Shown piece by piece: positions 1 through 64,000 of a stretch of 64,000 nt of DNA (position 1 is the first letter of the stretch; every line of letters starts with the position of its first letter). The translations under genes and the position numbers were made by a program. This DNA is from Myxococcota bacterium (lineage in GTDB: Bacteria > Myxococcota_A > UBA9160 > PR03). The stretch spans positions 32,001 through 96,000 of the forward strand of contig JBFIML010000005.1 of the NCBI GenBank assembly GCA_041611735.1, in the 5' to 3' direction. The notes under the pieces are model-generated. The model was not told the origin of the DNA, did not search any database, and was given only the letters and a program-made list of their open reading frames with translations.

Positions 1-85
1 GCTACCTGGGCGCGGCCTCCGCCTGCGTCCGACACGAGCTCGAGACGATGCTCGAGCGCGTCTGCGAGCACGAGGGCATCCGCGT

Positions 86-1591
86 ATGGCGAGGAAGCTC
101 GATTTGGAGACCGTCTGGATCTTCGGCGATCAGCTGAACCGCGACATCGCGAGCCTCGAGGGCGTGGAGCCCGGGGAGGCTCGCGTCCTCATGGTGGAGA
201 GTCAGAGCAAGCTGCGCTCGAGGCGCTGGCACCACCAGCGCCTGCATTTGGTCGTTACCGCCATGCGTCGCTTCGCCGCCGAGCTCGAGGGGGCGGGCTT
301 CGAGGTCGACTACCGGAAGGCGGCGACCCTGGAGAAGGGCCTCGCCTCCCACCGGCGCCGCTTCCGGTCGCCGAAGGTGCGCGCCATGGAGCCCAACGGC
401 TTTGACCTGCGGCGGCGTCTCGAGGACCTCGACGTGGAGCTCGTGCGCTCGAATCTGTTCCTCTGCCACTACGAGGACTTCGCCGGGTGGGCCAAGGGTC
501 AGAAGCGCCTGCGCATGGAGGACTTCTATCGCTGGCAGCGGACCCGCCTGGGCTACCTGATGGAGGACGGAAAGCCCGCCGGGGGCCGCTGGAACTTCGA
601 CGCCGACAATCGCGAGCCCCCGCCCCAGGGCGAGCCGCCCTGGAGCGCCCCGCCAAGGTCGAAGCTCGACGAGCTCGACGCTGCGGTCGTCGCGGCGCAA
701 CACCAGGATCTCATGGGCGAGGCGCCCAAGGGCCTCTGGGCCACCTCGCGGCGCTCGGCCCTCGCGCGCCTGCGGCGCTTCGTGAGCCAGGAGCTTCCCC
801 GCTTCGGCCCCCACGAGGACGCGATGACGCGGCGCTCCTGGCATCTCGCCCACTCGCTCCTCAGCCCCTATCTGAACCTCGGTCTACTTCGGCCCGGCGA
901 GGTCTGCGACGCCGTCCAGGCCGCCTACGACGAGGGTCGCGTTCCCATCGCTTCGGCGGAGGGATTCGTGCGCCAGGTGATCGGCTGGCGCGAGTACGTG
1001 TGGGGTGTCTACTGGCTCTGGATGCCCGAATACCGCGAGGAGAACGCCCTGGGCGCGAAGCGCGGCCTGCCGCCCGCCTTCCAGGACTCGAGTCGGACCC
1101 GAATGCGCTGTGTGGCCGAGACCGTGCGCGGCATCGAGGAGCACGGCTACGCCCACCACATCCAGCGTCTCATGGTGCTGGGCAACTTGTCGCTCCTCGC
1201 CGGCATCGAGCCCATGCAGGTCGTGGACTGGATGTGGGCCTCCTTCGTCGATGGAGCCGAGTGGGTGATGCTCCCGAACGTGCTCTCCATGGCGCTCTAC
1301 GCGGACGGCGGCCGCATGACGACGAAGCCCTACGCGTCCGGCGGGGCCTACATCTCCCGCATGAGCGACTACTGCGGGGCCTGTCCCTACGATCCCAAGC
1401 AGCGCGTGGGGGACGAGGCGTGCCCCTTCACCACGCTCTACTGGGACTTCCTCGCCCGCCACGAGAAGCGCCTCGCCGCGAACCCCCGGGTCGCTCGCCA
1501 GGTCCACGCCCTGAAGCGCCTGAGAGACCTGCCGGTGGTGCGCAAGCGAGCGCGAGAGATGCTCGAGCAGCTCGATCGAGGCGGGCTCTGA
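86..1591 (+). CDS. Cryptochrome/photolyase family protein, Fe-S bacterial (6-4) photolyase (FeS-BCP/PhrB-like)
   Basis: N-terminal GDQL; GWREYV; YAHHIQRLMVLGN; KPYASGGAYISRMSDYCGACPY...ACPFTTLYWDFL with the four Fe-S Cys (MRC, CxxC, ACPF). Confidence 0.93.
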   Translation: MARKLDLETVWIFGDQLNRDIASLEGVEPGEARVLMVESQSKLRSRRWHHQRLHLVVTAMRRFAAELEGAGFEVDYRKAATLEKGLASHRRRFRSPKVRAMEPNGFDLRRRLEDLDVELVRSNLFLCHYEDFAGWAKGQKRLRMEDFYRWQRTRLGYLMEDGKPAGGRWNFDADNREPPPQGEPPWSAPPRSKLDELDAAVVAAQHQDLMGEAPKGLWATSRRSALARLRRFVSQELPRFGPHEDAMTRRSWHLAHSLLSPYLNLGLLRPGEVCDAVQAAYDEGRVPIASAEGFVRQVIGWREYVWGVYWLWMPEYREENALGAKRGLPPAFQDSSRTRMRCVAETVRGIEEHGYAHHIQRLMVLGNLSLLAGIEPMQVVDWMWASFVDGAEWVMLPNVLSMALYADGGRMTTKPYASGGAYISRMSDYCGACPYDPKQRVGDEACPFTTLYWDFLARHEKRLAANPRVARQVHALKRLRDLPVVRKRAREMLEQLDRGGL

Positions 1592-1608
1592 GAGCCCCAT
1601 CCCCAGGG

Positions 1609-1895
1609 CGCCTCGACGGCTGGTACGCCTACCGCGCATCGAAAGCCGCCCAGAACATGTTCACGCGTACGCTCGCCGTCGAGCTCGCACGGCCGGCGCA
1701 GAGCGCGATCTGCGTGGCGCTGCATCCGGGCACCGTCGACACGGATCTCTCGCGTCCCTTCCAGCGCAGCGTCGCGCCCGTACGACTGTTCGATCCCGAC
1801 CGGCCGCGCGCCAGCTCCTGGCGGTGAACGACGGCCTGACGCTCGAGCAAAGCGGGAGCTTCCTGGCCTGGGACGGCGCGCCGATCCCCTGGTAG
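1609..1895 (+). pseudogene. C-terminal remnant of a CsgA/C-factor-like short-chain dehydrogenase
   Basis: GWYAYRASKAAQNMFTRTLAVE...ALHPGTVDTDLSRPF, then after a -1 shift near 1803 AARQLLAVNDGLTLEQSGSFLAWDGAPIPW*; no start codon or Rossmann N-terminus. Confidence 0.85.
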
Positions 1896-1922
1896 GACGA
1901 AGGGACGGGTAGGTCCCCTGGG

Positions 1923-3155
1923 TCAGCGCGCTGACAGCAGGCGCACGCGGCTCAGGCGAACCCAGGAGGACGGCGACCTCAAAGCAGGCCAGGCCAGCTG
2001 ACGCGCGGCCCGGTGAAGACGCCGTGCAGCGGCGGGGGCGGCGTCCCGCACGGACCGCCGGTCGATCTGCGCCATCACCAGCTCGAACACCCCCTCTTTT
2101 GCGGCCGACAGCGGTGGCCCTGCCAGGGCGAGCTGCCCGGCGACCAGAAAGCAGGAGAGGTCGCCGAAGGAGACCAGGGTGGGCTTGCCGGCGGGGCGGA
2201 AAGGCCGCAGCGAGCTCGGGTCGAGAAGCCGGCGGACGTTTCGGGCGGCGTGACGTCCCATGTCGAGCGCATGGTAGGCCTGCTTCTCGAGAGGCGAGGG
2301 GAGCTCCGCGGCGTCGCCCGCGACGAAGACCTCCGGAGCGACCGCGCTCCTCAACGACGCTTCGACCGGCGCCCAGGCTCCCGGCTTCGGGGCGAGCCCG
2401 GAGGCGGCCAGCACGGGGGGCGCCGTGGGACCGCCCGTCCAGATCGTGGCCGCCGAGGGGAGGATCCGCCCCCCGGCAAGCGCCACGGCGCCGGCTTGGA
2501 CCTTCGAGACGGCCGCGCCCGTGTGGAAGTGAACGTCGAAGCCTCGGCACAGGCGCCGCACGTGCCGATCCAGGCTCGGAGGCGCTTCCGGCAGCAGGCG
2601 AGCCCGAGCCTCGACGAGGTGGATCCGGAATGCGCTGCTCTGGCGCCAGCGCCTCAGCATCTCTCCCAACGCCTCGACGCCCTCCAGGCCCCCTCCCACG
2701 ATCACGACCTCGTGCGGCCCGTCCTCGGTAGCCAGCTCCTCGAGCCGTCGGCCGATCCGTGCGCATTCGTCCACGGACTTGAAGAGGAGGGCATGGGTCT
2801 CGACACCCGGGACGCCATGGGTGGCGTTCACGCCGCCGAGGGCCACGATGAGCGCGTCGTAGGGGAGCGGCCGGCGATCCTCGAGGTGGACGCGCCGCTC
2901 GGCGAGGTCGATGCCTTCGACTCCGGCCCGCACGAAGCGGTGACCGGCATCGCGCACGATGCGATCGCGGGGGAGCCGGAGCAGGCGAGGCGTCTTCACG
3001 CCCGACACGAGCTCGTGGATGTTCGGCAGGAACTCGAAGTGGCGGGTACGGTCGACGAGCGTGACACGCCATTCAGCGGGTAGCTCGGCCGCGGCGGCGA
3101 GACCGGCGAAGCCGCCGCCGAGGACCACGACGCGGGGGGACGCGAGGCGTGTCAC
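1923..3155 (-). CDS. NAD(P)/FAD-dependent oxidoreductase (type II NADH dehydrogenase-like)
   Basis: GTG start overlapping the upstream TGA; VVVLGGGFAGL, second Rossmann IVGGGLEGVE, VFVAGDAA. Confidence 0.85.
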   Translation of the reverse strand: MTRLASPRVVVLGGGFAGLAAAAELPAEWRVTLVDRTRHFEFLPNIHELVSGVKTPRLLRLPRDRIVRDAGHRFVRAGVEGIDLAERRVHLEDRRPLPYDALIVALGGVNATHGVPGVETHALLFKSVDECARIGRRLEELATEDGPHEVVIVGGGLEGVEALGEMLRRWRQSSAFRIHLVEARARLLPEAPPSLDRHVRRLCRGFDVHFHTGAAVSKVQAGAVALAGGRILPSAATIWTGGPTAPPVLAASGLAPKPGAWAPVEASLRSAVAPEVFVAGDAAELPSPLEKQAYHALDMGRHAARNVRRLLDPSSLRPFRPAGKPTLVSFGDLSCFLVAGQLALAGPPLSAAKEGVFELVMAQIDRRSVRDAAPAAARRLHRAARQLAWPALRSPSSWVRLSRVRLLSAR

Positions 3156-4144
3156 TCCGTGTCCCCGAGCATTCGTGCGCCCAGCGCGAGCCCACTGGTC
3201 CACGCGCTCTCGACCCGATCGCCCCCGCACCAGTCCCCGCAGGCGCCCAGGCCCGCGGCTTCGGCGTAGAGGTGCGAAGCGGGGAGCGGACGCGTGACGC
3301 GGGCGAAGCGCCAGCGCTGACCCGCCAGGTGCTTCACGGCGGGAAGTGGACGACCCAGTGTAGCCCCGAGGGCGGAGACGAGATCGCGCGCGAAGCTCTC
3401 CGGCTCGGTCTCGAGATAGGTCGCGCTCCAGCCGGCAGCCGCGTGCAGCACCCAACGTTCGCCTCCGCCTCGCTGGGGCTTGGAAGAGTCGCGGGCCACC
3501 CAGGAGAGCGGGCTGGCCTCGACGAACGCTCCGTCGAAGGCTGCCTCGACGTCGGCCTCGAAGCCGACCATGGCTGCCAGGCATGGCGCCATCTCGGCCT
3601 CGGAGGCGCGCGCGGCGAGCTCGGGCACTGGCGCGAGGAGCGGCCAAGCCTGGGGCGCCGGCGTGGCGACCGCCACGGCCCCGAACGGCCCGTGGGACTG
3701 CCCGTCCGCGTCGCGGAGCGACCAGCGCCCCGCTTCGCCTTCGAGCGCCTGGATGCGGACGCCGCAGCGCACATCGAGCGTGCGCGCCAGGTGCCGCGCC
3801 AGACTGCTCATTCGCGGAATGGCGACGAACCGCTTCGCGCTCGACGGACGCACGGCGACGCTCCCGCCGGCGAGATCCACGATGCGACCGGTCCACGGGG
3901 CGACGACGCTCTCCCCGACCCAGCCGTGGGCGGTCTTCGCGAACTCCGGATCCCGGGCGGTGAAGTACTGGGCGCCGTGGTCGAAAGCGCCGGCATCGCT
4001 GCGACGTGTGGAGATGCGACCGCCCGGCGCTCGCGCCTTCTCGAAGACTACGACCGCCGCGCCGGCCCGGGCCAGGGTGCTCGCACAGGCGAGTCCGGCG
4101 ACGCCCGCGCCAACGATCGCGACGCTTCGCGCCGTGCTCGTCAC
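3152..4144 (-). CDS. Renalase-like FAD-dependent oxidoreductase
   Basis: VAIVGAGVAGL..VFEKARAPGGRISTRR..FDHGAQYFTAR; C-terminal GACGDWC...VESAWTSG. Confidence 0.9.
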   Translation of the reverse strand: MTSTARSVAIVGAGVAGLACASTLARAGAAVVVFEKARAPGGRISTRRSDAGAFDHGAQYFTARDPEFAKTAHGWVGESVVAPWTGRIVDLAGGSVAVRPSSAKRFVAIPRMSSLARHLARTLDVRCGVRIQALEGEAGRWSLRDADGQSHGPFGAVAVATPAPQAWPLLAPVPELAARASEAEMAPCLAAMVGFEADVEAAFDGAFVEASPLSWVARDSSKPQRGGGERWVLHAAAGWSATYLETEPESFARDLVSALGATLGRPLPAVKHLAGQRWRFARVTRPLPASHLYAEAAGLGACGDWCGGDRVESAWTSGLALGARMLGDTE

Positions 4145-4926
4145 AAGGGGTTGCCGCAGACGCGCTCGTAGGCCCCGCGCACGTCGTAGCTGCCGCCGAG
4201 GGCGCCCAGGTGATCGTAGAGGGCGGCCAGGTAGCAGCCGAGGGCCAGGAAGTTCGGGTGGAGCGACGCGCCGGCGTCGCGGCAGCGAACGAACACGTCG
4301 TGGAAGGACGTCTGGAAGCTCTTCGGGTCGAACTGCACCTCGCGTTGGTCGCCGTCGCCGAAGTGGTGCCGGAAGGAATCCCGCGCGGGCTCGAGTCTGA
4401 GGTCGGCGAGGGCCGCGTCGAAGAGCTCGTCGTCGCCGGAGTAGAAGCCGGCGTAGACCCGGCGTATCGCGTCGAGGAAGGACGCGTCCCAGCGGATCCA
4501 GTAGGGCCCTGGGTGCCAGACCAGGGTCTCACCGCCGCCCAGGAAGCGGTCGAGGCGCAGGTCGATCACGGCCGACTCGTGGGCCACGAGCTGCCCGAAG
4601 TAGATCTCCAGCACGCGCTGCCCGCGGGCTCGACGTCCGGAGTCGTCCAGGTCGCGGTGCGCATCGGGCTCGGCCGCCTCGCCCCCCGCGTAGAGCTCCA
4701 CCGCCACGCCTCGTCGCTCGAGCGCGGCCTCGACCTCCTCGGCGAGGTCGCGAAAGCCGGACCGGTCGGAGGCGTTGCCGAGCAGCTCGCGCCCCTGACG
4801 CAGCAGCGCCCGGGCGGGCATCACGTCGAAGAAGGAGGGCGACACGAAATCCGCGAGCTGCTTCCACTCCGCACCGCCCAGCGTGCGGCGGATCAGACCC
4901 TCGGCGCTGCGAGCCCAGCGGAACAC
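4141..4926 (-). CDS. Hypothetical protein (start uncertain)
   Basis: Protein-like composition; stop overlaps the renalase start (GTGA coupling); GTG at 4926 chosen tentatively. Confidence 0.65.
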   Translation of the reverse strand: MFRWARSAEGLIRRTLGGAEWKQLADFVSPSFFDVMPARALLRQGRELLGNASDRSGFRDLAEEVEAALERRGVAVELYAGGEAAEPDAHRDLDDSGRRARGQRVLEIYFGQLVAHESAVIDLRLDRFLGGGETLVWHPGPYWIRWDASFLDAIRRVYAGFYSGDDELFDAALADLRLEPARDSFRHHFGDGDQREVQFDPKSFQTSFHDVFVRCRDAGASLHPNFLALGCYLAALYDHLGALGGSYDVRGAYERVCGNPL

Positions 4927-5091
4927 ACCAACGAGGGTTCCTCCGGGTCGACCCCCCGTCAAGGTCTGGACAGCTATGTTCTTCTGGTGCCCAGGGAGCC
5001 GCAAGTCAGACGCGAGGCGGACCGTGTTGCCGCGGCCGTCGCCGGTCGCAGAGCCGAGCGCTGCTGCAAGTTCGAGCGCACGAGCCGCCTC

Positions 5092-5946
5092 GTGCTGGCT
5101 ACACTCATCGGCGTCGCTTGCCTGGCGGCCTACGCGGACGACGTCGCCCGAGGTGACGCGGCGTGGGCCGGCCGCGCGGAGGGCGAGCGGGAAGGGCGCC
5201 CGATGCCCGGGCCCATCCGCGAGGCCGTGCGCGCTTACGAGAGCGCGCTCGCGGCGAGCCCCGAGAGCCTGGAAGCGCGCTGGAAGCTGCTTCGCGCGCT
5301 CCACTTCGAGGGAGAGTTCGCCGCGCAGGAAGCGGAGGACAAGCGCACGGTCTTCGGTCGAGCCCGGGAGGTCTCCGAAGAAGGGCTGGGCCTGCTGGCA
5401 GACCAGGTCGGCGCCGGCGTGCGGCTCGACGACCTGGAGACCGGGGACGTCGCGAGTCGCCTCGCGGCCTCGGGCTTGCCGCCGACCGGGGTGGCACGGC
5501 TCTACTTCTGGTCGGCGATCAACTGGGGAGCCTGGAGCCAGCAAGTCGGCCTGCTCCGGGCGGTCCGGCAGGGAGTGGCGAATCGGCTGTACCGGTACAC
5601 GGAGATCGCGATCGCGCTCGAGCCCGACTACGACGAGGGAGGCGCCCTGCGTCTCCTGGGCCGGTTGCACGCCGAGCTGCCCCGGGTGCCCTTCGTATCG
5701 GGCTGGGTCGACCGGAGGCAGGCGCTTCCGCTGATCGAGCGAGCCCACGCCCTGGCCCCGAACAATCCCGGCAACCGCCTGCTCCTGGCCCTCACCCTCC
5801 TCGACCTCGCTCCCGAGCGGCGCGCCGAGGCGCTGGGGCTCCTGGAGCAGGTCCAGGAGCTGACGCCCCGTGCCTCCATGCGCGTCGAGGACCTCGCCAT
5901 GCGCCGGGAGGCCCGGGAACGCCTCGCCACAGAGCGGGGCGGCTGA
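5092..5946 (+). CDS. Secreted TPR-like helical protein (TatT-like)
   Basis: Hydrophobic signal VLATLIGVACLAAYA; helical repeats; YFWSAINWGAW, LEPDYDEGGALRLLGRLHAELP; start uncertain. Confidence 0.7.
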   Translation: MLATLIGVACLAAYADDVARGDAAWAGRAEGEREGRPMPGPIREAVRAYESALAASPESLEARWKLLRALHFEGEFAAQEAEDKRTVFGRAREVSEEGLGLLADQVGAGVRLDDLETGDVASRLAASGLPPTGVARLYFWSAINWGAWSQQVGLLRAVRQGVANRLYRYTEIAIALEPDYDEGGALRLLGRLHAELPRVPFVSGWVDRRQALPLIERAHALAPNNPGNRLLLALTLLDLAPERRAEALGLLEQVQELTPRASMRVEDLAMRREARERLATERGG

Positions 5947-5960
5947 GCTAGACCTATCCC

Positions 5961-6836
5961 ATGAAGAAGGCCACGGCCCAGGCCGTCCTCTCGATCCCGG
6001 TGATCCTGCTGGTCGCGGCCGCCGTGGGCTGGGCGGGGAGCCAGGGCGGGCAGCGGTTCGGGGCGGTGCCGGTCTTCGCGCTGTGCGGCGCCTTTTGCTT
6101 CGCCCTGAACTGGCTGGTCTTCGTTCCCTCCTACGCCGCCCACACGGAGCGTTACTTCGACCTCACCGGCAGCCTCACCTACCTCGGAGCCATCGCCTGC
6201 GGGGTCGCCCTGGGAAGCCGTGATCCGCGCGCGCTGCTGCTGGCGGTGCTGGTCGGTGTCTGGGCGCTACGCCTCGGCAGCTTCCTGTTCCGGCGCATCC
6301 GCCGCGACGGCGTGGACCGTCGCTTCGACGCGCTCAAGGTCGACTTCACGCGCTTCCTTTTGACCTGGACGCTCCAGGGCCTGTGGGTCTTCCTCACCGT
6401 CTCGTGCGCGCTCGCCGCCATCACGGCAGCGGTGCCGACGCCCCTGGGCCCGACGGCGGCGCTGGGAGCCGCCGTCTGGATCGTCGGCTTCGCGATCGAG
6501 GCCATCGCCGACCGCCAGAAGGCAGCCTTCCGGGGGGATCCGGCGAACCGCGACCGCTTCATCGCCACGGGTCTGTGGGCCTGGTCGCGCCATCCCAACT
6601 ACTGCGGGGAGATCCTGCTCTGGATCGGGGTGGCGCTGATCGCCGTCCCTGCGCTCTCGGGCTGGCAGCTAGTGACGCTGATCTCCCCGGTCTTCGTGTA
6701 CGTCCTGCTGACCCGCATCAGCGGGATCCCGCTTCTCGAGTCGCGGTCCGATGCCAAGTGGGGCGACGACCCGGACTACCAGGCCTACAAGGCACGCACG
6801 CCCGTGCTGTGGCTCCGGCCCCCGGCCTCGAGTTGA
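5961..6836 (+). CDS. DUF1295 membrane protein (steroid 5-alpha-reductase-like)
   Basis: Multi-TM; WALRLGSFLFRRI..DRRF; EAIADRQK; GLWAWSRHPNYCGE; SGIPLLE. Confidence 0.92.
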   Translation: MKKATAQAVLSIPVILLVAAAVGWAGSQGGQRFGAVPVFALCGAFCFALNWLVFVPSYAAHTERYFDLTGSLTYLGAIACGVALGSRDPRALLLAVLVGVWALRLGSFLFRRIRRDGVDRRFDALKVDFTRFLLTWTLQGLWVFLTVSCALAAITAAVPTPLGPTAALGAAVWIVGFAIEAIADRQKAAFRGDPANRDRFIATGLWAWSRHPNYCGEILLWIGVALIAVPALSGWQLVTLISPVFVYVLLTRISGIPLLESRSDAKWGDDPDYQAYKARTPVLWLRPPASS

Positions 6837-8176
6837 GCCCGACGACCGTCCGCCATCCCCCTCTCCGGCTCGCCACCTATGCGCTTCCCTCCCTGGTCAG
6901 CTCCGTGGCCGCGCTGCCCCTGGCGCTCTTCGTCCCGGCGTTCTACGCCGACGACCTCGGCGTGCCGCTGGCGGCCGTCGGCATGGCGATCGCCGCCTCG
7001 CGCCTGCTCGACGTCGTCACGGACCCGCTGATCGGCATCGCCAGCGATCGGCTGGCGCTCGGCTGGGGGCGGCGCAAGCCGTGGATGGTGCTCGGGACGC
7101 CGCTCTTCGCCGTGGCGCTGTGGCAGATCTTCGTGCCGGGCGAGACCGCGAGTGCGGGCAGCCTGCTCGGCTGGTCGGCGCTCCTCTACCTCGGCTTTAC
7201 GCTGATCGACCTGCCCCACAAGGCCTGGGGCGCCGAGCTCTCCCCCGACTACGACGAGCGCTCCCGCATCACGAGCTGGCGAGAGGGCCTCTCGGCCGTC
7301 GGCCAGGTGGCGCTCCTCGCCGTCCTCGTGGCGTGGGCCGCCGGAGGAGTCAGCGACGCAGCCGAGCAGCTGCGGGGCATCGCGCTGGTGGTCGTGATCG
7401 CGCTGCCGCTGCTGGTGGCCGCGGCAGTGATGGGTGTTCCGGAGGGCCCACGAGAGGGCTTCGCCCACGAGCGCCGTGGCATCTTCGAAGGTCTTCGCCT
7501 GGTCGCCCGCAACCCGGCCTTCCGCCGCATGATCGGCTGCGTGGTCTTCTTCGTATCCGGGATCGCGATCCAGGGCACCCTGCATCGCCTCGTCCTCGCC
7601 GATGTGATGCACGACGAGGGGCGCTTCCCGCTGATGCTCCTAGTCGAGAATCTCGCCACCCTCGCCGCGGTGCCGGTCTGGCTGCGCACCTCGCTCGCAA
7701 CGGGCAAGCACCGCGCGCTGGTGGCGGCCGCGCTGTGGCTCGCGGTCTTCAGCGTCCCCCTCGTCTTCCTGCGCGAGGGCGACACGGCGGCGTTGATCGT
7801 CCTCATCGCGATCCGGGGCTCGAGCTTCGCCTCGATCCTGTTCCTCGCGAACTCCATCGCTGCAGACGTGATCGACCTGGACACGCTCGCGTCGGGCGAG
7901 CAGCGCTCGGGCCTCTTCTTCGCAGTCTGGGGCATGACCACGAAGCTGTCCCTGGCCCTCGGCGTCCTGCTCGGGACGGCTCTGCCGGCAGCGTTCGGCT
8001 ACGACCCGTCCGTGGAAGGCGCAGCGCCCGCCGTCCAGGCCCGACTGATGGCGTTCTATGGCGGGGTCCCCGCGCTGCTCATGACGATCGGGGCGCTCTT
8101 CCTGCGCGGCTTTCCGGTCACCCGCGAGCGTCACGCCGCCGTGCGGGCTGAGATCGCGAGACGCACGGGCTCCTAG
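6833..8176 (+). CDS. MFS transporter (GPH/MelB-like family)
   Basis: TTG overlapping the DUF1295 stop; DVVTDPLIGIASDR..GRRKPW; WGAELSPDYDERSRI; ADVIDLD..GEQRSGLFF. Confidence 0.88.
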   Translation: MSPTTVRHPPLRLATYALPSLVSSVAALPLALFVPAFYADDLGVPLAAVGMAIAASRLLDVVTDPLIGIASDRLALGWGRRKPWMVLGTPLFAVALWQIFVPGETASAGSLLGWSALLYLGFTLIDLPHKAWGAELSPDYDERSRITSWREGLSAVGQVALLAVLVAWAAGGVSDAAEQLRGIALVVVIALPLLVAAAVMGVPEGPREGFAHERRGIFEGLRLVARNPAFRRMIGCVVFFVSGIAIQGTLHRLVLADVMHDEGRFPLMLLVENLATLAAVPVWLRTSLATGKHRALVAAALWLAVFSVPLVFLREGDTAALIVLIAIRGSSFASILFLANSIAADVIDLDTLASGEQRSGLFFAVWGMTTKLSLALGVLLGTALPAAFGYDPSVEGAAPAVQARLMAFYGGVPALLMTIGALFLRGFPVTRERHAAVRAEIARRTGS

Positions 8177-8265
8177 ACAAGCCGGTCGCCGTGTCTCGCT
8201 TCGAGCTTCGCGCGATAGTCGAGGTCTAGCGCTCGCGCCCCGCCCGGCGGCGCGAGCGGGCCGGC

Positions 8266-8673
8266 CTAGCGCGGATCCAGCCTGAGGAACTGTCTCGGCG
8301 CGAAGCCGGTGAAGACGTAGCCGACCAGCGGAAACCCCGACTCGTCGAGAAGGCGTCTGCGTTCCTCCTCGCTGACAGGGATTGCGCGGTAGTCAGTGAT
8401 CTCGCCCCTGCGGGTCACACTGACATCTGGATTCTTGAGCGCGCGGTGGTACCACGCGCGCGGCCAGTGGTTCGCAGAGACGTAGAGCCGACCGTCGTGG
8501 TCGAGGGGCGATAGGACCCGCTCGTAGGACTTCCCGTCCGTGCCGGTCGTGGTGATGACGATCGTCTCCACCCCGATGTTCTCCGGCTGAAACACGACTA
8601 ACGCGGTTATGCAGCCGGTGTGAGCAGCCGCGAGAATGCAAAGGCTCAGGGTGGCAACGTATCGGAGGTGCAT
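8266..8673 (-). CDS. Nitroreductase/deazaflavin-dependent oxidoreductase-like (split barrel) protein
   Basis: ITTTG..RVLSPLDHDGRLYVSANHWPRAWYHRALKNPDVSV..FLRLDPR; SD GAGG upstream of ATG. Confidence 0.65.
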   Translation of the reverse strand: MHLRYVATLSLCILAAAHTGCITALVVFQPENIGVETIVITTTGTDGKSYERVLSPLDHDGRLYVSANHWPRAWYHRALKNPDVSVTRRGEITDYRAIPVSEEERRRLLDESGFPLVGYVFTGFAPRQFLRLDPR

Positions 8674-8980
8674 GGTGCCTCTTGTGGTCCCGCCACAGTC
8701 TACCGCTCCGCCCCTGGGCGTTCTTCTATTGCGACGCGACCGTGGCTTGGCGAGCCGAGGCGAGGCCCAGCGCAGCGTTGGACGGGTGTCGGGATCGAGC
8801 TCGGTCTAGAAGCGCCTCTCGACGCCCAGGATGGGGGTGCGCTCGGGCTCGCTCTCCGCATCCTGTCCGGACGAGCGCCGGGCCGACCTGGCCGCTGCGT
8901 CGAAGCCGGCGAGCACCTGCCGGGTAAGCTGCTCCGTCCTCCCCGCCCGATAGGTCGCGGTTCCGGGGACGGCCATCGCC

Positions 8981-9061
8981 TTGCTGGGCTTCGGCATGCG
9001 CTCCTGGCGCTATTCGATGCTCGTGAACGACGGCAAGATTGAGAAGATGTTCGTGGAGCCT
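8981..9061 (+). pseudogene. Peroxiredoxin (Prx5 type) C-terminal fragment
   Basis: [26 protein letters not shown] is the conserved Prx5 C-terminal segment; the rest of the gene is absent. Confidence 0.8.
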
Positions 9062-9303
9062 CTGCGCATCATGGACATCATCGAGGCCAGCGGGACCGGC
9101 TTTGCCTTCCCCTCCCAGACGCTCTTTCTCGGCCGGGACGAGGCCCCGGCGAAGCAGCGCGCGGGGGAGATCGCCGACGAGGTCAGGGCCTGGCGCGAGC
9201 GCAACGAGCTCTACCTCCCGGTCTTCCGGCGGCTCGGATCGCGGCGCTCGAGAACACGGTCCGGTTCCCTCCTCAGGGATCACCGGACCACAGAGCCGGC
9301 TGA
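9062..9303 (+). pseudogene. MscS mechanosensitive channel C-terminal fragment
   Basis: [26 protein letters not shown]...[13 protein letters not shown], continuing after a -1 shift near 9227 as [18 protein letters not shown]. Confidence 0.75.
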
Positions 9304-9507
9304 CGCTCGGGCGGGAGCTCCCGGATCGGAGGTCGAGCGCCGGCGCGCGGCCTCGACGTACTGCTCCAGGTCCTCCGGGTCGTAGCGGACCGCGCCTCCC
9401 AGCTTGAGGAAGGGCGGTCCGTTGCCCTGGAGTCGCCACTTCTGCAGCGTGCGGACGCTCAGCCCCAGCCGCTGGGAGGCGTCGCGTTCGGTCAGCAGCT
9501 CCGCCAT
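9280..9507 (-). CDS. Excisionase/AlpA-like helix-turn-helix DNA-binding protein
   Basis: [47 protein letters not shown], typical of phage/ICE HTH_17 proteins. Confidence 0.88.
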
Positions 9508-9520
9508 GCCCGAGGCCATC

Positions 9521-9535
9521 GCAAGCCCCGTGCCG
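9521..9535 (-). promoter_or_regulatory. Putative sigma54 -24/-12 promoter
   Basis: Minus strand CGGCAC-GGGGC-TTGC, ending 13 nt upstream of the ATG at 9507. Confidence 0.45.
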
Positions 9536-9733
9536 CGCAAAGCCTGGGCGACAGCGGCGGAGGCGTCGCCGCAGCCCGGTTCGGGCCGATCCTGGCTGCC
9601 GCTGGCGCGGGCAGCGGCACCAAGGCGGCTTCGATTCGGGGCCCTTCCGCGCGTCCCAAGAGGCCGCCGATTGCTTCCGCCCTGCTTCCGGGCTCTGTGT
9701 CGCGAAATCGCGCCCGCGTAACTAGGCGAAATG

Positions 9734-9809
9734 TGGAGCCGACGGCCGGATTCGAACCGGCGACCTGCTAATTACGAATCAGCTGCTCTACCAGCTGAGC
9801 TACGTCGGC
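9734..9809 (-). tRNA. tRNA-Thr(CGT)
   Basis: GCCGACGTAGCTCAGCTGGTAGAGCAGCTGATT-CGT-AATTAGCAGGTCGCCGGTTCGAATCCGGCCGTCGGCTCCA; 76 nt, encoded CCA. Confidence 0.97.
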
Positions 9810-9838
9810 TTGGGACGCGTCGGACGACGCGGTCGCGA

Positions 9839-9867
9839 AGTCTAGCCGCGGGCCCGGGGCGCGCCAA
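9839..9867 (-). promoter_or_regulatory. Sigma70-type promoter of tRNA-Thr
   Basis: TTGGCG-17 nt-TAGACT on the minus strand. Confidence 0.6.
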
Positions 9868-9931
9868 GCAGCCGCCCCGGACCCCGCCGCCCGGGCCGGC
9901 AGCCCGGGCGGCGCGTGATACCTTCCGCCGC

Positions 9932-10879
9932 GTGGCGACCACGGAGCGACGCATCTGGATCGACGGCGAGCTCGTGCCCTGGGACCAGGCCACGGTGCAC
10001 GTGCTCTCCCACAGCCTGCAACGCGGCTCCCTGGTCTTCGACTACATGAGCGTGCACGAGACCCCGCGGGGGGCGGCCGTGTTCCGCCTGGACGACCACC
10101 TGGCGCGCTTCTTCCACTCGGTGCATCTCGTAGGCCTGCCCCTGCACGCCGACGCCGAGCGCCTGCGCGCCGGGATCCTGGCCAGCGTGCGCGCCAACCC
10201 CGGCGCCAGCGCCGTCAAGATCTGCGCCTACCTGCCCTCGGTGGAGGTGGAGCTCGTGCCCCTCGACGAGCGCGTGCGGGTGGCCATCGCCGCCTACGAT
10301 CCCCTGGGCGACGTGATCCAGCCGAAGGGCGTGACGCACCGCTTCCCGGAAGCCCTGCGCGTGCGCATCGAGCGGGTACGTCGCAAGCTCGACGCGGTGC
10401 TCCCGCCCCAGGCCAAGGCGGCGGCCAGCTACCTGGGCCCCATGAGCGCCAAGTGGGCGGCGCGCCGGGCCGGCTACGACGAGATCCTGCTGGTGGACGC
10501 GGCGGGCAACCTGGCCGAGGGGCCCACCACCAACGTCTTCCTGGTGGACCGGGCGGGCACGCTGCTGACGCCGCCGGTGGGCGGGATCCTGGAGGGGGTC
10601 ACGCGCCGCTCGGTGCTGGAGATCGCCAAGCACGACGGCCGCCCGGCCCGGGAGCAGACCCTCCCCCCCGCGGCGCTCTTCGAGGCGGCCGAGGCCTTCC
10701 TGACCGGGACCACCGCGGGCGTCTGGCCGATCGCCACCGTGGACGACCGGCCGGTCGGGGACGGCCGGGTCGGGCCCGTCACCCGGGCGCTCCAGGAGCG
10801 CTTCCGCGCCGTGGTCTCCGGGTGCGACCCGGACTTCGCCCACTGGCTCACGCCCGCCGCCGCAGGACCAACCGGGTGA
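9932..10879 (+). CDS. Class IV PLP aminotransferase (branched-chain amino acid aminotransferase-like)
   Basis: IWIDGELVPWDQATVHVLSHSL; PQAKAAASY (PLP Lys); EGPTTNVF; ILEGVTR; EAFLTGT. Confidence 0.88.
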   Translation: MATTERRIWIDGELVPWDQATVHVLSHSLQRGSLVFDYMSVHETPRGAAVFRLDDHLARFFHSVHLVGLPLHADAERLRAGILASVRANPGASAVKICAYLPSVEVELVPLDERVRVAIAAYDPLGDVIQPKGVTHRFPEALRVRIERVRRKLDAVLPPQAKAAASYLGPMSAKWAARRAGYDEILLVDAAGNLAEGPTTNVFLVDRAGTLLTPPVGGILEGVTRRSVLEIAKHDGRPAREQTLPPAALFEAAEAFLTGTTAGVWPIATVDDRPVGDGRVGPVTRALQERFRAVVSGCDPDFAHWLTPAAAGPTG

Positions 10880-10898
10880 GAGATCCGGCCTAGCACCG

Positions 10899-11870
10899 AT
10901 GCGCGTCCTCTCCGGCACGCAGCCCTCGGGCGAGCTGCACATCGGCAACTACTTCGGGGCGCTGCGCCAGTACCTGGCCTTCCAGGAGCAGCACGAGGCG
11001 ATCTACTTCATCGCCGACTACCACTCCATGACGAGCGTGCGCGAGGCTGCCGAGCGCCGCCGCCTGACCCACGACGTGGCGCTGGACTATCTGGCCCTGG
11101 GGCTCGACCCGGAGCGGGCCGTCCTCTACCGGCAGTCGGACCTCCCGGAGGTGTGCGAGCTGGCCTGGCTGCTCACCACGGTGACGCCCATGGGGCTCTT
11201 GGAGCGGGCCCACGCCTACAAGGACAAGGTGGCCCAGGGTCTGCCGGTGGATCACGGGCTCTTCGCCTACCCGGTCCTGATGGCGGCGGACATCCTGATC
11301 TTCAACGCGGACCTCGTCCCGGTGGGCCAGGACCAGAAGCAGCACCTGGAGATGACCCGCGACATCGCGGCCCGCTTCAACCACGTCTACGCGCGCGAGG
11401 TCTTCAAGCTGCCGGACGCCCACATCCTGGACGACGTGGCGGTGGTCCCGGGCACCGACGGGCGCAAGATGAGCAAGTCCTACGACAACACGATCGGCAT
11501 GTTCGCGGCGGAGAAGGCGCTCAAGAAGGCCATCATGGGCATCGTCACCGACTCGACGCCCGTCGAGGACCCCAAGGACCCCCAGCAGGCGCTCTTCCAG
11601 CTCTGGAACCTGTTCGCCTCGGAATCCGAACGCAAGGAGATGGAGGCGCGCGCCCGGGAGGGCGGGCTCGGCTACGGCGATCTGAAGAAGGACCTCCTGC
11701 GGCGTCTGCTCGAGCACTTCGGGCCGATGCGCGAGCGGCGCACGGCCCTGGCCCGACGCCCCGAGGCGGTGGAGGCGCTGCTCGCCGAGGGGGCGCGCCG
11801 CGCGCGGGAGCTGGCGCGGCCCGTGGTGGCGGCGGCGCGGGAGGCGGCGGGGCTCGGCCCGAGACGGTGA
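10899..11870 (+). CDS. trpS: Tryptophan--tRNA ligase
   Basis: SGTQPSGELHIGNY; YPVLMAADIL; VPVGQDQKQHLE; KMSKS. Confidence 0.97.
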   Translation: MRVLSGTQPSGELHIGNYFGALRQYLAFQEQHEAIYFIADYHSMTSVREAAERRRLTHDVALDYLALGLDPERAVLYRQSDLPEVCELAWLLTTVTPMGLLERAHAYKDKVAQGLPVDHGLFAYPVLMAADILIFNADLVPVGQDQKQHLEMTRDIAARFNHVYAREVFKLPDAHILDDVAVVPGTDGRKMSKSYDNTIGMFAAEKALKKAIMGIVTDSTPVEDPKDPQQALFQLWNLFASESERKEMEARAREGGLGYGDLKKDLLRRLLEHFGPMRERRTALARRPEAVEALLAEGARRARELARPVVAAAREAAGLGPRR

Positions 11871-12463
11871 CGCCGCGCCCCTTCGTGACGCTGGTCTCGG
11901 GCCTGCCGCGCTCCGGGACCTCCCTGATGATGCAGATGCTGCGCGCCGGGGGGCTCCCGGTCCTGAACGACGACCTGCGCCCGCCGGACGCGCACAACCC
12001 GCGCGGCTACCTGGAGTACGAGCCCGTGAAGCGCAGCGCCCGGGACGCCTCCTGGGTGGCACGCGCCGTGGGCCGGGCCGTGAAGGTGGTGCACCTGCTG
12101 CTGCCGGCACTGCCCGCGGACCGGGAGTACCGGGTGATCCTGATGCGGCGCCCCATCGAGGAGGTGATGGCCTCCCAGCTCGCCATGCTGGAGGGGAGCG
12201 GCCGCTCCAGCGACACGGAGGGCGACGAGCTCGGCGGGCTCTTCGAGCGCCAGATGGCGGAGACCGAGTCCTGGCTGCGGGAGGCCTCCCACTGCCGGGT
12301 GCTCGTGGTGGACTACCCGGAGCTCGTGCGCGACCCGGCTCCCTGGGCCGCCCGCATCGATCGCTTCCTGGGCGGCGGCCTCGACACGAGGGCCATGGTG
12401 GCCGCCGTGGATCCGCTACTGCACCGCCAGCGCCTGCACGCGCTCCGCGTCCGCGACCCGTAG
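11867..12463 (+). CDS. Sulfotransferase family protein
   Basis: GTG coupled to the trpS stop; VSGLPRSGTSLMMQML (5'-PSB loop); NPRGYLEYE. Confidence 0.85.
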   Translation: MTPRPFVTLVSGLPRSGTSLMMQMLRAGGLPVLNDDLRPPDAHNPRGYLEYEPVKRSARDASWVARAVGRAVKVVHLLLPALPADREYRVILMRRPIEEVMASQLAMLEGSGRSSDTEGDELGGLFERQMAETESWLREASHCRVLVVDYPELVRDPAPWAARIDRFLGGGLDTRAMVAAVDPLLHRQRLHALRVRDP

Positions 12464-14443
12464 CGCCTCCCAGGTCCACACCACCTCCTGCAGGGCGGCC
12501 TGCTTCTCCTCGCGCGGGATGCGCAGCCGCTCCCCGTCCGGGCCCGTGATCTGGAGCCCGCCGCTGTGCAGGTCGTAGACCACGCTGCGGTCGAGGCGGC
12601 GCAGCCCCACGAGTTGCGGTTGCTCCATGCGGGGCACGTACTGGAAGATCGCCCGGGACGGGTCTGGCACGAAGCGCGCCCGCGGCCTCCCGGCGCCCGC
12701 GCCCACGTCCAGGTGGCGCCACAGGAGACCGCGCAGCTCGCCCAGCCCCAGGGGCTCCGGCCATTCACCGCCGAGGCCCCACAGGATGAGCGGCACCGCG
12801 GTCTGGTGCTCGTCCAGGGCCTGACCGTGACCCAGGAAGCCCGTTTCGTAGAAGGACTGTCCGTGATCGGCGGTCACCAGGATCACGCTGCGTCGTGACC
12901 CGAGGTGCGCCCACCACGCCTCCACCAGCGCCTCCACGGCGTGGTCCACGTTGGCGGCGGTGTTCAGGTAGGTCTCCCACAGGCGCCCGGTCTGGCCGGC
13001 CCGGATCCGGCTGCGCGGGATCGGGTCGACGCCGAGCAGGTCGTCGATCTCCCGGTGGTGGTACGGGAAGTGGGTGTCCACCACGTTCACGTACAGGAAG
13101 AGCGGCACTTCGGGGTCGTGGCCGTGGAGGAAGGCGAGGGCGCGCTCGTTCAGCTGCTTCCAGGAGACCTGCAGGCTACCGGGGCTCGTGGAGCGGGAGG
13201 TGCGCCGCGCCAGGTCCTGGCGCGCGTCGTAGAAGACGTCTGCCTCCGCGGTGCCGAGCAGCGGCTCGCTCTGACCGAAGGAGTCGTCCTGGCCCGAGAA
13301 CCACCCGACCCGATAGCCCCGGCCCTTGAAGTCGTGCACCAGCGTCCGCTGGCCGGGGTGCGGGACCAGGGTGCCGCCCAGGAGCTGGGCCCGGGAGGGC
13401 ACCGTGAAGGGGCTGTGCACGTAGGCGCGGCGGGAAAGGGACCCCTCCCGGGCGAGGCGGTTCAGGAAGGGCGTCACCTCGCGGCCGCGGAAGCGGGCGT
13501 CGAGCAGGTCGGTGCGGAAGCTCTCCAGGAAGATCAGCAAGACGTGGGGCGAGCCGGTGGCGCTGGCCACGGCGGGCGGGATCGTCCCGGGCGGCGCGAA
13601 GTCCGCCGGCAGGTCCCCACCGATCCCGTCCTCGTCGATCCCGTTGCCGGGCCGCTCCAGGGCAAAGGGCGCGATGCCCGCGTCGAAGGGGGCCGGGTCC
13701 CGCGGCCGCGAGAGGAGCCCGTAGCCGTCCCGGTCCACGTCGCTGAGCCGCTGCACGACCTCCGTCAGCAGCACGCCGCTCGGCCGGTTCACGAGGCCAT
13801 AGCGGATGCGGTCCAGCCGGAACGTCGCCACCAGCAGGATCCCGATGGCCGCCAGGGTGGTGACTGCGAAGCCCGCCCAGATGCGCCGCGCGGGCGGGGG
13901 GGCGAAGCGCCGGGGGTCCGTCGCCACGTGACGCTCGAGCCAGCCGGCCCCCGCCCAGACCCCCAGGACCCCGATCGCCCCGATCCCGGCCACGACCGCC
14001 AGCGGCGAGAGATACCCGGCCGCGTGGGAGGCCACCTCCGCGGAGCTGCGTCCGGAGACCTCCCAGAGCAGGCTGGCGCCCACCATGCGTCCCAGGATCG
14101 AGAGGATCTGGTAGCGCACCAGGTCGAACAGGAACGGCACCGCCAGGGTGACGAGCCCCGTCAGGCAGAAGACCTGGAGATGCCCGAGCGGGAGCACTCG
14201 CAGGGTCGGCACCAGCACGCTCCAGATGGCGAGGGCCAGGGCCGCGTCGAGGATCGCGCCGGTCACGAAGAAGCCGCCGATCACCGCCGGCGAGTCCAGG
14301 GAGACCGCGTTGTAGCCGCTCGTGAAATAGCTGGTGGTGAGCTCCAGGAGCGTCGCCTCGGTGAGGGCGGCGGCAGCCAGGCAGACGAGCAGCAGCACCG
14401 ACCAGGGGCTCGCCCCGTCTCGCGTCCCGAAGCGATGCCTCAC
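12416..14443 (-). CDS. Membrane-anchored sulfatase-like hydrolase/transferase (alkaline phosphatase superfamily, LtaS-like)
   Basis: About 5 N-terminal TM helices; LIFLESFRTD; PFTVPSR; DTHFPY; VTADHG; HGQAL; GTG overlaps the upstream stop. Confidence 0.85.
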   Translation of the reverse strand: MRHRFGTRDGASPWSVLLLVCLAAAALTEATLLELTTSYFTSGYNAVSLDSPAVIGGFFVTGAILDAALALAIWSVLVPTLRVLPLGHLQVFCLTGLVTLAVPFLFDLVRYQILSILGRMVGASLLWEVSGRSSAEVASHAAGYLSPLAVVAGIGAIGVLGVWAGAGWLERHVATDPRRFAPPPARRIWAGFAVTTLAAIGILLVATFRLDRIRYGLVNRPSGVLLTEVVQRLSDVDRDGYGLLSRPRDPAPFDAGIAPFALERPGNGIDEDGIGGDLPADFAPPGTIPPAVASATGSPHVLLIFLESFRTDLLDARFRGREVTPFLNRLAREGSLSRRAYVHSPFTVPSRAQLLGGTLVPHPGQRTLVHDFKGRGYRVGWFSGQDDSFGQSEPLLGTAEADVFYDARQDLARRTSRSTSPGSLQVSWKQLNERALAFLHGHDPEVPLFLYVNVVDTHFPYHHREIDDLLGVDPIPRSRIRAGQTGRLWETYLNTAANVDHAVEALVEAWWAHLGSRRSVILVTADHGQSFYETGFLGHGQALDEHQTAVPLILWGLGGEWPEPLGLGELRGLLWRHLDVGAGAGRPRARFVPDPSRAIFQYVPRMEQPQLVGLRRLDRSVVYDLHSGGLQITGPDGERLRIPREEKQAALQEVVWTWEALRVADAERVQALAVQ

Positions 14444-15078
14444 GGCGTGCAGGCCGCCTCGTGGTGGCGCCAGGCGGCGGCGAGCCAGGCGCGGGCAGCC
14501 TCCCGGGCGTCCTCGACCTGCACGGGCTCCACCTCGCCGTGGACGAGGAGCAGCGTCATCGGTTGCGTCCCGGACCGGATCTGCGCCACGGCGGACGTGA
14601 GCTGGGCCAGCCAGGGCCGGGCCACCGGTCGCCCTTCGTACACGAAGAGGTAGCCCGCCAGCTGCACCCGGCGACGGGTCTCGTCGGAGATCCAGTGGAT
14701 CGGGAGCGGCTCCCCGTCGGTCGCAAGCCACTCGAGCTCGTGGCGCTCGGGCTCCATGGCGCCGGAGACGAAGTTGGCGGGCCGCACGTAGAGTCGAGCC
14801 GGGTCGAAGGAGCGCAGCACCGTGAACTCGAGCCGGGGGGCGGTGGGCCCGCGGGGCGAAACGCGCCCCTCGGTCCACTGCACCACGTGCCGCCCCAGCT
14901 TCTCGCCCCGCTCGCGGACGCTCCCGGCGCCGGGAAGCCCGAAGGGATCCAGGCGATGACCCGTCCCGGCGCAGGTCTCCGGCTGGCGACGGTCGCCCGC
15001 ATGCCACGCCACGGGCACGAGGGCCACGCTCAGCAGGGCGGCCAGCGGCCAGGCGTAGCGGTCCGAGAGGCGGATCAC
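14440..15078 (-). CDS. Exosortase-associated EpsI-like periplasmic protein
   Basis: Single N-terminal TM; about 212 aa; LAGYLFVYEGRPVARP motif; translationally coupled to the exosortase. Confidence 0.65.
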   Translation of the reverse strand: MIRLSDRYAWPLAALLSVALVPVAWHAGDRRQPETCAGTGHRLDPFGLPGAGSVRERGEKLGRHVVQWTEGRVSPRGPTAPRLEFTVLRSFDPARLYVRPANFVSGAMEPERHELEWLATDGEPLPIHWISDETRRRVQLAGYLFVYEGRPVARPWLAQLTSAVAQIRSGTQPMTLLLVHGEVEPVQVEDAREAARAWLAAAWRHHEAACTP

Positions 15079-16076
15079 GCGGCAGCCCTCCGGACGCGGC
15101 CGGGGTCCGCGATCAGGAACAGCAGGATCAGGACCGCCCAGAAGGTGGCCAGCCCCGAGGCCTCGTGGATCGGCGTGTCGAGCAGGCCGCTTCCGAAGCG
15201 ATCCACCAGCAGCAGCAGCAGCAGGACGCGTACCGCGTTGCAAGCCAGGGCGAGGGGGACGGCGGCCACCAGCACGGTGACGCGCCGGGGCACGGAGGGA
15301 GCGTAGAAGCCCAACACGATGGCCACCGCGATGGCGGCGTACAGGGTCGCGAAGCCGCTGCAGGCGTCGGAGATCACGAAGGTGCCCGACGCGAGCTCCA
15401 TGGCGGTGCCGCGGCGGAAGGCGCTGTAGCCGAGCAGGAAGAGCAGGGGCTCCACGGCGGCGGTGGTCAGGCTGCGCAGGTAGAGCTGCGTGGCCACCGC
15501 ATTCGGAATGGGAATCATGAACAGCCCCACCAGGAGCGGCACGGCCAGGGCGCGCGTGCGCCGGGGTCCGAGCCAGAGCAGCGAGAGCCCCGGCAGGCAG
15601 AGCACGAGACCGGCCGCCGCCAGGTACCGGGTGTGGATGGCGCTGTCCAGCACCGTGAGGCCGAGCCCAGCCCCGAGGAAGGCGAAGCCCCAGGCGCTGC
15701 TCTCCTCGGCACCCGCCGCCGGGTCGCGCCGCAAGGCCAGCCAGCCCAGGTAGCCCATCACGAAGGGGACGAAGATGCCGTGGGCGTTGATCCAGATGCT
15801 GGTCGTCCAGGAGCGGTAGAGCCAGGCGACGGTCGGGGCGAAGAGGGCCACGAAGAGCGCCGCCGTGATCCAGACCGCGAGCGACGGCATGGCCACGCGG
15901 GCCGATGGCGCTCCCGCCTGGCTCGGCTGCCCGCGACGCCACAGGAACACGCCCGTCGCCACCACCGCGCCCGCCAGCACCGACGGCCCCCACTCGTTGG
16001 GCGTGAAGGGGCTGACGGCGACCAGCGCGCCGATCAGGAGGGCGAGCCCGAGGTTGTTCCGGGTGGCGCGGGTCAC
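15075..16076 (-). CDS. Exosortase/archaeosortase family transpeptidase
   Basis: Multi-TM; HGIFVP; LFMIPIP; catalytic Cys (DACSG), Arg (NAVRV), His (IHEASG). Confidence 0.92.
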   Translation of the reverse strand: MTRATRNNLGLALLIGALVAVSPFTPNEWGPSVLAGAVVATGVFLWRRGQPSQAGAPSARVAMPSLAVWITAALFVALFAPTVAWLYRSWTTSIWINAHGIFVPFVMGYLGWLALRRDPAAGAEESSAWGFAFLGAGLGLTVLDSAIHTRYLAAAGLVLCLPGLSLLWLGPRRTRALAVPLLVGLFMIPIPNAVATQLYLRSLTTAAVEPLLFLLGYSAFRRGTAMELASGTFVISDACSGFATLYAAIAVAIVLGFYAPSVPRRVTVLVAAVPLALACNAVRVLLLLLLVDRFGSGLLDTPIHEASGLATFWAVLILLFLIADPGRVRRAAA

Positions 16077-16227
16077 GAGGGAGTCTTCTGCTGAACGGGG
16101 GTCGGCTCCCGGGGGCTGCCGGTCGGGGGGCAGAGCGGAGCCCCCGGCCCTAGATGACCCGGGAGGCTAGCGCAGGCCGACCGGCGGACGGGCGAAACCC
16201 GCCGAAATCCCCTCGGGGCCCCTGGGG

Positions 16228-18819
<2,592 letters not shown>

Positions 18820-18828
18820 GGCGGAGCA

Positions 18829-18856
18829 AGACTAAGCACCTGCCCCGCCCGGGCAA
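18829..18856 (-). promoter_or_regulatory. Putative promoter of clpB (near-leaderless)
   Basis: TTGCCC-16 nt-TAGTCT, 9 nt before the ATG; no SD. Confidence 0.5.
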
Positions 18857-18880
18857 GGCCCCCCAGGGTGCGCAGCCGCG

Positions 18881-20257
18881 TCAGGGCTCCCCGGTGCGGC
18901 CCGCAAAGGCCTCTAGCAGCTCCCGGTCCTCCCCCTCGCGCAGCCGCGCCAGCGCCCGCGCCTCGAGCTGCCGTGCCCGCTCGCGCGAGATCGAGAGCTT
19001 CTGCCCGATCTCCTCCAGGGTGTGCTCACGCTCGCCCTGGAGCCCGAAGCGCCAGCGCAGGATGCGCCGCTCCCGCTCCTCCAGGCGCTCCAGGGAGCGC
19101 GCGGCCACCTGCTCGAGGCGCATGCGGTCGTAGGCCTCGAAGCCGGCGATCGCCTCCGCATCCTCCACGAAGTCCTCGAGCCGCTTGCCCTTGCCCGAGT
19201 CGCTGCCGCGCACCTGCGCTTCGAAGCTCACCGGCTCCGTCACCAGGCTGGCGAGCTCCTCGGCGCGCTCCACCGGAACGTCCATCTCGGCGGCGATCTC
19301 CGCGGCGGTCGGCTCGCGCTCGAGGCGCGTCTCCAGGGCGTCGCGCGTCTGGTAGTACCAGCGCAAGGCGTCGTGATGATGGCTCGGCAGGCGGATCGTG
19401 CGCGAATGGTTCTGGATCGCCCGGATCAGGGCCTGGCGGATCCACCACACCGCGTAGGTCGAGAACTTGAAGCCGCGCCGCCACTCGAACTTCTCCACGG
19501 CGCGCATCAGGCCCGCGTTGCCCTCCTGGATCAGGTCCGAGAAGGAGAGGCCCAGGTTGCGGAACACCTTGGCCATCACGACCACGAGCTTCAGGTTGTG
19601 CCACACGAAGCGGTTCTTGTGCTCCGTGAGCCGGTCGAAGGCCGCGTCCACGCCCGCCACGCGCTCGAGGAAGCGCGGCGCCGCGAGGCCCAGCTCGGCT
19701 TCGAGCTCGACCCGGGAGGCGCGGCTGCGGCGGCCCTCGCCCATGAGCCGCTCGAGCTTCTGGCGCCGGGCCCGCAGACGCCGGCGCAGGTCGTCCAGGA
19801 GCCGGATGGAGAGGTCCGCCTCGGCGAGGCGCTCCGCTGCGCGGCGGTCCAGTCGCTCCAGCGCCGCGTCGTCGCGAGGCACGACCCGGGCCAGCCGCTC
19901 CCGCCGGCGCACCAGCCGCTCCACCGTGGCCAGGCGGGCATCCACCCGGGCCTCCACCTCCGCCGAGCCGCTCCCGAACCCCTCGGACATCCTGCCGGTA
20001 GCCCGGTCCGCGGCCTTCAGGCGTCGCCAGGTGCGCACCAGCTCCCGGGCGGTCCAGGGGATCGAGAGCAGGGCGGTCCGGTACTCGCGGGCGGCCGCCT
20101 CGATCTCCTTGGCGAGCAGGGTCTCCTCCTCGCGCGAGAGCGTGGGGATCGGCGCGATGTCCGCGAAGTAGGCGGCCAGGGGCTCGCGTTCCCGGGGCGC
20201 ACGCTCCCCGATCTCGGGTCGCGCCTTTCCCTGGCTCTCGAAATCCTTCCAGGCCAT
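18881..20257 (-). CDS. Sigma70-family RNA polymerase sigma factor (RpoD/RpoS-like, lacks region 1.1)
   Basis: Region 1.2 [16 protein letters not shown]; region 2 [35 protein letters not shown]; region 4 [20 protein letters not shown]. Confidence 0.93.
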
Positions 20258-20469
20258 GTCACTCCGTCCCAGGGCCACCCAGGTGCCCCCACACCACACT
20301 CTCTTCGTCTGACGAAGGGGCCCGCCCGGACCTTCGTTCGGGAGACGCCTCCCGCCGGCGGCGTGCTCCCGGGGGGCTCGGGTCACTGGGGCTCTCGTTG
20401 GATGCCGCACAGGCGGTCCGGTTGCAGGCGGGCTGCCGGGGAGAGATGGCCCCGAGGGGCTTCCGGGGG

Positions 20470-21984
<1,515 letters not shown>

Positions 21985-22062
21985 CTCGTTCCCGATCCCC
22001 CCAGGGTTGCCGCGCCGCTCGGGGCGCCCGGTCGCCGCCTCCCGTGGCTCACGACGAGTGGC

Positions 22063-23412
22063 TCACGACAGCGGGACCTGCACATGGTACCGGGCCGGGC
22101 CCCGTTGAACCACGAGCAGGGCCCGGGAGCGTCCCCGCAGCTCGAGCACCGAGCTGCGCAGGGTCTCCTCGCCGGCCACGGCGCGGCCGTTGATGCCGAG
22201 CAGGCGGTCGCCGGCCCGCAGGCCGATGCGCTCCGCGCCGCTTCCGGGGCGCACCTTGGTGACCTGGAAGCCGCCGTGCGGATGCCCGGCGAGCCCGAGT
22301 CCGAGCAGGCGCTCTCCCAGGCGCAGGACCTCCGCTGGCGGAATCTCCAGGGCGCGCACGCGCAGCGTCCGGCGCGCACCCTCCCGCCACAGCTCGAGCG
22401 CCATCTCCTGGCCCGTGGTCGCTCGCTCCAGGATCTCGTAGAGCTCGCGCGGCGTACGGATGGGATGGCCGTCGAGGCCCACCACCAGGTCGCCTCGACG
22501 CACCCCGGCCCGGGCCGCCGGCGTGTCCGGGGCCACCCCGGCCACCAGGGCTCCGCGCAGCCCGGCGGGCAGCTCGAGCACGTCCTCCAGCGACGCGTCG
22601 AGACTCTGGAGCTCGAGCCCGAGCCAGACCGGCGCCACCTGGCCATGGGCGATGAGCTGCTCCACCACGCGGCGGGCGGTGTCGATCGGGATCGCGAAGC
22701 CGATGCCCTGGCCGTGGGCGTAGATGGCGGTGTTGATGCCGATCAGCCGACCGGTGGCGTCGAGCAGCGGCCCGCCGGAGTTGCCGGGGTTGATGGAGGC
22801 GTCGGTCTGGAGGAAGCCGTGGAAGACGCGGTCGTCGCTCCGGATCGAGCGGTCGAGGGCGGAGATCACGCCCGTCGTGACGGTGCTCGACAGGCCGAAC
22901 GGGTTGCCGATCGCGATCACCGGCTCCCCCACCATGAGGTCCGCGGAGCTTCCCGGTGCCGTCCAGGGCAGGGACTCCTCGCTCTGCACGCGCAGCACGG
23001 CCAGATCGTTGTTCGGGTCGGCGCCGACGAGCTCGGCGTCGTATTTCCGTCCGTCGGCGAGCGCCACCCGGATGCGGCTCGCCCGGGCCACCACGTGCTC
23101 GTTGGTGAGCACGTGGCGGGCGGCGTCGATGATCACGCCGGAGCCCAGGCTCTGGACCCGCCGCGAGACCCGGGGCTCGAAGAAGTCGCGGAAGAAGCGC
23201 TCGAAGAGCGGATCGCCTTCGAAGGGCGAGCGGAACGGCTGGCGCGCGGCCATCACCCGCTCGGTGGTGATGTTGACCACCGAGGGCCCCACCCGGCTCA
23301 CCGCCTCGACGGCCGCCGTGCGGCGCAGGAAGGGATCCGCTCCATGGGCTGCGGGCGGGACAGGGTTGGCGAGCCCACCGAGCAGGATGCCCATGGCGAC
23401 GAGGCCCCGCAT
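22063..23412 (-). CDS. HtrA family serine protease with PDZ domains
   Basis: Signal peptide; [26 protein letters not shown]; start approximate. Confidence 0.92.
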   Translation of the reverse strand: MRGLVAMGILLGGLANPVPPAAHGADPFLRRTAAVEAVSRVGPSVVNITTERVMAARQPFRSPFEGDPLFERFFRDFFEPRVSRRVQSLGSGVIIDAARHVLTNEHVVARASRIRVALADGRKYDAELVGADPNNDLAVLRVQSEESLPWTAPGSSADLMVGEPVIAIGNPFGLSSTVTTGVISALDRSIRSDDRVFHGFLQTDASINPGNSGGPLLDATGRLIGINTAIYAHGQGIGFAIPIDTARRVVEQLIAHGQVAPVWLGLELQSLDASLEDVLELPAGLRGALVAGVAPDTPAARAGVRRGDLVVGLDGHPIRTPRELYEILERATTGQEMALELWREGARRTLRVRALEIPPAEVLRLGERLLGLGLAGHPHGGFQVTKVRPGSGAERIGLRAGDRLLGINGRAVAGEETLRSSVLELRGRSRALLVVQRGPARYHVQVPLS

Positions 23413-23581
23413 GGCCTTGCGAGAGACGGGGATCGATGCGAAGGGATTCACCGTCCGGTCGGTCGCCATCGGCCCGGCCGGGGCGCATCCCGGCGCGCGG
23501 GCCGGCATGGGCGGTGAAAGGTACGACGCCGTCCGGCGTGCGGCAACGGCTCCGGACGAGGGCCCGCGAGAAGGGGAGCGG

Positions 23582-24748
23582 ATGCTCGATGCGGCGGCGA
23601 CCTGGCTGCGGGAGCGGCTCGGGCGGGAGCCGGAGCTGGCAGTCCGGGCGCCGGGCCGGGTCAACCTGATCGGCGAGCACACGGACTACAACCAGGGGCT
23701 CGTGCTGCCCTGCGCCATCGACCTGGAGCTGGTGGCCGTGGGGGCGCGCCGGGCCGACGGCCGCTTCCGGGTGGCCTCCCGCCAGGTGGGCGAGCCGGCG
23801 GAGTTCGACGCCGCGGCCCCGACCCGGGGCCGCGGCTGGCTGGACTACGTGCAGGGCGTGGTGGCCGCCTTCCGCGCCGCCGGGCTTCCCATCGTGGGTC
23901 TGGACCTGGCGCTGGTGAGCTCGCTGCCGCGCGAGGCCGGCCTCTCGAGCTCGGCGGCCCTCGAGCTGGCGGTGGCCACCGCCCTGGCGGAGGCCGCCGG
24001 CCTGGGTCTGGACGGCGCCGCCCGGGCGCGTCTCGCCCATCGGGCCGAGACGGACTTCGTGGGGGTTCCCTGCGGGCGCATGGACCAGCTGGCCTGCGCC
24101 CTCGGGCGCCGGGACCACGCGCTCCGCATCGACTGCCGCGACGACACGGTGGAGGCGATCCCGTTGCCGGGCCACCGCCTGGGGCTGCTGATCGCCGCTT
24201 CGGGTGTGCGACGCCAGCTGGCCAGTGGCGCCTACGCGCGCCGCCGGACCGAGTGCGCGGAGGGCCTGGCCCGGGCGCGGCAGGCGGGTGCGCTCCCGGG
24301 GGCGGCGCGCGCCTGGCGCGACGCCGGATCCGAGCAGCTCCCGGTCCTCCAGCGGGCTCTCGATCCCGTGCGCTTCCGGCGCGCGCGCCACGTGATCCGC
24401 GAGAACCAACGGGTGGAGGAGACCTGCGCCGCGCTCCGCACCGGCGACCTCCCGCGCGTCGGCGCGCTGCTGCGCGAGGGCATGGCCAGCCTGCGCGACG
24501 ACTTCGAGGTCAGCGTCCCCGAGCTCGACCTGCTCTGCGAGCTCGGCGACGCGACGCCGGGCTGCTTCGGGTCGCGCCTGACCGGCGCCGGCTTCGGCGG
24601 CTGCACCGTGCACCTGGTGGCACCGGCCCGGGCCGAAGCCGTGGCCGATGCGCTGCGCGCCGGCTTCGCGCGCCGCTTCGGGCGCGAGCCGCCGGTCTGG
24701 CCCGTGGTCGCGGCCGACGGCGCGGCGCCCCTTCCGCTGCCGTCCTAG
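23582..24748 (+). CDS. galK: Galactokinase
   Basis: APGRVNLIGEHTDYN; GLSSSAALE; CGRMDQ; GSRLTGAGFGGC; start approximate. Confidence 0.95.
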   Translation: MLDAAATWLRERLGREPELAVRAPGRVNLIGEHTDYNQGLVLPCAIDLELVAVGARRADGRFRVASRQVGEPAEFDAAAPTRGRGWLDYVQGVVAAFRAAGLPIVGLDLALVSSLPREAGLSSSAALELAVATALAEAAGLGLDGAARARLAHRAETDFVGVPCGRMDQLACALGRRDHALRIDCRDDTVEAIPLPGHRLGLLIAASGVRRQLASGAYARRRTECAEGLARARQAGALPGAARAWRDAGSEQLPVLQRALDPVRFRRARHVIRENQRVEETCAALRTGDLPRVGALLREGMASLRDDFEVSVPELDLLCELGDATPGCFGSRLTGAGFGGCTVHLVAPARAEAVADALRAGFARRFGREPPVWPVVAADGAAPLPLPS

Positions 24749-26133
24749 GGCGCCGGAGGGGCGGGCGCCGGTCGGGCGTGGGACGCCTCGCCGGCCCCGT
24801 CGCCTTCGGAGGCGGCCGGGGGCGACGGGGAGGCGCCGCGCTTCACCAGCAGGTACTTGGTCTCCTCGCCGCGCTGGGTCTCGATCAGGAAGCGGGCGCG
24901 GTCGGCCGCCCCGTCGATGGCCTTCCGGAAGTCCTCGAGGTCGTCCACGCCCTGGGTCTCGATGCGGCGGATCACGTCGCCGGGCAGCAGCCCCGCCTCC
25001 GCCGCCGGCGAGCCCCCGGCCACGAACGAGACGTAGGCCCCGAGCCGCGTGCCGAGCCGCTGGGTGCGGTAGACGTGCTCGGTGATCTCCTGGACGTGGA
25101 AGCCCACGTCCGTCTCCTGCTCGGCGGGGTCCACTTCGGGCTGCACGGCGAGGCGCACGCGCACCTCCTTGGGCTTTGCGTCGCGCAGCAGGGTGACGCC
25201 CGCTTCCTGGCCCGGCGGCACGCCGGCCACCAGGCGCTGGAAGCTGCCCAGGTCCTCGTCCTTCTCCGCCTCGACGCCCACTGCGTTGAAGTGGGTGATC
25301 ACGTCGCCCGCCCGCAGCCCGGCCTTGGCCGCCGGCGAGTCCGGTGTGACGCTGTTCACGATCACCCCGCTCGCCTTGGGAATGCGGAAGTACTCGGCCA
25401 GGTCGCGGTCCAGGGGTTGCATGGTGATGCCGAGCCAGCCGCGCTCGATGCCGCCCTCCTCGAGCTGGCGCATCACGTCCAGGGCCGTGTCCACCGGGAT
25501 CGTGAAGCCGATGCCGCGGCCCTGGCCGCGGGAATTGATTCCGATCACGCGGCCCTCGAGATCCACCAGCGGCCCGCCGGAGGAGCCGCGGTCGATCATG
25601 GCGTCGGTCTGGATGAAGTCGTTCAGCAGCTCGGGGATCTCGAGGTTGCGTCCCTTGGCGGAGACGATCCCGAACGAGACGGTGCCGTCCAGGCCGTAGG
25701 GGTTGCCCACCGCCAGGACCCACTGCCCCACCTGCACCTCGTCCACGTGCCCGAAGCTCGCTGCCGGGAGCGCGAAGTCCGGCTCGATGCGCAGCAGCGC
25801 GATATCGGTCTGCTTGTCGGTGCCCACCACCCGCGCCGGGTACTTCCGCTTCCGGCCGGGCACCGAGACGCTCACCTTCTCCGCCTTCTCCACCACGTGC
25901 TGGTTGGTGAGGATGCGCCCGTCCGGGCTGGCGATCAGGCCGGAGCCCGTCACCTTGTTGCGGCGGTCGTTCACCTTGACGATCGCCTCCACGTGCACGA
26001 CCGACGGGATCACGCGCTCCGAGATCTCGATGATGCGCTGCTGGAGCGTCTCCAGCTCCCCGGCGCTGGCGGCCGCGCGGGCGGCCCCCGGGAGCGTGAC
26101 GAGGCAGGCCAGCAGGAGGACGAGGCGCCGCAT
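24745..26133 (-). CDS. HtrA family serine protease with PDZ domains (divergent)
   Basis: Signal peptide; TNQHVV, DIALL, QTDAMIDRGSSGGPL. Confidence 0.9.
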   Translation of the reverse strand: MRRLVLLLACLVTLPGAARAAASAGELETLQQRIIEISERVIPSVVHVEAIVKVNDRRNKVTGSGLIASPDGRILTNQHVVEKAEKVSVSVPGRKRKYPARVVGTDKQTDIALLRIEPDFALPAASFGHVDEVQVGQWVLAVGNPYGLDGTVSFGIVSAKGRNLEIPELLNDFIQTDAMIDRGSSGGPLVDLEGRVIGINSRGQGRGIGFTIPVDTALDVMRQLEEGGIERGWLGITMQPLDRDLAEYFRIPKASGVIVNSVTPDSPAAKAGLRAGDVITHFNAVGVEAEKDEDLGSFQRLVAGVPPGQEAGVTLLRDAKPKEVRVRLAVQPEVDPAEQETDVGFHVQEITEHVYRTQRLGTRLGAYVSFVAGGSPAAEAGLLPGDVIRRIETQGVDDLEDFRKAIDGAADRARFLIETQRGEETKYLLVKRGASPSPPAASEGDGAGEASHARPAPAPPAP

Positions 26134-26143
26134 GGGGTCTCCT

Positions 26144-26797
26144 TCAGCCCGCGGCGTCGAGGGCGGCCCGCAGGGCCGCCGCCGCCGCGCCGGGATCGTC
26201 GCTGCCCAGGATCGCTCCGGTCACGGCCACGCCCGCCGCGCCCGCAGCCAGCGCCTGGGCGGCGTTGCTGGCGTCGATGCCGCCCTGGGCGAGCACGGGG
26301 ATGACCGCCCCACACGCCGCCGCCAGCGCGGCCAGGCCGAGCGGGGGGCGGGTGGCCGGCTTCGAGAGCGGGGCGAAGATCGGCGCGAGGTGTGCGTAGC
26401 CGGCGCCGGCGTCCGCCGCCGCCTGGACCTCCTGCGCGTCGTGGGCCGAGACGCCCACCCGCGCCGCCGCCGGCAGCAGCCCCCGCGCCGTCTCCGGCGC
26501 CAGGGCGTCGAAGCCCAGATGGACGCCGTCGGTCTCGGCCGCGAGGGCCACGTCGATGCGGCGATTCATCAAGATGCAGACTTTCCGTCCGCGTGCTTCG
26601 GCGGCCCGGCGCGCCGCCTTGACGACGCGGTCCGTGACGGCGAGCAACGCCCCGCCCGCCAGGTCCCGCTCCCGGATCTGTACCCAGTCCACCCCCGCTG
26701 CCACCGCCGCCGCCACCGCCTCCTCGAGGGGAGTGGGCGTCGCGTGGCGGTCCGTGACGAGGCAGAGCAGGGGGCGCGCGCGTTCAGAAGCTCGCAA
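26144..26797 (-). CDS. thiE: Thiamine phosphate synthase / TenI family
   Basis: [34 protein letters not shown]; in thi operon. Confidence 0.85.
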
Positions 26798-27557
26798 GTC
26801 CGTCCAACGGGCTCGAGGCCGAGGCGTAGAGCCGGCGCGGGATGCGGCCCGCCTCGTAGGCGAGCCGGCCCGCCTCCACGGCCAGGCGCATGGCGCGGGC
26901 CATCTTGACCGGCTCCTTGGCGCCGGCGATGCCGGTGTTCATGAGCACCGCTGCGCAGCCGAGCTCCATGGCCTCCGAGGCGTCGCTCGCCGTGCCGACG
27001 CCCGCGTCCACGATCACCGGCACCTCCACGGTCTCCAGGATGATGCGCAGGTTGGCCGGATTGCGGATGCCGAGTCCGGAGCCGATGGGCGCTGCCAGGG
27101 GCATCACCGCCGCGCAGCCTAGCTCCGCGAGCCGCTGGCAGGCGACCGGGTCGTCGTTCACGTAGGGCAGCACCGTGAAGCCCTCGTCCACCAGCTGGCG
27201 CGCCGCCTGCAGGGTCGCGGGTACGTCGGGGAACAGGGTGCGGTCGTCCCCGATCACCTCGAGCTTGACGAGGCCGTGGCCGAAGAGCTCGCGCCCCAGG
27301 CGGGCGGTGCCGACCGCGTCCTCCACGGTCTTGCAACCGGCGGTGTTGGGCAGCACGGTCGTCCCTTCCGGCAGGAAGTCGAGCACCCCCTGGCCGCGCG
27401 GCGCCTTCAGGTCCAGGCGGCGCAGGGCCACGGTCACGAGCTGGGCGCCGCTCGCCTCCACGGCCGCGCGCTGCACGTCCAGGGACGGGTACTTTCCCGA
27501 GCCGACGATCAGGCGCGACGTGAAGCTGCGGCTACCGAGGTTGTAGGAGCCGGACAC
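26784..27557 (-). CDS. thiG: Thiazole synthase
   Basis: [45 protein letters not shown]. Confidence 0.97.
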
Positions 27558-27560
27558 CGA

Positions 27561-27788
27561 TCAGCCTCCTCCGACGGCTTCCAGGATCTCGACGCGGTCG
27601 CCCGCCGCCAGGCGCCGGGAGCCAAACGCCGAGCGGGGCACGACCTCGCGGTTCACCGCCACGGCGATGCGGGCGCCCGCCACCCCGAGCTGGCGGACCA
27701 GGGCCGCCACGGTGCAGCCCGCGGCGACGCGCCGGGGCTCGCCGTTCACCCGCAGCTCCAGTTCGGGAAGGCCTTCGAGGTTGGACAC
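27561..27788 (-). CDS. thiS: Sulfur carrier protein ThiS
   Basis: VNGE..AVAVNREVVPR..GDRVEILEAVGGG C-terminus. Confidence 0.95.
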   Translation of the reverse strand: MSNLEGLPELELRVNGEPRRVAAGCTVAALVRQLGVAGARIAVAVNREVVPRSAFGSRRLAAGDRVEILEAVGGG

Positions 27789-27821
27789 GGTAGGCGTCAG
27801 GCTCGCGCGCGGAACTGCCGA

Positions 27822-27866
27822 AAGCTACCGGAGGAGCCCGGGAGGGTCAAATCGGGCTCCCGATTT
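27822..27866 (-). promoter_or_regulatory. thiSGE promoter with adjacent 8-2-8 palindrome
   Basis: TTGACC(27850-27845)-17 nt-TAGCTT(27827-27822); AAATCGGG-CT-CCCGATTT at 27849-27866. Confidence 0.65.
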
Positions 27867-27974
27867 CGGCCAGATTTCCAAGGGGTTGGATGCGGCGGGC
27901 CGGGGCCGGGGAGGGCGGGTGAGCCGGCGAGAAGCGAGGCGGGCCGGGGAGCGGGCGCCGCGGGAGGCTCTCCC

Positions 27975-28757
27975 GTGAGCGTGGCCGCCGCGGTCGGGCG
28001 CGTGGGTGGCATGGCCCTCGACGCGGTGCGGGGCTTCGGCGGGGGCACCCTGCTCCTCGGGCAAACCCTGGGCCGGCTCCTGCGGCCACCCTTCGTGGCG
28101 CCCCGCGGCCTGCTCGAGCAGTGCCTGCGGGTGGGCGTCGAGTCGGTCCCCGTGGTGCTGGTGACGGGCGCCTTCACGGGCATGGTGCTGGCCTTCGAGT
28201 CCGCCATCGCCTTCCGGCGCTTCGGCTCCGAGGACCTGATCGCCACGGTCGTCGCCCTGGCCGTGACCCGCGAGCTCGGCCCCGTGCTCACCGGCGTCAT
28301 GGTGGCCGGGCGGGTCGGGTCCGCCATGGCCGCCGAGCTCGGCAGCATGCGCATCACCGAGCAGATCGATGCGCTCGTGACCCTCGCCACGGACCCCGTG
28401 CGCTTCCTGGTGGTGCCGCGCGTCCTGGCGGCCACCCTGATGCTCCCCTGTCTGGTGCTCTTCGCCGACGCCATCGGCATCGTGGGTGGCTGGCTCGTGG
28501 GCGTGAAGGCGCTCGGCAACAACCCGGTCCTCTACGAGAAGCGCACGCTCCAGTACCTGGAGCTCGCGGACGTGAGCGTGGGTCTGGCCAAGGCGGCCGT
28601 CTTCGGCGCGACCCTCGCCCTGGTGGGCTGCTATCTGGGCTACACCGTGCGCGGCGGCGCGCGGGAGGTGGGCGTCGCGGTCACCCGCTCGGTGGTGGTC
28701 TCGCTGATCCTGATCCTGGTGTTCGACTACCTGCTCACCGCCTGGTTCTTCGGATGA
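27975..28757 (+). CDS. mlaE: MlaE-family ABC permease
   Basis: SD GGAGG + GTG; RELGPVLTG..AGRVGSAMAAELGSMRITEQIDAL; LVVPRVLA. Confidence 0.93.
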   Translation: MSVAAAVGRVGGMALDAVRGFGGGTLLLGQTLGRLLRPPFVAPRGLLEQCLRVGVESVPVVLVTGAFTGMVLAFESAIAFRRFGSEDLIATVVALAVTRELGPVLTGVMVAGRVGSAMAAELGSMRITEQIDALVTLATDPVRFLVVPRVLAATLMLPCLVLFADAIGIVGGWLVGVKALGNNPVLYEKRTLQYLELADVSVGLAKAAVFGATLALVGCYLGYTVRGGAREVGVAVTRSVVVSLILILVFDYLLTAWFFG

Positions 28758-29533
28758 GCGCGCCGGCCGCGGCGCCCGCGGCCTCGGAGGCGGCGAGCTT
28801 CCTCCAGGTCCGCAAGGCGTACGGGGAGCGCCAGGTGCTCGACGGGCTGAGCCTCGTCGTCCCCGCCCAGCGCATCCTGGTGGTGATGGGGAGCAGCGGC
28901 GTGGGCAAGTCGACCCTGTTGCGGCTGCTGCTCGGGCTCGAGCCCTACGACGCGGGCTCCCTGCGCCTGCTCGGCCACGAGGTGGCCCGCCTCGGCCCCG
29001 AGGCCCACGCCCGTCTCATGCTGCGCGTCGGCATGCTGTTCCAGTTCGGCGCGTTGTTCGACTCGATGACGGTGGGCGAGAACGTGGGCTTCGCGCTCTC
29101 CCACGTGCGTCGCCTGCCTCGGTCCGAGACGCGTCGCATCGTGCGGGAGACGCTGCTGCTGGTCGGCCTCAAGAACGTGGAGCAGCTGCGTCCCTCCGAG
29201 ATCTCGGGCGGCATGCGCAAGCGGGTGGCCCTGGCACGGGCCATTGCCCACCGGCCCGAGGTGCTGCTGGTGGACGAGCCCACCAGCGGGCTCGACCCGG
29301 TGACGGCCGACGCCATCGGGCAGCTGATCGTCCAGCTGCGCAACCGCCTCGGCGTCAGCGTGCTGGCCATCAGCCACGACGTTCAGCTCGCCTTCCGGAT
29401 CGCCGATCGGATCTCGATGCTGCACCGCGGCCGGATCGTGGCGGAGGGGGCACCGGAGGAGATGAGGAGCTCGCCCAACGAGGTGGTGCGGCAGTTCCTG
29501 GCCGGACGGGCCCACGGCCCGATCCCGGTCTGA
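28754..29533 (+). CDS. mlaF: MlaF-family ABC ATPase
   Basis: GSSGVGKST; FQFGALFDSMTVGENV; ISGGMRKRVALARA; DEPTSGLDP. Confidence 0.93.
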   Translation: MSAPAAAPAASEAASFLQVRKAYGERQVLDGLSLVVPAQRILVVMGSSGVGKSTLLRLLLGLEPYDAGSLRLLGHEVARLGPEAHARLMLRVGMLFQFGALFDSMTVGENVGFALSHVRRLPRSETRRIVRETLLLVGLKNVEQLRPSEISGGMRKRVALARAIAHRPEVLLVDEPTSGLDPVTADAIGQLIVQLRNRLGVSVLAISHDVQLAFRIADRISMLHRGRIVAEGAPEEMRSSPNEVVRQFLAGRAHGPIPV

Positions 29534-29542
29534 GGAGGCGGC

Positions 29543-30460
29543 ATGGGGGAACAGCGCGCCGAGCTCTGGGTGGGGGCCACCGTCCTGGCCGCCCTGGCGC
29601 TCTTCCTCTACGCCACCTTCCGGGTCGGCGGCTGCGCGTGGGTGGAGGTCCCGGGCCGCCGCCTGGTGGCGCGCTTCGACGACGCGGCCGGGGTCGAGCT
29701 GCGCACCGAGGTGACCGTGGCGGGCGTGCGCGTCGGCGAGGTGGAGTCCGTGCGCCTCGATGGCGGCCGCGCCCGCGTGACGCTCCGCATCGAGGAAACG
29801 GGCCTGGAGCTGCCGGTGGACTCCGTGGCGCGCATCCGCTCCCGGGGCCTGCTCGGCGAGCGCCAGGTGGAGATCGTCCCCGGCGGCTCGCAGCAGCTGC
29901 TGGGCGACGGCGACGTGCTGACCCGGACCGTGGATGCCGCCAACGTGGACCGGCTGCTGGACCAGCTGGCGGGGGTGGCCGACGACGTGAAGACCGTGAC
30001 TCGCACCTTGCGCCTGGTCCTGGGCGGCTCGGAGGGGGAGGCCCACCTGGCGGAGATCGTCCAGAACGTGCACGCCGTCTCCCAGGAGCTGCGTGGCTTC
30101 GTGGAGGACAACCGCGGCCAGCTGGCGGGCGCCATCGCGAGCTTCGACCGCTTCGCCGCCGAGCTGGCGCGCCTCACCGAGGAGAATGGGCAGACCCTCG
30201 ACCAGATGCTGGGCCGCTTCGCCCGGGTCTCCGGGGAGATGGAGACGGCGGTCGGGCGTCTCGCCGCGGTGAGCGAGCGCGTGGAGCGCGGCGAGGGGAG
30301 CCTGGGCAAGCTCCTGAACGACGAGGAGCTCTACGACTCCGCGCGCGACTCCCTGGCCGAACTGCGGGAAGCCCTGCGGGAGGTGCGTCGCGCGGCCGAG
30401 GACGCCCAGGAGCAGCTCCCGGTCACCGTGCTGGGCTCGATGGTCGGGACGCTCTTCTGA
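29543..30460 (+). CDS. mlaD: MCE/MlaD family protein with long helical C-terminus
   Basis: N-terminal [30 protein letters not shown]; coiled coil ending [13 protein letters not shown]. Confidence 0.9.
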
Positions 30461-31875
30461 TGGAGGGGCCCGCCCGGCGGCTCGTACCCCTGGTGGCGGG
30501 CCTGCTGGCGGTGCTCGCCCCGGGCGGCCCGGCCGCGGGCTTCGAGCTCTGGCCCCTGGTCGTCGGCGACGAGCGTCCCGTGGCCGGGATCGCGCGCCGG
30601 CGCGCCGCCGGCCCGCTCTTCGAGTCCTTCGAGCTGGCGGACGGGACGCGCGGCTGGATGCTGCGGCCGCTGCTGGGCGGGCTCGAGGCGGGTGGGCGCT
30701 CCCGGCTCGAGTTCCTCTACCCGCTCGGCGCCTTCCAGCGCGGCGAGCCGGGCTGGAGCCTGCGCGTGACCCCGCTCCTCGACATCCAGGGGGGCGGCGG
30801 CGACGGACCGGAAGCGGCCGACGGTACCGGGACGCGCCGCTCCGCCTGGACGGTCGGGCCCGCCTTCGGCGGCCGCACTCCGCAGGGGCAGCGCTACGGC
30901 GGCCTCTTCCCGCTGGGTGGCGTGGCCCGCGAGCGCTTCGGCCTGGCGCGCCTCGACTTCTGGCTGTTCCCCCTCTTCGCCCGCGCCCGCCATCGCGACG
31001 GGTTCGAGCGCACCTATCTGTTGTGGCCGTTCCTCTCCTGGGGCCACGGCGGCGGTCGCCGCCTGCTGCGCATCTGGCCCTTCTACGGCCACGACGTGAA
31101 GCAGGACCGCTTCGAGCGTCGCTTCGCAATCTGGCCCCTGGTGCACTGGCGCAACGAGGACCCGGGCGGACCGGGCCAGCGGCAGGTGCGGCTTTTCCTG
31201 CCCTTCTACGGCGAGAGCCGTTCCGCCCGCGCCCGCTCGCAGTTCGTGCTGGGTCCCCTCCACCTGGCCAGCGAGAACCAGCAGACCGGCGAGCGCTCCC
31301 GGGCCTGGTTGTGGCCGCTGGTTCGCTTCGCCCGGCGGCCGGCCCGCGACGGCTTCGCCGGGTCGCGGGAGCTGCGCGTCGAGCCCTTCGTGCGCCGGGT
31401 GAAGACGCCCGGCAGCACGCGCACGCGGTTCGCCCTGGGCGCCGTCGAGCGGTACGTGGCCGAGGACGACGACGGCACTCGCAGCGGCTGGCGCCTGCTC
31501 TGGATCTCACGCTTCGCCCACGAGCGGCGCGCCGACGCGAGCGAGGGCTGGAAGCGCGACCTCTGGCCCGTGTTCCGATACCGCGCCGAGCACCCCGCCG
31601 ACGCGCCGCCCCGGGGCCGCCTGGCGATCCCCTGGCTGCTGCCCGTGGGCGGGGAGGGCTTCCAGCGCCACTGGCTCGACGCCGTCACGGTCTACGAGCG
31701 TCGCTGGAGCGACGCAGAGTCCCGCAACGACTGGCTGTGGGGACTCGTGCGCAGCCAGGCGACTCCGTCCGGGGTCTTCCACGACGTGGCCGGCGTGCTG
31801 CGCTGGGAGCGGCCGCGCGCGGACGCTGGAGCCGTCGTCGGCGGCCCCTCCGCCCCGCAAGCGCAGGTCGATTGA
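30460..31875 (+). CDS. Secreted hypothetical protein with aromatic-Pro (xWP[LF]) repeats
   Basis: ATG overlaps the mlaD stop; signal peptide; repeated FLYPL/GLFPL/WLFPL/LLWPF/RIWPF/AIWPL/WLWPL/DLWPV. Confidence 0.8.
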
Positions 31876-31900
31876 CGCGAACCGGGGCCGCCGGTACACC
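31872..31900 (+). promoter_or_regulatory. Sigma70-type promoter of purH
   Basis: TTGACG-17 nt-TACACC; SD GAGGAGG follows. Confidence 0.6.
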
Positions 31901-31926
31901 TGCCTCGTCCCATCGAGGAGGTTGCG

Positions 31927-33501
31927 ATGGCCCCCCGGACCCCGCCGCGCCGCGTGGCGCGCGCGCTGCTCTCGGTCTCCGACAAGATGGGCCTCGTGGA
32001 GTTCGCCCGGGGTCTTGCCAAGCTCGGCGTCGAGCTGGTGGCCTCCGGCGGGACCGCCCAGACCCTGCGCGGGGCGGGCCTTGCGGTGGTGGACGTGGCG
32101 GAGCTGACCGGGAGCCCCGAGATGCTGGGCGGGCGGGTCAAGACCCTTCATCCGCGGGTGCACGGCGGCATCCTGGCCCGGCGCGACCACGACGGCGACC
32201 GCGGCGACGTGGAGGCCCAGGGTCTGCGCCCCATCGATCTGGTGGTGGTGAACCTCTACCCCTTCGAGGCGACCGTGGCGCGCCCCGGCGTCTCCGTGGC
32301 GGAGGCCATCGAGAAGATCGACATCGGTGGCCCCAGCATGATCCGCTCCGCCGCCAAGAACCACGCCTGGGTGGCCGTGGTGGTGGATCCGGCCGACTAC
32401 GCGGCGGTGCTGGCGGAGCTCCAGGCAAACGACGGCACGCTCGGCGACGCCACGCGCCGCCGCCTGGCGCTGCGCGCCTTCGCGCGTACCGCCCACTACG
32501 ACGCAGCCATCGAGGCCTGGCTGGCGGGCGTCGTGGAGGGAGCCCCGCCGGAGCGGCTCCCGGTCCGCCTGCAGGTCGATCTGCCCCGCGCCCGGTCCCT
32601 GCGCTACGGCGAGAACCCGCACCAGCACGCGGCGCTCTACGGCGGCTTCCTGGACCTGGCCGAGCCGCTGCACGGCAAGGAGCTCTCCTTCAACAACGTG
32701 GTGGACGTCCAGGCGGCCCTGGCGCTGGTTCTCGAGTTCGACCCGGCCGAGTCGGCGGCCGTCGGCATCCTGAAGCACAACACCCCCTGCGGCGTCGGGA
32801 CCGGCGCGGCCCCCGTCGAGGCCTGGCGGCACGCCTTTGCCACGGACCCGGACTCACCCTTCGGCGGCATCGTGGTGGTGAACCGCCCCTGCGACCTCCC
32901 GCTGGCCGAGGAGGTGGACCGCATCTTCACCGAGGTGCTGATCGCGCCGGACTTCAGCCCGGAGGCCCTGGCGCTGCTGCGCAAGAAGAAGAACCGGCGC
33001 CTGCTCCGCTTCCGGCCCCAGCGCATCGACCGCGCCCAGCTCGATTGGAAACGGGTCTACGGGGGCGTGCTGGTGCAGGAGTCCGACGCGGGCATCGAGG
33101 ACCTGGCCTCGGCCCGGGTGGCCACCGCCCGCAAGCCCACGGAGGCGGAGCTGCGCGCGCTGGCCTTCGCCTGGAAGGTGGTGAAGCACGTGAAGAGCAA
33201 CGCGATCGTCTTCGCCGCGGCGGACCGCACCCTGGCCGTGGCCGGGGGGCAGACCTCGCGCGTCGACGCGGTGCACGGGGCGCGCGAGAAGGCGGCCCGG
33301 GTCGGCATCTCCCTGGCCGGCTCGGCCCTGGCGAGCGACGCCTTCTTCCCGTTCCCGGACGGTCTCGAGGTGGCGGTGGCGGCCGGGGCGACGGCCTGCG
33401 TGCAGCCCGGCGGCTCCACCCGCGACGACGAGGTGATCGCCGCCGCGGACCGGCTCGGCATCACCATGCTGCTCACCGGTGTGCGCCACTTCCGCCACTA
33501 G
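31927..33501 (+). CDS. purH: Bifunctional AICAR transformylase/IMP cyclohydrolase
   Basis: [56 protein letters not shown]. Confidence 0.98.
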
Positions 33502-33637
33502 CGCGCAGGAGGTGCGCGAGCCAGACCAGCGCTCCCGCGGCGGCGACGGCGCCGAAGAGCCGCCGCTCGTAGCGGGCGAGGTCCCCGAGCAGGGCCTGCA
33601 TGGCGTTGCCCAGCGCGTAGCCCGCCAGGCCGATGGT
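33473..33637 (-). pseudogene. Probable DedA-family membrane protein C-terminal remnant
   Basis: Manual translation [46 protein letters not shown].. resembles the DedA C-terminus; no N-terminal half. Confidence 0.55.
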
Positions 33638-33773
33638 TCGAGCGTCCTGGGTTCTCGGGGGCGGCGAAGGCGTCGATACAGCGTTTGTGCGCGAGGGTCG
33701 CGGAGCGTGCGGAGCCCTGGCGAGGCCGGGAGCCGGACGGCATCATCGGCCGGATGCCGACGGAGGCGCTGGG

Positions 33774-35054
33774 GTGCGGATCCTGATCGTCGGCTCGGGC
33801 GGGCGCGAGCACGCCCTGGCCTGGAAGATCGCCCGGAGCCCGCGCGTCGAGCGCGTGCTCGCCGCGCCCGGGAGCGACGGCATGGCGCCCGTGGCGAGCT
33901 CGTTTCCCGCCGTGCGCGCGGACGATGCGGACGCGCTCCGCACCCTGGCGCGCGAAGAGCGCGTGGACCTGGTGGTGGTGGGGCCGGAGGCGCCGCTGGC
34001 CGCCGGCCTGGCGGACCGTCTGCGTGAGGCGGGCGTCGCGGTGTTCGGCCCCTCGGCCGCGGCGGCGCGTCTCGAGGCGAGCAAGGCGTTCGCCAAGCAC
34101 TTCATGGCGCGTCACGGCGTGCCCACGGCGGACTTCCGCGTCTTCGACGCCTTCGAGCCGGCCCGCGCCCACGCGCGATCCCTGGCCGGGGGCTGCGTGG
34201 TGAAGGCGGACGGCCTCGCCGCCGGCAAGGGCGTCTTCGTGTGCGACGAGCCCGGCGCTGCCGAGCGGGCGCTCCAGGAGATCATGGGCGCGCGCCGCTT
34301 CGGCGCGGCCGGCGCGCGGGTCGTGATCGAGGAGCGGCTCGAGGGCGAGGAGGTCTCCTACTACGCCGTCAGCGACGGCGAGCAGGTGGCCCCCCTGGCC
34401 GCCGCCCAGGACCACAAGCGCGCCCTGGACGGCGACCGGGGCGAGAACACCGGCGGCATGGGCGCCTACTCGCCGACGCCCTTCCTGACCGGCGCGGTGG
34501 AGAAGCGCGTCCTCGAGGAGGTCGTCCACCCGACGGTGCGCGGGCTGGCGGCCGAGGGGACGCCCTACCGTGGCGTGCTCTACGTGGGGCTGATGGTGGA
34601 CCGCCAGGGCGCACCGCGGGTGGTGGAGTTCAACGTCCGCTTCGGGGACCCGGAGACCCAGCCGCTCATGGTGCGCATGCAGGGGGATCTCGTCCCGTTG
34701 CTCGCGGGAGCCGCCCGCGGCCGCCTCGACCCGGCCTCGGGCCTCGACTGGCGCGACGCGGCGGTGTGCGTGGTGCTGGCGTCGGGCGGCTACCCGCGCG
34801 ACTACGAGACGGGCAAGCGCATCGAAGGGCTCGAAGCCGCCGAGGCCGTGGCGGGTGTGACCGTGTTCCACGCCGGGACCCGGCGGGCTCCCGACGGCGG
34901 CTTCGTCAGCGCCGGGGGCCGCGTGCTCGGCGTGACCGCCCGGGGCGCCAGCGTGGCGGAGGCGCGCGAGCGCGCCTACCGCGCCTGCGACTGCATCCGC
35001 TTCGAAGGCCTGCACCGGCGCAGCGACATCGCGGCGCGCGCGCTCCCCGCGTGA
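33774..35054 (+). CDS. purD: Phosphoribosylamine--glycine ligase
   Basis: ILIVGSGGREHALAW; VVGPEAPL; KADGLAAGKGV; QDHKR; NTGGMGAYSP; EFNVRFGDPETQ. Confidence 0.97.
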   Translation: MRILIVGSGGREHALAWKIARSPRVERVLAAPGSDGMAPVASSFPAVRADDADALRTLAREERVDLVVVGPEAPLAAGLADRLREAGVAVFGPSAAAARLEASKAFAKHFMARHGVPTADFRVFDAFEPARAHARSLAGGCVVKADGLAAGKGVFVCDEPGAAERALQEIMGARRFGAAGARVVIEERLEGEEVSYYAVSDGEQVAPLAAAQDHKRALDGDRGENTGGMGAYSPTPFLTGAVEKRVLEEVVHPTVRGLAAEGTPYRGVLYVGLMVDRQGAPRVVEFNVRFGDPETQPLMVRMQGDLVPLLAGAARGRLDPASGLDWRDAAVCVVLASGGYPRDYETGKRIEGLEAAEAVAGVTVFHAGTRRAPDGGFVSAGGRVLGVTARGASVAEARERAYRACDCIRFEGLHRRSDIAARALPA

Positions 35055-35713
35055 CCGCCGCGCGCCCGCTGGGCGACTTCCTGGACGAGGCCGTGGCGCG
35101 GCTGCGGGCGGGCGCTCTCGTCGCCTACCCGACCGAGACCGTCTGGGGCCTCGGCGCCGACGCCGACTCCGAGGCGGCGGTGGATCGCCTGCGCGCCTGG
35201 AAGGGGCGCGAGGCGGACCAGCCCATCTCGCTCCTGGTGGACGACGCTGCCTCCCTGGCGGACCTGGGCATCCGGCTCACCCCGCTCGGCCGCCGGCTGG
35301 TGGCGGCCTTCTGGCCCGGTCCCCTCACCCTGGTGGTGCCCTGCGCGCACGGCTTCGCGCCCGGCGTGGCACGCTCCGACGGAGCGGTGGGCGTGCGCTG
35401 CTCTCCCCATCCGCTGGCCGCGGCCCTCGCACGCCGGCTGCACGAGGTCGGCGTCGGGCCGGTCACCGCCACCAGCCTGAATCGCCACGGAGAGCCTCCG
35501 GCGCGCAACGAGGCGGAGGCCCGGGCCCTGTGCGGGAGCGCCGGGGACCCCGGCGCGCCGACCCTGGTGGCGGCGGGGGGACCCGACGCGGGCGGGTCCG
35601 CGACCAGCACCGTCGTGGACCTGACCGGTGCGACGCCCCGGGTGCTGCGCCAGGGCGCCCTCGGCGCCGAGGCGCTCGAGCCCTGGCTCGGCCCCGAGCG
35701 GGCGCGCGCGTGA
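35051..35713 (+). CDS. tsaC: L-threonylcarbamoyladenylate synthase (Sua5/YrdC)
   Basis: VAYPTETVWGLG; KGR; FWPGPLTLV; TATSLN; STVVDL. Confidence 0.9.
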   Translation: MTAARPLGDFLDEAVARLRAGALVAYPTETVWGLGADADSEAAVDRLRAWKGREADQPISLLVDDAASLADLGIRLTPLGRRLVAAFWPGPLTLVVPCAHGFAPGVARSDGAVGVRCSPHPLAAALARRLHEVGVGPVTATSLNRHGEPPARNEAEARALCGSAGDPGAPTLVAAGGPDAGGSATSTVVDLTGATPRVLRQGALGAEALEPWLGPERARA

Positions 35714-36990
35714 GCGACGTGCGCGCCTTTCGCGCGCTCCGCTACGACCCGAGCCGCGTCGAGCTGGAACGGGTGCTGGCGCCCCCCTACGACGTGGTGA
35801 CCCACGAGGAGCGCGCCAGCCTCTGGGAGCGCGACGTCCACAACGCGATCCGTCTCGAGCTCACCCGCGACGAGCGCGAGGAGGCCGAGGCGGACTACGC
35901 AGAGGTGACGCGACGCCTGGGGGCGTGGCGGCGGGAAGGCGTGCTGCGCCGCGACCCGCGGCCCGCCCTGTATCTGCTGCGCCAGCGCTTCGCGGGCCCG
36001 GACGGTGCCCGCCGGGTGCGCGACGGCTTCTTCGCCCTGCTACGGCTCGAGGACTACGCGCGCCGCGTGGTGCGCCCCCACGAACGCACGCTTTCCGGCC
36101 CGAAGGTTGATCGGCTCAAGCTGTTGCGGGCGACGCGTGCCAACCTGTCGCCGGTCTTCCTGCTCTTCGAGGACCGGGAGGACGAGCTGGCGGCGCGGCT
36201 CGCGCCGTGGTGGGAGGGGGAGCCGGCGGCGGAGGCGCGCGATGCGGCGGACGTGGAGAACCGGCTCCTGGTGGTCGAGCACCCGCGCCCCATCGAGGCG
36301 GTGGAGAGCTTCCTGGCCAAGCGTCCGGTGGTGATCGCCGACGGCCACCACCGCTACGAGACGGCCTTGACGTATCGGGAGCAACGCCGCGCCGCGGAGC
36401 CCGGGGCGGGCCCCGACGCCCCCTTCGAGTGGGTGCTCGCCTACTTCGCGAATGCCTTCGCGCCGGGCAACCGGCTGCTGCCCATCCACCGGGTGGTGCG
36501 CCGCGGCCCGGCCCCGGACGCGAAGGCCTGGTCGGCCCGCCTGCCCGGCTGGAGCGCCACGGCGCTTCCGGCAGCGCACCTGGAGGACGTGCCGCGGCTG
36601 CTGGCCGAGCGCCTCGGGCCGCTGCGCAGCCAGGTGGCGTGCGTGGCCGACGACGGCTCCGGGACCCTGCGCCTGCTGCGGCGCGAGCGATCGCCGGTGG
36701 AGGACGAGCTTCCGATCCGCGTGATCCATCGCGAGATATTGGGCGGCGTCTTCGGCCTGGACGAGGCGGCGGTGCGCGAGGGAGCGGTGGCGTTCCCAAA
36801 GAGCGTCCTCGAAGCGGGCCGCGCGGTGCGGGAGGGGCGCGGCGCCGTGGCGCTCTACCTGAACCCGCTCAGCCCGGAGGACGTCTTCCGGGTGACGAGC
36901 GCCGGCGAGCTGCTGCCCCAGAAGTCCACCTTCTTCGCACCGAAGCTCCCGACGGGTCTGGTCTTCCGCCTGCTGGAGGACGACGCGTGA
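35710..36990 (+). CDS. DUF1015 family protein
   Basis: APPYDVV; PHERT; IADGHHRYETA; LPQKSTFFAPKLPTGLV. Confidence 0.92.
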   Translation: MSDVRAFRALRYDPSRVELERVLAPPYDVVTHEERASLWERDVHNAIRLELTRDEREEAEADYAEVTRRLGAWRREGVLRRDPRPALYLLRQRFAGPDGARRVRDGFFALLRLEDYARRVVRPHERTLSGPKVDRLKLLRATRANLSPVFLLFEDREDELAARLAPWWEGEPAAEARDAADVENRLLVVEHPRPIEAVESFLAKRPVVIADGHHRYETALTYREQRRAAEPGAGPDAPFEWVLAYFANAFAPGNRLLPIHRVVRRGPAPDAKAWSARLPGWSATALPAAHLEDVPRLLAERLGPLRSQVACVADDGSGTLRLLRRERSPVEDELPIRVIHREILGGVFGLDEAAVREGAVAFPKSVLEAGRAVREGRGAVALYLNPLSPEDVFRVTSAGELLPQKSTFFAPKLPTGLVFRLLEDDA

Positions 36991-37292
36991 GGAACCGCCG
37001 CCGCAGCCAGCCCACGGCGCTGGGGTCCCTGGTACCCCGCGTGCTGGGCGAGCTCGGCTTCGCGGGCACCGAGGCGGTGCTCCGGATCGTGGAGCGCTGG
37101 GAGGCGGCGGTGGGCCCCGAGGTGGCCCGCCACTGCCGTCCGACGGCCCTGCGCGGGCGCGTGCTGGAGGCGACGGTGGACTCGAGCGTCTGGTGCCAGC
37201 AGCTCCAGCTCCGGCGCGGCGAGATCCTGGCCGCGTTGCAGCGGGAGCTCGGGGACGAGGCCCCGGCAGAGCTGTGGCTGCGGGTCGGCTAG
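36987..37292 (+). CDS. DUF721/DciA family protein
   Basis: WEAAVGPEVARHCRP..L..VDSSVWCQQLQL; GTG coupled to the DUF1015 stop. Confidence 0.85.
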   Translation: MRNRRRSQPTALGSLVPRVLGELGFAGTEAVLRIVERWEAAVGPEVARHCRPTALRGRVLEATVDSSVWCQQLQLRRGEILAALQRELGDEAPAELWLRVG

Positions 37293-37302
37293 ACTGGCGC
37301 CC

Positions 37303-37515
37303 ATGGCCGAGGGGACTCCGGACGAGCCGGGCGTGTCGACGGGCGGGGGCCCGGGGGCGCCCCTGCGTTGCGACTTCTGCGGCGAGCCCGCCGGAAGCCT
37401 GCGGCGGGTGGTCCTCGACGGGGACTACGAGCGGCTCCGCACCCCGCACCGGGAGCTGTACGCCTGCCCGCCCTGCTCGGACCGCAAGGAACGCACCCGG
37501 CTCGGGCTCGGTTGA
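37303..37515 (+). CDS. Small CxxC...CxxC zinc-finger hypothetical protein
   Basis: CDFC and CPPC pairs; TAGACT 7 nt before the ATG; fills the gap between dciA and the rpsP promoter. Confidence 0.65.
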   Translation: MAEGTPDEPGVSTGGGPGAPLRCDFCGEPAGSLRRVVLDGDYERLRTPHRELYACPPCSDRKERTRLGLG

Positions 37516-37540
37516 CCCCCCGTCGGGGCTTTCCTAGCCT
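37512..37540 (+). promoter_or_regulatory. Sigma70-type promoter of the rpsP operon
   Basis: TTGACC-17 nt-TAGCCT. Confidence 0.65.
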
Positions 37541-37589
37541 CCCTGGCCGCTTCGACTGCGCCTGGACCGCTGGTCAGGAGGCCTTCGCC

Positions 37590-37865
37590 ATGGTCAAGAT
37601 CCGGCTGCTGCGCGCCGGAACCAAGAAGCGTCCCTTCTACCGCATCGTCGCCATCGACGAGCGGCGGCGGCGCAACGGGCGTCCGCTCGAGTACCTGGGC
37701 ACCTACGATCCGGTGGCCCGGCCCGAGCGCCTCGATCTCCACGGCGAGCGGCTGGAGGCCTGGCGCGTCCAGGGTGCCCAGGTGACCGACGCGGTGCGGG
37801 CCCTGGCGCGTCGGGCGGCCCGCACGCCGGCGGCCGCGCCTCCGGCGCGTCCCGAGGCCTCCTGA
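37590..37865 (+). CDS. rpsP: 30S ribosomal protein S16
   Basis: MVKIRLLRAGTKKRPFYRIVAIDERRRRNGRPLEYLGTYDP; SD AGGAGG. Confidence 0.96.
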   Translation: MVKIRLLRAGTKKRPFYRIVAIDERRRRNGRPLEYLGTYDPVARPERLDLHGERLEAWRVQGAQVTDAVRALARRAARTPAAAPPARPEAS

Positions 37866-37866
37866 C

Positions 37867-38103
37867 GTGGCCGCGCCCGGTTCGCCTGCCGACCTGGTGG
37901 AGTTCATTGCCCGCGCCATCGTGACGGAGCCGGACCAGGTGCGGGTGCGCGAGAATCGAAGCGAACGCATGATCGAGCTGGAGACCGCCCAGGTGGATCG
38001 CGGGCGCGTGATCGGCCGGCAGGGGCGCATCGCCAAGGCCATGCGGGTGGTGCTCGCCTGCTCGCGGGAGGGGGCGAATCACCGGCTCGACATCGTCGAC
38101 TAG
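37867..38103 (+). CDS. khpA: KH domain RNA-binding protein
   Basis: DRGRVIGRQGRIAKAMR; canonical position between rpsP and rimM. Confidence 0.92.
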   Translation: MAAPGSPADLVEFIARAIVTEPDQVRVRENRSERMIELETAQVDRGRVIGRQGRIAKAMRVVLACSREGANHRLDIVD

Positions 38104-38137
38104 CCGTGCAGGCGCCACCGCCCGGGGTGGCTCCCGG

Positions 38138-38656
38138 GTGGTGTTCGGCTGCGTGGCGGGAGCGCACGGGCTCGAAGGCCGGATCCGCGTGCGCTGCTTC
38201 GGCGACGGGCCGGACAACCTGCTGCGCCTCGGCGAGGTCTGGCTCGGGGCGGGGCCGCAGGACGCTTCGGCCACGCCCTTCGCCGTGCGCCAGGGGAGCC
38301 CCGGGCCGCGCGGCGAGGTACTCCTCGCCCTGGCGGGGGTCTCCAGCCGGGAGGCGGCCGCAGCGCTGCGTGGACGGCTCGTCCTCGGCGACGCCAGCGT
38401 GCTGCCGTCCTTGCCCGAGGGGGAGTTCTACTGGTTCGAGCTGGTGGGCTGCCGGGTGGAGGACACCGGCGGCCGTCCGATCGGGACGGTGCGGGAGCTG
38501 TGGGATCCGGGCGCCCACGACCTGCTGGTCGTGGTGGATGAGGACGGACGCGAGATCCTGATTCCGGCGGTGGCGGATCTGCTGCGAACGGTGGACGTCG
38601 AGGAGGGCCGCATCGTCGTCGAGGTGATTCCGGGGCTGCTCGATTCGGCGCCCTAG
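38138..38656 (+). CDS. rimM: Ribosome maturation factor RimM (true start possibly GTG 38106 with a -1 indel)
   Basis: [39 protein letters not shown]. Confidence 0.93.
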
Positions 38657-38673
38657 ACCCACGAGGGAGCAAA

Positions 38674-39375
38674 GTGCTCCGGATCGACGTCATCACGATC
38701 TTTCCGGAGCTCTTCGAGCCGTTCCTCTCGCTCTCCACCGTGGGGATTGCCCGACGCGAAGGCCTCCTGGAGGTGGCGGTGCACGACCTGCGCGCTTGGA
38801 CGAAGGATCGCCACCGCAGCGTGGACGATGCGCCCTACGGCGGCGGACCGGGGATGGTGATGAAGCCGGAACCCCTGGTGGCGGCGGTCGAGACGGTGGC
38901 GGGCCCCAAAGGTGCCGGCCGGGAGTCCCACGTGGTACTCCTCTCGCCCCAGGGGCGTCGCCTGGACCAGGGACGGGTGGCCGAGCTGGGGCGCAAGCGC
39001 CGCCTCGCGCTGGTGTGCGGGCGCTACGAGGGCGTGGACCAGCGCGCGATCGATCTGGCCATCGACGAGGAGGTCTCGATCGGGGACTACGTGCTCTCGG
39101 GCGGCGAGGTGCCGGCCATGGTGATGATCGAGGCGGTGGCGCGTCTCGTGCCCGGCGTGCTCGGCAACCCGGAGTCCATGCACCAGGAGTCCTTCGAGAA
39201 TGGGCTGCTCGAAGGCCCCCAGTACACGCGCCCGGCCGTGTTCCGGGGCCTGGCCGTGCCCGAGGTGCTGCGCTCCGGCGACCACCAGGCCATCGCGCGC
39301 TGGCGGGCCGCCCGCGCCCAGGAGATCACGCAACGGCGCCGCCCCGACCTGGCGGCGGGAGAGGACGAGCGATGA
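38674..39375 (+). CDS. trmD: tRNA (guanine-N1)-methyltransferase
   Basis: [46 protein letters not shown]. Confidence 0.98.
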
Positions 39376-39812
39376 ATCCGCTGGACGGGATCGAGAAGGC
39401 GTCTCTGCGCCGGGATCTGCCTCCCTTCCGACCGGGAGACACCCTGCGCGTCCACGTGAAGGTGCGCGAGGGCGACAAGGAACGCATCCAGGTGTTCGAG
39501 GGTGTCGTGCTGCGGCGACGCGGGCAGGGCGCCTCGGAGACCTTCACGGTCCGCAAGGTCTCCTACGGTGTGGGCGTGGAGCGCATCTTCCCGGTCCAGG
39601 CTCCCAGCGTGGACAAGGTGGAGATCAAGAGCCGGGGCCACGTCCGCCGCTCGCGGCTCTACTACCTGCGCGAGCTGCGCGGCAAGAAGGCGCGGCTGCG
39701 CTCCAAGGTGCGCGACCTCTCGCATCTGCTCTCGCCGGAGGAGGCCGAGCAGGCCGAGGCGGGGACGGCGGCAGAGATGCTCGCCGAGGACGAGGCGAAG
39801 CCCGACGAATAG
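39372..39812 (+). CDS. rplS: 50S ribosomal protein L19
   Basis: [47 protein letters not shown]. Confidence 0.97.
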
Positions 39813-39819
39813 CCCCGTG

Positions 39820-40191
39820 CTAGTCGCCGGCGTCGAAGGCCCCCTCCAGGTGGTCCAGGGCCACACGGCCTCGCGCATCCACCCGGCACGTCACCACGTC
39901 GAAACGCACGCGCGGCCCGACGCCCCGGTGGGCCGCCAGCCACGCCGCTGCACCGCGGACCAGGCGCGCCCGCTTGCGGGCGTCCACCGCTTCCTCGGGA
40001 GGCCCGAGTCGGTGCGAGCGGCGGGTTTTCACCTCTACGAAGGCCACCAGCCCCGGCCGCGTCGCCACCAGATCGATCTCGACGCCTCCCGCGCGCACGT
40101 TGCGCGCCACGATGCGATACCCTCGCCTCGCAAGGAGGGCGGCGGCACGAGCTTCGCCCTCGGCGCCGAGAGCGCGACGCGGATCGCGCAG
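39820..40191 (-). CDS. yraN: YraN family protein (probable CTG start)
   Basis: LGAEGEARAA; RNVR..GVEIDLVA; FVEVKTR; RFDVV; GGAG 7 nt before an in-frame CTG. Confidence 0.88.
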   Translation of the reverse strand: MRDPRRALGAEGEARAAALLARRGYRIVARNVRAGGVEIDLVATRPGLVAFVEVKTRRSHRLGPPEEAVDARKRARLVRGAAAWLAAHRGVGPRVRFDVVTCRVDARGRVALDHLEGAFDAGD

Positions 40192-40238
40192 GTCGCATCT
40201 CCGCGGGACCGACGGGGGGAGCCTGGAGCCTAGCGCAC

Positions 40239-41075
40239 TTGGGGACCCTCCACGTCGTGGCCACGCCGATCGGCAACCTGGAGGACGTGACCTTGCGCGC
40301 GCTGCGCGTGCTCGCCGAGGCCGACACGCTGCTGGCCGAGGACACGCGGCGCACGCGCACGCTGCTGGTGCACCACGGCATCCGGGCTCGCCCGCGCTCC
40401 CTGCACGCCCACAACGAGGCCGCGCGCACGGGCGAGGTCCTGGCGGCGCTGCGGGCCGGGCAGCAGGTGGCCCTGGTGTGCGACGCTGGGACGCCGCTGG
40501 TCTCCGATCCCGGCGAGCGCCTGGTGGCGGCCGCACTGGCCGACGGGCACCGGGTGGAGCCGGTGCCCGGGGCGTCGGCGGTGCTGGCGGCCCTCGCGGT
40601 GGCCGGCTTCCGGAACACGCCTTTCACCTTCCTCGGCTTCCTGCCCCGGCGCGTCGGCGAGCGTCGCGAGCGGCTCGCGAACCTGCGCGCCCGCCCGGAG
40701 ACGCTGGTGCTCTTCGAGTCGCCGCGTCGGGTGGGGACGACGCTCCGCGAGCTGGCCGAAGCCCTCGGCGCCGGGCGGCAAGCCTGTGTGGCGCGCGAGC
40801 TCACCAAGCGGCACGAGGAGGTCGTGCGCGGTCCGCTCGCCTCCCTGGCGGAGCGCTTCGCCGACGGGGCCCGCGGCGAGGTCACCCTCGTCGTGGAGGG
40901 AGATGCCGGGTCCGCAGAGGCGACCGCCGCGCCCGAGACCGTGGACGCGCGCATCCGCGGGCTGCTGGCGGAGGGCCGCTCGCCGCGCGAGATCGCCGCC
41001 GCCCTGGCGCCGACCCTGCGGCTGCGCAAGCGCGAGGTGTACGCGCGCGCCGTGGCGGCGCGGGAGCGGCGGTGA
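40239..41075 (+). CDS. rsmI: 16S rRNA (cytidine1402-2'-O)-methyltransferase
   Basis: VATPIGNLEDVTLRA; AEDTR; DAGTPLVSDPG; FESPRR; RELTKRHEE. Confidence 0.96.
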   Translation: MGTLHVVATPIGNLEDVTLRALRVLAEADTLLAEDTRRTRTLLVHHGIRARPRSLHAHNEAARTGEVLAALRAGQQVALVCDAGTPLVSDPGERLVAAALADGHRVEPVPGASAVLAALAVAGFRNTPFTFLGFLPRRVGERRERLANLRARPETLVLFESPRRVGTTLRELAEALGAGRQACVARELTKRHEEVVRGPLASLAERFADGARGEVTLVVEGDAGSAEATAAPETVDARIRGLLAEGRSPREIAAALAPTLRLRKREVYARAVAARERR

Positions 41076-42712
41076 GCCCGCCGACCCCGGCCCGGCTGTG
41101 GCGAACCCTGCGGCGCCTGCGCGGCGACCAGGCGCGCGCCCAGCTCCGGCATCGCCTGCGGGGCGCCCCGGCGCCGCGCCCCTGGGTGGGCGAAGCGCCG
41201 GAGCTCGGCGTGCAGGCGCCCCGGGCTCCCTTCCTCCATGCCCCGCCCCACGCCCGCTACGAAGGCGAGGGCACCTTCGACCTGCTCAACCGCGAGGTGG
41301 AGTTCCGCCAGGGCATCGACTGGGACTACACGGAAGAGGGGCCGCTGTGGGCGTTCCACCTGCACCAGTTCGACTACCTTCGCGCGCCGCACCTCGATCC
41401 CCGCACGCGCACCGCCCTGCTGCTCGACTGGATCGAGCGGCACCCGCGCGGCGTCGGCTGGCTCGGGCACCCGCTCTCGCTGCGCACCATGAACTGGCTC
41501 AAGCTCCTGCTCACGCCGGGGGCGTTCGACCTGAACGAGGCGACGGGGCGCTTCCTGCGCGCGTCCCTGGGCCAGCAGCTCCAGGTGCTGGCCGCGCGCC
41601 CCGAGACCCACCTGTTGGCGAACCACTACCTCTCGAACCTGCTGGCCCTGGTCTTCGCCGGGATCGTGCTTGACGGACCCGCGGCGGAACGCTGGCGCGG
41701 CCTCCAGGCGGCGCTTCGCGTCGAGCTGGCGGAGCAGGTGCTGGCGGACGGGGCCCACTTCGAGCGCAGCCCCATGTATCACGCGCTGCTCCTGGAGGCG
41801 GTGCTCGACCTGGCCAACGTGGCCGCCGCCTCGGCGCGGACGCCGGAGGGGCTCGAGGAGACGCTGCGCGAGACCGCCGCGCGCATGCTCGGGGCCCTGC
41901 GGGTGTGGACCCACCCGGACGGTCGCATCGCGCTGTTCGGGGACTCTGCCTTGGGCATCGCCCAGGAGCCCGCCACCCTGGAGCGCTACGCGGCCGCCCT
42001 CGGCATCGCGGTCAAGGAGCCGGCCCGGGACGGGCTGCTGGAGCGGGCGCGCTTCGTGCGGCTGGCGGCCGGGCCCTTCCACGCCATCGCGACCTTCGGG
42101 GACCCGTCGCCCGACTACCAGCCCGGTCACTCCCACGCCGACGCGCTCTCCTTCGAGCTCTCCCTGGGGAGCCAGCGGGTCGTAACCGACACCGGGGTCG
42201 CCGAGTACGTGCGGGGCGCCTACCGGGAGGCGAGCCGCGCCACCCGCTCCCACGCCACCCTGGAGATCGACGGCCGGGACCAGGCCGAGTGCTGGCACTC
42301 CTTCCGCGTCGGCGGCCGCCCCCGGGTCGAGCTGCTGCACGCGGAGCCGGACCGCGTGGCCGAGGGCACCTGCGCCAGCTGGGCCACCCCCCAGGTGGTG
42401 CACCGGCGCCGCTTCCGGGTGGACGAGCGCACCCTGCAGATCCTCGACGCGGTGGAGGGGCGACCGCATCGGGTGCGACTCACCCTGCCGCTCGCGCCGG
42501 GCCTGGAGCCCGAGCTCTCGGCCGAGGTGGCGCGCCTGCGCCTGCCCGAAGGGCGTCGGCTTGAGATCGCGCTTCCTCGCGGCGTGGGCTGGCGGGTGGA
42601 GCGCCGGCTCTACTTTCCGGAGTTCGGCCGGGTGGTGGAGCGCGCCGCCCTCGTGGGGGAGGGCGCGCGCCTTCCCTCCAGCACGTGGCTGTTCCGCTTC
42701 GCGAGCAGCTAG
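41072..42712 (+). CDS. Heparinase II/III family protein
   Basis: LWAFHLHQFDY; HLLANHY; DGAHFERSPMYH; PGHSHADALSFELS; RATRSHATL. Confidence 0.88.
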   Translation: MSPPTPARLWRTLRRLRGDQARAQLRHRLRGAPAPRPWVGEAPELGVQAPRAPFLHAPPHARYEGEGTFDLLNREVEFRQGIDWDYTEEGPLWAFHLHQFDYLRAPHLDPRTRTALLLDWIERHPRGVGWLGHPLSLRTMNWLKLLLTPGAFDLNEATGRFLRASLGQQLQVLAARPETHLLANHYLSNLLALVFAGIVLDGPAAERWRGLQAALRVELAEQVLADGAHFERSPMYHALLLEAVLDLANVAAASARTPEGLEETLRETAARMLGALRVWTHPDGRIALFGDSALGIAQEPATLERYAAALGIAVKEPARDGLLERARFVRLAAGPFHAIATFGDPSPDYQPGHSHADALSFELSLGSQRVVTDTGVAEYVRGAYREASRATRSHATLEIDGRDQAECWHSFRVGGRPRVELLHAEPDRVAEGTCASWATPQVVHRRRFRVDERTLQILDAVEGRPHRVRLTLPLAPGLEPELSAEVARLRLPEGRRLEIALPRGVGWRVERRLYFPEFGRVVERAALVGEGARLPSSTWLFRFASS

Positions 42713-42726
42713 GCCGCCGGGGTGCC

Positions 42727-43344
42727 TCAGGGATGGATCGTGACGGGGGTGCCCGGGGCGACGCGCCCGGCCAGCAGTTCGATCTCGTCGTCGGTCATGG
42801 CGATGCAGCCCGTGGTCCAGTCCAGGTGCGAGGAGTCGCCGCGCCAGCGCGCGCCCTCGCCGTGGAAGCCGAGACCGCTCCCGAGCGGGGTGTCGGCGGG
42901 AGGCGGGAAGCCCGCCTCGTGGGCGCGCAGGATGCGCCGGTGCTGCGCGGCGTCGATGAGCCCCTCGGCCAGGCCGGCGTCGGCGTCCGCGGGCGAGGGA
43001 TAGTCGATGGGGAGGAAGCGGTGGAAGCGGCTCGGCCGCGCGGGTCCCGTGACGTGGTAGCTGCCCTCCGGCGTACGCAGGTCGCCGGCGTGGCGCTTGG
43101 GGCCGACCGGGTCGCGTCCCAGGGCGACCCGCAGCGTCACCTCGGCGCCCCCTTCGCACTCGGCCACCAGCCGGCGCTCGGACTTGAAGACCTGGATCGC
43201 GACGATGCGTTCGCAGGGTGGCTGCGGCCGCGCCGCAGGCAGCGGCTCCGGCGCCGGGGCGGGGAGGGGCTCCGGTGGGGCCGGGGCAGGCGGCCGGGCG
43301 GGGACGGCGCAGGCCAGGGCGAGAAGGCCCGCCAGGAGCGCCAT
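42727..43344 (-). CDS. YkuD-family lipoprotein, YafK/DpaA-like
   Basis: Lipobox LALAC; Pro-rich linker; KRHAGDLRTPEGSY; IDYP; FHG...DWTTGCIAM. Confidence 0.85.
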   Translation of the reverse strand: MALLAGLLALACAVPARPPAPAPPEPLPAPAPEPLPAARPQPPCERIVAIQVFKSERRLVAECEGGAEVTLRVALGRDPVGPKRHAGDLRTPEGSYHVTGPARPSRFHRFLPIDYPSPADADAGLAEGLIDAAQHRRILRAHEAGFPPPADTPLGSGLGFHGEGARWRGDSSHLDWTTGCIAMTDDEIELLAGRVAPGTPVTIHP

Positions 43345-44268
43345 GGCGGCCCCGGCACGGGCGCCGGGCTCCTGCTCGCCCTGGCCCTCGGGCTCGCTCC
43401 CGCGCCGCCGGTCCGGGCGGAGGACGCCCCTGCGCCCCTGCGCCCGCTGGTGGGCCGGGAGTCCACCGACCTGATCCAGCCCGACGACACGCTCCTCGAC
43501 GTGGCCTTCCGTCACCGCCTGGGCTTCGAGGCCGTCGAACGCCTGAACCCCCACGTGGACGTCTGGATCCCCGACCCCGGCACGGTCGTGCGTCTGCCGA
43601 CGCGCACGATGCCTCCGGAAGCCGAACCCGAGGGCCTCGTCCTGAACGTGCCGGAAATGCGCCTCTACGACTTCACGGTGGACCCGGCCCCCGAGATCTT
43701 CGCGGTGGCGGTGGGCGATGCGGAAGACCCGACTCCGATCGGCAACTTCCGCATCGGCACCAAGCGCATCGACCCGGTTTGGAACGTGCCCGAGTCGATC
43801 CGTCTCGAAAAGCCGCATCTTCCCCCGCTCGTTCCACCGGGGCCCGACAATCCCCTGGGCGACCGCTGGATGACGATCGGGAGCAGCTCCTACGGCATCC
43901 ACGGCACGAACATCCGCTGGTCGATCGGGCACACGGCCACCCACGGCTGCGTGCGTCTCTACGCCGACGAGATGCGCCGTCTCTTCGAGCGCGTGCCCAG
44001 CGGCACCCGGCTCCAGAGCGTCTACCAGCCCGTCAAGTGGGGCCGCGACGGCCAGCGCATCTACCTCGAGGTGCACCGCGACCTCTACGGGCGCGAGCCC
44101 GACCTGCTGGCGGCGGCCCTGCGGCGCCCCGCGGAGCTCGGGATCCTGGAGCGGCTGGACGTTCCACTCGTGGAGCGGGTCGTCGCCGAGGCGCGCGGCA
44201 TCCCGGTCCCGGTCGGCACGCTGCCCCCCGACGCGAGCGGCCCGCCTACTTCCGGATCCCCTTTCTGA
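43343..44268 (+). CDS. L,D-transpeptidase, ErfK/YcfS-like with LysM-like N-domain (apparent -1 indel near 43350)
   Basis: SD AGGAG + ATG 43343 out of frame by 1; signal LLLALALG; DTLLDVA..NPHVDVWIP; GPDNPLG; YGIHGTN..SIG..THGCVRL. Confidence 0.88.
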
Positions 44269-44548
44269 AGATCGCGTCCGCCTTGCGCGCCGATTCCTCG
44301 GCGCTGGTGGCCGCGGCACGCGCCTGCGCCTCGGCCTCCTCGGCCCGGCGCACGGCCTGCTCGGCGGTCTGCTGGGCGGCGGCGGCGCGCTCGTCGGCCG
44401 CCTGGGCGCGCCGATCGGCAGCCCGGGCCGCCTCCTCCACGGCGCCCACGCGCCCCTCCAGGTCGTCCACCCGGCCGCTCGTCGCGCAGCCCGCCAGGCC
44501 CACGCCGAGCACCAGGGCCACAGCGATTCCGAATCCACGTCCGAACAC
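44246..44548 (-). CDS. Lpp/OprI-like alanine-zipper lipoprotein
   Basis: Strong SD AAGGAGG; lipobox LAGC; Ala-rich coiled coil; C-terminus FRKGIRK with terminal Lys. Confidence 0.85.
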   Translation of the reverse strand: MFGRGFGIAVALVLGVGLAGCATSGRVDDLEGRVGAVEEAARAADRRAQAADERAAAAQQTAEQAVRRAEEAEAQARAAATSAEESARKADAIFRKGIRK

Positions 44549-44594
44549 GGTCGATCCTCCTTTTCCGTTGGTGTTGCACAGGGTCTTCCGAAAC

Positions 44595-46778
<2,184 letters not shown>

Positions 46779-46819
46779 CTACGCGTGCCTGCCGCGGCCG
46801 ACGGGAGGAAGGGCTGATC

Positions 46820-47974
46820 GTGGGGGGGAGCGCCACCGAGCCGCGCGAGCAACAGCTCCGCGCCCTGCTGGACGCCGTCACGGATGGCCTCGTCCTGTGC
46901 GGAGGCGGCGGTCGCATCGCGTGGGCCAATCCCGCCCTGGCGACCCTGGCCGGCCTGGAGGGTCCCGAGAAGCTGGCGGGCCGGGCGCTCGCGGACCTGT
47001 TCGAGGAGGCGGATCTCGGGCTCCTCGCCCCGGCCTTTCGCGGCCCCGTGGAGTGCCACCTGGTCGTCCCTGGAAGCGGGTCGCGTCGGGTCCTGGTGGA
47101 CCGCCTGGGCCTTCCAGCCGGCGACGCCGAGGCCGCCCTCCGGGTGCGCGACGTCTCCGAGCTCTCGGCGCGCAGCGCAGAGGTCCTGCGCATGGCCCGG
47201 GCGCTCCAGCGCGCCAATCGCGAGTGCGCCGACCTGCGCGAGCGGCTGCGGCGCGACGCCGCAGCCCGGGAGCAGCTGCTCACCGTGGTGAGCCACGAGC
47301 TGCGTACGCCCGTCACCGTGATCGCGGGCTACAACCGCCTGCTGCTGGCCGGCAAGGTGGGCCCCCTCAATCCGGAGCAGGAGCACTTCGTCCAGGAGAG
47401 CCAGAAGAGCTGCCAGCGCCTCAACCAGTTCATCGGCAACCTGCTGGAGCGGGCGCGCGGCCTGATGGGGGAGGGCGTGCTGGAGCTCCACGACGCTCCC
47501 CTCGCCCCCGCGATCCAGGCGGTGGTGGGCCTGCTGACCCCGCTCCTGCGCGAGCACCGCCTGGAGGTGGGGCTCGCGCTCCCCCCCGACCTGCCACCGG
47601 CCCGCTTCGACCCCCTGCGCCTCGAGCAGGTGCTCACCAACCTGCTGGACAACGCCATCAAGTTCGCCCCGGCCGGAAGCCGGCTCGAGATCTCGGCGCG
47701 GGCCATGGAGGCGCAGGGCGAGCCGTGGCTCGAGGTGGCGGTGGCGGACCGCGGGCCGGGGGTTCCCGACGCGGACCGCGAGCGAATCTTCGAGGCCTAC
47801 GCCCAGGCCGAGGCGGGCCGGGGCGGCGGCGGCCTCGGCCTGGGTCTCGCCATCTGTCGCCGCATCGTGGAGGCCCACGGTGGTCGCATCGGCGCCGAGC
47901 CGCGTGCCGGGGGCGGGAGCCGCTTCGTCTTCACGCTCCCCGCAGCCGATGCCCGGCCGGGAGCCCGCGCCTAG
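46820..47974 (+). CDS. Cytoplasmic PAS sensor histidine kinase
   Basis: PAS-like N-terminus; SHELRTP; NLLDNAIKF; DRGPG; GLGLGLAI; no TM. Confidence 0.92.
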   Translation: MGGSATEPREQQLRALLDAVTDGLVLCGGGGRIAWANPALATLAGLEGPEKLAGRALADLFEEADLGLLAPAFRGPVECHLVVPGSGSRRVLVDRLGLPAGDAEAALRVRDVSELSARSAEVLRMARALQRANRECADLRERLRRDAAAREQLLTVVSHELRTPVTVIAGYNRLLLAGKVGPLNPEQEHFVQESQKSCQRLNQFIGNLLERARGLMGEGVLELHDAPLAPAIQAVVGLLTPLLREHRLEVGLALPPDLPPARFDPLRLEQVLTNLLDNAIKFAPAGSRLEISARAMEAQGEPWLEVAVADRGPGVPDADRERIFEAYAQAEAGRGGGGLGLGLAICRRIVEAHGGRIGAEPRAGGGSRFVFTLPAADARPGARA

Positions 47975-49426
47975 ATGGCGGCTGCCCGCCGCCGCGCTTC
48001 GAAGCCCCGGGGCCGCCCCAAGAGCAAGCGTCCGCGCGTTCTCGTGGTGGACGATGCCGAGGGCATCCGCAGCTACCTGGCCGATCTCCTCAAGCTCAAG
48101 GGCTGGCAGGTGGACACGGCCGCCGACGGCCGGCAGGCCCTGGAGCTCCTGGAGGGTGGAGCCGGCCCCGACGTGATCCTCCTGGACGTGATGATGCCCG
48201 GGATGGACGGGCTCGAGACCCTGAGCCGCCTGCGCGAGCGGGACTCGCGCACGCCGGTCGTGATGCTCTCGGTGGTCGGCAAGGCCAGCACCATCGTCCA
48301 GGCCATGCATCTCGGCGCCTCGGACTACCTGAACAAGCCCTTCGAGGAAGCCGAGCTCGACGCGGTGCTCAATCAGGTGCGCGAGCACCGGGCCCTGGAG
48401 GACGAGCGCGAGCGCCTGGTGAACGAGCTCGACGCGACCGTGGAGGGCGCCGTCTGGAAGAGCGAGCCCATGTTGCGCGTACGCGAGGTCATCGACCAGA
48501 TCGCCGAAACCGACGTGACGGTGCTGATCCAGGGCGAGAGCGGGGTCGGCAAGGAGATCGTCGCCCGCACCGTGCACCATGCCTCCTCCCGCGCAGAGCA
48601 GGCCTTCGTCAAGGTGAACTGTGCGGCGCTTCCGGAGGAGCTGCTGGAGAGCGAGCTGTTCGGCTACGAGAAGGGGGCCTTCACCGGCGCCACGGCCCGC
48701 AAACCCGGCAAGTTCGAGGTGGCGGATCGGGGCACGATCTTCCTGGACGAGATCGGGGAGATGAGCCCGGCGCTCCAGGCCAAGCTGCTCCAGGTGCTCC
48801 AGGACGCGAGCTTCTCGCGCCTCGGTGGCAACCGCGAGATCCGCGTCGACGTGCGGGTGGTGTGCGCCACGAACCGGCCCCTGGAGCAGATGGTCGCGCA
48901 GGGGACCTTCCGCGAAGACCTCTTCTATCGGCTGAACGTGGTCAACGTGGCGATCCCGCCGCTGCGGGAGCGTCGTGAGGAGATCCCGACCCTGCTGGAG
49001 ACGTTCCTGGCCCGCTATGCGGCCCGCTACCGCAAGCCCCGCCCGCGCGCCAGCGCCCAGCTGCTCGGCGCCCTGGAGCGCCATCCGTTCCCGGGCAACG
49101 TCCGCGAGCTCGAGAACATGGTCAAGCGCATCGTGGTGCTGGAGGGCGAGGACTCCATCCTGGAGGAGGTCTACGCCTACGGCCGGCACGCGACGCGCCG
49201 CGGCCCGAGTCCCTTCCAGGTCCTGCTCGAGGAGATCGAGGCCACCGCCGGCGAGATCCCCCTCAAGGAGGTGGGCCGGCGCGCCGCCCTCGAGGCGGAG
49301 CGCGAGGCGATCGAGCGCGTGCTGCACCGGACCCAGTGGAACCGCAAGAAGGCGGCGGGCCTGCTCGGGGTGAGCTACAAGACCCTGCTGCAGAAGATCC
49401 GCGAGTGCGGCCTGGAGCCGGACTAG
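47975..49426 (+). CDS. Sigma54-dependent response regulator (NtrC family)
   Basis: Receiver VVDD..LLDVMMP; GESGVGKE; GAFTGA; FPGNVRELEN; Fis HTH. Confidence 0.96.
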   Translation: MAAARRRASKPRGRPKSKRPRVLVVDDAEGIRSYLADLLKLKGWQVDTAADGRQALELLEGGAGPDVILLDVMMPGMDGLETLSRLRERDSRTPVVMLSVVGKASTIVQAMHLGASDYLNKPFEEAELDAVLNQVREHRALEDERERLVNELDATVEGAVWKSEPMLRVREVIDQIAETDVTVLIQGESGVGKEIVARTVHHASSRAEQAFVKVNCAALPEELLESELFGYEKGAFTGATARKPGKFEVADRGTIFLDEIGEMSPALQAKLLQVLQDASFSRLGGNREIRVDVRVVCATNRPLEQMVAQGTFREDLFYRLNVVNVAIPPLRERREEIPTLLETFLARYAARYRKPRPRASAQLLGALERHPFPGNVRELENMVKRIVVLEGEDSILEEVYAYGRHATRRGPSPFQVLLEEIEATAGEIPLKEVGRRAALEAEREAIERVLHRTQWNRKKAAGLLGVSYKTLLQKIRECGLEPD

Positions 49427-49476
49427 CGGCGGCCCGCCGCGCGGTTCGCGGCAAGCTCCGAACCCGCCAGCCGAGC

Positions 49477-50685
49477 ATGAGATCGATCGCTCCGCTTCGC
49501 AACCCGATCCGGAACTACGCATGGGGCTCCCGCACGGCCCTGGCCGGGTTCATGGGGCGCCCGGCGCCGACGCCAGAGCCGGAGGCGGAGCTGTGGATGG
49601 GAGCGCATCCGAGCGCGCCCTCGCAGGTGCCGGTCGGCTCGCGCTGGCGCTCGCTCGCGGAGGTGATCCAGGAGGCCCCCGGCCCGGTGCTCGGGGAGCG
49701 CGTGCTGGAGCGCTTCGGGCCCCGGCTCCCGTTCCTCTTCAAGGTGCTGGCCGTGGAGCGACCGCTCTCGATCCAGGCCCACCCGGATGCCGCCCAGGCC
49801 CGCGCGGGCTTCCAGCGCGAGAACGCCGCGGGGATTCCCCTCGACGCTCCGCAACGCAACTATCGGGACGCGAGCCACAAGCCCGAGCTGGTGTGCGCGT
49901 TGAGCGAGTTCCGCGCCCTGGTGGGGTTTCGGCCCCCGGGCGAGGTGGCGGACCTCTTCGGGCGTCTCGCGATCCCCGTCCTCGGGCCGGAGCTCGAGCG
50001 GCTGGCGTCGGAGCGCTCCTCGGGCCGGCTGCGCGAATTGTTCGCGGCCTTGCTCGGCCTCGAGCCGGGGCGTCGCGGCCAGGCGGTTTCCCAGGCGTTG
50101 GACGCGGCCCGCAGCTCCGCCGGCGACGATCCGGCCTGCCAGCGCATGATCGCCCTCGCCGAGGCCTACCCCCAGGACGTCGGGGTGGTGGCGAGCCTGC
50201 TGCTCAACCCCGTGGTGCTGCGGCCCGGGGAGGCTGCCTTCCTGGGTCCGCGGGAGCTGCACTGCTACCTCTCCGGGCTCGCCGTCGAGCTGATGGCCAA
50301 CTCGGACAACGTGCTGCGCGGCGGGCTCACGACGAAGCACGTGGACGTGGACGAGCTGCTCGCGACCCTCGACTTCGATGCGGCCGGGTGCGCTCGCGTG
50401 CTTCCGGAGCCGGCCGGGGTCGACGAGGCCGGGCGGCGCTACCGCACAGCGGCCCGGGAGTTCGAGCTGACGGAGCTGCGGCTGACCTCCGCCCGATCGC
50501 TGGCCGGAGAGCCCAGCGTGGCCATTCTCCTGTGTGCGTCCGGGGAGGTGCGGCTCGAGGACGCCCACGGAACCCGGCTTCGCCTGGGACGCGGGCAGTC
50601 GGCGCTGGTCCCGGCAGCGGCCGCGCCGGTCTCGGGGGAGGGCCGCGCGCTGCTCTACCGGGCGGCCGTGCCTAACGCTGGGTGA
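49477..50685 (+). CDS. manA: Mannose-6-phosphate isomerase class I
   Basis: [48 protein letters not shown]. Confidence 0.96.
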
Positions 50686-51667
50686 CGCGGCGGCCGGGGT
50701 AGCCGGTGCGGGGCTCGCCGGCGTCGAGACGCCGCCGGAAGTTCTCCACGGTACGCGCGAGCCCGTCGCGCAGCGGCACCTTCGGCTCCCAGCCGAGCAG
50801 GCGGCGGGCCCTTCCGATGTCGGGCTGTCGCTGGGCGGGGTCGTCCTGGGGGAGCGGACGGTGGACCACCGGGCAGCGCTTGCCCGCCACGGCCTGGACC
50901 AGCTCGGCCAGCTCGTTCATGGAGAACTCGCCCGGGTTGCCCACGTTGACCGGCTCGTGGGACGCCTCGCCCTCGTAGCGCATCAGGCGGAGCAGGCCCT
51001 CCACGAGATCGTCCACGTAGCAGAAGGAGCGGGTCTGGGTCCCGTCGCCGTAGATCGTGAGGGGCTCGTCCAGCAGGGTCTGGACCACCAAATTGCTCAC
51101 CACCCGGCCGTCGTCCAGCGCCATGCGCGGGCCGTAGGTATTGAAGATGCGGGCGATCCGGATGTCCACCGCGTGACTGCGGTGGTAGTCCTTGAACAGG
51201 GCCTCGGCGCAGCGCTTGCCCTCGTCGTAGCAGGAGCGGACCCCGATCGGGTTCACGCGGCCCCAGTAGGTCTCGGGCTGAGGATGGATCTCCGGGTCGC
51301 CGTAGATCTCGCTGGTGCTGGCGTGCAGGATGCGCGCCCCCGTGCGTTTCGCGAGACCCAGCATGTTGATGGAGCCCATCACCGACGTCTTGATGGTCTT
51401 GATCGGGTTGTACTGGTAGTGGATCGGCGAAGCCGGGCAGGCGAGATTGAAGATCCAGTCCACCTCGATCAGGAGGGGCTCGATCACATCGTGGCGGATC
51501 AGCTCGAAGTTCGGCCGTTCGAGCAGCTGGGCGATGTTGCGCTTGTTGCCCGTGAAGAAGTTGTCGAGGCACAGCACGTCCAGGCCGGCCTCCACCAGCC
51601 GGTCGCAGAGGTGGGATCCCAGGAATCCGGCTCCCCCCGTGACGAGAACGCGCTGTCCGACTTCCAT
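50672..51667 (-). CDS. UDP-glucuronate decarboxylase (UDP-xylose synthase) family
   Basis: [48 protein letters not shown]. Confidence 0.95.
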
Positions 51668-51694
51668 GCCTGGACTCCGCAAGGATCCGAGAGC

Positions 51695-52717
51695 TTATCG
51701 GCTTTCGGCCGCGGCAGCCTGATCTCCGCTGGAGTCCCGCGCATAGCCGCTCGGATGGGCCGCGTGCCAGCGCCAGGCGGAGGCTGCGATGCGATCCAGG
51801 TCCGTCCAGCGGGCCTGCCAGCCGAGGGCCTGCCGGGCCCGGCTCGGATCGGCCACGAGCGCCGGCGGGTCGCCGGGACGCCGGGGCCCCACCCGGGCCG
51901 GGATCGGGTGGCCGGTGACCCTGCGGCAGGCCTCCACCACCTCTCGCACGCTGAAGCCACGGCCCGTGCCCAGGTTGAGGCAGAGCCCCTCGCCGGGCCG
52001 GAGGCGCTCCAGGGCCAGCCGGTGGGCCTCGGCCAGGTCCTCCACGTGGATGTAGTCCCGGATGCAGGTTCCGTCCGGGGTGGGGTAGTCGTCGCCGTGC
52101 AGGGTCAGGTGATCGGAGCGTCCCAGGGCCACGCGCAGGGCCGCGGGGATCAGGTGCGTCTCGGGCTCGTGGTCCTCGCCCAGACGGCCGTCCTGGGAGG
52201 CGCCGCAGGCATTGAAGTAGCGCAACGACGCGAACCCCAGGCCGTAGGCGCGGGAGTAGTCGGTGAGGGCCCGCTCCACGGCGAGCTTGCTGAAGCCGTA
52301 GGGGTTCACGGGGCGCTGGGGGGTGTCCTCGCCGATGGGCATCTCGGGGGGCTCGCCGTAGGTGGCGCAGGTGCTGGAGAAGACCAGTCGGTGCACGTCC
52401 GCGGCCCGCATGGCGTCCAGCAGCGAGAGCGTCCCCACCAGATTGTTCCGGTAGTAGAGCGCCGGGTCCGCTACGGACTCGCCCACCAGGGCATAGGCGG
52501 CGAAGTGCATGACGGCGTCGATCCGCTGCTGGCGGAGCACGTCTTCGAGCCGCTCGCGCTCGGCCAGCCCGCCGCGGACGAGGCGGCCCTCGGGGACGAC
52601 CGCCGGGTGGCCGCGGGAGAGGTCGTCGTAGACCCAGACCTCGTGGCCGTGGCGCCGCAGATGGGCCGCGGCCACGCTTCCGATGTATCCCGCTCCACCG
52701 GGCACGAGGACGTTCAT
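51695..52717 (-). CDS. galE: UDP-glucose 4-epimerase
   Basis: GGAGYIGS; HFAAYALVGES; NPYGFSK; LRYFNA; DGTCIRDYIHV. Confidence 0.96.
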   Translation of the reverse strand: MNVLVPGGAGYIGSVAAAHLRRHGHEVWVYDDLSRGHPAVVPEGRLVRGGLAERERLEDVLRQQRIDAVMHFAAYALVGESVADPALYYRNNLVGTLSLLDAMRAADVHRLVFSSTCATYGEPPEMPIGEDTPQRPVNPYGFSKLAVERALTDYSRAYGLGFASLRYFNACGASQDGRLGEDHEPETHLIPAALRVALGRSDHLTLHGDDYPTPDGTCIRDYIHVEDLAEAHRLALERLRPGEGLCLNLGTGRGFSVREVVEACRRVTGHPIPARVGPRRPGDPPALVADPSRARQALGWQARWTDLDRIAASAWRWHAAHPSGYARDSSGDQAAAAESR

Positions 52718-52754
52718 GGGCCACCCCGGAGCGGCCCCGGAGAAGGGCTCCTCG

Positions 52755-54270
52755 TCACTTGCACAGCGCCAGGAACAAGCCGCTCTGCACGGTGGAACAG
52801 GACTCCCGCTCGACGTCTCCCACCTCCACGGTAGCGACGCAGGCGAAGCCCCGCTGCTGGCAGACCGCGTCTCCCGTGTCGAAGCTCCCGGGGCCCGGGT
52901 CGCCCCAGGAGGCGACCCCGTGGCCGTTGGCTCCGGAGTTGGTCACCAGCGTGCCGTTGGCGTCCGCGAAGCTCTGCTGCCGGTTGGCGTTGCTGCCGTG
53001 GAAGGAGAGGTCGAGACGCCTGCCGGTGCCCGGCACCACGTCCCGGATCTGGAGGTCGCCGTGGAAGCGGGCGCTCACCCGGCTCTGCTGGCTGCCCACG
53101 TAGAAGCCGACGCCGGGTGAGGGCTGGGAGCTCCCGAGCACCTGGACCACCGGCTGGCCGTTGGCGGCATGGGTCAGGATGCGCAGCGTCGCCCCCACGC
53201 CCGGGGTGGCCGCGGTCACCGGATCGGTCATGAAGACCCAGCGGGCCTCCTGGCTGACGGAGCGCCACTCGTGCTGCAGGGTCCGGTATCCCGTCTGGAA
53301 GAACGCGAAGTCCTGCACCAGGGTCGCGGAGCCGGATCCGACCGATGCCAGCTCGGCCGTCGCCCCGCTGTCGCGACCGTGCAGACAGTCACCCGGCGAG
53401 GCGACCCCGGACGCATGGCGGAAGGTGACCGCGCCGGGCCCTGGCGTCGAGATGATCCACACCGCTCCCTTCACGGTGCCGCTCGGCGGGCAGCTGCCCG
53501 CACGGACGTCCACCGGCTCCAGGGTCGTGAAGGTGCCGGTGGTCCCGACCAGCGTCGCCGAGGAATCCGTCTCGAGGCGGTCTCCGGCACCGGGCTGGGT
53601 GCCGGCGCCGTGCTGGCGAAGCACAAGGTCACGTCGTTCGGAAGCGGGACGTTCCAGCGCTCGATGCGGGCCTGGCCGATCACGCTTCCGTCGAGGCCCG
53701 AGCGCAGGATCACGCGATCCTTCGCCTGGAACGTACCGGTCACCGAGGACACGCGACTCGACCCGTCCGCGGAGAGCACGTTCCAGTTCTGCTCGAACCA
53801 GGTCTGGTGATCGGTGACGGGCCCGTTGTCGAAGCTGAACTCGTTCTTCAGGTTGACCGAGTGCTCGTAGGGATTCAGGTGCCCGCCACCCGCCGAAGAG
53901 CGGTTCCAGGCCCAGCCCCCGATGCAGTCGGGCTCCTTGGAGAGCCAGGAGCTGGTCGGCCCGCAGTTCACGTCCAGGACGGCCTGGGTCTCGTGGAAGG
54001 AGCTCGGGAACACGCTCCCCACGGCGTTGCTCGGGTCCAGCGCTGGGTCCGGCCCAGGGGGGCCTCCACGCCCACGGTCAACTCGAGGAAGCGCGCCGGC
54101 GTGGTGCCCGTGAGGTCCCCGGCGAGCGCCGCGGAGAGACTCGTGGTCAGGGGATCGTCCGGCGGGTCGGTCGCGTCCTGGCTGGAAATCTCGGGAGCGC
54201 CGGCCTGCACGATGGCCGAGCCGGCGAGTCCCAGCAGGATCAGGACGAGAAGGCGAGCGGTCGCGGGCAC
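52755..54270 (-). CDS. Secreted hypothetical protein of about 505 aa, split by two apparent -1 frameshifts
   Basis: SD GGAGG + GTG 54270 with signal peptide; three consecutive frames join at the G6 run 54057-54062 and GG 53627-53628; Cys-rich C-terminus. Confidence 0.7.
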
Positions 54271-54358
54271 CTGCCAACCTCCGGTTCGCCAGTGCGCCCG
54301 GGTGCCGAGTCTATCACGAGGGCCGGCCCGTCTGCCGCGCAGGCCGCGCCCGCTCGGG

Positions 54359-55777
54359 CTAACGCGCTCCGAGCGCGCCGCCCGGGTCCACGAGGCCCTG
54401 CACCACCACCCCGGGCCCCAGGTGCACGGCGCTCACGTTGCTCTCGATATGGAGGCCCGGCTGCTGGGGCGATGAGAGCCAGATTTGGCTCAGGGTGATC
54501 TCCGCCGAGTCCAGCAGGATCGCGCCCGCCAACCTTCCGCCGCGCACGGAGCCGCCTTCGATCTCCACGTCCTCCCAGCGCGTGAGCAGCAGGCCGTAGG
54601 AACAGTCGGTTTCGGAATCCACCTCGTTGTCGTGCATCACCAGTCCAGTCGACCGCTGGGGTGCGCCTCGTACGTCGATCTCCGCGTAGCCTACCTCGCC
54701 GCGGGTGCAGTTGTGCTCCAGGAGATTGCGCTCCACGAGGAGGTCGTCCCCGTCGCAGGCGAGGCGCAGGCCCGGCCCCTGGTTGCTGTGCACGTAGTTG
54801 TCCCGGATCGCGAGGGGGGACGAGACCCCGGCGCAGCCGATCCCGGCGCCGCCGCTCCCGTTCACGCCGCTCCCGCCCGAGACGTCGACCACGTTGCCCT
54901 CGATCCGACCGCCGTGGGTATTGTTGACGATGATCCCCGCTCCCAGGGCATAGTGGACCGTGTTGGCAGCGAACACGAAGTCGGCGACGAAGCCGTTGGG
55001 CGGGGTCTCCTCGGTGTGGTTCGTGAAGGCCTCGATGCCGATCTTCGTGACCCTCCAGACGTGGTTCTCGCGCACGGTGGTGCCGCTGCTTCCGGGTCCG
55101 ACCAGGTAGATGCCGTGCCCGCTGCGCTGGCGGCCCTCGACGTGGGGATCCTCTCCGGCCTCGAGCAACCCGGGGCAGGGGATGTCCGTATGGCAGCCGA
55201 TGTCGTGCACGAGATTGCGGGTCACGGTCCAGGCGGGCGCGTCGCGCAGCAGGATGCCGGCCGTCATCAGGTGGGCCACCTCGAGGTTCTCGATGCGGCC
55301 CCAGGGCGTCGGGGTCCGCGACCGGCTCGCCACGTAGATGCCGATGCTGTCCATGGGATCCACCGAATCCGGCTGCTCGCTCTTGCGCCCGTCGATGCCG
55401 AGATCCTGGATCACGAGGCCGAGCGGTCCCCCGTCCACCTTCAGGACGGGGCCCGGTGCGGGGACGGGCGCGCGCAGCAGCGTGCGCTGCGGACCCGCAC
55501 CCTGGAGGACGAGCCCCTCCGGAAACCCCGGCCCCAGGACGAGGGCCACGTCCTCCCAGACCCCCTCGTCGAGGAGCAGGTGGCAGCCGGGACGACAGTC
55601 TTCCAGGGCCTGCTCGAGGTCGGCGCCCGTCAGGCGGCCGTCCGCGTCGATGTCGCCGACCGGCACCAGAGGCCGGGGCCCGCTGCACGCCAGCGCCGTC
55701 CAGGCCGCCGCCAGGGCGAGCAGCGCCCGCCCCACGTGAGATCCGCCAGCTCGCATCGCGGTCCAGGTGAACGGCAT
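54359..55777 (-). CDS. Right-handed parallel beta-helix lipoprotein (pectin-lyase-like fold)
   Basis: Lipobox ALAC; GDIDADGRLTGAD Ca-loop; repeated GI(Y/L)...N-x-V beta-helix turns. Confidence 0.8.
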   Translation of the reverse strand: MPFTWTAMRAGGSHVGRALLALAAAWTALACSGPRPLVPVGDIDADGRLTGADLEQALEDCRPGCHLLLDEGVWEDVALVLGPGFPEGLVLQGAGPQRTLLRAPVPAPGPVLKVDGGPLGLVIQDLGIDGRKSEQPDSVDPMDSIGIYVASRSRTPTPWGRIENLEVAHLMTAGILLRDAPAWTVTRNLVHDIGCHTDIPCPGLLEAGEDPHVEGRQRSGHGIYLVGPGSSGTTVRENHVWRVTKIGIEAFTNHTEETPPNGFVADFVFAANTVHYALGAGIIVNNTHGGRIEGNVVDVSGGSGVNGSGGAGIGCAGVSSPLAIRDNYVHSNQGPGLRLACDGDDLLVERNLLEHNCTRGEVGYAEIDVRGAPQRSTGLVMHDNEVDSETDCSYGLLLTRWEDVEIEGGSVRGGRLAGAILLDSAEITLSQIWLSSPQQPGLHIESNVSAVHLGPGVVVQGLVDPGGALGAR

Positions 55778-55937
55778 CGGGAGCTCCTTCCACAGGGGTC
55801 GCTAGAGCGGGAGGTCGAGGCAGCATGGCATGGATCGGGGGATTCCCCAACGCCAAAGTGCCCGGAGACGGAGCGTGGTAGAGTCTCGGCTCCGACGTCC
55901 AGGGGGTGAACCGTCGCGTCGCGGCCTTCCAACGCAG

Positions 55938-57424
55938 GTGAGGAGGGAGGGGACGCGGCCGCCCCCGCGGGCCTCGCCCGCCGCTTCCTGCTGGGCACCC
56001 TCTACGTCGGCGCCGGGAGCTGGCTCACCTATCTCCTGACCTTCGTGATCCAGATCCTGATCGCGCGGCTGCTCGGCCCCGCGGAGCTCGGGATCTACGC
56101 CTTCGTCTTCGCCATCAACGAGCTGCTGCACATCGTGGGCGCCTTCTCCCTGGGGGCCGCCCTGATCCAGTCGCGCGAGGAGTCCCAGCGGCTCTACGAC
56201 ACGGCCCTCGTCATGTCCCTGGGGCTGGCCGGGGTGGGCCTGCTGGCGAGCCTGCTGATCGCCCCCCTGCTCTGGGTCTACCACCGGCCCGAGGCCGCCT
56301 GGTTCCTGCTGGCCATGGCCCTGGCGCGCGTGGCGCAGATGGCCTCCCGGGTTCCCAACGCCCAGCTCGAGCGGACCCTGCGCTACGGGCCGCTCAGCGT
56401 CATCTCCGTGGTGACGAGCAGCCTGCCGAACCTGCTGGCCCTGGCCCTCGCCGCCCTCGGCGTGGGGGCCTGGAGCCTGGTGGTCCGCGACGTGCTGGCC
56501 GCCGCGCTCGTTCTCGTCCTGACCCAGATCTGGTCCGCCTACCGGTTTGGCGCCCGACTCGATCGCGAGGCGGCGCGCCGGCTGATGGACTTCGCGCGTC
56601 CCATGTTCTGGTCCCGCTCCCTGGACGTCGTCCTGCAGCGCGTGGACCGCGTGGCCGTGGGCGCCGCGTTCGGCGACGCGGTCACGGGCCTCTACCACCA
56701 GGCCCGCTTCCTCTCCGAGGCCGGGCTCGTCGCCACGCGTCCCGTCACCCAGCTCTCCTTCAACCTGTTCGCCCGCGTGCAGGACGAGCCGGGCCGGCGC
56801 GACCGCTCCTTCGCGCTGATCCAGTACTTCCTGGTGCGCATCATCCTGGCGGGGGCGGTGGTGCTCCTGGTGACGTCCGAGGAGGTGCTGCGTCTGCTGC
56901 TCGGCCCGGAATGGCTGCCGGCGGCACCCCTGCTGCGGGGTCTCGGCGTGTACGCGGCGACGATGCCGGTGCTGGAGAACCTGAAGATGCTGTTCCTGGG
57001 CGTGGGCGAGGTGGTTCGCAACGTGCGCATCCGCCTGGTGCAGCTGCTGTGCTTCGCCCCCGGCGTGGCGGTGGCCAGCTGGCAGGAGAGCATTGCCGGC
57101 GTGGCCGCGGCCCTGGTGGCCTCCACGGTGGTCGGACTCGGCCTGGCCTGGCACTACAGCGCCGATCTCGTGGCGCGGCCGACCCGGCGGCTGTTCGGCG
57201 CGCCGCTGCTGGCGGCCGGGATGACCCTGGTGGGCTGCGGGGCGCTCGCGGCGGTGGGCGTCTTCCCGGCGCTGCCCTGGATGCTGCGCCCCTTGATCCC
57301 GCCGCTCCTCTACGGGCTGCTGCTCCTGGTTCTGGAGCGCTCGGTCCTGCTGCAGGAGCTGCGCTACCTCCGCGCGCAGCTCCGCCAGCGACCGACGCGG
57401 GGGGCCGTCGCCTCGGAGCTCTGA
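55938..57424 (+). CDS. wzx: Oligosaccharide flippase (Wzx/MOP family); apparent -1 indel near 55950
   Basis: IARLLGPAELGIYA; GAALIQ; LGVGAWSLV; LLGPEWLPAAPLL; frame open from 55910, first TM lies upstream of the ORF-track start 56045. Confidence 0.88.
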
Positions 57425-57547
57425 AGCGGACGCGCAGCCCTGCACCGCTCCCCGGCTTCGGGCTACAGTCCGGCGGCGAGGAACCTTGGCGCAGTTGCCC
57501 ATCACCACTCCCGCCGCTCGCTCCCCGCTCGCACGCAGGCGGCGGCC

Positions 57548-58672
57548 ATGACCGGTAGCCCGGCTCGGGAACCCGCACGGCAGCGCCCCGCCCGCGCCCC
57601 GCTGCTCGGGCCCGTGCTTCGCGACCTTCGTGGGGGAGGGCCGCGCCTGGTGGCCGAGAAGATCCTGGGCCGGGCGCGCCGTGGCTACCAGTACGGCCTC
57701 TACACCTTCAACGTCCGGCGCCTGGTGCGACGCCCGGAGTCCGTGCGGATCGACCGGCCGATCTTCATCCTGGGCGTCCAGGGTGGCGGCGTCACCGTGC
57801 TCGCCCGCACCCTGTATCGGCATCCGCAGGCGGTCTACGCCACGGGAAACTCCCGCTACTGGGCAGGCATCGACGAGATCCACAACTGCCCGCACATCCG
57901 GGACCTTCCGGATCCCCTGGTTCACCGCTCGTACCACTTCGGCAACGTGGATTCGAGCGTCGTGCACCACCCCCGCTACGGCTATCAGCGCTCCTGGCTC
58001 TATGCGATCGACGAGTTCCTGCCGCTCTACCGGCGTGGCGCCGACGACGTGGACCCGGAGACCACGCGACGCTTCCGGAGGGTGCTCCAGAAGGCGATCC
58101 TCGCCTATGCGCCGGACCCGGACGACGCCCGCTTCGTGGACATGAGCCAGCTCTACACCATCCAGGTCCCCTACCTGGCCCGCATGCTCCAGGACTGCGA
58201 CCCGCGCTTCGTGCTGGTTTCGCGCAACCCCTACGTCACCTGCGCACGGGCCGCGGCCAAGGAGTTCGGGCCCGAGAAGGGCAGCTACATTGGCGACGAT
58301 CGCAAGGCCCGGAATCGCTGCGTGATCGAGCACTGGAGCAACTCCTATCGCCTGGCGCTGGAGGCCGCAGCCCAGGGGGTGCCCCTCCTCCCGCTTCGCT
58401 ACGAGGACTTCCTGGCCCGGCCCGAGGCCATCGTCCGGCGGATCTGCCAGTTCGCCGCTCTCGAGTTCCATCCCCGCCAGGTTCCGGCCCCGGACCACAG
58501 CTTCCCGATCGGCTCGCTCGAAGCGAGCAAGTGGTATCCGCTGCGTCCCGCGGAGAACGCGCTGTACCTGAAGGACATCGACCCGGAGCTGGTCGAGGGG
58601 CTGAACGAGCGGGCGGGCAACCTGGTGGAGCGGCTGGGCTACGAGCGGCTGGAGCCGCGGCGGTCGCGGTGA
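57548..58672 (+). CDS. Sulfotransferase family protein (atypical PSB loop)
   Basis: IDRPIFILGVQGGGVTVLAR; RNPY; LRYEDFLARPE..ICQF. Confidence 0.8.
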   Translation: MTGSPAREPARQRPARAPLLGPVLRDLRGGGPRLVAEKILGRARRGYQYGLYTFNVRRLVRRPESVRIDRPIFILGVQGGGVTVLARTLYRHPQAVYATGNSRYWAGIDEIHNCPHIRDLPDPLVHRSYHFGNVDSSVVHHPRYGYQRSWLYAIDEFLPLYRRGADDVDPETTRRFRRVLQKAILAYAPDPDDARFVDMSQLYTIQVPYLARMLQDCDPRFVLVSRNPYVTCARAAAKEFGPEKGSYIGDDRKARNRCVIEHWSNSYRLALEAAAQGVPLLPLRYEDFLARPEAIVRRICQFAALEFHPRQVPAPDHSFPIGSLEASKWYPLRPAENALYLKDIDPELVEGLNERAGNLVERLGYERLEPRRSR

Positions 58673-59757
58673 CGCCTTCCCGCGCCCCGGCCGTCCTCGT
58701 CGTGGGCCGCTTCTATACCGAGGCGTTCGCGCTCCACATCGCGGAGACCCTCCAGGCCATGGGCCATGAGGTCCCGCGCTTCGAGACGGGAATCCGCCAG
58801 AACGAACGCGGCGGGGGTCTCGCCAAGCGCTGGACCCAGGTCCGCACGGCGGCGCACGAGCTGGCGCGCAACGTGCGCTGGATGCAGGACCGCCAGACCC
58901 AGCGCTTGCTGCGGGTTGCCGGCGGACGCAGCGTGGACCTGGTCCTCGTCTGCCACGACTTCCTGCTGCCGCGCGAGGTGGCGCGGCTGCGCGACGCGAC
59001 CGGAGCTCCGGTGGTGCTGTGGTTTCCCGACGCGATCTCCAACTTCACGAAGATGTACTGGGCGAACGCAGGCTACGACCACCTGTTCTTCAAGGATCCG
59101 TACGTGGTCCACACGCTGCGGCGCACCCTCGACCGCCCCGTCCATTACCTCCCCGAGTGCTGCAACCCCGAACGCCACCGCCCCGTGGCGCTCGGACCGG
59201 AGGACGAGCGCCGCTACGGCTGCGACATCGCCACGGCGGGCAACCTGTACGCCTATCGGGCGGCCTTCTTCGCCCAGCTGGCGGACTACCGGGTGCGCAT
59301 CTGGGGCAATCCGCCTCCTCTCTGGATGGACACGAGCCGCATCGGAGCGATGATCCAGGGTCGCTTCGTGGCCCACGACGAGAAGGCCCGCGCCTTCCTG
59401 GCGGCGAAGATCGTGCTGAACAGCCTGCACCCGGCGGAGATCTGGGGCATCAACGCTCGGGCCTTCGAGATCGCCGCAGTGGGGGGCTTCCAGATCATCG
59501 ACTGGCGCCCGGGCCTGGACGCGCTGCTGCGGGACGGCCGCGAGGTGGTCTCCTTCCGCGACCGCAAGGAGCTGCGGGCGAAGCTGGACCACTACCTGGC
59601 GCACGCGGAGGAGCGGCAGACCATCGCCGAGGCCGGCCGGGAGCGGGCACGGCGCGAGCACACCTACCGCCGTCGCCTCGAGCTGCTGGTGGACACGGTG
59701 CAGGGCCGCGCCGAGGGCTTCCCGCTGCCGTCGGTGGACGTGCCCGGTGGCCGCTAG
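58669..59757 (+). CDS. CgeB-family glycosyltransferase
   Basis: YLPECCNPERH; AKIVLN; INARAFEIAAVGGF; IAEAGRERARREHTY. Confidence 0.88.
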   Translation: MTPSRAPAVLVVGRFYTEAFALHIAETLQAMGHEVPRFETGIRQNERGGGLAKRWTQVRTAAHELARNVRWMQDRQTQRLLRVAGGRSVDLVLVCHDFLLPREVARLRDATGAPVVLWFPDAISNFTKMYWANAGYDHLFFKDPYVVHTLRRTLDRPVHYLPECCNPERHRPVALGPEDERRYGCDIATAGNLYAYRAAFFAQLADYRVRIWGNPPPLWMDTSRIGAMIQGRFVAHDEKARAFLAAKIVLNSLHPAEIWGINARAFEIAAVGGFQIIDWRPGLDALLRDGREVVSFRDRKELRAKLDHYLAHAEERQTIAEAGRERARREHTYRRRLELLVDTVQGRAEGFPLPSVDVPGGR

Positions 59758-59805
59758 CGGCTGGCCGGGCAGGGCGCCTCCCCAGCCCGCCGCCATTTCT
59801 CGCGG

Positions 59806-60723
59806 CTAGGGACCCAGGGCTTCCAGGACGCGGGCGTGGGCGGGCAGGTCGGGCCGCAGCGCCACCACGTCCGGCGAGCCGGGCTCGGCGACGTCCGCCG
59901 GCTCGGCGTGCAGGCGGCCCTCGCGCAACGCGAAGACCGGGTAGCCGGCCTCCGCCAGCAGGCGCCGCACCGCGGCGTAGCTCGTGCCGGCGGCGGAGAA
60001 GTGCCGGGAGTCTGCCTCGAAGACCACCACGGGGGGTGAAGCGCCGCGCAGCAGGCCGCGCGCGCCCCGCAGGACCTCGAGCTCCATGCCCTCCACGTCG
60101 ATCTTGACCAGGTCCGGCGTCCGGCGTCCGGCAAAGTACGCATCCAGGGTCGTCACCTCGGCGTCCACGGGGATGCCCTCGGGATGGGCGTAGCGCGAGG
60201 AGAGGCCCGAGATGGCGGGCACGGTGTGCAGCGTGATGCGGCCCGCAGTCGCACCGACCGCCCCGGACAGCAGCGTGACGTTGCGGAAGCCGTTCAGCTC
60301 CAGGTTCCGCAGCAGCCGCGCCCGGGTGGCTGGCACCGGCTCGAAGGCATGAACCGCGCCATCCGGGCCGGCGCGGCGGGCGGCCCACAGCGTGTAGAGG
60401 CCCAGGTTCGCGCCCACGTCGGCGAACACCCCGCCTGGGGGGAGGGCGGCCTCGAAGAGCGGCGCCAGGTGGGGCCGCGTGTGGCCCAGGAGGACGAGAC
60501 CGAGCATGTTGGCGTCCCGCCCCGGGTTCCCCTCGAAGCGAAGGCCCTCCCAGAACCTGCCGCGCACCGTCGCGTCGAAGCGGCGCGCGTAGCGTTTGAG
60601 GCCGACGATCAGCGCGTCGCGCCCCGGGAAGTCGGGTGCGGCGTAGGCGAGGCTCACGCCCCGCAGCGCCCACCGCAGCCTGCGGGGCGCCTCGGGCCCC
60701 CGGTCCGACCGGGCCGGGTTCAC
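59806..60723 (-). CDS. FkbM family methyltransferase
   Basis: FADVGANLGLYT; HAFEPVP; LVKIDVEGMELEVLRGA; GTG overlaps the upstream stop. Confidence 0.92.
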   Translation of the reverse strand: MNPARSDRGPEAPRRLRWALRGVSLAYAAPDFPGRDALIVGLKRYARRFDATVRGRFWEGLRFEGNPGRDANMLGLVLLGHTRPHLAPLFEAALPPGGVFADVGANLGLYTLWAARRAGPDGAVHAFEPVPATRARLLRNLELNGFRNVTLLSGAVGATAGRITLHTVPAISGLSSRYAHPEGIPVDAEVTTLDAYFAGRRTPDLVKIDVEGMELEVLRGARGLLRGASPPVVVFEADSRHFSAAGTSYAAVRRLLAEAGYPVFALREGRLHAEPADVAEPGSPDVVALRPDLPAHARVLEALGP

Positions 60724-61493
60724 GAAGGCCGCTCGAAGACGTGGACGCAGCCGTGGCGCGCCACCCCGCGGAAGCCGAGCCCCTCGAAGGCCGCCTGCAG
60801 GCTCGCCTCGTCCTCGTCCCGGCCTTCGAAGCGCACCGGGTGGAGCTCGATCACGACCTGCTCGCAGGCTGCCAGCGCGCTCGCGTCCCGGCGCACGATG
60901 CCCGCCTCGGCTCCTTCGATGTCGGCCACCAGGGCGAAGGGCCCCACGTCGTGCTCCTTCAGCAGCTGGGAGAGCCTCGCCGTCGGCACGTGGCGCACGC
61001 CGCGTCCCGTGGCGTCGCGACCGATGGTGCTGCCGCCCAGGTTCGTGTCCCCGAAGACGAGCTCGACCTCCTGGCGCTCCGGGTCGTAATCGAGGGCCCG
61101 ATTCACCACGGACACCGGGTGGCCGGGCGCGTTGGCGGCGAGATTCTGGCGCAGCAGCGGAATCAAGTCGGGGTTCGCCTCCACGCACACGAGCTTTCTT
61201 CCCGGGGCCTGGCGGCGAGCCACGGCGCACGCGACCACCCCGATGCTGCTGCCGAGCTCGACCACGTCCAGGTTCCGGCGCAGCCGGCTGCGCACGAAGC
61301 GCATCTCGGCGCTCTCGTAGATGCCGAAGAAGATGCTCGCCGCGAGGCGCGCTGGGACCAGAGGGGAGCTCACGTCGATGCGGGAGCCCGGAAAGCGCAG
61401 GTTCGGCACTCGCTGGCCGAAGACCGCCGCGATGGTTGCGCCGACCGGCGCGCTGCAGGCGATCCCAGCCACCCACGTCTTGGCGCGCGACAT
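60720..61493 (-). CDS. FkbM family methyltransferase
   Basis: SD GGAGGAG; YESAE; VVELGSSIG; VEANP; DIEGAE. Confidence 0.9.
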   Translation of the reverse strand: MSRAKTWVAGIACSAPVGATIAAVFGQRVPNLRFPGSRIDVSSPLVPARLAASIFFGIYESAEMRFVRSRLRRNLDVVELGSSIGVVACAVARRQAPGRKLVCVEANPDLIPLLRQNLAANAPGHPVSVVNRALDYDPERQEVELVFGDTNLGGSTIGRDATGRGVRHVPTARLSQLLKEHDVGPFALVADIEGAEAGIVRRDASALAACEQVVIELHPVRFEGRDEDEASLQAAFEGLGFRGVARHGCVHVFERPS

Positions 61494-61607
61494 CTCCTCC
61501 CGCCCCACGGCCCGTACGGGCCGGTGTGCGTCCCCCGCCGGACACGAAGCGCGAGAGTATACTCGGCGGACCCTGTTCGCGGGAACCGTCGCCGGAGGAT
61601 TGCTTCG

Positions 61608-62813
61608 CTGGCCACCCGTCTCGCCGTCATCGTGAGCCACCCGATCCAGCACTTCGCGCCCTGGTACCGGGAAGTCGCCCGCCGCGGTGCCCTCGAGCTG
61701 CACGTGCTGTTCTGCTGCGACTGGGGCGTGCAGGAAGTGGTGGATCCAGGCTTCGCAACGGCGTTCAAGTGGGACGTGCCGCTGACGGAAGGCTATTCCC
61801 ACGAGTTCCTGCCCATTGCGCGTCGTCCCCGCCGCCTCGGCTTCTTCGAGGTGGACAATCCCCAGGTCGCCACGGCGCTCGACCGCTTCGAGCCGGACGT
61901 GGTGCAGGTGCTCGGCTGGGCCTACCGCACCAACTGGCGGGCGCTGGCGTGGGCGCGCCGGTGCCGGCGGCCGGTGCTCCTGTACACGGACTCGAACGTG
62001 AAGGAACAGGTGGCGGTCTGGAAGGTGCGGCTCAAGCGCCCGCTGATCCGCCGCTTCTACCGGCGCGTGGACGGCGCGCTGTACGTGGGGGACAACAACC
62101 GCGCCTACCACCGGGCCTACGGGCTTCCCGAGGAGCGGCTCTTTCCGGGCGTCTACCCCATCGACCGGGCGCGGTTGCTGGCCGCGGCGCCCGACCGGAA
62201 GGCGGCCCGGCGCACGCTGAGATCCCGCCACGGCGTGCCCGAGGATGCCTTCCTGGTGATCTCGTGCGGCAAGTACCTGCCGCGCAAGCGCCACCTCGAC
62301 CTGGCGGCGGCCGCCGCGCAGCTCGCGGCGCGCCAGCGCCCGGTGTGGGCGCTCCTGGTGGGCGAAGGCCCTCAGCGCCCGGAGCTGGAGGCCTGGCTGC
62401 GCCAGCGCCAGATCCGCAACGTGGCGCTCACGGGCTTCGTGAATCAGGCGGAGATCCCGCACTACTACGCGGCGGCGGATGCCGTCGCCGTGCCTTCCGA
62501 CTTCGACCCGCACCCGCTCGTGGTCTCCGAAGCGGCGAGTTTCGGCCTGCCGGTCCTGGCCAGCGACGCGATCGGCTGCATCGGCGAGAACGACACGGCG
62601 CGGCCCGACGTGAACGCGCTGGTCTTTCCGTGTGGGGACGTGGCGGGCCTGGTCCAGGGGATCGCCCGCCTGCTAGATGATCCGGCGCTCCGGCGCCGCA
62701 TGGGCGAAGCCTCGCTGCGCATTTCCGAGTGGCAGGACGCGAGCGTGGCGGCGGAGGCCCTGGCCCGGGCCAGCCAGGCGCTGGTGCGCCTGGGGCCGCG
62801 CCGGACGCGCTAG
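61608..62813 (+). CDS. Glycosyltransferase family 4 (probable CTG start)
   Basis: SD GGAGGA 8 nt before CTG; SHPIQHFAP; WDVPLTEGY; GFVNQAEIP..YAAAD; VSEAASFGLPV. Confidence 0.9.
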   Translation: MATRLAVIVSHPIQHFAPWYREVARRGALELHVLFCCDWGVQEVVDPGFATAFKWDVPLTEGYSHEFLPIARRPRRLGFFEVDNPQVATALDRFEPDVVQVLGWAYRTNWRALAWARRCRRPVLLYTDSNVKEQVAVWKVRLKRPLIRRFYRRVDGALYVGDNNRAYHRAYGLPEERLFPGVYPIDRARLLAAAPDRKAARRTLRSRHGVPEDAFLVISCGKYLPRKRHLDLAAAAAQLAARQRPVWALLVGEGPQRPELEAWLRQRQIRNVALTGFVNQAEIPHYYAAADAVAVPSDFDPHPLVVSEAASFGLPVLASDAIGCIGENDTARPDVNALVFPCGDVAGLVQGIARLLDDPALRRRMGEASLRISEWQDASVAAEALARASQALVRLGPRRTR

Positions 62814-63922
62814 CCGCCGAGCTCGAGGGCGCGCAGCAGGTCCGCGCGGAAGCGCGCGTAGGCGAAGCGCTGGCGGGCCTGGCGACGGCCCGCCTCCGCC
62901 AGGCGCTCGCGCCGGTCGGAATCCAGCAGGAGCTCCGTCACCGCCTCGGCGAGGGGGGCGACCTCGCCGTAGGGAACCAGCAGGCCCGTCTCGCCCGGGC
63001 TGATCACCTGGCCTGCGGCGTCGGCGGTGGAGCCGATGCAGGGGAGCCCGTGCCACAGGGCCTCGGCGTAGACGAGCCCGAAGCCCTCCTGGCGGCTCGG
63101 CATGCTGAACAGCGAGGCGCGCCGGAAGAGCCGCGCGAGCTCGTGGTCGGAGACCCGACCCAGGAAGCGCACCGCGCCGGCGAGGCCGAGCTCCCGGGCC
63201 TTGGCCTCCAGCCGCTCGCGGTCGTCGCCGCCGCCGGCCACCCAGAGCTCCGCCCGGGGTACGCGCGCGCGGACCCCGGGCCAGGCCTCCAGCAGCTGGT
63301 CGTGCCCCTTGCCCCGCTCCTCCGCCCACATGCGGCCCACGATCAGGGCGGCCGGTTCGCGGGCCAGGCGCGCCAGCTCGTCTTCCCGCGCCTGCCAGGC
63401 CGCCACCCGTTCCGGGTCGATGCAGAGCGGGACGACGCGCACCCGGTCCGCGAGCGGGGGGAAACGCTTCCTCACGTCCGCGGCGGTGTGCTCCGAGTTG
63501 GCCAGCAGCCGCCAGGCGGCGTCCAGGGCCCGGCGCCGGGAGTCGTGTCCCACGCGGCCGAGCTCGATGCCGTGCAAGAAGATGGCGCTGCGGGCAGCAG
63601 CGAGACCGAGCCCCGGGATCACCGCGGCGCGGGCGGGCCCCAGCTGGTCGAAGAAGACGAGATCCGACCGCTGGCGGCGGAAGCTGCGCCAGAGCTGCCA
63701 CACGAAGCGCGCCTGGGAGCCCGCGGCCAGGCGCTGCTCGCCCCGGGGCGGCGGATCCGGGGGCGCCGCCGGGTCGTCGAGCAGCAGGACCCGGTCGCTG
63801 CGTTCCAGGCGGCCCGCCTGGACCTCCTCGTCCAGGGCCCGGGTCACGCAGCGCGCCACGCTCGCGATGCCGCCGTCGATGCGGAGGCCGGTCAGGCCCA
63901 GGAGCACGCGCTGCGGCGTCAT
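62810..63922 (-). CDS. Glycosyltransferase family 4
   Basis: GGIASV; LHGIE; KGHDQLL; MPSRQEGFGLVYAEA; TATACT 9 nt before the ATG. Confidence 0.92.
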   Translation of the reverse strand: MTPQRVLLGLTGLRIDGGIASVARCVTRALDEEVQAGRLERSDRVLLLDDPAAPPDPPPRGEQRLAAGSQARFVWQLWRSFRRQRSDLVFFDQLGPARAAVIPGLGLAAARSAIFLHGIELGRVGHDSRRRALDAAWRLLANSEHTAADVRKRFPPLADRVRVVPLCIDPERVAAWQAREDELARLAREPAALIVGRMWAEERGKGHDQLLEAWPGVRARVPRAELWVAGGGDDRERLEAKARELGLAGAVRFLGRVSDHELARLFRRASLFSMPSRQEGFGLVYAEALWHGLPCIGSTADAAGQVISPGETGLLVPYGEVAPLAEAVTELLLDSDRRERLAEAGRRQARQRFAYARFRADLLRALELGG

Positions 63923-64000
63923 GCGGCGCGCAGTATAGAGGAGGCGAGAGCGACCGCCGTCGCGAAGCCCCACTGCGGCCGGCCGCTACACTGCGCGCTC

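Follow-up and report, generated by a model that had tools for sequence, protein, structure and literature searches.

The closest described counterparts of the locus presented here are the Lpp system of Escherichia coli, with the L,D-transpeptidases (Ldts) LdtA, LdtB and LdtC and the YkuD-domain protein DpaA, and the OprI system of Pseudomonas aeruginosa, with LdtPae2 and LdtPae3. The surveys of Witwinowski et al. (bioRxiv 10.1101/2021.05.31.446380) and Winkle et al. (PMC8263019) searched for Lpp with the Pfam profile PF04728 only, found it confined to a subclade of the Gammaproteobacteria and report that the DpaA-like enzymes of Deltaproteobacteria occur 'without Lpp'. According to a published rule (PMC10434034, PMC8263019), the catalytic motif (S/T)xGCh(R/N) denotes transpeptidases and GChA denotes DpaA-type hydrolases.

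The window, a stretch of 64,000 nucleotides from a bacterium of the Myxococcota, carries three adjacent genes that probably encode a system of the Braun/OprI kind in which the outer membrane is tethered covalently to peptidoglycan, with its own anchoring and release enzymes, a reading to which we give a probability of about 0.75. A three-gene module of this kind had been proposed by a sequence-only reading; it does exist, and every element named was found exactly where it had been placed (42727-44548). The features are as follows.

42727..43344, minus strand: DpaA/YafK-like YkuD protein, probable lipoprotein (MALLAGLLALAC); PF03734, motif TTGCIA
about 43345..44268, plus strand: ErfK/YbiS/YcfS/YnhG-type L,D-transpeptidase; PF03734, motif THGCVR
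44246..44548, minus strand: Lpp/OprI-family alanine-zipper lipoprotein, 100 aa; PF11839, NF040598
44556..44560, minus strand: Shine-Dalgarno sequence GGAGG of the lipoprotein gene, 7 nt upstream of its GTG (read from the sequence)
44246..44268: stretch of 23 bp shared by the 3' ends of the Ldt gene and the lipoprotein gene, which converge (from ORF coordinates)

In relatives, too, the ldt and lpp genes converge closely at their ends. The host, which had been presumed not to be gammaproteobacterial, indeed belongs to the Myxococcota, and the relatives are Myxococcota or 'Deltaproteobacteria bacterium' MAGs. The linkage of the genes is conserved among them: the same neighbours are present in all 20 relatives' loci, as well as in 37 of the 38 loci taken from named genome records (the two sets partly overlap). 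Three gene orders were encountered, namely type 1, which is that of the window (yafK<- ldt-> <-lpp), type 2 (lpp-> yafK-> ldt->) and type 3 (yafK-> lpp-> <-ldt), which is carried by near-complete genomes of 4.1-4.8 Mb in a genus-level group (g61). A scan of 42500-44800 for promoters and terminators returned no candidate site of either type, its consensus being unsuited to the local G+C content.

The lipoprotein precursor starts with GTG and has a LAGC lipobox with Cys21, giving a mature form of 80 aa that ends in AIFRKGIRK, and Ala occupies its heptad a/d positions (41, 44, 48, 51 ... 83, read from the sequence) throughout. These features, together with the strong Shine-Dalgarno sequence, bear out the earlier description. 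The protein passes both Pfam Alanine_zipper (PF11839; 32.7 bits for a cut-off of 23.1, model positions 3-69 of 69) and NCBIfam NF040598, the profile of Lpp/OprI family alanine-zipper lipoproteins (45.7 bits for a cut-off of 43, model positions 6-90 of 90), and has no match at E <= 1 to PF04728, the LPP leucine zipper that defines the Braun lipoprotein in the strict sense. The families first assigned to all three proteins are upheld at the level of domains and motifs. Only profile-profile comparison connects the putative tether to E. coli Lpp itself, the precursor of which aligns with the alignment of the lipoprotein family (hhalign) with a probability of 95.7% and an E value of 8.8e-9. When the family profile was compared with the PDB, Lpp entries were found at E values of about 1e-3, intermixed with unrelated coiled coils such as tropomyosin; taken alone, these matches would be weak support for the identity of the lipoprotein. 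A word-index search for homologues gave only five matches, which was put down to low complexity, and many others came to light when genomes were scanned with HMMs; an exact look-up of the window's protein returned no identical entry in the collection searched.

Such a protein could be suspected of being a chance match of an Ala-rich, low-complexity ORF, as the DNA has 73% G+C, high-GC DNA holds many spurious ORFs, coiled-coil profiles also match unrelated coiled coils and five weak matches to the family in the phylum sample, all without an Ldt, look spurious. This suspicion retains practically no probability: the gene has a strong Shine-Dalgarno sequence and a correctly placed lipobox, its product passes both curated cut-offs, its synteny is conserved and, above all, the conservation pattern rules a chance match out. 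Indeed, C21, F94, K96 and K100 are invariant across the 18 aligned sequences, the indels of this alignment are multiples of seven residues, and mature lengths of 66, 73, 80 or 94 residues are found in 29 of the 38 distinct relatives.

The C-terminal Lys, the presumed attachment residue, had been expected to be conserved, and this holds for nearly all copies: the conserved Lys is present in 38/38 distinct relatives and terminal in 34 of them, the other four bearing a tail of three residues (GGR or KGR) after it. It is also terminal in all ten further lipoproteins translated from ORFs of other Myxococcota genomes, nine of them from type-2 modules and one from a type-1 locus, and in the lipoproteins of type-3 modules (4/4).

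Modelling of the lipoprotein as a trimer predicted a parallel, in-register, three-stranded coiled coil, with contacts 27-27, 30-30, 34-34, 37-37, 41-41 and 44-44 and an ipSAE of 0.74 against 0.02 for the best control; at least 94% of contacts agree between runs and pLDDT is at least 85. Of 30 proteins solved as pairs, 20 reach the mark used for this score, as does one of 23 solved as single chains; Lpp trimers being solved structures, the high score may reflect the predictor's training on them. The length of the rod varies by heptads. The mature length of about 80 aa that had been contrasted with the 58 of E. coli Lpp is correct for the window's copy and does not hold as a trait of the clade, in which 66, the commonest mature length, and 73 predominate and 80 stands at the long end of the heptad series. 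That a longer tether would mean a wider periplasm is speculation. The length of the linker of the release enzyme gave no significant correlation with that of the tether (Spearman rho 0.38, p 0.12) in 18 of 39 loci from non-independent relatives, the 21 others being left out as one of the two features was undetected by regular expressions.

The Ldt has a YkuD domain (69.4 bits), the motif of which fits (S/T)xGCh(R/N), and a LysM-like N-terminal region. It is 36% identical to LdtB, 36% to LdtA, 30% to LdtC and 31% to LdtE of E. coli, with E values from 1e-34 to 9e-38 over residues 35 to about 250-305 (N-terminal domain included), and it clusters inside the LdtA/B/C/E family, apart from LdtD. Its PDB matches include 9tyw (E 1.3e-43, residues 28-292) and 4lzh (E 3.9e-36). 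Against NF007563, NF007612 and NF047955, it scores about 120 bits each, below the equivalog cut-offs of 480-583. Its reading frame includes a signal peptide, (G)LLLALALGLAPAPPVRA, ahead of which the frame has no ATG, GTG or TTG, the first canonical codon being the GTG at 43450; ACG at 43357 and CTG at 43372 and 43381 are non-canonical in-frame candidates. An assembly frameshift that would hide the start (ATG 43343, one frame off) was considered and rejected, as a contig from a different study is identical over 42700-43608 (0 differences, 0 gaps). In several relatives, which seem from their contig names to be short-read assemblies, one of the head-to-head genes likewise has no canonical start.

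A tree of the Ldts does not show whether such an enzyme attaches a lipoprotein or makes 3-3 cross-links, because the E. coli paralogues all fall into one clade. It comprised 32 rows, for the Ldt of the window, 27 others linked to lipoproteins and four enzymes of E. coli; LdtD and DpaA were left out as too divergent for a full-length alignment. The Ldt could thus be an ordinary 3-3 cross-linker and the lipoprotein a free, non-covalent coiled coil, their adjacency being merely inherited gene order. Phylogeny does not tell anchoring and cross-linking Ldts apart, as PMC10434034 also states, and E. coli offers a precedent, since its lpp and ldtE genes are convergent and 63 bp apart, yet LdtE is a presumed 3-3 cross-linker (PMC8263019); adjacency alone is therefore no proof of anchoring. 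The distribution of the genes nevertheless makes this explanation quite improbable. Among 251 genomes sampled from the phylum, the lipoprotein family exceeds its cut-off in 26, to which one more (G003, 40.1 bits) was added, and the ErfK-type Ldt (E <= 1e-20) is found in exactly these 27 and in none of the 224 others. Such tracking of the lipoprotein by the Ldt is unlike what would be expected of a general 3-3 cross-linker. Moreover, the three genes remain linked across all three rearranged gene orders, the C-terminal Lys is conserved, and cross-linking could be done by a separate, small YkuD protein (motif SLGCVR) encoded elsewhere in the genome, which has three YkuD loci in total. From this genomic context, we infer that the Ldt would anchor the lipoprotein rather than make 3-3 cross-links. 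The 27 genomes are concentrated in the uncultured order to which the window belongs and in one other genus.

The third protein carries a YkuD domain of 65.8 bits in which Ala replaces the Arg that transpeptidases have two positions after the catalytic Cys (Ala or Asn at this place marks DpaA-type enzymes; PMC8263019, PMC10434034), and a LALAC lipobox followed by a Pro/Ala-rich linker of 31 residues; the lipobox and a Pro-rich linker are kept by its counterparts in relatives. The motifs of the two enzymes match the published transpeptidase/hydrolase rule and therefore support the proposed roles in anchoring and release. The YafK-like protein might, however, be an L,D-carboxypeptidase or endopeptidase of the Csd6/Pgp2 kind that trims stems, or an amidase that acts on other proteins attached to the wall, alongside a tether and an Ldt acting as proposed. 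It reaches only 29.7 bits against NF040599 (LdtF_DpaA_YafK), the equivalog cut-off of which is 365, with only residues 48-125 aligned. In the phylum sample, 40 genomes without the lipoprotein encode homologues as well (E <= 1e-10), and the family therefore has other substrates too; no YafK-like gene adjoins the lipoprotein gene at 10 of 38 lipoprotein loci, some of which are truncated by contig ends. Against such a function, DpaA is the best match among the E. coli YkuD proteins and covers the whole domain (27% over 171 aa, E 2.3e-11, residues 48-205), the next best being LdtC (E 2.3e-5). The protein also matches PDB 8ikr (E 2.8e-4), and the motif GC(I/V/Y)A(M/V/L)T is common to it, the 8ikr chain and the linked copies in relatives. 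Furthermore, copies at least 50% identical are restricted to lipoprotein-carrying genomes, where they adjoin the lipoprotein gene, and the gene is kept in the three gene orders, including inside the operon-like lpp-yafK-ldt arrangement. A role other than release of the tether is therefore unlikely, although it deserves more attention than a cross-linking Ldt does.

The tether system that we favour would operate as follows. The mature lipoprotein of 80 residues would be lipidated at Cys21, inserted in the inner leaflet of the outer membrane and assembled as a parallel three-stranded alanine-zipper rod. The rise of a coiled coil is about 0.15 nm per residue; residues 23-94 would thus span about 10-11 nm, which would place the C-terminal Lys at the cell wall. 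There, the periplasmic ErfK-type Ldt would use a tetrapeptide stem as acyl donor and join the carbonyl of meso-DAP to the epsilon-amino group of this Lys. The YafK-like enzyme, lipid-anchored via its linker, would hydrolyse the DAP-Lys amide and thereby set the amount of bound tether. We infer the lipidation, the sorting to the outer membrane, the covalent bond to the wall and the direction in which each enzyme acts. That Lpp cross-linking is feasible within the Myxococcota is shown by Myxococcus xanthus (bioRxiv 10.1101/2025.05.15.654258), which is described as devoid of Lpp-like proteins and behaves as if it could cross-link E. coli Lpp, provided that the latter has its terminal Lys.

A broader scenario may be put forward tentatively, with the odds somewhat against it. 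Tether, anchoring Ldt and membrane-tethered amidase could be an old cassette common to Myxococcota, Desulfobacterota and Pseudomonadota rather than a recent gammaproteobacterial invention, and the convergent lpp and ldtE genes of E. coli would be what is left of this cassette. Lengths changing by heptad steps (66, 73, 80, up to 94-97) would then set the envelope spacing of each lineage, and the release enzyme, held at the outer membrane by its Pro-rich leash, would reach the bound end of the rod.

The putative tether of the Lpp/OprI family and its candidate enzymes are native to part of the Myxococcota, a phylum that the surveys list as without Lpp, and related predicted modules occur in Desulfobacterota. 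The mechanism is not new and automatic annotation already names such proteins, as seen from the NF040598 match and from the IMG annotation of one relative (P0001) as 'outer membrane murein-binding lipoprotein Lpp'. A literature search on OprI and Myxococcota returned no title about envelope tethers, and one joining Lpp, Desulfobacterota and transpeptidase found nothing. The locus offers a compact three-gene system that lends itself to study in lpp/ldt mutants of E. coli. The tethers of the window and its relatives, which differ by whole heptads, form a natural length series with which to address periplasm width, and the lipoprotein is a candidate substrate for 'orphan' DpaA-like enzymes.

Compared with known systems, the module resembles that of P. 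aeruginosa in its lipoprotein, which belongs to the same family (PF11839/NF040598) and ends in Lys. Mature OprI has 64 residues, close to the commonest length of 66 among the relatives studied here, and its C-terminus reads ...SRK, where AIF(R/K)K-x-x-x-K is found here; oprI presumably adjoins its Ldt gene in Pseudomonas. Both systems also combine an anchor of the ErfK lineage (LdtPae2) with a GChA YkuD paralogue, LdtPae3, which is YafK-like and the presumed release enzyme (PMC10434034). The same paper gives three separate locus tags for OprI, LdtPae2 and LdtPae3, whereas the genes are clustered here. The present system further differs by its Myxococcota host, by the 80 residues of the window's lipoprotein, by a YafK-like enzyme that is itself a predicted lipoprotein with a Pro-rich linker, and in being known from its genes alone.

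With E. coli, the module shares a lipoprotein trimer (predicted here) with a C-terminal Lys (PMC8263019), an Ldt 30-36% identical to LdtA, B, C and E, and a YafK-like protein closest to DpaA; the convergent lpp-> <-ldtE pair of E. coli K-12 recalls the convergent lipoprotein and Ldt genes of the window. Unlike E. coli Lpp, the core of which is based on Leu/Val/Ile, the lipoprotein has an Ala-based core, does not match PF04728 and has 80 mature residues instead of 58. In addition, dpaA lies elsewhere in the E. coli chromosome and the N-terminus of DpaA has no standard lipobox.

On the Desulfobacterota side, three loci (L041, L048 and L057, from Desulfobacterales, Thermodesulfobacteriota and Syntrophus) show the same pairing of a Lys-ending alanine-zipper lipoprotein with an adjoining ErfK-type Ldt, with or without a YafK-like gene. 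Their ldt and lpp genes are, however, co-directional and their lipoproteins longer (94-97 residues for L057 and L048). In the tree, the Ldts of these loci are sister to the type-1 enzymes of the Myxococcota (100/98). Finally, beyond the Enterobacterales, Ldts also link the outer membrane covalently to the wall through beta-barrel outer membrane proteins in Alphaproteobacteria and through LimB in Coxiella, as summarised in PMC8263019. These are unrelated proteins attached via an N-terminal Gly/Ala or an internal Lys, whereas the putative substrate of the present module is a rod of the Lpp/OprI family with a C-terminal Lys.

The segment 42727-44548 carries three real genes within DNA of 73% G+C, arranged as follows with the neighbouring ligA:

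42727-43344, minus strand: second YkuD gene (DpaA/YafK-like, hereafter yafK), motif TTGCIA, head to head with the L,D-transpeptidase gene
ending at 44268, plus strand: L,D-transpeptidase gene (ldt), YkuD domain, motif THGCVR
44246-44268: 23-bp 3'-end overlap of the convergent ldt and lipoprotein genes
44246-44548, minus strand: lipoprotein gene (lpp), 100 aa, matching PF11839 and NF040598
44595-46607: ligA, 46 nt before the lipoprotein gene

No terminator-like site was found at the convergent 3' ends of ldt and lpp; tight or overlapping convergent 3' ends also occur in relatives. The proximity of ligA to lpp was not seen in the relatives' loci. The other neighbours (38674-42712 and 46820-49426) look housekeeping; from ORF translations alone, save for the Pfam-scanned ligA, they read as trmD, rplS, YraN-like, rsmI, heparinase II/III-like, ligA, and a histidine kinase alongside a response regulator of the sigma-54 type. 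The host genome (4.09 Mb, 118 contigs, 95% complete, the window lying on contig 5) encodes five OmpA/Pal-type wall-binding domains.

The lipoprotein gene starts at a GTG codon, and GGAGG stands upstream of it across a spacer of 7 nt. Its signal peptide ends in LAGC (Cys21), and the mature protein has 80 residues, the C-terminus AIFRKGIRK and a heptad repeat whose a/d positions between 41 and 83 are all alanine. It matches Pfam PF11839 (Alanine_zipper; 32.7 bits, cut-off 23.1) with an alignment reaching the last model position, and NCBIfam NF040598 ('Lpp/OprI family alanine-zipper lipoprotein'; 45.7 bits, cut-off 43). A profile search gave no match to PF04728, the E. coli-type LPP model, at E <= 1. 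The family profile aligns with the E. coli Lpp precursor at a probability of 95.7%, part of this signal being supplied by the signal peptide and lipobox; against the PDB it matches Lpp entries at only E about 1e-3, mixed with unrelated coiled coils.

The YkuD domain of the Ldt scores 69.4 bits, and the protein shares 30-36% identity with E. coli LdtB, LdtA, LdtC and LdtE across nearly its full length; its closest solved structures are 9tyw (E 1.3e-43) and 4lzh. Three NCBIfam Ldt equivalogs each give about 120 bits, far under their cut-offs. Among E. coli proteins, DpaA comes closest to the YafK-like protein (E 2.3e-11, residues 48-205; runner-up LdtC, 2e-5), which reaches only 29.7 bits against the DpaA NCBIfam equivalog (cut-off 365). 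Its N-terminus, MALLAGLLALAC, followed by 31 Pro/Ala-rich residues and a conserved Cys, fits a lipobox-plus-linker pattern found in relatives. The nearest loci come from Myxococcota, 'Deltaproteobacteria bacterium' or Myxococcales MAGs. The sequence-only reading, namely a 100-aa lipoprotein with LAGC, an Ala zipper and a strong SD, clustered with an ErfK/YcfS-type Ldt and a YafK/DpaA-type YkuD lipoprotein in a host outside Gammaproteobacteria, is thus borne out on all these points. Besides these two, the genome has a third YkuD gene (G000:C6:90754-91290; 555-1091 of locus L080), which encodes a secreted single-domain protein of 178 aa with the motif SLGCVR, a candidate 3-3 cross-linker.

The linkage proposed for these genes also holds in relatives. 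The Ldt gene adjoins the lipoprotein gene in 20/20 relatives' loci and a yafK-like gene lies inside the 1.5-kb flank in 17/20; at 38 loci of named genome records, a set that partly overlaps the former and in which contig ends cut some loci, the figures are 37/38 for an adjacent Ldt and 28/38 for a yafK-like gene. Three gene orders occur:

type 1 (the window): yafK<- ldt-> <-lpp
type 2 (L066-L074, other Myxococcota): lpp-> yafK-> ldt->, co-directional
type 3 (L075-L077 and L079, other Myxococcota): yafK-> lpp-> <-ldt

Several genomes (G027, G031, G069, G080, G117, G232 and G237) carry two modules. Three loci of Desulfobacterota-type records (L041, L048 and L057) have the order ldt-> lpp->, and in the tree the Ldts of these loci form the sister group of the type-1 Ldt clade (100/98).

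Among 251 genomes evenly drawn from the phylum, NF040598 exceeded its cut-off in 26, and genome G003 gave a match of 40.1 bits. An Ldt relative at E <= 1e-20 is present in exactly those 27 genomes and in 0/224 others; since related genomes are not independent, the figures are to be read as a description of the pattern, with no statistical weight. Five further weak lipoprotein matches (E 1e-5 to 1e-8), from genomes without such an Ldt, look spurious. YafK-like proteins at E <= 1e-10 occur in 66/251 genomes, i.e. 26 of the 27 with the lipoprotein and 40 others; copies with at least 50% identity are found only in lipoprotein-bearing genomes, adjoining the lipoprotein gene.

C21, F94, K96 and K100 are invariant across 18 aligned lipoproteins, whose indels span 7 or 14 residues. 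A regular expression applied to 59 loci yielded 38 distinct family members once false positives had been removed (47- and 52-residue non-coil ORFs at L007, L013 and L020); it detected no lipoprotein at 6 loci. A C-terminal Lys is present in 34/38, and the other four, ending in SKGGR or SKKGR, keep the conserved Lys at the fourth position from the end. This three-residue tail (GGR or KGR) belongs to the lipoproteins of L040, L044, L056 and L058, where no yafK-like gene is adjacent to lpp. Ten further copies all end in Lys: nine type-2 paralogues (IFQRSLxK or similar) and the lipoprotein of a further type-1 locus, L078 (EKSVEK). As the K96 position is Arg in 8/9 type-2 paralogues and the terminal Lys is kept in all nine, the comparison singles out the latter as the residue under constraint.

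A mature tether of about 80 aa, also proposed initially, is true of the window's copy and not general: the 38 lipoproteins have mature lengths of 66 (n=12), 69 (3), 73 (15), 80 (5), and 53, 94 and 97 residues (1 each). Therefore, 80 residues stands at the upper end of a series in heptad steps and is not a trait of the clade. By our count, 29 of the 38 distinct sequences from L001-L059 fall in the series 66, 73, 80 and 94; in type-3 lipoproteins the length is 72 or 79. Modelled as three chains, residues 22-100 give a predicted trimer that is parallel and in register (ipSAE 0.74, best control 0.02; the mark is reached by 20/30 proteins solved as pairs and 1/23 solved as single chains), with at least 94% of contacts in agreement between runs, pLDDT of at least 85 and an interface over residues 23-94 via a/d positions. 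Because Lpp trimers are already solved, this score may reflect those known structures, and it is taken to show likeness. At the coiled-coil rise of ~0.15 nm per residue, a length of about 10-11 nm is expected for the rod; that of E. coli Lpp is about 8 nm.

The start of the Ldt is unusual in layout. The window has no ATG, GTG or TTG in the Ldt frame upstream of the signal peptide, and the first canonical start, GTG at 43450, lies downstream of this peptide, which its use would delete. Non-canonical in-frame codons are ACG at 43357 and CTG at 43372 and 43381. The spacer between the head-to-head genes is zero, and the palindrome CCATGG (43341-43346) is common to the yafK ATG and an ATG out of frame with ldt; the sequence of this region is identical in a contig that another study produced. 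Canonical starts are also lacking for ldt at L045, L050, L059 and L044, and for the yafK-like gene at L033, L036, L049, L022 and L046. Ldt matches at locus L022 and in genomes G027, G080, G232 and G237 are interrupted near the N-terminal region by a single in-frame stop (TAG or TGA), which could mark a pseudogene, an assembly error or a wrongly called start.

Comparable systems are documented in two model species. In E. coli, according to PMC8263019, Lpp is anchored to peptidoglycan by LdtA, B and C and released by DpaA; in P. aeruginosa, according to PMC10434034, OprI is anchored by LdtPae2, and the YafK-like LdtPae3 (GChA motif) is the presumed release enzyme. As E. coli LdtA, B, C and E form one clade in our Ldt tree (100/100), orthology cannot separate anchoring from cross-linking, a point likewise made in the Pseudomonas paper (PMC10434034). 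Two surveys, by Witwinowski et al. (bioRxiv 2021) and by Winkle et al. (PMC8263019), define Lpp by PF04728 alone and report it only in some Gammaproteobacteria. A search of mainly open-access literature found no description of OprI-family tethers in Myxococcota or Desulfobacterota. Such lipoproteins already receive their name from automatic annotation, and the mechanism is a known one; the value of the locus lies in correcting the published distribution and in offering a compact test system. In E. coli K-12 (L060, 1757421-1758725), lpp and ldtE form a convergent pair with 63 bp between them, an arrangement shared by the window's lipoprotein and Ldt genes; dpaA lies elsewhere, away from lpp, and the window's yafK-like gene adjoins ldt. 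The E. coli lpp/ldtE pair may be a relic of an ancestral one.
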